Assembly (NCBI GenBank): GCA_002269645.1
Contig: NIVC01001786.1
Span: 1-40,277, forward strand
Direction of reading: 5' to 3'
DNA length: 40,277 nt
Origin: Macrostomum lignano
Lineage: Eukaryota
Below the pieces are notes generated by a model. It was given only the letters and a program-made list of their open reading frames with translations, ran no database searches and was not told the origin of the DNA. Made by a program: the position numbers and the translations under genes. Each line of letters starts with the position of its first letter. Positions within the stretch are counted from its first letter, which is position 1. Positions 1 through 40,277 of this stretch are shown here, piece by piece.

Positions 1-645
1 AATCTTCATGCTTCAGTCTAGCATTACAGATGTAGGTTCGGGTGTTGCCTGAACGATTCGTGGAACTTGAACTCATTGCAAAATTCCTTTGAGGATTCTT
101 ACTACTTGAGGACTTCTCTTTGCGCTGCACACCGAACTTAATCTCCAAGCTTGAATTAGAGCCACTAAGGAGAGCCACTCTCCTCTAATCCAGTCTTGTC
201 GCTTTAATCAGTTTTGCTCCTCATCCAACTTGAGTGGATTAAATTTTGCTGAATTATCTCCATTTGCATTCGTCAGCTCTTCCTCCTTACCAGCCATGCA
301 GAGTCTCTCAGAAGTTGGACTCGACTCTCCCTTCACTGGGTAGCTCCTAAGATATGCTGCTGTTGTGTGCGCGCATAATGGCGTTTTGTATTCATGAATC
401 TTGTATGAATACATAAATATTCTATTTTATAAAAAACTTGTGCTGTCATGATTTCCAAATTTCAGTTATTACCGGTCTGGAATAAACTTTAAATCTAAAA
501 ATGCCTAAAACGGCGGCTGAGTAACTATTGGCACTACAAACTGCAGCATTAGTTGCTTGGTGCTTCTTTGACAGCTTCGAAGGAGAGAAGACAGTCTTTG
601 TTGGTTAGTATTTATGCATTCAATTTGTGTTTTGACTCTTTTAGA

Positions 646-3228
646 CATAGAGGACACACGAGTTGATGTACAGTAGCCATAGAGGACACGGGTTGATGTA
701 CAGTAGCCATAGAGGACACGGGTTGATGTACAGTAGCCATAGAGGACACGGGTTGATGTACAGTAGCCATAGAGGACACGGGTTGATGTACAGTAGCCAT
801 AGAGGACACGGGTTGATGTACAGTAGCCATAGAGGACACGGGTTGATGTACAGTAGCCATGAGGACACACGGGTTGATGTACAGTAGCCATGAGGACACA
901 CGGGTTGATGTACAGTAGCCATGAGGACACACGGGTTGATGTACAGTAGCCATGAGGACACACGGGTTGATGTACAGTAGCCATGAGGACACACGGGTTG
1001 ATGTACAGTAGCCATGAGGACACACGGGTTGATGTACAGTAGCCATGAGGACACACGGGTTGATGTACAGTAGCCATGAGGACACACGGGTTGATGTACA
1101 GTAGCCATAGAGGACACGGGCTAATGTAAATTAGTCAGAAAAGATACACTGGTTGATGTACAATAGTCAGAGAAGATACACTGGTTGATGTACAATAGTC
1201 AGAGAAGATACACTGGTTGATGTACAATAGTCATAGAAGATACACGGGTTAATGTACAGTAGCCATAGAAGATACACGGGTTGATGTATAATAGTCAGAG
1301 AACACACGGTTGATGTAAAGTAGTCAGAGAAGATACACGGGTTGATGTACAATAGTCATAGAGGACACAGGTTGATGTACAGCAGCCATAGAGGACACGG
1401 GTTGATGTACAATAGCCATAGAGGACACAGAGGTTGATATACAGTAGCCATAGAGGACACAGAGGTTGATGTAAAGTAGCCAGAGAAGATACACGGGTTG
1501 ATGTACAATAGTCATAGAAGATACACGGGTTGATGTACAGTAGCCATAGAAGATACACGGGTTGATGTACAGTAGCCATAGAAGATACACGGGTTGATTT
1601 ATAATAGTCAGAGGACACAGGTTGATGTAAAGTAGCCAGAGAAGATACACGGGTTGATGTACAATAGTAATAGAAGATACACGGGTTGATGTACAATACC
1701 CATAGAGGACACAGGTTGATGTACAGCAGCCATAGAGGACACGGGTTGATGTACAATAGCCATAGAGGACACGGGTTGATGTGCAGTAGCCATAGAGGAC
1801 ACGGGTTGATGTACAATAGCCATAGAGGACACAGAGGTTGGTGTACAGTAGCCATAGAGGACACAGAGGTTGATGTATAGTAGCCAGAGAAGATAGGGGT
1901 TGATGTGCAGTAGCCATAGAGGACACGGGTTGATGTACAATAGCCATGAGGACACACGGGTTGATGTACAGTAGCCATGAGGACACACGGGTTGATGTAC
2001 AGTAGCCATGAGGACACACGGGTTGATGTACAGTAGCCATGAGGACACACGGGTTAATGTACAGTAGCCATGAGGACACACGGGTTGATGTACAGTAGCC
2101 ATGAGGATACACGGATTGATGTACAGTAGCCATGAGGATACACGGATTGATGTACAGTAGCCATGAGGATACACGGATTGATGTACAGTAGCCATGAGGA
2201 CACACGGGTTGATGTACAGTAGCCATGAGGACACGGGTTGATGTACAGTAGCCATAGAGGACACGGGTTGATGTACAGTAGCCATAGATGACAAGGGTTG
2301 ATGTACAATAGCCATAGAGGACACGGGTTGATGTACAATAGCCATAGAGGACACGGATTGATGTACAATAGCCATAGAGGACACGGGTTGATGTACAGTA
2401 GCCATAGAGGACACGGGCTAATGTAAAGTAGTCAGAGAAGATACACTGGTTGATGTACAATAGTCATAGAAGATACACGGGTTGATGTACAGTAGCCAGA
2501 GAAGATACACGGGTTGATGTACAATAGTCATAGAGGACACAGAGGTTGATGTACAGTAGCCATAGAGGACACAGAGGTTGATGTATAGTAGCCAGAGAAG
2601 ATAGGGTTGATGTACAGTAGCCATAGAGGACACAGAGGTTGATGTACAGTAGCCATAGAGGACACAGAGGTTGATGTATAGTAGCCAGAGAAGAAGATAG
2701 GGGTTGATGTACAGTAGCCATAGAGGACACAGAGGTTGATGTACAGTAGCCATAGAGGACACAGAGGTTGATGTATAGTAGCCATAGAGGACACAGAGGT
2801 TGATGTACAGTAGCCATAGAGGACACAGAGGTTGATGTATAGTAGCCAGAGAAGATAGGGGTTGATGTACAGTAGCCATAGAGGACACAGAGGTTGATGT
2901 ATAGTAGCCAGAAAAGATAGGGGTTGATGTACAGTAGCCATAGAGGACACAGAGGTTGATGTACAGTAGCCATAGAGGACACAGAGGTTGATGTATAGTA
3001 GCCAGAGAAGATAGGGGTTGATGTACAGTAGCCATAGAGGACACAGAGGTTGATGTACAGTAGCCATAGAGGACACAGAGGTTGATGTACAGTAGCCAGA
3101 GAAGATAGGGGTTGATGTACAGTAGCCATAGAGGACACAGAGGTTGATGTACAGTAGCCATAGAGGACACAGAGGTTGATGTACAGTAGCCAGAGAAGAT
3201 AGGGGTTGATGTACAGTAGCCATAGAGG
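646..3228. repeat. Complex 30-32-bp minisatellite (consensus ~AGAGGACACGGGTTGATGTACAGTAGCCAT) with variant blocks
   Basis: Directly visible tandem units with 30-, 31- and 32-bp variants. All ORFs called here (e.g. repeated MATVHQPV / LWLLYINP) are periodic translations. Confidence 0.97.
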
Positions 3229-4174
3229 AAGTCGCCACTGTGACTGTGCAAATTGCCAGAGCGGACAGCAGCAGTGGTTTAGATTGTGACCAAATGACGG
3301 GACACTGGGATGTGAGGCGTCGAGCAGCTAAATGCATGTCACGCATAGCAACACTAGCAATCAGCAGCAGCAGTAAGCTGAAATACTTGCTAACAGGACC
3401 AGCCAATCCTTCGGGCTGCCGGTCAGATTCAGTTCAGATATAAAAAGGACTACGGAGGACGCTTGGCAAAACTTGGCCAGTTATGCAAATCAGAGCCTCG
3501 CGCTTTCACTTGGCCCTCTTTCCTTCCTCTAATCACGCTGAGCTGCGTCCTGGAAATCCCCCCTATATAATTCAGTCGGTTGGTTAGTCGGTCCGGCAGA
3601 GTTCGCCACTCCGAGGTTCGGGTAGGGTTGGAATGGACAGGGGGTTCTGTCCCAATTCCGGCACTCGGGGGAAAATTTCTAGTCCAATTGGGGATAGCTT
3701 GTTCTGGGATTGCAGTGGATCTACTTTATTTAGTATTATTACAAATATGACTGTTTACTATGGTGATGACGAATAATAATAGGTCCGCGCAATCTAGATC
3801 CTTGCCTTTGATTTGGCAGGACTCTTCAATTTCCTGGGCAATTTGGGGGGGGGACGGGGGTTGTTATATATTTTGCTATCAATGCAAGGTTGCATTAGGG
3901 TGTTTTTTCTCCCGCATTTAGCAGTAAATCTATCGCAATATTCCGACTCATCGAACTCAGCCGGCTAAGAAAGATATTCGCTATCTTATAGAGGGCACAT
4001 TTAAAGAGCAATTCGTATTTTTGTTTCCTTCGCTCTTCCTCTAGAAGAGACATATAGGAGGCGTACTATCGGTGCATAGAGCAAATATTTGCTCTCGGAA
4101 ACAGATAAGAGTAAGAGATGAATGAATGCTCTAGTAGTTACAAGTCCTTCAAATTTGTGTTCAAAAGCTTCAAA

Positions 4175-4935
4175 CCCAGATCCTCAGTTGCTGGGCGAGC
4201 ATTCCAGATCCCCAGTTGCTGGGCCACCCTCCCAGATCCTCAGTTGCTGGGCTGACATCCCAGATCCTCAGTTGCTGGGCGAGCATTCCAGATCCCCAGT
4301 TGCTGGGCCACCCTCCCAGATCCTCAGTTGCTGGGCTGACATCCCAGATCCTCAGTTGCTGGTCCAGCCTCCCAGATCCTCAGTTGCTGGGCCACCCTCC
4401 CAGATCCTCAGTTGCTGGGCTGACATCCCAGATCCTCAGTTGCTGGTCCAGCCTCCCAGATCCTCAGTTGCTGGGCCACCCTCCCAGATCCTCAGTTGCT
4501 GGGCTGACATCCCAGATCCTCAGTTGCTGGGCGAGCATTCCAGATCCCCAGTTGCTGGGCCACCCTCCCAGATCCTCAGTTGCTGGGCTGACATCCCAGA
4601 TCCTCAGTTGCTGGTCCAGCCTCCCAGATCCTCAGTTGCTGGGCCAGCCTCCCAGATCCTCAGTTGCTGGCCAGCCTCCCAGATCCTCTGTTGCTGAGCC
4701 AGCCTCCCAGATCCTCTGTTGCTGAGCCAGCCTCCCAGATCCTCTGTTCCTGGGCCAGCCTCCCAGATCCTCAGTTGCTGAGCCAGCCTCCCAGATCCTC
4801 TGTTCCTGGGCCAGCCTCCCAGATCCTCAGTTGCTGAGCCAGCCTCCCAGATCCTCAGTTGCTGAGTCAGATCTGTTGCTGAGCCAGCCTCCCAGGTCCT
4901 CAGTTGCTGAGTCAGATCTGTTGCTGTGCCAGCCT
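4175..4935. repeat. 28-bp minisatellite (CCCAGATCCTCAGTTGCTGG plus 8-nt variable segment) with 84-bp higher-order periodicity
   Basis: A constant 20-mer alternates with GCGAGCAT / GCCACCCT / GCTGACAT / TCCAGCCT segments and decays toward 4935. Confidence 0.95.
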
Positions 4936-5928
4936 CCTGGATTCTTGCATCAAGCTGACTTCTTGTTAGAGGATGCGGCTATCCAGGCAGAACGTATTTA
5001 CACTGCAAGCTAATTGAACAGTCAAAGGCTATCTAAAAAACAAGCTGGCGGATAGAAAAAAAAACTTTCTTGAGCTACTGCACTGTAATTACTTGGCGAA
5101 TTGGCTAATCCCATGGGCTAATTAGCTATGCTCTAATAGTCGTTGAAGCTGCAAGAAATCCTATTTCTCTCTCTCTCTCTTTCTGTCTTGCGAGTAGGTG
5201 AGGCCTTCTTTCTTTAACTTCACAGGAGAGATGGTCGGGTAGGGGGGGGTAGAGGTGAGTCCGCATTGAGCATGTTGCATTCCCCCTGTATATGCGACCC
5301 GCGACTTCGGCTACTTTGCTACTTTTCCCCAATAGCAATCCCAAATTTTTTTCTCTATGCGCGCCGTGTTTCGTGCAGCCCCTCGGTGCAGACTGGTCCG
5401 GTTAGTGGGATAGAATTTGTGCAGTAGATATATATATATATAAGGCTAAGACTCTGAAGGCTCAGCTCGTTCAACCTGCTAATTAAGCTGCTACTGCTGC
5501 TGCTGTTGTATCTTATTGATGCTGCTTTGAAGATTTCCCAGTGCTGCCTGTCTTCAGCTACCCCTGATTGGATGATTCGACTGACTTCAGTGATGAAGGA
5601 GAGGGTGGGGTAGGTGTAGGGTAAGCTTTTGAATAGACAAAATGCTTGGGCAAATAGTTGCTAAGCTGAACTGATTCTCATAGATGAGGAAGGTTGACGT
5701 TTCTATCTGAGTGGAGACTGTTTCCCTATTCTTTTTCGGTCTTTTTCGCTGCTTCTAGAGTTGTAAGTGCCAGATTTTGTCTACTGCTTTTACCTATCAC
5801 AATACTGTCTAGAGAGTAGCTTGCATCTCACAGAGCGAGCAGGAATTCTCAGGTATAGATGAAGAGAGAGTGTCTCACAGAGAGGAATTCTCAGGAATAG
5901 GTAGGGAAGAGAGTGTCTTACAGAAAGG

Positions 5929-7378
5929 AGAATTCTCAGGCACAGGTGATAGAGCAGTAGAGGGAATTCTCAGGCACAGGTGATAGAGCAGCAGAGGGGA
6001 ATTCTCAGGCACAGGTGATAGAGCAGCAGAGGGGAATTCTCAGGCACAGATGATAGAGCAGCAGAGGGGAATTCTCAGGCACAGATGATAGAGCAGCAGA
6101 AGGGGAATTCTCAGGCACAGATGATAGAGCAGCAGAAGGGGAATTCTCAGGCACAGATGATAGAGCAGCAGAGGGAATTCTCAGGCACAGGTGATAGAGC
6201 AGCAGAGGGGAATTCTCAGGCACAGGTGATAGAGCAGCAGAGGGGAATTCTCAGGCACAGGTGATAGAGCAGCAGAAGGGGAATTCTCAGGCACAGGTGA
6301 TAGAGCAGCAGAAGGGGAATTCTCAGGCACAGATGATAGAGCAGTAGAAGGGGAATTCTCAGGCACAGATGATAGAGCAGCAGAAGGGGAATTCTCAGGC
6401 ACAGGTGATAGAGCAGCAGAGGGGAATTCTCGGGCACAGGTGATAGAGCAGTAGAGGGAATTCTCAGGCACAGGTGATAGAGCAGCAGAGGGGAATTCTC
6501 AGGCACAGGTGATAGAGCAGCAGAGGGGAATTCTCAGGCACAGGTGATAGAGCAGCAGAGGGGAATTCTCAGGCACAGGTGATAGAGCAGCAGAGGGGAA
6601 TTCTCAGGCACAGGTGATAGAGCAGCAGAAGGGGAATTCTCAGGCACAGGTGATAGAGCAGCAGAGGGGAATTCTCAGGCACAGGTGATAGAGCAGCAGA
6701 GGGGAATTCTCAGGCACAGGTGATAGAGCAGCAGAGGGGAATTCTCAGGCACAGGTGATAGAGCAGCAGAGGGGAATTCTCAGGCACAGGTGATAGAGCA
6801 GCAGAAGGGGAATTCTCAGGCACAGGTGATAGAGCAGCAGAAGGGGAATTCTCAGGCACAGGTGATAGAGCAGCAGAGGGGAATTCTCAGGCACAGATGA
6901 TAGAGCAGCAGAAGGGGAATTCTCAGGCACAGGTGATAGAGCAGCAGAGGGGAATTCTCAGGCACAGGTGATAGAGCAGCAGAAGGGGAATTCTCAGGCA
7001 CAGATGATAGAGCAGCAGAGGGGAATTCTCAGGCACAGGTGATAGAGCAGCAGAAGGGGAATTCTCAGGCACAGGTGATAGAGCAGCAGAGGGGAATTCT
7101 CAGGCACAGGTGATAGAGCAGCAGAGGGGAATTCTCAGGCACAGGTGATAGAGCAGCAGAGGGGAATTCTCAGGCACAGGTGATAGAGCAGCAGAGGGGA
7201 ATTCTCAGGCACAGGTGATAGAGCAGCAGAGGGGAATTCTCAGGCACAGGTGATAGAGCAGCAGAGGGGAATTCTCAGGCACAGGTGATAGAGCAGCAGA
7301 GGGGAATTCTCAGGCACAGGTGATAGAGCAGCAGAGGGGAATTCTCAGGCACAGGTGATAGAGCAGCAGAGGGGAATT
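5929..7378. repeat. 35-36-bp minisatellite (GCACAGGTGATAGAGCAGCAGAGGGGAATTCTCAG), ~40 copies
   Basis: Near-identical tandem units ending ~125 bp upstream of the acceptor of the FAM53-like exon. Confidence 0.97.
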
Positions 7379-7503
7379 AATGTCAGGTGAGACAGTATTT
7401 AGCCCAGGCTAACGCAGGTGGGCGGATATGAGCAGGTTATCTGGGCATCTGATACGGAAAACCGCAACCATTATTCTCTCTCTCTCTTTCCTGTCCCCTC
7501 CAG

Positions 7504-8220
7504 CCAGCCCGCCGCCCAGCCGGAACCCTGTCTAATTTGTCGCCAAAGTCTCTGGACGCCGCCGCTGTTAGCGGCGGTTCAAGCGGCGCCCAAAGCGACG
7601 GCGCCGCCTCGTCCGCCAGCCCGCCGCTGATGCCGCCGAAACGTCAGTGCCGGTCCCTGTCGCTGCGCGGCGGCCAAGCGCTGGTCCGCCCGGTGCCGCT
7701 CCGGCCGGCCTGCCAGCGGCTCGCCGCAGGCCTCGACGCCATCAGCCTTCGAGTCGACTCGCCGACTGCGGCCACCGCCGCCTCCTCTCGTCGTCGGCGA
7801 ACCCCCAGCGGAAGCGGCGGCAGCGGTGTCGGAGACGTCATCGGCGGTGTCCGGCCCAGCGCGTCGGACACGCGGCTCAGCGAGTCCTCGGACGAAGCCT
7901 TGGCGGCGGCTGCGGCGGCCAGCGCCACGGCCCGGCTGCAGGCCGAACTGCATCCGCTGCCCAGCACCGGGCGCAGCTTCCTTGTTGGCCTGCCGCGCAT
8001 CGCCGACACGTCGCTACCGGCAACGCCGACAACGCCGGCGTCCGGAGTCTGCGGCTTCGGCTTCGCTGTTGCCGGCAGCCGCGGTCGTGACTCGCCGACC
8101 TCCTGGTCGGATCGGGCACCGTCCGAGAGCAGCTGCGGCGCGGAAGACCCAGACGATGCCGAGGACAGAACAGGGGGAGGCGGCGAGCTCGATGTTGATG
8201 AGATTGAGCAGGACTTGTAG
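7504..8220 (+). CDS. FAM53: Terminal coding exon of a FAM53-family (Simplet-like) protein; upstream exons not identified
   Basis: Polypyrimidine tract plus CAG acceptor at 7501-7503, then an open frame to TAG at 8218-8220. Contains PPKRQCRSLS (FAM53 hallmark P.KR[HQ]CRSLS) and C-terminal GELDVDEIEQDL (FAM53 end motif ~GELD[IL]EQIENN). Recognised from memory, not by search. Confidence 0.65.
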   Translation, partial: PARRPAGTLSNLSPKSLDAAAVSGGSSGAQSDGAASSASPPLMPPKRQCRSLSLRGGQALVRPVPLRPACQRLAAGLDAISLRVDSPTAATAASSRRRRTPSGSGGSGVGDVIGGVRPSASDTRLSESSDEALAAAAAASATARLQAELHPLPSTGRSFLVGLPRIADTSLPATPTTPASGVCGFGFAVAGSRGRDSPTSWSDRAPSESSCGAEDPDDAEDRTGGGGELDVDEIEQDL

Positions 8221-8980
8221 TGAGCTTGAGAGCTCGCCAAGCATCGGTCCTTCATCCCTCCTCAACTCCAGCCTCTGCGCTTCTTCAGCCTGTTCCGCTG
8301 CATTCCTTTGCTTGGACTTGGAGCCAGACCAAAAGCTCAGATACAATATGTTTATAAATAACTTGTCAGTATAGGCTTGCTTGCAACAGTTTCTCTCTAC
8401 TTTGAGTTCAGTAGCAAGGATAGAACAATGTTCCTATCTCTGTAGTGTATATTTTAGTGTAAAGTCGGCCTTTAAAAAATTTCTAAAGTGACTTGCAGAC
8501 TGCAAACAGCTTGCCATCGGTGCAGCCGTTAATGTACACCAGCCAGCGTCGCTGAGAATGTACAATGTACATCGGCAGGCAGCTTATAGGCTGGAACACA
8601 TCGAGAAAGGCAATAAAAAATTTGCTGTGGGGTGTTAGCAGAGATTTATGCGATTGGAGTCAGAGAGCCTATAAATGAGTGTTGTCTTGAAAATACATTT
8701 AAATGCTTCAATTTAACTTACTACTGAACTGTAAGTAGATTACACGCAAATGTTCTGAGTGGCCCATCTTTAGTTATTATAATATAGTCATTACAGAAAT
8801 CTGTAATTGCCAGTGTTGCTTTCTATTGTTGGCTATTTGTCCATAAAGTCTGTATTGCTGTTTATTGCTAGCATTCGATTTTACAGATGCTTTGCCTGCT
8901 CTGTCGGTTCTTCATTTGTTTGCCTGTTGTTTATGAGGAATTGAGGCGCTACTGTTTATGACTGCTGTTAGTAGCCATGA

Positions 8981-11257
<2,277 letters not shown>

Positions 11258-11873
11258 TGAATTCTAGTTGGAGAAACCAGCTAAACTTATCAACTGTTTC
11301 CATATTTGTTTTAGTTTGAAGATTTTTTTAAATTCATATTTGCTTCACTCAGTTGGCAGTTTGCTGATACAGAATGCACTTTAATAACAAATTACCTGTG
11401 CACTGCGTCATCAGTTTTAGTCCGCTCAAAAGTTCAAGCTGCAAGTGTTCCAGTGTTAACTAAGATTACTCCTGTTGCATTTCAAAGCGACTGTCTGGTC
11501 TCTGCCCCCATCAATGTTGAACAATTATGAATAGCAGTAACTATGCTTTCATGACTACTCACTCCAGTAGCATGACTCGGTAAATGCTTATTGTTTATTT
11601 GTTTCATTTATTTATTTCTAGTTATTTCCGGCTAATTTTCGTAATTTTTTATGACTATTTATATACTACTGACTACTGACTACTGTCATATTTGCCTATA
11701 CAAGTCTGGCAGAGTTATTGTCATAAACGGCAGGGTTAATTAGCAGATACTCTCTGATCTATTCGTAAATGGTGTTCCATGCAACTTTGCTGATTAAAAC
11801 TGCACCCAGAGTAATCAACTTTGAGAAAATTATTTATCACCTTATTGACAGTCCTCTACGTATCTTATGTACA

Positions 11874-13629
11874 CGCCCTGAGAAATCGCCACTCTATATT
11901 ACACACCCCTGAGAAATCGCCACTCTATATTACACACCCCTGAGAAATCGCCACTCTATATTACACAGTCCCTGAGAAATCGCCACTCTATATTACACAC
12001 CCCTGAGAAATCGCCACTCTATATTACACACCCCTGAAAAATCGCCGCTCTACATTACACACCCCTGAGAAATCGCCACTCTATATTACACACCCCTGAA
12101 AAATCGCCGCTCTACTCTCGCCATATTACACACCCCTGAGAAATCGCCACTCTATATTACACACCCCTGAGAAATCGCCACTCTATATTACACACCCCTG
12201 AGAAATCGCCACTCTATATTACACACCCCTGAGAAATCGCCACTCTATATTACACACCCCTGAGAAATCGCCACTCTATATTACACACCCCTGAGAAATC
12301 GCCACTCTATATTACACAGTCCCTGAGAAATCGCCACTCTATATTACACACCCCTGAGAAATCGCCACTCTATATTACACACCCCTGAGAAATCGCCACT
12401 CTATATTACACACCCCTGAGAAATCGCCACTCTATTTCACAGTCCCTGAGAAATCGCCACTCTATATTACACACCCCTGAGAAATCGCCACTCTATATTA
12501 CACACCCCTGAGAAATCGCCACTCTATATTACACACCCCTGAGAAATCGCCACTCTATATTACACACCCCTGAGAAATCGCCACTCTATATTACACACCC
12601 CTGAGAAATCGCCACTCTATATTACACACCCCTGAGAAATCGCCACTCTATATTACACACCCCTGAGAAATCGCCACTCTATATTACACACCCCTGAGAA
12701 ATCGCCACTCTATATTACACATCCCTGAGAAATCGCTACTCTATATTACACACCCCTGAGAAATCGCTACTCTATATTACACATCCCTGAGAAATCGCCA
12801 CTCTATATTACACACCCCTGAGAAATCGCTACTCTATATTACACACCCCTGAGAAATCGCCACTCTATATTACACACCCCTGAGAAATCGCCACTCTATA
12901 TTACACACCCCTGAGAAATCGCCACTCTATATTACACACCCCTGAGAAATCGCCACTCTATATTACACACCCCTGAGAAATCGCCATCTATATTACACAC
13001 CCCTGAGAAATCGCCACTCTATATTACACACCCCTGAGAAATCGCCACTCTATATTACACACCCCTGAGAAATCGCCACTCTATATTACACACCCCTGAG
13101 AAATCGCCACTCTATATTACACACCCCTGAGAAATCGCCACTCTATATTACACACCCCTGAGAAATCGCCACTCTATATTACACACCCCTGAGAAATCGC
13201 CACTCTATATTACACACCCCTGAGAAATCGCCACTCTATATTACACACCCCTGAGAAATCGCCACTCTATATTACACACCCCTGAGAAATCGCCACTCTA
13301 TATTACACATCCCTGAGAAATCGCTACTCTATATTACACACCCCTGAGAAATCGCTACTCTATATTACACATCCCTGAGAAATCGCCACTCTATATTACA
13401 CACCCCTGAGAAATCGCTACTCTATATTACACACCCCTGAGAAATCGCCACTCTATATTACACACCCCTGAGAAATCGCCACTCTATATTACACACCCCT
13501 GAGAAATCGCCACTCTATATTACACACCCCTGAGAAATCGCCACTCTATATTACACACCCCTGAGAAATCGCCACTCTATATTACACACCCCTGAGAAAT
13601 CGCCACTCTATATTACACACCCCTGAGAA
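11874..13629. repeat. 31-bp minisatellite (CCCCTGAGAAATCGCCACTCTATATTACACA), ~56 copies
   Basis: Highly homogeneous tandem units visible directly. Confidence 0.98.
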
Positions 13630-14784
13630 ATATCTATGTTCATTCATGGTCATATTCATTTGTGATGCTGGATTCTGTCTGTGTTCTTAAATAAACCTTT
13701 TACCTAAGGGTATTTACAAGCAACCGCCTCAACTACATAAAGCAATTCTTGTAAAGCTATTGGCAGTTTGCACGAAGTCACTCTTTAGAAAATACACGAT
13801 GTTAAAACGCTTTTGTTATCTTTTAATTTTTTCTCTGTTTGATTTGACTGCAAAAAAATTGCGTTTAGACTCTGATGAAGACTTTGATTCTAGCAACTGG
13901 CAGGTCAAGTGGCTTGGCAGTGGCTTGGCATTGTTGTTGCGCAATTTTCTAGGAAAGACAATAATTGTCAGTCTGATGTTGAATTCGAGATAATAATAAT
14001 AACGGCAGGTATGAGAGGCTCGGAGGCAGATGGTCACCCTTTTGACCACTTGTTATTGGTTGTCAAGCGGATTCTGCTCAAGGTGTGCAATTAGCGCAGT
14101 TTAGTGGGCACCTGAGCTCTGGCTCAGATTTTTTCTTGTTTCCGATTATTCGATAGAGAGAGAGACTTTCACCATTCCTCACGAAAAAATCTGAGAATGA
14201 TAACTCGTGCTCCCCTGCTGAGTTCAAACCTGACTCGCCTCATCCACTGCTCAACCCCTAGCGAGTCTCCATGCTGCTCAATAGGAGGTCTGTCTTTTGC
14301 AATCGACTTTTCTTGTAGGTTTTTTAGGAAAGTCGATCGTTTTAAGATCGTGTTAAACGATGCCCCGAGGCTGTGGCGCAGCCAAGGTAATAAAAGGCAT
14401 CGGACTGGAAAATAACTAAATTGATGGGCAAGTCGGCTTAGGGACTGGCTGACTGGGAAAAGGGAAACGAATAGTAAGAATTAAATTACAGTCCCGCAGA
14501 CTGTGACATTACTTCTGTGCCGCGTGACTGCATTTCTATGGCTAAAACTGTTAAATAATGGAACTGCTAAAGCTAAGCTAGCATTCTTATTCTTGATAGT
14601 TTTTACCCTTTGGTGGCATTTTGGTGTCACCTCATGCGTATAAGCTTGTACATGTACGTGTTCTCGAGATGTACAGGATAATAAAAGCCTACGAGCTGAT
14701 TGTACGCTCATACCAACTGACATTCAATGGTGCAGCATTGAAGCATTTTTTGTTGAGTGGCGCCATTGTGTGATGCTTTTGCCT

Positions 14785-15188
14785 GCCAGCACCAAGGGGC
14801 GCCAGCACCAAGGGGCGCCAGCACCAAGGGGCGCCAGCACCAAGGGGCGCCAGCACCAAGGGGCGCCAGCACCAAGGGGCGCCAGCACCAAGGGGCGCCA
14901 GCACCAAGGGGCGCCAGCACCAAGGGGCGCCAGCACCAAGGGGCGCCAGCACCAAGGGGCGCCAGCACCAAGGGGCGCCAGCACCAAGGGGCGCCAGCAC
15001 CAAGGGGCGCCAGCACCAAGGGGCGCCAGCACCAAGGGGCGCCAGCACCAAGGGGCGCCAGCACCAAGGGGCGCCAGCACCAAGGGGCGCCAGCACCAAG
15101 GGGCGCCAGCACCAAGGGGCGCCAGCACCAAGGGGCGCCAGCACCAAGGGGCGCCAGCACCATGGGACGCCAGCACCAAAGGGGCGCC
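14785..15188. repeat. 16-bp GC-rich minisatellite (GCCAGCACCAAGGGGC), ~25 copies
   Basis: Perfect tandem units. The overlapping ORFs (WCWRPLVLAPLGAGAP etc.) are periodic. Confidence 0.98.
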
Positions 15189-15602
15189 AAAATTTTTAAT
15201 CGGCCCATTGCTTGAGGCGGAGATGCCCAATTTTCAAATTGTTTATCGAAGCTGAATACGAAAATGTATGCAAAAGAGTTCAGCAGACACTTGCCGCGCG
15301 CGCGCATGTCATCACATCATTCCCGATGTGCACCATATAGTGAGAGCCATTTGTCAGGACTGTCAAAAAATTCCACACAAACCTGCTGTTTTTCACCGCT
15401 CCGTTGCGTCTCAACTTGAATCACATAAAAAGGTGTTAAACTTATGCAGCCCATGCAGTTGGTTTATGCTTGTCTGGTTCTGACACGCCTCAGTGCAGAT
15501 CTTTTGAATTTATTAATTTATTCTGCTATTTTGTTCCAGTTTTTATTTAATTTAGCATATCTTGCATTTAGGAATTTCTTTGAAAAACTATTGTACATGT
15601 AC

Positions 15603-15808
15603 CTGAGCAGCTCACTCAGTGACCCGGGTGAGGATAGCTGAGCAGCTCACTCAATGACCCGGGTGAGGATAGCTGAGCAGGTCACTCATTGACCCGGGTG
15701 AGGATAGCTGAGCAGCTCACTCAATGACCCGGGTGAGGATAGCTGAGCAGCTCACTCATTGACCCGGGTGAGGATAGCTGAGCAGCTCACTCAATGACCC
15801 GGGAGTCA
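15603..15808. repeat. 35-bp minisatellite (GAGCAGCTCACTCAATGACCCGGGTGAGGATAGCT), ~6 copies
   Basis: Tandem units; same family as the 19066-19455 array. Confidence 0.93.
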
Positions 15809-15897
15809 GTAGCTGAGTACCTACCCTCTCCTACTGTCTTAATTCTTGTGTCTCAACTTTCTAGAAAAAATCGGCCTTCAAAAAATCCCCCAACGTT

Positions 15898-16124
15898 TCA
15901 CGAGTGCTTTGGCTCTCTTTTCATTGCCCATTTTACTAGCAAAATATGAGCGCGGACTTCAGGCTCCGTTGAATCGATATCCATCCCTTCTTCACGGTGT
16001 CTAGCAATTACGTCATCAACAGTTGTCGTACAAGAGGCTCGAACCTGGTCCCTTTGAAATTGAGTTGGCAAGTGGCGAACCCTGTGTTGTGGCGTGATCT
16101 CTTGAACCTCATCTAACAACAGCT
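15898..16124 (-). CDS. Putative isolated coding exon, possibly death-domain-like
   Basis: Acceptor-like CTTTTGCTTATCAG on the - strand, then non-repetitive open frame LLDEVQEITPQHRVRHLPTQ...EVRAHILLVKWAMKREPK. The 'E.A..LL.KW..+' segment resembles death-domain helix 5. No partner exons identified. Confidence 0.3.
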
Positions 16125-16640
16125 CTGATAAGCAAAAGTGACATTCGATATAGATAAAACGGACAAATCACTCAATTATGTCATTGATAGTGTGCTCATG
16201 TTCTGTATTTTATACTCAATCATGACGTCATCTGTATGGGCACTTTTTATCTTTTGTCTCAGCTTCCGCTTTTGCGTTCCCTTGTGTAAACAAGCTTCTC
16301 AAATTACTTTCTTGAACAACTGTTGACTCAAGCAGATAAAGCGATTAGTTATTTTAAACACACATGAAAGTAATTGAGTTGGTCAGAATAGTTTATTATT
16401 AGCAAATAAGTATACTAGTAAGTTTTTTGGATATTTACTGAATAGCATTGAACAAACACGCAATTGATAGACATGCAAATCTCTACAACGGTGTGTATAG
16501 CAAGCATTAATTTAATGTACATTTGAATGTCAAAACTATTTATTTACAGGCTTATCACAGACGTCGCTTTCAACGCAAAAAAATAACTTCGCTACAAAAC
16601 AATGATTGAGATTAAACGAGTAGAGAGATAGAGTTGCCTT

Positions 16641-17105
16641 CTACCAGGGTCGCCAGATCGAACCTTGACAGTTGTGGGACTGCGCCTGCTGCGGACGTTG
16701 ATGCTGCTGTGATGCAGCCGCTGGTTGACGGTTGCCAACATCAGCCAAAGCTGGTCGCTGCTGCTTCTGCTGCTGTTGCTGCTGCTGCTGCCCAGTCCTG
16801 GCTCCCAGGTAAGCCAGCGTCATCTCCAAGATGTCCAGCTTCTCCAGCTTCTGCGCCTGAGCTGGCGACATGTCTCGGCCGAGTTCGCTTGCTAGCAGCA
16901 CAGTCTTGAGCTGCTCCAGGCAGTCGTTGATCCTCGCTCGCCGTTTGCGCTCCATCAGCTGTTTGGCCAATCGCCGATCCCCAATCTGTGAGTCCTCTGT
17001 AGCAGCTGCGAGCGAGTGCAGCATGTCTGCTGACTCCTTTTCTGCTTTTCGACTACGAAGATTGCTCCGATGCGATTTCTGCTTCTGCTGTTGCTGCTGT
17101 TGCAT
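16641..17105 (-). CDS. HES: Intronless HES/hairy/E(spl)-type bHLH repressor with C-terminal WRPW, 154 aa, no Orange domain
   Basis: ATG to TAG ORF with bHLH RRLAKQLMERKRRARINDCLEQLK...KLEKLDILEMTLAYL and terminal WRPW (Groucho/TLE-binding). TATA-like box upstream and AATAAA downstream on the - strand. Confidence 0.92.
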   Translation of the reverse strand: MQQQQQQKQKSHRSNLRSRKAEKESADMLHSLAAATEDSQIGDRRLAKQLMERKRRARINDCLEQLKTVLLASELGRDMSPAQAQKLEKLDILEMTLAYLGARTGQQQQQQQQKQQRPALADVGNRQPAAASQQHQRPQQAQSHNCQGSIWRPW

Positions 17106-17190
17106 GATGTAGTAATTTAATAAAGAACAATAAGTATTATAGAATATAGAAGTTTTTCAAGATTTATCCAAGTCTTTTGATTTGGAGTGT

Positions 17191-17405
17191 TCTTTATATA
17201 ACATCGGACCCACTCCAGGCCCCAACCCCCCGCCCTCCCACCCAAACCCAGCGGGGGTCCGCATTCTTTGGCGCGAGTTTTGCCACCCCCACTCTCTCTC
17301 TCGCCAATAGCAGCCAATAGGAATCGAGGAGACGAATTGGCCCCACCGCGGCTCCGCGCGCCAGTTGCGTCACACTGCCACCGGCAGGCAAGACAGAAAC
17401 ACGCG
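17191..17405 (-). promoter_or_regulatory. Probable proximal promoter of the HES gene
   Basis: TATATAAAGA on the - strand (17191-17200) ~90 nt upstream of the ATG; TTTGGCGCG (E2F-like, 17267-17275); CCAAT boxes at 17304, 17314 and 17336 (reverse); CACGCG class-C box at 17400-17405; CpG/GC-rich. Confidence 0.5.
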
Positions 17406-17940
17406 CGGTTCTCCATTCCACTAACTCTCTTGCCTATAATCCCTATTTCTATTCTCTTCCCAAGCCTTGAGGCAAATCCAATGATGACATCGGGGTTCAG
17501 CGTCAGCTCCTGCAAACACCTATGTTATACATTTTCACCTATTATTATATACTGTTTGACTTGACTTGGGTGTCATCGACCGGACAGGAAGGGAATGAGA
17601 AATTAACACTTGAGGGATTAAAACTGGCCCTGCAAGAATTAAGAGACAGGGTTTGTCTCATCAGACAGGCGAAACAATGCGAGGACCGGATCGTAGCGCG
17701 CGTTTTTTATCCCAAAATTGATGGCCTTCAGTCAGAGCTGCTATACTTCTCTTAAATGCCCCCACCCACCCACGTCTCACAGTGGTCCCGCTGTGAGCAG
17801 GGTAATTGTTGGCCCTGCTTAAGTGATTCCTTTCTTGGATATTTTATTAGTTTAATCGATTCTCGTTGAAATTCAATTGTAAACACTTGGAGCTTCATGG
17901 TAGAACTTGGCCATTGGGTGTTTTAACATCCATGACTTAG

Positions 17941-18550
17941 ATTCTTGTGTCTCAGCTATGACCCATTGGATTCTTGTGTCTCAGCTATGACCCATTGGAC
18001 TATTGTGTCTCAACTATGACCTATCGGATTTTTGTGTCTCAACTATGATCCATTGGATTTTTGTGTCTCAACTATGACCCATTGGATTATTGTGTCTCAG
18101 CTATGACCCATTGGACTATTGTGTCTCAACTATGACCTATCGGATTTTTGTGTCTCAACTATGATCCATTGGATTTTTGTGTCTCAACTATGACCCATTG
18201 GATTATTGTGTCTCAACTATGACCCATCCGATTATATTGTCTCAACTATGATCCATCGGATTTTTGTGTCTCAACTATGACCCATTGGATTATTGTGTCT
18301 CAACTATGACCCATCCGATTATATTGTCTCAACTATGACCCATCGGATTATTGTGTCTCAGCTATGACCCATTGGATTATTGTGTCTCAGCTATGACCCA
18401 TTGGATTATTGTGTCTCAGCTATGACCCATTGGATTATTGTGTCTCAGCTATGACCCATTGGATTATTGTGTCTCAACTATGACCCATCGGATTATTGTG
18501 TCTCAACTATGATGCATTGAAGTATTGAGTCTCATCTATGATCCATTTGA
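17941..18550. repeat. 29-bp minisatellite (TTGTGTCTCAACTATGACCCATTGGATTA), ~20 copies
   Basis: Tandem units with point variants. Confidence 0.95.
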
Positions 18551-19065
18551 CTCTTGAGTCTCATATATGAGCGACCTAAGGTTCTGCAGTTTATAATTTC
18601 ATTTAGTATGACAAGTTTCGACTGGAAATCTCAGTATTATCACTCGTAATAATCTCAGAACTAACAAATAATAGTAATAATAATAATAATAAAAATGCGC
18701 TAAAACCTTTGACATGGCGCGTTTACAACTAATTTTCACAGGGAACCCGGCTCGTTGGCGGCTAGCTTTGATTTCAGCAGCTAATTGTTCCTAAATATCT
18801 AGAATGGCTGCAATATTTAATCGCGCGATCAACAGATTTAGCCTAACTTATGCTCAGCGGGGGGTTTGCATGGCTGTTATCAACAGGCGCCGCGTCTCTT
18901 TGATGATGCCGACGCCAAAACCAACTCTTTTACTTGAAAGTTGATTCTGTTTAATATCGGATTTTTGGTGGCACGATGACGCTTGGAGGGAAAACATCAA
19001 AGGGTTTGTTTTGTAAAGTAATAAACAGCCCCCACTGCTGGCTCTATGACAGAGTGACGCGGTAG

Positions 19066-19455
19066 AGGGTAGCTGAGCAGCTCACTCAATGACCCGGTAG
19101 AGGGTAGCTGAGCAGCTCACTCAATGACCCGGGAGTCAGTAGCTAAGCAGCTCACTCAATCACCCGGGAGTCAGCAGCTGAGCAGCTCACTCAATGACCC
19201 GGGAGTCAGCAGCTGAGCAGCTCACTCAATCACCCGGGAGTCAGCAGCTGAGCAGCTCACTCAATCACCCGGGAGTCAGCAGCTGAGCAGCTCACTCAAT
19301 CACCCGGGAGTCAGCAGCTGAGCAGCTCACTCAGTCACCCGGGAGTCAACAGCTGAGCAGCTCACTCAATCACCCGGGAGTCAGCAGCTGAGCAGCTCAC
19401 TCAGTCACCCGGGAGAGGGTAGCTGAGCAGCTCACTCAATCACCCAACTGAGCAC
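19066..19455. repeat. 35-bp minisatellite (CAGCTGAGCAGCTCACTCAATCACCCGGGAGTCAG), ~10 copies
   Basis: Tandem units sharing GCTGAGCAGCTCACTCAAT(G/C)ACCCGGG with 15603-15808. Confidence 0.93.
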
Positions 19456-20149
19456 CCAAAGAAGATGAGTTTTTTCAAATTATTTAACAACATCCGGTTG
19501 TTTTATAGTCGCGTGCTGTTTCACCTGTCATTTTGCGCAATTTCGAATTCCGTCTCAATTGTTTATTGATGATGAGGCCAGGTATTACAGCTGTCTTATG
19601 CAAATCTGTGTCACTGACACAGGACGCACAACAAGGAGGTTAATTGAGTTATAGGGAGTGACATGCCAAGCAGAGGTAATTAACTGTTCGGGCTGTATAT
19701 TTTGTGTGTTTCAGTTTGATCCTGGGACAAAATAACATTACATAGCAAGCCATCAAAAACACGCAGCAAAGAACTGCGCCTCAAGTTGCGTCATCTCCCG
19801 CCGACTGACGCAACTTCGCTCCCCTCGAACCTACCCCGAATCCCCGCGGGTCGAACTAGACGGGAGCTGCTTTGGCGAACAAACTCTCCAACTCTCGATT
19901 CTACGAAGTATTGAGAGATTTAAAAAGAGGGTGGGAAAGCTGCCCAATGAAATGCCAGATTTTGGCTTACGAGGGCCAGTTATCTCTTATCTAACTATTT
20001 GCCTTGACTGCCATTAAATACCCGTGTCATTTTCCTTCTATTGCGATGCGCGTGTGTTTGGTTATGCCATTAGTACTGAGTACCTGTCTAGGCCTCTGAT
20101 ATGCTATGAGTTCTCTTCTCTAACCCCATTCCTGCCTATCTCACTCTGC

Positions 20150-20167
20150 TGATGTCTCTCCTTCTCA

Positions 20168-20207
<40 letters not shown>

Positions 20208-20250
20208 GTCTCTCACTCTCACTCTCCCCCTCTCACTCTCCGCCTCTCAA

Positions 20251-20284
<34 letters not shown>

Positions 20285-20640
20285 TCCCTCTGACTCTCCG
20301 CCTCTCACTCTCACTCTCCCCCTCTCACTCTCTGTCTCTCACTCTCACTCTCCCCCTCTCACTCTCCCCCTCTCACTCTTTCCCTCTCACTCTCCCCCTC
20401 TCACTCTCACTCTCCCCCTCTCACTCTCCGCCTCTCCCTCTCGCTATCTCCCTCTTCCTCTCTCCCTCTCCCTCTCTCCTTCTCCCTCTCTCCCTCTCAC
20501 TCTCTCCCTCTCACTCTCTCCCTTTCGCTCTCTCCTTCTCGCTCTCTCCTTCTCGCTCTCTCTATCTCTCTCTCCCTCTCTCTCTTCCTCTCTCCCTCTC
20601 GCTCTCTCCCTCTCCCTCTCTCCCGCCTACTCTCTTTCTC
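20150..20640. repeat. CT-rich low-complexity / (CTCACT)n microsatellite tract
   Basis: Nearly pure pyrimidine strand. ORF 20152..20763 is LTLT/SLSL periodic. Confidence 0.95.
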
Positions 20641-21244
20641 CCAGGTGTTTCTCCCACCAGCTCTATCGAAATTAAAGGAGATCATAACCCTGCCCCAGAA
20701 AGTCACCATGCCTTCGATTGCAAGCCAAGCCACACAATTAAAAATGGACAAATATTAATTTGACCGGGATTATAAACTGGAACTCAAAAACATCACAGGA
20801 CAAATGGGTTAAACGAAAACTCAGCGTATTGACAACTGCAAACCCAAGGTCACGTGACCCTCAATTGCCTCTGTCAAGCTACTCATTATAGCTAGCCAGC
20901 CACCGGACAATCCGTCTTATTTTAATCTGGCAGAGTCAGAGAGCCAGTCGAATGTGGGCTGACTTGCACGTGTTCATCTTAATTAGCTTGAGTAGTTTAA
21001 GCTAGTTTGAGCTCGACTTACCTGTGCTGTTTGTTTACTTACCTTTATCCCCACCGCTAAGATCTCAAAAATAATCAATAGTTCCGTATCCTGGCAATTA
21101 AAATTGAATTAGGAAGCTAGGGCATTAGTATGAAAACTGACGCGTTTTGAGTGGACACTAATCAATCAAGCTGACCTCAGTGAATCTTCCAATCGGTTTG
21201 TGGCTTTAGTGGCAGTTGTTCCATGACTCTTGATTAGTTTATAA

Positions 21245-21805
21245 CTCTCGCAATGATTCTATGACCCTCATAATGATTCTATGACAGTCGCAATGATTCA
21301 ATGACACTCACAATGATTATATGACCCTCCCAATGATTCTATGACCCTCACAATGATTTTATAACCCTCACAACGATTATATGGCTCCCGCAATGATTCT
21401 ATGACCTCACAATGATTATATGACCCTCACAATGATTATATGACCCTTACATTGATTCTATGACTCCCGCAATGATTCGATGACCCTCACAATGATTCTA
21501 TGACCCTCACAACGATTATATGACTCCAGCAATGATTCTATGACCTCACAATGATTCTATGACCCTCACAATGATTATATGACCCTCACAATGATTCTAT
21601 GACTCCCGCAATGATTCGATGACCCTCACAATGATTCTATGACCCTCACAATGATTTTATGACCCTCACAACGATTATATGGCTCCCGCAATGATTCTAT
21701 GACCTCACAATGATTATATGACCCTCACAATGATTATATGACCCTTACATTGATTCTATGACTCCCGCAATGATTATATGACTCCCGCAATGATTCTATG
21801 ACCTC
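21245..21805. repeat. 20-bp minisatellite (CAATGATTCTATGACCCTCA), ~28 copies
   Basis: Tandem units with variants. Confidence 0.95.
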
Positions 21806-22033
21806 CTCGATTGCAATTTTTTTACTCTCTCAATGACCCATTCTATCATTATCAAGTCATTTTCTGTATTATTCTGTTGGATAAATCGATGCTACGTTAA
21901 TATTTTATAATTCCCAACATAAATGCTACTGCCAAGTAGTGGGAAGCGCCTATTTTCTGTTCTTTACTGCCATTCAATGTCACAATATAAGCCCATTCCC
22001 TACGAGCCTCGGCATCTCAGCTTTCCCCACTTG

Positions 22034-22034
<1 letters not shown>

Positions 22035-22105
<71 letters not shown>
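22035..22105. repeat. (CAA)n tract, distal part of the RTE (GTT)n tail and 5' flank of the Ingi-like element
   Basis: About 24 perfect CAA units between the TSD copy (22025-22033) and the first base of the inner element. Confidence 0.95.
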
Positions 22106-22203
22106 CCCGTCCTATGACCTGGCGGCCTCTCGTAGACCTAAACATAGGGATACTCGGCGGACGGGAGCCGGAGACCACTCCGGACAAACGAACAGCTGGG
22201 TCA
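22106..22203 (+). ncRNA. Candidate HDV-like self-cleaving ribozyme at the element 5' end (non-canonical L3)
   Basis: P1 CCCGTCC 22106-12 / GGACGGG 22159-65; P2 TGACCTGGC 22115-23 / GCTGGGTCA 22195-203; P3 GCC 22125-27 / GGC 22156-58; P1.1 CT 22129-30 / AG 22166-67; P4 CCGGAG / CTCCGG 22168-83; CGAA at 22189-92. Folded by eye only. Confidence 0.4.
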
Positions 22204-22244
22204 ACTCGGAAAACCTGGGGATAGAAAGAAGTTATTACAACAGG

Positions 22245-25200
22245 ATGGAAGCGGAAGAACCGGAGCTCAGAACGGGCTGGCGAGCGAGTGAAGTCATCCC
22301 AGTGGCTAGTGACGTAGAGAGAAATCCAGGCCCCTGCGCCAAATGTGGCAAGGTGCTCACTTCGGGGCAAACCCCCACCAACTGCACGGAGTGCGATCGA
22401 GTGTTCCATGGATCGTGCACAGGGCTCACCCGTGGCATCCAAAAGAAAGTCAGAGAAGCAAATAGAGAGTGGCGCTGCCCCCATTGCACCCTGGACAGAG
22501 AATGGGAGAAGGAAGACGCCGACGAAGACCGTAAGCGGTGGGAAGCAGCGGCGGAGGAAATCAAAAACGGTGAGAGGTGTGCAGCACCGGGCTGCAAGAG
22601 CAAACTCAAAGTGACGAAGGTTATTGCGCGCTGCAAAGAGTGCATGGGCCTCTTCCACAACAAGTGCACTCGTGCTAGCAGAGCCTGTTTGGATGGCGAA
22701 GTGAGGAGAGGCCTCTGGACCTGTATGCACTGTCTAAACCGCCTGGTCAGGATGGCGGAGGAGAAAGCAGCGACAGAAGAACCGAGTTCTACCTGTGGAG
22801 CGAGTAAAGGATGGAAAAAAGAACCCAGGAGGTTCCTGCGAATATTGCAGTGGAATGCTGATGGAATTAACACCAAGAGAGCCGAGTTGGAGGGCTTCCT
22901 GGAGGCCCACGATATCGACGTGGCTGTTATTCAAGAATCTAAGCTCTGTGAAAATAGCGAGACTCCACGCTTTAGAGGCTATACCACCCTGCGAAAAGAC
23001 CGTCTAGAAATCAGGCGGAGTGAAAGAGCTAAGGGAGGAGGCCTCATCACGCTTGTCAAGCACAACATCCCGTTCAAACGTCTGCTGGCGTGGAAGGGAG
23101 GCGTCACGGAAGGCATGAGAACGGTTATCGATCTCAACAAGAAAGAGCGTGTCGTAGTCACCAATGTATACCGCCCTCCAGTCAGAAGCGTGGAAGGAGA
23201 GGATGCAAGAGAGAGCGAAGAGGTCTGGAGTTGGATGCGTCCCGACAGCCGCGAGATTGTCCTTGGAGATTTCAACCTGCATGCGGAGGAATGGGGAGCC
23301 ACCCCAGACCAGAGCGCCTTGGACCGTAGAGACTCAAGGGAGCTGCTGGACTGGATTGCCGAGTTCGACTATCAGATCCTAAACGACGGCGCGGCCACGC
23401 GTACGGACTGGAGGACCGGCAACGACAGCGTCCCAGACGTATCCCTGGCGGCTTCAAACCTGGGGGTACGCTGTCAATGGGAAGTCACCCGCGGCCTCAG
23501 CTCCGATCACCACCCCATCATCATCACTGTGGCGACGGAGCGGGAAGTTAGGGACAGTCGAATACGGCTGGCTTGGGCGTGGAAGAAAGCGGATTGGTCG
23601 TCTTTCAGAAAAAAGTGCGCTGAAGCGTTTGAGGCCACCCGAGCGGATCCATTGCGCAGGAGACCAAAGACCTTAGTAGAGCGATGGTGCAGGCAGCTGA
23701 AGAGGGAGTGCCTAAAAAGAAAGTGTCAAGGCGGAACATGCCCTTTTGGGACGAGGAGTTGACAGAGATCCAACGTCAGAGAGACGCAGAGACGCGCAGG
23801 GATGAGGACAGCCGCGCGCGTTGGACCGCGGCAAACAAGCAGCTGAACGCGCTGATTAGAGAAAAGAGGCTCAGCTTCTGGAAAGAGCATGTCAAAAACC
23901 TTAAGGAAGGAGACGACGGCAAGAACACCTGGAGAACCATCAAAGCGCTTCACTCGGTTAAAGAGGAGAACATACCGAATGAGATCATCGTGAAAGGAAA
24001 CCATGAAGCGAGGACAGATGAGGAAAAGGCGGCTGTGTTCGTGGACATGTACGCAGGAAACAGCAAGGTCAAGATTGAGAAAGAGGACAGGAAGCTCCGA
24101 GCCCAGGTGGCAAAAGGACTCCGTGAGTACAATGAAGCTGCCGACTTCGGGGTGCCGTTCGTCATGGAGGAGCTCACGGACGCGCTAGAGCAAATGGCCT
24201 CGGATAAAAAGGGCGGAGTCGATGGCATTGAGGTGCGTTTTCTTAAAAATCTGCCGGACCGGTGTTTGGAAAGATGGCTCAAGTTATTCAATAGAAGTTG
24301 GGCGGAGCATCTCTGCCCCGGTACGTGGAAGAAGGCAGAGATAATCCCGCTTTTGAAATCCGGAAAAGATCCGAAGAAACGGGAGTCGTACCGCCCAATC
24401 AGCCTCACATCGGCCTGTGCAAAGCTGATGGAGCGCATGGTGACAAACCGCCTCTATTTCTGGATGGAAGAGAACAAGATCATTAAGAGCTGGCAGGCGG
24501 GCTTCCAGAGAGGCCGCAGCACCGAGGAACAAGTTATTCGACTTGTCCAGGACATCCAAGACGGATGGGAGGCGAAAAAGCCACTCAAGACCATCGCCAT
24601 AACCCTGGACTGCTCTAAGGCGTACGAGAGGGTATGGAGAGTCAAACTGATAAACAGGTTGATGGAGGAAAGAGCTCCGGCGCACCTGGTTAAATGGTTT
24701 GCCAGCTTTCTGGAGGGTCGTCAGGCAAGAGTTAGAGTCGGAGACGGTCGCAGTAAATGGAGGAGGTTCCAGGAGGGCCTCCCCCAGGGAGCAGTGAGCT
24801 CGCCGGCCCTGTTCCTTCTGTATGCAAACGGCTGGAAGGACCTCGAGGAAAAAGGAGTGGAATATGGAGGATTCGCCGACGACCTGGCTATCTGGACGTC
24901 GGATCAGACCGTTGAAGGCGCCTGTGACCGCATGCAGCGAGCGCTCAACAAGATCGAGCGCTGGGCCCGCGACCTTAAGATCGAACTAAATCCGCAAAAG
25001 TGTGAAGCATGCGTTTTTAGCAGAGCGCCGAAGGATAAGACCATAGACATCGGCCTGAGCATCGCGGGCCACCCCATCGCCACGGTCAGGAAGCTGAAAT
25101 ACCTTGGTGTCACCATCGATGGAGGTCTGACTTTCACCGAGCATACCGACCAGGTGGCCCAAAAGATGAAGCGCAGAGCACGAGCGATCCGGGTCCTGGC

Positions 25201-26533
25201 GAATACCAGCTGGGGGTGGAGGACGGCTGACCTGCTGCTGGTGTACAAGAGCATCGTGGAAAGCTGTGTCTGGTATGGAGCACCGGCGTGGCTCCCCTGG
25301 CTGTCTAGCTCAAATTTTGATAGGCTTGAACGGACCCAAAGGGATTGTCTCAGAGCGGCGGCTGGACTGGTGCGCTCCACGACGATCGAGGCGGTGTACC
25401 TGGAGACCGGAGTCGAACCTATCAGGGATCAAGGCAGGAGGAGAGCGCTGATCGCGTGGGAAAAAGCCTGTCGAGCACCGGAGGGCGACCCGCTTAGGAG
25501 CTGCAGTGAAAAACATGTTACAAGGCGCCTCGCCGCAAATAAAGGCTGGAGGGAACAGGCTAGAGGAGCCTGCCTGGAATGGTCCCAACATCCTCGTGAA
25601 AGTTTTATCCGTAAGAGACATCCGCCCTGGAAAAGGTTGCAGAGAGACGGAGTTGTGATCTCCACGGAGCTGATCCGAGGTGGTAAGAAGGGGGATGAAA
25701 ACCTCTTGGAAGAAGCAGAAGCTACCATCGAGGCTTGCGGTGTCTTCGAAATGCGGCTGTTCACTGACGGCTCTGTGGGCGAGGGGCAGCAAAATGGAGG
25801 AGCGGCGTGTGTGGCCTTCACGGATAACGCCAGAGAAGTCCGTAGAGCGGCGGCGGGTAAGTTCTGCAGTTCGCTGGTGGCGGAAGAAGTGGCGTTAGTG
25901 TTAGCGCTGGATTTTATCGAGGAAAAAAAGCCCCGCAGTGCTCTTATCTGCACGGACAGCAAGTCCGCACTACTTAAACTCAGAGGCGAAAAGACACCCC
26001 TGTCGGCCAGAATGTACAACACCATCGGGAGGCTGCGCTGTGCCAGCCAGAGGACAGAGATCTGGCTACAGTGGATCCCGAGTCATATCGGTATCCAAGG
26101 AAACGAAGAGGCTGACCAGGAGGCAAAGGCGGCTGGAGGGATGTGCCAGGATCACACGGCCATGGACTGGAGTTGCGTCAAGAGGCAGATCCTCAAGAGA
26201 GGTGCCAGCTCGTCCTGTGAAGACAAGAGATTGGAGGCCGTGTTTGGAGAAAAGAGGGTGCTGTGCTCGGTAAACCGTAAAACGGAGGTGTTGATGGCTC
26301 AACTGCGTTGTGGGCACTGCAAGCATACCAGCTATTGGAGGCAGAAGGTGGGCCTGGACCCGGCCGGAAACTGCTCTTTTTGCGACGAAGAAGAATCGAA
26401 AGACCACTGGATGACGTGTAGTAGATGGGACTCTATCAGGATTCGGTGTGGAGTGGAAGGAATAAGATCGCTTCAAGACGAGCCCAAGGTTTTAAAATTC
26501 CTTCAGCTGGCCCACCCTCGGTGGCTCAGCTGA
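22245..26533 (+). pseudogene. LINE polyprotein: 2A peptide, tandem PHD fingers, APE endonuclease, reverse transcriptase, RNase H, CCHC; interrupted by one -1 frameshift near 23633-23655
   Basis: DVERNPGP (22311-22334); C4HC3 PHDs (22335-22487, 22578-22733); APE motifs LQWNADG, IQESK, LGDFNLH, SDHHPI; RT motifs YRPISLTS, GFQRGRST, GLPQGAVSSP, FADDL, KYLGVTID; RNase H FTDGS...AE...TDS...WIPSHIGIQGNEEAD; C-terminal CSFCDEEESKDHWMTC. Confidence 0.92.
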
Positions 26534-26559
26534 ATGGTTTTCTCGCCGAAGACACACAC

Positions 26560-26599
<40 letters not shown>

Positions 26600-26600
26600 G

Positions 26601-26647
<47 letters not shown>

Positions 26648-26680
26648 AAACAACAACAACAACAACAACAAAAACAACAA

Positions 26681-27166
26681 ATTACGCAGCCCCGCAAGCA
26701 AATTCACAGAGCAGGGCGCGTCGCAGAACCTGAGAGCGAACGAAGTCCGCGCCTTTGGCGGTGTCAGGCGCCCCGGCGTCGCGTAGGAGGCAGTCCACGT
26801 ATCGATGGGTTTGGGCCTGACCCCGCCTGAGCGGGCCCTGCAGGGTGAGCAGCAGGACGTCCTGAACAGGTTGGGGGCAGTAGCCCTCGGCCCGGATCAC
26901 GTGGCCCGCCAGTTGAAGTCGCCGCCGGCGCAGGATGATGGACGGGCGCTGCTGCAGATCGTGCAGGGCCTCGGTCCCGACACTCTCGTCAGCTCGAAAG
27001 GCCGCACGGAGCAGCCCTGAGTGCGCCGAGTCCAGCTGCCGCTCCAGCGTAGCCGTCAGCGTCCACGTCTCGGCGTTGTAGATTAGGACGGTTTCGACCA
27101 CCGCCTGCCACAGCCGAGCCCTCTGGCGCTCTTCGGACTGGACGACGGCCCGGATCGAACGGAAGG
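26681..27166 (-). mobile_element. 5'-truncated RTE-type LINE 3' fragment with (GTT)n tail
   Basis: - strand frame AFRSIRAVV...VETVLIYNAETWTLT...LRRRRLQLAGHVIR...LRRG matches the post-RT C-terminus of RTE-clade proteins. TAA stop at 26682-26684 is followed directly by (GTT)n. CCCCACTTG is duplicated at 22025-22033 and 27167-27175. Confidence 0.8.
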
Positions 27167-27655
27167 CCCCACTTGGCATCTCAGAATTCCCCACTTGGCA
27201 TCTCAGAATTCCCCACTTGGCATCTCAGAATTCCCCACTTGGCATCTCAGAATTCCCCACTTGGTATCTCAGAATTCCCCACTTGGCATCTCAGAATTCC
27301 CCACTTGGCATCTCAGAATTCCCCACTTGGCATCTCAGAATTCCCCACTTGGTATCTCAGAATTCCCCACTTGGCATCTCAGAATTCCCCACTTGGCATC
27401 TCAGAATTCCCCACTTGGCATCTCAGAATTCCCCACTTGGTATCTCAGAATTCCCCACTTGGCATCTCAGAATTCCCCACTTGGCATCTCAGAATTCCCC
27501 ACTTGGCATCTCAGAATTCCCCACTTGGTATCTCAGAATTCCCCACTTGGCATCGCAGAATTCCCCACTTGGCATCTCAGAATTCTCCACTTGGCATTTC
27601 AGAATTCCCCACTTGGCATCTCAGAATTCCCCACTTGGCATCTCAGAATTCACCA
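27167..27655. repeat. 22-bp minisatellite (GGCATCTCAGAATTCCCCACTT), ~22 copies
   Basis: Tandem units starting exactly at the RTE 5' junction. One diverged unit remains at 22011-22033. Confidence 0.96.
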
Positions 27656-28318
27656 ATCAGTTTTGGTGCAAATGTTTAGCACTAATTCCCTGTCACACAA
27701 ATTCTAAACATCAATATTCGGGAATAGAGCTTAGTACTGAGTCTGTTTAGAAATAATAATACTCAGTCTGTATGAATTTGACAGTTTAATTACACTCAAA
27801 ACCACTTGAAAGTCTACTAACAGCAATAGAATTGGCATTTCGTATGGAGAGGTGGAAAATATTGAGTAATAAAAGCAGAAATTATTGTTTGGCAAGGCCT
27901 CTTCAATCAATTATGAGTGGCTTATACTAGCTAGAGGAGTTATATGCCAGCCTATTTTGCTTGCTTTTTAGCTGATGCCGCCATCAACTGTTTGCCAATT
28001 CCCAATAATATGGCACTGTGTTTTTTCTATTGACTGACTGACGCGAACTTTTTCAGCATCTGAAATGGGAAAACTAATTAATAGAAAAGCGGTTGCTAAA
28101 CACTGAGTGGCCCTGGCGCCACGGCTCCTCTGCCGGCCGTGTGTGTTTGATTAAACATTACTTAGCCATCAAGCACTTCCAGTTAGTCAATGTTTCTAAC
28201 ATAAACATTACAGCCGGTGCGTTTGTATGCTTTCAAGAGTCTGTGTTCGATATTTTATAGAGCTCTTTTTATCACAAGCTGATGGAGGCTACAAACAAGT
28301 TTTTAATGTGCAGAATAT

Positions 28319-29465
28319 AGCTTACCTGAGTTCACACAGTCTGTCTAGGCTTACCTGAGTTCACACAGTCTGTCTAGGCTTACCTGAGTTCACACAGTCT
28401 GTCTAGGCTTACCTGAGTTCACACAGTCTGTCTAGGCTTACCTGAGTTCACACAGTCTGTCTAGGCTTACCTGAGTTCACACAGTCTGTCTAGGCTTACC
28501 TGAGTTCACACAGTCTGTCTAGGCTTACCTGAGTTCACACAGTCTGTCTAGGCTTACCTGAGTTCACACAGTCTGTCTAGGCTTACCTGAGTTCACACAG
28601 TCTGTCTAGGCTTACCTGAGTTCACACAGTCTGTCTAGGCTTACCTGAGTTCACACAGTCTGTCTAGGCTTACCTGAGTTCACACAGTCTGTCTAGGCTT
28701 ACCTGAGTTCACACAGTCTGTCTAGGCTTACCTGAGTTCACACAGTCTGTCTAGGCTTACCTGAGTTCACACAGTCTGTCTAGGCTTACCTGAGTTCACA
28801 CAGTCTGTCTAGGCTTACCTGAGTTTACACAGTCTGTCTAGGCTTACCTGAGTTCACACAGTCTGTCTAGGCTTACCTGAGTTCACACAGTCTGTCTAGG
28901 CTTACCTGAGTTCACACAGTCTGTCTAGGCTTACCTGAGTTCACACAGTCTGTCTAGGCTTACCTGAGTTCACACAGTCTGTCTAGGCTTACCTGAGTTC
29001 ACACAGTCTGTCTAGGCTTACCTGAGTTCACACAGTCTGTCTAGGCTTACCTGAGTTCACACAGTCTGTCTAGGCTTACCTGAGTTCACACAGTCTGTCT
29101 AGGCTTACCTGAGTTCACACAGTCTGTCTAGGCTTACCTGAGTTCACACAGTCTGTCTAGGCTTACCTGAGTTCACACAGTCTGTCTAGGCTTACCTGAG
29201 TTCACACAGTCTGTCTAGGCTTACCTGAGTTCACACAGTCTGTCTAGGCTTACCTGTATCCACTCAGTCTGTAATAAGTAAGCTTACCTGGATTCACAGA
29301 GACTTGTGAAATAAGCTACCTGGAGTCACACAGACTGTGAAATAAGCTACCTGGAGTCACACAGACTGTGAAATAAGCTACCTGGAGTCACACAGACTGT
29401 GAAATAAGCTACCTGGGTTCACACAGACTGTGAAATAAGCTAGCTGGAGTCACACAGGCTGTAAT
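28319..29465. repeat. 29-bp minisatellite (CTTACCTGAGTTCACACAGTCTGTCTAGG, ~32 copies) followed by a related 30-bp variant array
   Basis: Almost perfectly homogeneous units to 29256, then ~6 diverged units (GCTACCTGGAGTCACACAGACTGTGAAATAA). Confidence 0.97.
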
Positions 29466-29489
29466 AAATTGCCCTAAATTAGAACTTGT

Positions 29490-29935
29490 ACCTCTGGCTA
29501 AGGAGAAGGGTGGCTGGGATCGAGTCCGCGAGGATTTTGAGCCCGATATACTCCTCGAGAGTCTTGAGGCACAGTTCGCAAATGCTTCTTGAAAGACGCC
29601 GGGAAGATCCAGGGGACACCGGATGTTCTTAGCAGCAGGCTCTGCCATAAACTCTATAGAGGGCATCGAGGTTACTCTTGACGTTCAGACCGCTAGCCCA
29701 TACCGAGGCTTAGTTGTGTGGGGTCCAGTTAAACCTGTGATCTAGAGTGAGGCCCAGACAACGGACCTAGCTGTTTCATCATAGAAATGTCCTTTGCATA
29801 ATGGGTGAGGCACTTCATGGTCCAGGGCAGTTTGTTGGTGAGCGTGACCGCTGTGGTTTTCGACTCTGAGAGCCCGAGGCAGGCGTCGGCAAACTCCTGC
29901 TCGTAAAGCCACTCTATCCGGACCTCTGGTTCTTT
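29490..29935 (-). mobile_element. Decayed non-LTR retrotransposon RT C-terminal fragment (R1/I/Jockey-like)
   Basis: Manual - strand translation across stops and shifts gives LGLSESKTTAVTLTNK ... CLGLTLDHRFNWTPH ... LYRVY ... LKILADSIPATL. This resembles the LINE motifs 'L.LN..KT.AVLFT.K', 'YLG+.LD..L.W..H' and 'AL.VLA..P..L'. Confidence 0.6.
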
Positions 29936-30249
29936 GAAACTTTACAAGAGCAACCCGGCCCGCTCAGGGTTTGTGTCTCTTCTCAGCTCTCTTCTCTCTC
30001 ATCTCCTCTCTCTTCTCTCTCTTCCCTACTCTCCTTTCTCCTCTCCTTTCTTTCCTTTCCTCTCCCTTCTCTCCTCTCCCTTCTTTCCTCCTGTCCAAGG
30101 ACGCTTCAAGTTAGGCTAACTGGACTGGAGACTGAACTCCGTCCTTTCTCGTTTTATTAATAGCTATGAGATTTAATGTGAGTGACTTTTGTAGTAGTAG
30201 CACTTCTGTAGCTTGCACCTCAGTACATCCCCCCTTGGTAGTTAGCGCC

Positions 30250-31545
30250 CCCATCTGCAGCTGGTGCCCTCTCAGTAGCTGGCGTCTCCTCTGTAGCTGG
30301 GACCCTCTCAGTAGCTGGCGCCCCTGTGTTGCTGGCACCCTCTCAGTAGCTGGCGCCCCTTTATTGCTGGCACCCTCTCAGTAGCTGGAGCCCCCTCTGT
30401 AGTTGGCGCCCCCTCTGTAGCTGGGACCCTCTCAGTAGCTGGCGCCATCTCATTAGCTGGCGCCCCCTCTGTTGCTGGCGCCCCTCTGTAGCTGGCGCCC
30501 CCTCTGTAGCTGACGCCCCTTTGTAGCTGGCGCCCCCTCTGTAGCTGACGCCCCTTTGTAGCTGGCGCCCCCTCTGTAGCTGGCGCCCCTCTGTAGCTGG
30601 CGCCCCCTCTGTAGCTGGCGCCCCCTCTGTAGCTGGCGTCTCCTCTGTAGCTGACGCCCCTCTGTAGCTGGCGCCCCCTCTGTAGCTGGCGCCCCTCTGT
30701 AGCTGGCGCCCCCTCTGTAGCTGGCGCCCCCTCTGTAGCTGGCGTCTCCTCTGTAGCTGGCGCCCCTCTGTAGCTGGCGCCCCTTTGTAGCTGGCGCCCC
30801 CTCTGTAGCTGGCGCCCCCTCTGTAGCTGGCGCCCCCTCTGTAGCTGGCGCCCCCTCTGTAGCTGACGCCCCTTTGTAGCTGGCGCCCCCTCTGTAGCTG
30901 GCGCCCCCTCTGTAGCTGGCGCCCCCTCTGTAGCTGGCGCCCTCTCAGTAGCTGACGCCCCTTTGTAGCTGGCGCCCCCTCTGTAGCTGGCGCCCCCTCT
31001 GTAGCTGGCGTCTCCTCTGTAGCTGGCGCCCCCTCTGTAGCTGGCGCCCCCTCTGTAGATGGCGCCCCCTCTGTAGCTGGCGCTCCCTCTGTAGCTGGCG
31101 CTCCCTCTGTAGCTGGCGCCCCCTCTGTAGCTGGCGCCCCCTCTGTAGCTGGCGCCCCCTCTGTAGCTGGCGTCTCCTCTGTAGCTGGCGCCCCCTCTGT
31201 AGCTGGCGCCCCCTCTGTAGCTGGCGTCTTCTCTGTAGCTGGCGCCCGCTCTGAAGCTGGCATCTCCTCTGTAGCTGGCGTCCTCTCAGTAGCTGGCGCC
31301 CTCTCAGTAGCTGGCGCCCCTGTGTTGCTGGCACCCTCTCAATAGCTGGCGCCCCCTCTGTAGCTGGCGTCTCCTCTGTAGCTGGCGCCCCCTCTGTAGC
31401 TGGTGCCCCTCTGTAGCTGGCGCCCCCTCTGTAGCTGGTGCCCCTCTGTAGCTGGCGCCCCCTCTGTAGCTGGCGCCCCCTCTGTAGCTGGCGCCCCCTC
31501 TGTAGCTGGCGCCCCCTCTGTAGTTGGCGCCCGTTTTGTAGCTGT
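30250..31545. repeat. 18-bp GC-rich minisatellite (GTAGCTGGCGCCCCCTCT)
   Basis: Tandem 17-18-bp units. The ORFs (APATEG, RGRQLQ) are periodic. Confidence 0.96.
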
Positions 31546-31746
31546 AGCCCCGTCCTTCTACTTGATTCGTCCCTGATAATTCACACCTTGGTGGTTGACC
31601 AATCCGAGAAATGCCCTTAGGAGATACCAAAGTGAGGGCCAGAGAATTTAAACTTTACCACCCCGTCCAGAATTAATCAGTCACACAAGCACCCAAGTCG
31701 GTGAGCTGCTGAGCTACTCAACAAAAGAAATAGCGACTCTCACACG

Positions 31747-32358
31747 ATGTCGCAAGCCGGGCCGGACAGCTCCAGCGCAGAGTTGAAGGTGAAACGGGCC
31801 AAACTTCGGGTGCTGCAGTTCGCCACGTCAACCAGCGGTCACGGATACAAGAATGTGGCCGAGTCTGAGTCCAGAATCAAAACCATTTTGTGGTCCCTGC
31901 TGCTCACTGGAGCTATCTGCGGCCTGTCCTACCACCTGGCCCTGATCTCAGTCAAGTACTTCGCCTACCAGAAGCGGGTGATCACCAACAACGTGCTGGA
32001 GCCGCTGCACTTTCCCAAAGTGGCCATCTGTCCCACCAGCTACTTTTCCAGCTACCTGATGACCCAGCCGGGTAACTGGGTAGTGCGCGACCTGCACAAT
32101 CAGCTGTTCAACTTGACCTCGCCGTATTTTGGCGTAGCCGAAGAAGATCGTCGAGAGGCGGTGGCGGACAAGGCTCTGCTGGACGCCTACCTGGAGGGCC
32201 GTCTGCCAGAGCTGGCCAATGTGACCACCGCTCTGGACTCGGTGATGCTCACCTGCAGCTTCAACTGGCGCTCGTGCAGCGCGGCGAATTTCACTGCGGT
32301 GGCCTCGGATCGGTACGGCATCTGATTTGTGTTCGAGCCGACTGGATCCAGCGCCTGG
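31747..32358 (+). CDS. DEG/ENaC (ASIC/FaNaC-like) channel, exon 1; contains in-frame TGA at 32323-32325
   Basis: F..STSGHG pre-TM1 HG motif, TM1 (ILWSLLLTGAICGLSYHL), YF.Y, LHFPKVAIC, MLTCSFNWRSC...RYGI*FVF (= YGNC[FY]TF). Donor TGG|GTGAGC at 32358/32359, phase 0. Confidence 0.85.
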
Positions 32359-32504
32359 GTGAGCTGAGCAGTTCTCAAGGGTGTCAGAGGGGGCTGCTGG
32401 TAGATTGACTGATGTTTGGTGTCACTGTGACTCACTTTTTGGCGTAAAGTGGTTCATTTGTCATTACCATGACTCATTCTCAGTATCATCGGTGTGACTT
32501 ATTT

Positions 32505-33115
32505 TTAGTATCATCTACTCTGACTCATTTTCAGTTATCATCTACCCTGACTCATTTTCAGTTATCATCTACCCTGACTCATTTTCAGTTATCATCTACC
32601 CTGACTCATTTTCAGTTATCATCTACCCTGACTCATTTTCAGTTATCATCTACCCTGACTCATTTTCAGTTATCATCTACCCTGACTCATTTTCAGTTAT
32701 CATCTACTCTGACTCATTTTCAGTTATCATCTACCCTGACTCATTTTCAGTTATCATCTACCCTGACTCATTTTCAGTTATCATCTACCCTGACTCATTT
32801 TCAGTTATCATCTACCCTGACTCATTTTCAGTTATCATCTACCCTGACTCATTTTCAGTTATCATCTACCCTGACTCATTTTCAGTTATCATCTACCCTG
32901 ACTCATTTTCAGTTATCATCTACTCTGACTCATTTTCAGTTATCATCTACCCTGACTCATTTTCAGTTATCATCTACCCTAGCTGACTCATTTTCAGTTA
33001 TCATCTACCCTAGCTGACTCATTTTCAGTTATCATCTACCCTGACTCATTTTCAGTTATCATCTACCCTGACTCATTTTCAGTACTCATGCATCTAACCC
33101 TGACTCATTTTCAGC
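32505..33115. repeat. 27-bp intronic minisatellite (TGACTCATTTTCAGTTATCATCTACCC), ~22 copies
   Basis: Tandem units within DEG/ENaC intron 1. Confidence 0.96.
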
Positions 33116-33639
33116 ATCACCACAGCTCATTTTCCCTACCATAGCCATTCCATAGCATCAGCATTCCGAATACACCGATAGTCAAATTTAAACGAGAAAA
33201 GATTTCCTGTCTCAGAAAATCTCCCACACATTGAAAAAGCGCTCATCGTTAGAAATTCTCATTAATCCATAGGGATAATGCAGAGTCATGACGAAAGTCA
33301 ACTGCAGCCCGTTTGTGTATTCAAAACCCCTGCTGCAAACACAGGTGTAGCTCAGGATCTAGGCTAGCTATATCGTACCATATTGATCGTTGAGCAGGGA
33401 GCTATTTGAGCAAATTTTTTTGTTCAGTTGGTTTCAGCTGGTCCAGAGCCCGGACCAAAGTTTGTTTTAAGTGCATAAGTTTATATTGTAACAATAATTA
33501 TTTATGAAATATTGAGATTTCCCTTTGCGTCTCGACTGAGCCATTTCATACTGGGCTGCGTCAAGTTTTTGTCTGGCGCGTCATTTGCATCGATGATGTC
33601 TATTTTCATACAGAGTGCGCCTTATTTTCATAGACGGTG

Positions 33640-34135
33640 ACTCATTTTACTAGATGGCGCCTCATTTTATTAGATGGCGCCTCATTTTCGTAGATGGCAT
33701 CTCATTTTCATAGATAGCGCCTCAATTTCGTAGCTGGCGCCTTATTTTACTAGATGGCGCCTCATTTTCGTAGGTAGCGCCTCATTTTACTGGATGGCGC
33801 CTGATTTTACTAGATGGCGCCTCATTTTATTAGATGAAGTCACATTTTCATAGATGGCGCCTCATTTTACTAGATGGTGTCTCATTTTCGTAGATGGCAA
33901 CTCATTTTACTGGATGGCGCCTCATTTTCGTAGATGGCGCTTCATTTTCGTAGATGGATTCCTCATTTTACTAGATGACGCCTCATTTTCGTAGATGGCG
34001 CCTGATTTTACTACATGGCGCCTCACTTTACTAGATGAAGTCATATTTTTTTAGATGGCGCCTCATTTTATTAGATGAAGTCTCATTTTCGTAGATGATG
34101 ATTTCGTAGATAGCGCCTCAATTTGATACAGAGGG
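33640..34135. repeat. 20-bp intronic minisatellite (CGCCTCATTTTACTAGATGG), ~24 degenerate copies
   Basis: Tandem units running up to the exon 2 acceptor. Confidence 0.93.
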
Positions 34136-34151
34136 CGCCCCATCTTCATAG

Positions 34152-35052
34152 GCCTTGCGAACCCGCCCGCAGGCCTACGGCGGCTACGACAACGGCCTGA
34201 CCCTCACGCTGGCCTACGAAGGCCTGAAGGACAGCTACTTCAGCACCTCGACACGGTACACTCGGGGCTACGCCTTCCTGCTGACCCCTTACGACAAGTT
34301 CACCAACTTCTTTCGGGCGGCGCCAGTGCCGGCGCCCGCTGGCCACCGCACGGACATCGGCCTGATGGTCGAGCGCACCAAACGGATGACCACCATCAAC
34401 GACCCGTGCACCAAGCACCATCAGGCTGTCAACTTTGACGGCTCCTCCGAGAACTACGACTACGACACGGTGAACTGCGTCGACATGGCGTTGAACTCGG
34501 CGATCAAAACCGCCTGCGGCTGCGTCACGGACAACCTGCCGATTCCGCTGCCGCTGCAGCGGGACAGACGCTGCAGCCGGTTGAATTTCACCCGACTGGC
34601 CGGGGCGCCGCCGCGGATCAACTCCTTCGACCGGATGATGCTGGACAAAGCTTGCGTCGACAATCAGCTACGATTTAACGACGATCTGACAGTCTACGGA
34701 CGGCTGGTGTCCGCCTGTCAGAAGGCCTGCAAAGAGGAGGGCATTGTGGCCCACGCCGCCACAACGGCTCTGCCAACAACCTCTGCGGGCAGCGGCGGCA
34801 CTGCTGGCAGTCAGTGGACCGGCGACGTTGAGCGACTGCTGCTGCAGACCTGGCAGAGGGCGCCCGACCGGTCCTTCATTCCAGCGCTGATCAACGTCAG
34901 CTCAGCAGGCGGCAAGATGCTCAGCGGTATATCGGCCAGCGACCACGTGGTTCAAGCCAACATCTACTTCCTGTCCTCTAGGGTTACCCTGTTCGAGGAG
35001 GACTGGCAATATCCCATTGAGAGCTTCCTGTCTGAGGCTGGCGGAGTGATTG
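34152..35052 (+). CDS. DEG/ENaC channel, exon 2 (extracellular palm/thumb, pre-TM2)
   Basis: Acceptor CTTCATAG| at 34151, phase 0, matching the exon 1 donor. Contains G..NGLTLTL, a Cys-rich thumb (C...ACGC...C...C...CQKAC..E), VQANIYF and YPIESFLSEAGG. Donor ATTG|GTGAGC at 35052/35053, phase 1. Confidence 0.9.
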
Positions 35053-35077
35053 GTGAGCTGACCAGGCCGGGAAGTTG

Positions 35078-35752
35078 GTTGGGGATATGTACAGTTGGTT
35101 GAGGATATGTACAGTTGGTTGGGGACATGTACAGTTGGTTGAGGATATGTACAGTTGGTTGGGGATATGTACAATTGGTTGAGGATATGTACAGTTGGTT
35201 GGGGATATGTACAGTTGGTTGGGGACATGTACAGTTGGTTAAGGATATGTACAGTTGGTTGGGGATATGTACAGTTGGTTGGGGACATGTACAGTTGGTT
35301 GAGGATATGTACAGTGGGTTGGGGTTATGCACAGTTGGTCGGGGATATGTACAGTTGGTTGGGGATATGTACAGTTGGTTGGGGACATGTACAGTTGTTT
35401 GGGGATATGTACAGTTGGTTGGGGATATGTACAGTTGGTTGGGGACATGTACAGTTGGTTGAGGATATGTACAGTGGGTTGGGGTTATGCACAGTTGGTC
35501 GGGGATATGTACAGTTGGTTGGGGATATGTACAGTTGGTTGGGGACATGTACAGTTGGTTGGGGACATGTACAGTTGGTTGAGGATATGTACAGTGGGTT
35601 GGGGTTATGCACAGTTGGTCGGGGATATGTACAGTTGGTTGGGGATATGTACAGTTGGTTGGGGACATGTACAGTTGGTTGGGGACATGTACAGTTGGTT
35701 GAGGATATGTACAGTGGGTTGGGGTTATGCACAGTTGGTCGGGGATATGTAC
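35078..35752. repeat. 20-bp intronic minisatellite (GGGGATATGTACAGTTGGTT), ~33 copies
   Basis: Tandem units within DEG/ENaC intron 2. Confidence 0.96.
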
Positions 35753-35947
35753 AGTGTTGGCTGTGGTCAAAGAACACAATCGAAACACAAAATTGGCCCG
35801 ATGCTTGTCGTGCGATTATCCAAGGCAGTGCATGACAGAGAACGTCAAGGTTGCTGTGCATACCTTTCGTGCCCGTTCAGGGGACAGTCTGGTAAACTAA
35901 TTTAGCATCAACTACACTTGGTTGAATAACTAATTCTGCCTCGCCAG

Positions 35948-36114
35948 GTCTCTGGGTCGGAGCCTCCGTCCTAACCATGCTGGAATTCGTAGAACTACTC
36001 GTTGGCCTAATCGCGATAGGGTTCAACATCCGATCCGCTAAATGCCACGCTGCTGGCCGAGCTGACAGCACGGAGCTGGTGGAAGCTACTGCCGCAGTGA
36101 ACAAGGCGGCCTAA
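35948..36114 (+). CDS. DEG/ENaC channel, exon 3 (TM2, GAS selectivity filter, C-terminus)
   Basis: Acceptor CTCGCCAG| at 35947, phase 1, giving GLWVGASVLTMLEFVELL...NKAA*. AATAAA at 36124-36129. Spliced length is 1680 nt (559 aa). Confidence 0.9.
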
Positions 36115-36174
36115 CTTTCTGAGAATAAATGAACCCGATTCAGCGGGTGATCCGATTAAACGGGGTGAAATTTA

Positions 36175-37024
36175 CAGTGCTGGTACTCCTAGCAGGGGTT
36201 TAATCATGATTTTTTCTTTCATTTGAATGCTGCGCCAGCACCAGGGGCTTTAGCACCAGGGGCTTTAGCACCAGGGGCTTTAGCACCAGGGGCTTTAGCA
36301 CCAGGGGCTTTAGCAACAGGGGCACCAGCACTAGGGGCGCCAGCACCAGGGGCGCCAGCACCAGGGGCACCAGCACCAGGGGCGCCAGCACCAGGGGCGC
36401 CAGCACCAGGGGCGCCAGCACCAGGGGCGCCAGCACCAGGGGCGCCAGCAACAGGGGCGCCAGCACCAGGGGCGCCAGCACCAGGGGCGCCAGCACCAGG
36501 GGCGCCAGCACCAGGGGCGCCAGCACCAGGGGCGCCAGCACCAGGGCGCCAGCACCAGGGGCGCCAGCAACAGGGGCGCCAGCACCAGGGGCGCCAGCAC
36601 CAGGGGCTTTAGCACCAGGGGCTTTAGCAACAGGGGCGCCAGCAACAGGGGCACCAGCACTAGGGGCGCCAGCACCAGGGGCGCCAGCACCAGGGGCACC
36701 AGCACCAAGGGGCGCCAGCACCAGGGGCGCCAGCACCAGGGGCGCCAGCACCAGGGGCGCCAGCACCAGGGGCGCCAGCACCAGGGGCGCCAGCACCAGG
36801 GGCGCCAGCACCAGGGGCGCCAGCACCAGGGGCGCCAGCACCAGGGGCGCCAGCACCAGGGGCGCCAGCACCAGGGGCGCCAGCACCAGGGGCGCCAGCA
36901 CCAGGGGCGCCAGCACCAGGGGCGCCAGCACCAGGGGCGCCAGCACCAGGGGCGCCAGCAACAGGACAAGCCCCTTAACAGTTTCTAACAAATATTCTTG
37001 AGACATAGCTGAGCAGTAGCACTG
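36175..37024. mobile_element. Tc1/mariner-like MITE (CAGTG...CACTG termini, TA TSD) filled with a 15-bp satellite
   Basis: Left TA|CAGTGCTGGTACTC and right GAGCAGTAGCACTG|TA form an imperfect 14-bp TIR with the outer 7 bp perfect. No transposase ORF. Confidence 0.55.
36232..36965. repeat. 15-bp minisatellite (GCCAGCACCAGGGGC), ~48 copies
   Basis: Tandem units. The ORFs (LVLAP, APAPG, WCWRP) are periodic. Confidence 0.97.
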
Positions 37025-37499
37025 TAAAGTCACTTTTTATTGCATCACCCAGTTTTAATTTTTCTTTCAACATTAAATGATGAATAAAAATAAAATATTA
37101 TTAATAATAATAAGCTAATAATTGACACATTAAATACAGTCTTTTATGCAGTTAATTGACCTATAAAACTATTTATTACTATTCAATGATTTCTACCGTG
37201 TCAATGAGAAACGGACTCAAATTTGAAAAAAAAACATGGCTACTTTTTCTTGTTAACAAAATTGAAAATTGAAAATTAAATTTCCAAACTGTGACTCAAA
37301 TATCTATTTATTAATAAACTAAACAAAATGCAGAATACTAGTACACTAGTACAAAACCCGAGTTTAAAAATGCGCTTTTGAAGTAATAAAGCATTTACCA
37401 AATTAAATGTCCTCACATTTGGTCTTTGTCACTCCTGCATAACCTTTCATAATATGTCACTCCAACCGCGTCAGTCTATCAGCGTCACTCCAAACGAGT

Positions 37500-37885
37500 G
37501 TCTGACACGGAGTGACTAGGAGTGACTGGAGAGTGACGGACACGGAGTGACTGGTTAATGATATACACGAAGTGACTAGGAAGTGATTGAGGAGTTCCGG
37601 GCGGGACTCGGGTGACTGGGGAGTGACTGACACAGAGTGACTGACACTGAGTGACTGGAGTGACGGACTCGGTGACTGGGGACTGACCGACAGAGTGACT
37701 GACACGGAGTGACGGACACGGATGACTGGGGAGTGACCGACACGGAGTGACCGACACGGAGTGACCAACACGACGTGACTGGAGAGTGACGGACTTAGGT
37801 GACTGGGGTGTGAGCGACACGAAGTAACCAACACGGAGTGACAGACACGGTGTGTAGAGAGTGACCGACACGGAGTGACAGGCAC
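37500..37885. repeat. Degenerate ~14-bp GTGACT/GACACGGA minisatellite
   Basis: Recurrent GAGTGAC(T/C)GACACG units just downstream (in - strand terms) of the RAP1-like stop codon. Confidence 0.8.
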
Positions 37886-37906
37886 GGAGTTTTGCAACAG
37901 CATCAG

Positions 37907-38383
37907 TCAGCAGCAGAGTGCCAGCTCAGGCGGGTCGCGGTCGGGCTCAGGCCAGCCGCAGTCGCCGAGGTAAATAAGGCGCAGACAGACGTCAACCCGT
38001 CCGAACCGATCTCGCACCCGGCGCATTCTTTCAATGTCGCAGCTCAAAACGTCGGCATCGTCTTGAGGAGTCCAGACCGGCAGGCCCGTGGAGCGAAGGG
38101 CGCCGCCAGACGCCAGCACGAACAGCGCCTCGGCTAGAACACCGTGACAGGCGTGCAATACAAAAACGGCGTGCTCCAAGTTGATGTCGAAGGTGAACAT
38201 CAGGCTGAGCAGCGGGCCGCTGGCCGGGACAGCGCCGCCCGAGCCGGTCTCAGAACTGCGGCTGTGATTGAGATCATCCACCACTTGGAGAGCTGAATAA
38301 GAGTAGCTCTGGTTGTTGGTGCTGGCGATGCTGTTGTTGTTGTTGACTTGGCAGAGTCGGCTGCGGCGGTTACCGGATGAGGC
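37907..38383 (-). CDS. TERF2IP: Terminal exon of a RAP1/TERF2IP-like shelterin protein (RCT domain)
   Basis: Acceptor CCCTTCACCACACAG| at 38384, phase 0. FDINLEHAVFVLHACHGVLAEALFVLASGGALRSTGLPVWTPQDDADVLSCDIERMRRVRDRFGRVDVCLRLIYL aligns by eye with human RAP1 C-terminus FNLDLSTVTQAFLKNSGELEATSAFLASGQRADGYPIWSRQDDIDLQKDDEDTREALVKKFGAQNVARRIEF. Recalled, not searched. Confidence 0.7.
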   Translation of the reverse strand, partial: ASSGNRRSRLCQVNNNNSIASTNNQSYSYSALQVVDDLNHSRSSETGSGGAVPASGPLLSLMFTFDINLEHAVFVLHACHGVLAEALFVLASGGALRSTGLPVWTPQDDADVLSCDIERMRRVRDRFGRVDVCLRLIYLGDCGWPEPDRDPPELALCC

Positions 38384-38504
38384 CTGTGTGGTGAAGGGTT
38401 CGGGATGAAAGGTGATAGCTAATAGGCTCTGCGATGAAAGCTTACAGACTCTGCGATGAAAGCTTACAGACTCTGCGATGATAGCTTACAGGCTCTGTGA
38501 TGAA

Positions 38505-39225
38505 AGGAGCTGACAGGATTTGCAGTGTAAGGATCAGGAGCTGACAGGATTTGCAGTGTAAGGATCAGGAGCTGACAGGATTTGCAGTGTAAGGATCAGG
38601 AGCTGACTGTCAGGATTTGCAGTGTAAGGATCAGGAGCTGACTGTCAGGATTTGCAGTGTAAGGATCAGGAGCTGACTGTCAGGATTTGCAGTGTAAGGA
38701 TCAGGAGCTGACTGTCAGGATTTGCAGTGTAAGGATCAGGAGCTGACTGACAGGATTTGCAGTGTAAGGATCAGGAGCTGACTGTCAGGATTTGCAGTGT
38801 AAGGATCAGGAGCTGACTGTCACGATTTGCAGTGTAAGGATCAGGAGCCGACAGGATTTGCAGTGTGACGATCAGGAGCTGACTGACAGGATTTGCAGTG
38901 TAAGGATCAGGAGCTGACAGGATTTGCAGTGTGAGGATCAGGAGCTGACTGCCAGGATTTGCAGTGTAAGGATCAGGAGCTGACAGGATTTGCAGTGTGA
39001 GGATCAGGAGCTGACTGTCAGGATTTGCAGTGTAAGGATCAGGAGCTGACTGACAGGATTTGCAGTGAAAGGATCAGGAGCTGACAGGATTTGCAGTGAA
39101 AGGATTAGGAGCTGACTGACAGGATTTGCAGTGAAAGGATCAGGAGCTGACTGACAGGATTTGCGGTGAAAGGATCAGGAGCTGACTGACAGGATTTGCA
39201 GTGTAAGGATCAGGAGCTGACAGGA
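38505..39225. repeat. 31-35-bp minisatellite (GGAGCTGAC[TGTC]AGGATTTGCAGTGTAAGGATCA), ~21 copies, probably intronic to the RAP1-like gene
   Basis: Tandem units with a 4-bp length polymorphism; preceded by three copies of a 22-bp unit at 38430-38495. Confidence 0.94.
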
Positions 39226-40277
39226 TAAGGAGTAAGGTTCAGGATGTGTTACTATGGAAACGCATTCTATTAAATCAATTCAACACTGTAGAACAGCTCC
39301 AGTGACAGACAGACAAACAGAGCTACTCAAATGAACTGAATTACTAGAGTGACAGGTACGTTGCCCATAGCAACACGTCCGTCGCCTGATAATGTAAGTA
39401 GAATTGACACGCCATAGGCGAACCTAAATGAATATTGACTAAATCTAAATCCTTTACGCGTTTGACTAAGAATGCATTAAATTAATTAACTTGACAATAG
39501 ACTAACCAGATGAAATTAATAATTTCCGTGTTTGTATCATATATTTATGCAGAAAATATTTGCAATCCAAATCGAGTCATTATATTAGGTGGGTATATTA
39601 AATGTCGGGTTGCACTAAACTTGTTTAAAGGCACATGAAAATAAAGTAACTACGAAATTTTCATACTTTCTTAGAATGAAATTTAGACGAAAGTATTACT
39701 GTAATATTTCTTTGGCAATTAAAACTTCTTGAACTTGTTGGATTGCATGGAATCAGACATAAAGAACCGAACAATGACAGCAAGAGATAAGTAAAATTTA
39801 ACTAAGGATAATTGGGCACATTTACAGAACAGATAGACAAGCAGACAGACAGACAGACAAGACAAACAGACAGACAAAAGATGAACAGAGAAAGACAGAC
39901 ATACAGACAGGTCAACAGAAGAATCTGATATCACTACTTGCACACCCGACAGTAATTCGAGAATAGGTACGGGAGAAAAAGAATTATCTAGCAAACAAGA
40001 ACCCACCCACACACACACCTAAGAGAAGCCAACAGGCATGTCACCTGTTTCCAGTCTCGCCTTCATGACAAACAGTTCTCGAATTGTATTATTTGCACAG
40101 GACGCTTACAGAAAAGGCGCTATACATTTACTACGAGTATATAGCAGATATATAGGTACAGGTAATTCAATACATTCAATATGAGTAATTCCTCTATTTT
40201 CTAATATCCTCTATTAAGCATTGAGAACAAATTAAAATAAGTCACCGGTTAAAACTTAGGGGCATCACGTAGAGGGA

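Follow-up and report, generated by a model that had tools for sequence, protein, structure and literature searches.

Few LINEs with target specificity are found in clades other than R1, Tx1 and the restriction-endonuclease clades; target-specific LINEs serve as models for safe-harbour integration. L1 and Alu insert into the A-rich tails of older retroposons, in keeping with the loose TTTT/A preference of the endonuclease. Microsatellite-specific LINEs have been described for several repeats, namely Waldo (ACAY)n, Mino (AC)n, Kibi (TC)n, Koshi (TTC)n, Dong (TAA)n and Togen (TG)n (PMC3812793, PMC4640811), and hotspots for insertion of one transposable element (TE) into another have also been described (PMC2836564). 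The trypanosomatid elements L1Tc and ingi carry an HDV-like ribozyme in their first ~77 nt, which trims co-transcripts, and encode an N-terminal 2A peptide (PMC3383444, PMC3185411, PMC3894237). The rDNA-specific R2 relies on read-through transcription of its target, a 5' HDV-like ribozyme freeing the element RNA (PMC3383444), and R1Bm may rely on base pairing of its RNA 3' end with target DNA (cited in PMC6007223). Tails of (GTT)n are already known for RTE elements, those of plants ending in this repeat (PMC6007223, Table 2).

In the window analysed here (the whole stretch of DNA, 40,277 nt), a full-length LINE lies inside the split repeat tail of an RTE-like fragment. The locus is likely to have been produced by two successive retrotranspositions, an RTE entering a minisatellite and a LINE with a preference for CAA/TTG repeats then entering the RTE tail, with RTE tails being one supplier of such repeats.

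Architecture of the nested locus

The original prediction described a 9-bp repeat bracketing a series of elements at 22025-27175, and the coordinates, the repeat tracts, the LINE and the RTE fragment were all located as proposed (Table 1). Exact copies of CCCCACTTG stand on either side of the composite, enclosing in order (CAA)24, the full-length LINE on the plus strand, (CAA)~40 and the 5'-truncated RTE on the minus strand. The 9-bp sequence is a piece of the 22-bp minisatellite unit repeated at 27167-27655, and occurs 22 times in the window against 0.59 occurrences expected by chance. Because its left copy falls in a degenerate unit of the array, the composite was inserted into the minisatellite, which is the original insertion target of the RTE, and joining the left flank to the right flank yields a regular 22-bp array again. 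The exact 9-bp repeat adjoins both ends of the RTE with its tail as the target-site duplication of the outer element, a 9-bp duplication and a 13-bp target deletion having the same appearance in a 22-bp array.

Table 1. Features of the composite locus and of the inner LINE, in window coordinates
Feature	Position	Strand	Remarks
Left flank	22011-22033	.	degenerate first unit GGCATCTCAGCTTTCCCCACTTG of the 22-bp minisatellite, read against the TRF consensus CCCCACTTGGCATCTCAGAATT
Left copy of CCCCACTTG	22025-22033		end of the left-flank unit
(CAA)24	22034-22105	+	period 3 (ACA/CAA), 24.0 copies, 100% pure
Inner LINE	22106-26559	+	4454 bp; PHD, APE, RT and RNase H domains
Putative HDV-like self-cleaving ribozyme	22106-22200	+	first ~95 nt of inner LINE
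P1	22106-22112 with 22159-22165		7 bp, starts at nt 1
P2	22118-22123 with 22195-22200		closes the fold
P3	22125-22127 with 22156-22158		3 bp
Extra hairpin in L3	about 22134-22154		~21 nt; window copy, not in relatives
P4	22168-22173 with 22178-22183		
J4/2	22189-22192		CGAA; inner LINE ribozyme
ORF segment 1	22245-23762	+	505 aa
2A-like motif	22311-22334	+	DVERNPGP; ORF segment 1
PHD finger			aa 31-81 of ORF segment 1
Second Cys/His-rich finger			about aa 112-163 of ORF segment 1
APE endonuclease	about 22845-23522	+	aa 201-426 of ORF segment 1
Frameshift	near 23645-23655		1 nt; breaks the frame of the inner LINE
ORF segment 2	23684-26533	+	949 aa; stop TGA 26531-26533
Reverse transcriptase	about 24371-25117	+	aa 230-478 of ORF segment 2
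RNase H	about 25751-26134	+	aa 690-817 of ORF segment 2
CCHC-type motif			C-terminal in ORF segment 2
3' UTR of inner LINE	26534-26559	+	ends GCCGAAGACACACACA; conserved with the M. lignano relative
3'-end marker of inner LINE copies			GCCGAAGAC(AC)n
(CAA)~40	26560-26681	+	40.3 copies at 26560-26680, 94% pure; three interruptions GAA, AAA, AAA
RTE-clade fragment	26682-27166	-	5'-truncated; last ~160 codons and stop TAA 26684-26682
Minisatellite	27167-27655	.	22-bp unit, 22 units; starts with the right copy of CCCCACTTG, 27167-27175

The outer fragment is an open frame running from 27164 down to 26685, with 55-84% identity to the C-termini of RTE-like proteins, and its stop codon passes directly into TTTG(TTG)n, the 3' UTR being absent in the window copy. 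Since this fragment comprises the C-terminus only, the features of the clade were tested on its relatives. The RTs of two of these, L081 and L071, scored 139 and 122 bits against an RTE/BovB reference and at most 89 bits against RTE-X, Ingi, Nimb and CR1 references; L081 is an element of ~3.3-3.4 kb with one APE-RT ORF and no RNase H, and 3' UTRs in the family measure 0-75 nt. All three relatives (L071, L072, L081) have (GTT)5-6 tails, in agreement with the earlier proposal that the RTE family ends in (GTT)n. The RT scores, compact ORF, short 3' UTR and repeat tail together point to membership of the RTE clade.

The insertion order first suggested, RTE first and LINE then into its tail, is upheld. 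The left tract, (CAA)24, is interpreted as the distal end of the RTE (TTG)n tail and may have gained units while the LINE inserted or later. In the right tract, the tail belonging to the LINE itself continues into the proximal RTE tail with no readable boundary between them. These two are the only CAA/TTG tracts of at least five units in the 40 kb. The split tail totals ~64 units versus ~6 in the RTE relatives, so that some repeat has been added or expanded at this locus.

Coding capacity and 5' end of the inner LINE

The frameshift that divides the coding region of the inner LINE is particular to the window copy, the ORF being continuous in relatives. Pfam domains Exo_endo_phos, RVT_1 and RNase_H were found in the element, and ORF segment 2 is 68% identical to the M. 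lignano protein PAA87688.1. An exact look-up of the protein encoded by the window ORF gave no recorded match. The frame is open from the first nucleotides of the LINE, which leaves no space for an ORF1, and DVERNPGP or DVEKNPGP was found in the window copy and in L001, L002 and L003. Upstream of the first ATG, the openness of the frame is only weakly significant (shuffle P 0.06-0.13 per sequence, the sequences being mutually related), and is regarded as a lead rather than a finding.

The inner LINE falls in the I group. In BLASTP comparisons its RT scored highest against two RTs labelled as Ingi (148 and 144 bits), with lower scores for Nimb (135-117), CR1 (112) and RTE (62) RTs. In a neighbour-joining tree built with few labelled references, and lacking trypanosomatid, Vingi, I, R1, LOA and Tad1 sequences, the clade is placed, with weak support, neither within Ingi nor within Nimb. 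A search of PDB sequences for clade assignment was set aside as uninformative, having matched only L1 ORF2p and R2. The description "Ingi-like" in the original prediction holds for the architecture: like L1Tc, the element has a single APE-RT-RNase H ORF without ORF1, a 2A motif (DxExNPGP) near the N-terminus and a predicted HDV-like ribozyme at its 5' end. The RT tree does not separate Ingi from Nimb.

The first ~95 nt of the inner LINE are predicted to fold as an HDV-like ribozyme, for which self-cleavage is putative. The arrangement follows the nested double pseudoknot, with P1 starting at nucleotide 1, P3, an L3 of ~7 nt followed by the 3' strand of P1, P1.1, P4 and P2; the L3 sequence, TCTTCGT, resembles that of HDV. 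MAFFT placed the window L3 insertion and the P1 of L080 out of register, and pairs were counted on a partial alignment of four sequences. In this alignment P1 is 100% paired with three pairs changed on both sides, and pairing falls to 41-54% when the partners are slid by 1-3 columns as a control. In L080, a fifth copy, P1 has a quite different sequence (GCAGCAC/GTGCTGC) that still pairs. Checked helix by helix, P2, P3 and P4 pair in four of four sequences, CGAA before the 3' strand of P2 is conserved in all four, and minimum free energy (MFE) folds of three sequences recovered P1, P3 and P4. As parsed, the ribozyme of the M. lignano relative measures 77 nt; in the window copy, the 21-nt L3 insertion may disable it. 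Rfam HDV-type families gave no match at E<=10 in the window and three relatives. A permissive scan for the ribozyme motif returned 281 mostly spurious hits and was kept solely as recovering the four known sites.

Tails and insertion sites of related copies

All six relatives at 42-47% identity with a readable 3' end (L003, L073 with two tails, L074, L075, L079 and L080) end in (CAA)5-8, which bears out the expectation that the inner family ends in (CAA)n. The exception is the closest relative, L001 (68% identity, M. lignano), which itself practically lacks a CAA tail and abuts host CAG/CAA directly. The more distant L004 has a (CAC)n tail and a 5' flank without a repeat. As a control, loci of distant relatives (<=35% identity) were considered, and a CAA tract of at least four units was present at 1 of 67. 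Clade-alignment scans of metagenome, prokaryote-genome and viral collections gave such distant relatives or no match, and were used for controls alone.

The expectation in the original prediction that copies have (CAA)n on their 5' side is supported by CAA/CAG repeats at seven of the nine readable 5' junctions in the window and relatives, a small sample. The window copy follows (CAA)24 within the RTE tail. In L001, GAGCAACAGCAACAGCA is directly followed by CCC across the 5' junction, and the 3' side runs into CAGCAACAG(CAG)n of the same polyQ-coding host exon. L003 follows (CAA)8 of unreadable origin, with just 7 readable bases beyond the repeat. The remaining four positive junctions are LINE-after-LINE tandems in the tails of diverged sister elements: the full-length L080 immediately follows another copy's (CAA)8 tail, two 5'-truncated copies in L073 each follow a (CAA)5 tail, and a related truncated LINE downstream of L003 follows (CAA)8. 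Amino acid identities between tandem neighbours are 58-67% and about 40%, and this divergence favours separate insertions. In every repeat-flanked copy CAA is on the sense strand. The full-length L002 and the truncated L075 lack a CAA repeat at the 5' junction, so that any specificity is a preference at best. TCAGCAA, considered as a target-site duplication of L075, was dropped, as it does not adjoin the tail. When an empty site was sought for the M. lignano copy, which lies in a Shg1-like gene, the host N-terminus matched one UniRef-only protein without a contig, and the second member of the cluster was the same locus.

These data suggest that the family probably homes to the CAA/CAG trinucleotide repeat. 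The target appears to be the repeat itself, whatever its source, and RTE tails are one supplier of it rather than a dedicated target.

The strongest competing account, though itself rather unlikely, is that a LINE with a (CAA)n tail and no target preference nested here by chance, the tandems arising from template jumping or unequal recombination. It would explain the junctions of L002 and L075, and RT template jumping could yield the four tandems among the seven positive junctions; young TEs are moreover found in older ones above expectation in any case (PMC2836564). However, the two CAA tracts flanking the LINE are the only ones in the window, and a random landing in about 0.1-0.2 kb of 40 kb is unlikely. 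In addition, the independent relative L001 has the repeat at either end, within a CAG/CAA tract that codes for part of a host protein, and the tandem neighbours belong to diverged families rather than being copies of one RNA.

The original prediction went further and suggested that targeting of (CAA)n would steer the element into the tails of an RTE family, a hyperparasitic safe-harbour strategy. In its strong form, this idea has the LINE family adapted to RTE tails, with most of its copies residing there. The window does contain such an insertion, the RTE family has the complementary (GTT)n tail, and the forced antisense orientation is as expected, but the window is the sole RTE-tail case among the nine junctions. 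Elsewhere, copies flanked by the repeat were located in a coding repeat of the host, in tails of sister LINEs or in a CAA tract of unreadable origin, and none of the three RTE relatives examined (L071, L072, L081) contains a nested LINE; we therefore consider this strategy improbable.

An insertion in the reverse order, with the RTE priming by a (UUG)n tail into the (CAA)n tail of a resident LINE, is highly improbable: although RTE target choice is reported to follow the terminal microsatellite (PMC6007223) and the same geometry would also give opposite orientations, neither (CAA)24 upstream of the LINE nor the lack of CAA where the RTE 5' end meets the right CCCCACTTG would be explained, and the 9-bp repeat would bracket the wrong unit. 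Misjoining of unrelated sequences across the long CAA tracts is just as improbable, for despite the difficulty of assembling long pure microsatellites and the palindromic end artefacts in the contigs of two relatives (L002 3' end, L074 5' end), a misjoin would not yield flanks that share a 9-bp repeat and together rebuild a single regular minisatellite, and the same architecture was found again in independent assemblies.

Proposed mechanism and comparison with known elements

Under the preferred reading of two successive insertions, a 5'-truncated RTE-clade LINE would first have integrated on the minus strand after the first 22-bp minisatellite unit, creating the 9-bp target-site duplication and leaving the (TTG)n tail usual for its family. 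Within this tail, a full-length I-group (Ingi-like) LINE of 4.45 kb would then have integrated. In the clade of this LINE, a very short 3' UTR leads into the (CAA)n that terminates the RNA. The LINE endonuclease is presumed to nick the TTG strand in CAA/TTG repeats and likewise in CAG/CTG repeats, and the exposed ...TTG-3' end could pair with the (CAA)n tail of the RNA and prime reverse transcription. Such priming would make the LINE always co-linear with CAA, and hence antisense to an RTE with a TTG tail, and priming within the repeat would leave repeat on both sides of the LINE. The predicted ribozyme, occupying the first ~77-95 nt, would cut read-through transcripts exactly at the boundary between repeat and element, and the N-terminal 2A peptide would release the enzyme from any upstream translation product.

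A broader scheme, which we regard as speculative and on balance unlikely, is that a widespread Ingi-like clade homes to transcribed CAA/CAG repeats and lives off host read-through, with targeting, RNA processing and translation coupled. The targets would be polyQ-coding exons, the clade's own tails and RTE tails; the ribozyme would free the RNA at the repeat boundary, ribosomes from an upstream polyQ ORF would continue into the element, and 2A would then release the LINE enzyme. In the window and M. lignano copies, the frame open from nucleotide 1 is in phase with CAA/CAG read as Gln.

If the preferred reading is correct, a CAA/CAG-seeking lineage of the I group would represent a new target class, and the LINE would be a second Ingi-like case of a 5' HDV-like ribozyme combined with 2A, now in animals. 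It would also offer a natural system for studying site choice by an APE endonuclease acting jointly with a microsatellite tail on the RNA. The tail of one LINE family can serve as a landing pad for an unrelated family with a complementary tail, and such elements may pose a risk to polyQ-coding repeats in genes of the host.

Among known elements, L1Tc and ingi of the Ingi clade share with this LINE a single ORF without ORF1, the N-terminal 2A, the APE-RT-RNase H order and a 5' ribozyme of the HDV-like type, which is predicted here and, as parsed, measures the same 77 nt in the M. lignano relative. Unlike the LINE described here, with its (CAA)n, L1Tc and ingi have a poly(A) tail. Neither is known to target microsatellites or to carry PHD fingers. 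The present element also comes from an animal (flatworm-like) host, and the RT tree did not place its clade inside Ingi.

The LINE would be a further case among the microsatellite-specific LINEs, which are themselves already known to insert into a simple repeat in fixed orientation and with repeat on both sides (PMC3812793, PMC4640811), as appears to be so here. These belong, however, to the R1, Tx1/L1, R4 and NeSL clades, whereas the preference seen here looks incomplete and its targets include coding polyQ tracts and tails of other elements; a CAA/CAG target is absent from the lists of LINE targets in the reviews consulted (PMC3812793, PMC4640811). The RTE family is typical of its clade in that L081 is compact, its one ORF encodes APE and RT but lacks RNase H, and a very short 3' UTR leads into a (GTT)n tail, but the animal RTEs in PMC6007223 mostly end in (CAA)n or other motifs, in contrast to (GTT)n in this animal family, and the window copy passes from stop codon to tail with zero 3' UTR. 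R2 differs from the LINE in its restriction-like endonuclease and its unique 28S site, which is not a microsatellite. As with L1 and Alu in A-rich tails, the terminal repeat of a retroposon is a favoured later landing site with fixed orientation, but here the repeat is a trinucleotide and the partners are two unrelated LINE clades with complementary tails.

Composite locus and order of insertions

Sequence search of the window placed CCCCACTTG at 22025-22033 and 27167-27175, bracketing the composite exactly as originally predicted. The window contains 22 copies of CCCCACTTG because it belongs to the 22-bp unit of a minisatellite (27167-27655), and the left copy falls in a degenerate unit (22011-22033) of that array. 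With the composite taken out, its flanks join into a regular 22-bp array, which marks it as an insertion into this minisatellite; the insertion involved either a 9-bp duplication or a 13-bp deletion, two outcomes that look alike here. The tandem-repeat report (TRF) gave a pure (ACA)24 tract at 22034-22105 and a 40-unit CAA tract (94% pure) at 26560-26680, between which lies a 4454-bp LINE on the + strand. Within the 40-kb window there is no further CAA/TTG tract of at least 5 units and no second copy of the inner LINE or of the RTE element. The nesting of the LINE in an RTE tail is a real feature, and since host genes lie on either side of the composite, the LINE/RTE pair is intergenic. Minisatellites make up about 45% of the window (1-40277; a rough sum of TRF rows). 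They form over 20 arrays, whose units measure 14-37 bp and number up to 100, and several of the arrays fall within introns or flanks of the bHLH-domain and DEG-ENaC host genes.

Features of the window and junctions of the LINE family
Feature	Position	Strand	Remarks
bHLH-domain ORF (host gene)	16644-17105	-	Pfam HLH, E=3e-14
ORF segment 1, inner LINE	22245-23762	+	ORF reading
ORF segment 2, inner LINE	23684-26533	+	ORF reading; overlaps segment 1
2A motif	22311-22334	+	DVERNPGP; near N-terminus, conserved in relatives
RTE C-terminal open frame	27164 down to TAA at 26684-26682	-	55-84% identity to C-termini
Amiloride-sensitive/DEG-ENaC channel, two exons (host gene)	31747-32322 + 34155-35099	+	Pfam ASC, E about 1e-15
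Chimeric gene model	L001 6001-11372, M. lignano NIVC01000221.1		Annotated protein PAA87688.1
5' junction, window			(CAA)24
5' junction, L001			M. lignano host exon, ...GAG CAA CAG CAA CAG CA/CCC
5' junction, L003			(CAA)8; 7 bases readable beyond repeat, repeat origin illegible
5' junction, L080			Full-length copy immediately 3' of another copy's (CAA)8 tail
5' junctions (two), L073			5'-truncated copies, each 3' of a (CAA)5 tail
Downstream junction, L003			Truncated related LINE after (CAA)8

The outer fragment matches the C-termini of many short RT-associated proteins, M. lignano proteins among them, and its TAA stop runs straight into TTTG(TTG)n. Three relatives were recovered with their 3' ends, all bearing GTT/TTG-type tails ((GTT)6 in L071 and L081, (TTG/TTA)~5 in L072) after 3' UTRs of 35-75 nt. 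The 3.4-kb contig L081 holds a nearly complete element, in which APE and RT are present and RNase H is missing. Against the class references labelled in PMC10294476, the RTs of L081 and L071 scored 139 and 122 bits with RTE/BovB, and at most 89 bits with every other class. These results support both the assignment to RTE and the (GTT)n tail proposed in the original prediction. RTE elements with (GTT)n tails have already been described, mostly in plants (PMC6007223).

The 9-bp repeat encloses the RTE body and the entire CAA/TTG tract rather than the inner LINE alone, and the stretch from the RTE 5' end to the right flank contains no CAA. In the simplest history, a 5'-truncated RTE carrying a (TTG)n tail would have entered the minisatellite first, and the LINE would later have entered that tail. 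Insertion of the LINE before the RTE gives no account of the upstream (CAA)24 and is very unlikely.

Structure and affinity of the inner LINE

Pfam assigns PHD-finger, APE-endonuclease, RT and RNase H domains to the inner LINE, which encodes them in two segments; judged against relatives, the segments are one ORF split by a 1-nt frameshift near 23645-23655. Its top protein match is M. lignano PAA87688.1 (68% identity), followed by environmental and unplaced sequences at 42-51% identity, termed here the close clade. The single ORF without ORF1 and the APE-RT-RNase H arrangement resemble Ingi/L1Tc, as does the 2A motif in the N-terminal region (PMC3894237); a distant relative (L004, 31% identity) has the 2A motif GDIETNPGP. 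The designation Ingi-like is upheld by architecture. Among labelled references the RT matched Ingi best (148 and 144 bits), with Nimb close behind (135-117), and a small neighbour-joining tree of RTs does not assign it to either.

The aligned 5' ends of the window element and three relatives (L001, L002 and L003) match the plan of an HDV-like ribozyme. The first 7 nt pair with the 7 nt directly after the 3-bp P3 hairpin, forming P1 (CCCGTCC/GGACGGG, CCCACTC/GAGTGGG, CCCAGTC/GGCTGGG and CCCCCTT/GAGGGGG). This pairing is 100% on the four-sequence alignment, with compensatory changes at three pairs, and falls to 41-54% when the partner is slid along the alignment. In L080, a fifth element, P1 is of unrelated sequence (GCAGCAC/GTGCTGC) and flanks the same GCC-TTCTCGT-GGC hairpin. 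All four aligned sequences have P2, P4 and the conserved J4/2 CGAA, and MFE folding recovered P1, P3 and P4 in three of them; Rfam models did not detect the ribozyme in the window or the three relatives. HDV-like ribozymes are known at the 5' ends of L1Tc and R2, which the inner LINE resembles in carrying a putative one (PMC3185411, PMC3383444). An extra hairpin of about 21 nt in L3 of the window copy (22134-22154, core CCTA-AACA-TAGG), missing from the four relatives, may disable its putative ribozyme or be the signature of a local subfamily.

In each of the four relatives no stop codon interrupts the ORF frame between element nucleotide 1 and the 2A motif, ribozyme included (shuffle P = 0.06-0.13 per sequence). 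In the window (22035-22334) and L001 (6947-7170) it is stop-free from the upstream repeat onwards, in phase with CAA/CAG as Gln; the ribozyme of L003 contains that copy's first ATG (nt 9-11). PAA87688.1 (and UniProt A0A1I8J2C8) is a chimera of two Shg1/COMPASS-like host exons and the LINE ORF, a consequence of the in-frame position of the LINE within the polyQ tract of the host gene. This fusion suggests, speculatively, that ribosomes translating a polyQ ORF ahead of the LINE could run on into it, and that the 2A peptide would then free the enzyme.

Association with CAA/CAG repeats

Every close-clade locus with a readable 3' end (42-47% identity; L003, L073 with two tails, L074, L075, L079 and L080) has a (CAA)5-8 tail after a UTR of 10-35 nt. 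The exception is the closest relative, L001, where the element's (AC)n enters host CAG/CAA directly. Among the nine readable 5' junctions of the window and relatives, seven are flanked by CAA/CAG, the sense strand being CAA in all repeat-flanked copies; CAA is absent from the 5' flanks of L002 (full-length) and L075 (truncated). The L001 site is a polyQ-coding tract of the Shg1/COMPASS-like gene, which continues on the 3' side as CAG CAA CAG (CAG)5 CCA of the same exon, and an 11-bp duplication, CAGCAACAGCA, possibly flanks the insertion. Tandem neighbours share 58-67% and about 40% amino acid identity with the copies they abut; independent insertions account for this divergence better than a single event of template jumping, and the divergence also argues against assembly collapse. 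As a control, a CAA tract of at least 4 units was found in just 1 of 67 distant-relative loci. L004, the sole distant relative with both ends, has no upstream repeat and carries a (CAC)n-type tail, (CAC)5(AAC)2 at 5500-5540, in place of (CAA)n; tail motifs seem to differ among sublineages of the group. On this small sample of nine junctions, taken from the window and relatives rather than from across the source genome, the family probably has a real yet incomplete preference for CAA/CAG repeats: the (CAA)n targeting first proposed agrees with seven junctions and the fixed orientation, but not with L002 and L075.

At three junctions between a tail and a truncated copy (L003 4449-4453; L073 137-142 and 4187-4192), CAG closes the CAA run just ahead of the following element; this terminal CAG may correspond to the nicking position or to the 3' end of the RNA. 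L073 (JBCAZM010000112.1, GCA_038533115.1) comes from a MAG submitted as 'Pseudomonadota bacterium' and consists solely of head-to-tail eukaryotic LINE copies with (CAA)5 between them, so it represents eukaryotic contamination of a bacterial bin. Long perfect palindromes at the contig ends L002 4263-4405 and L074 1-60, one of which matched 'MIR1437' in Rfam, are most likely assembler artefacts and were left out as flanks. The 3' flank of L075 (3431-3760) contains a 25-bp inverted repeat, CCTCCTGATCAGCAAGCAAGCTTAC with its reverse complement, and after it a tRNA-like GGTTCGATCC motif; it may be a SINE or MITE.

The sequences show that the RNA ends in (CAA)n, that most copies have the repeat on either side and a fixed orientation, that the 5' ribozyme fold covaries and that the 2A motif is conserved. 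In the inferred mechanism, APE would nick the TTG strand of the repeat, and the resulting ...TTG-3' end would anneal to the (CAA)n RNA tail and prime reverse transcription; priming of this kind has been suggested for other LINEs whose tails match their targets (see PMC6007223, PMC3812793). Such nicking and priming would force the antisense arrangement in an RTE tail, as in the window. Transcription may start upstream, and the ribozyme would then cut the RNA where the repeat meets the element.

Comparison with site-preferring retroelements

The original prediction also envisaged a hyperparasite of RTE tails. In its strong form this is very unlikely, since the window holds the one locus in its favour and the other flanks are a polyQ exon, sister tails and (CAA)8; TE-in-TE hotspots offer a general precedent for nesting in another retroposon's tail (PMC2836564). 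A literature search found no microsatellite-specific LINE with a CAA/CAG target or an I-group/Ingi-like affinity. The LINEs of this kind listed in reviews, Waldo (ACAY), Mino (AC), Kibi (TC), Koshi (TTC), Dong (TAA) and Togen (TG), belong to other clades (PMC3812793, PMC4640811), and the inner LINE differs from them in its probable CAA/CAG target and its I-group/Ingi-like lineage.
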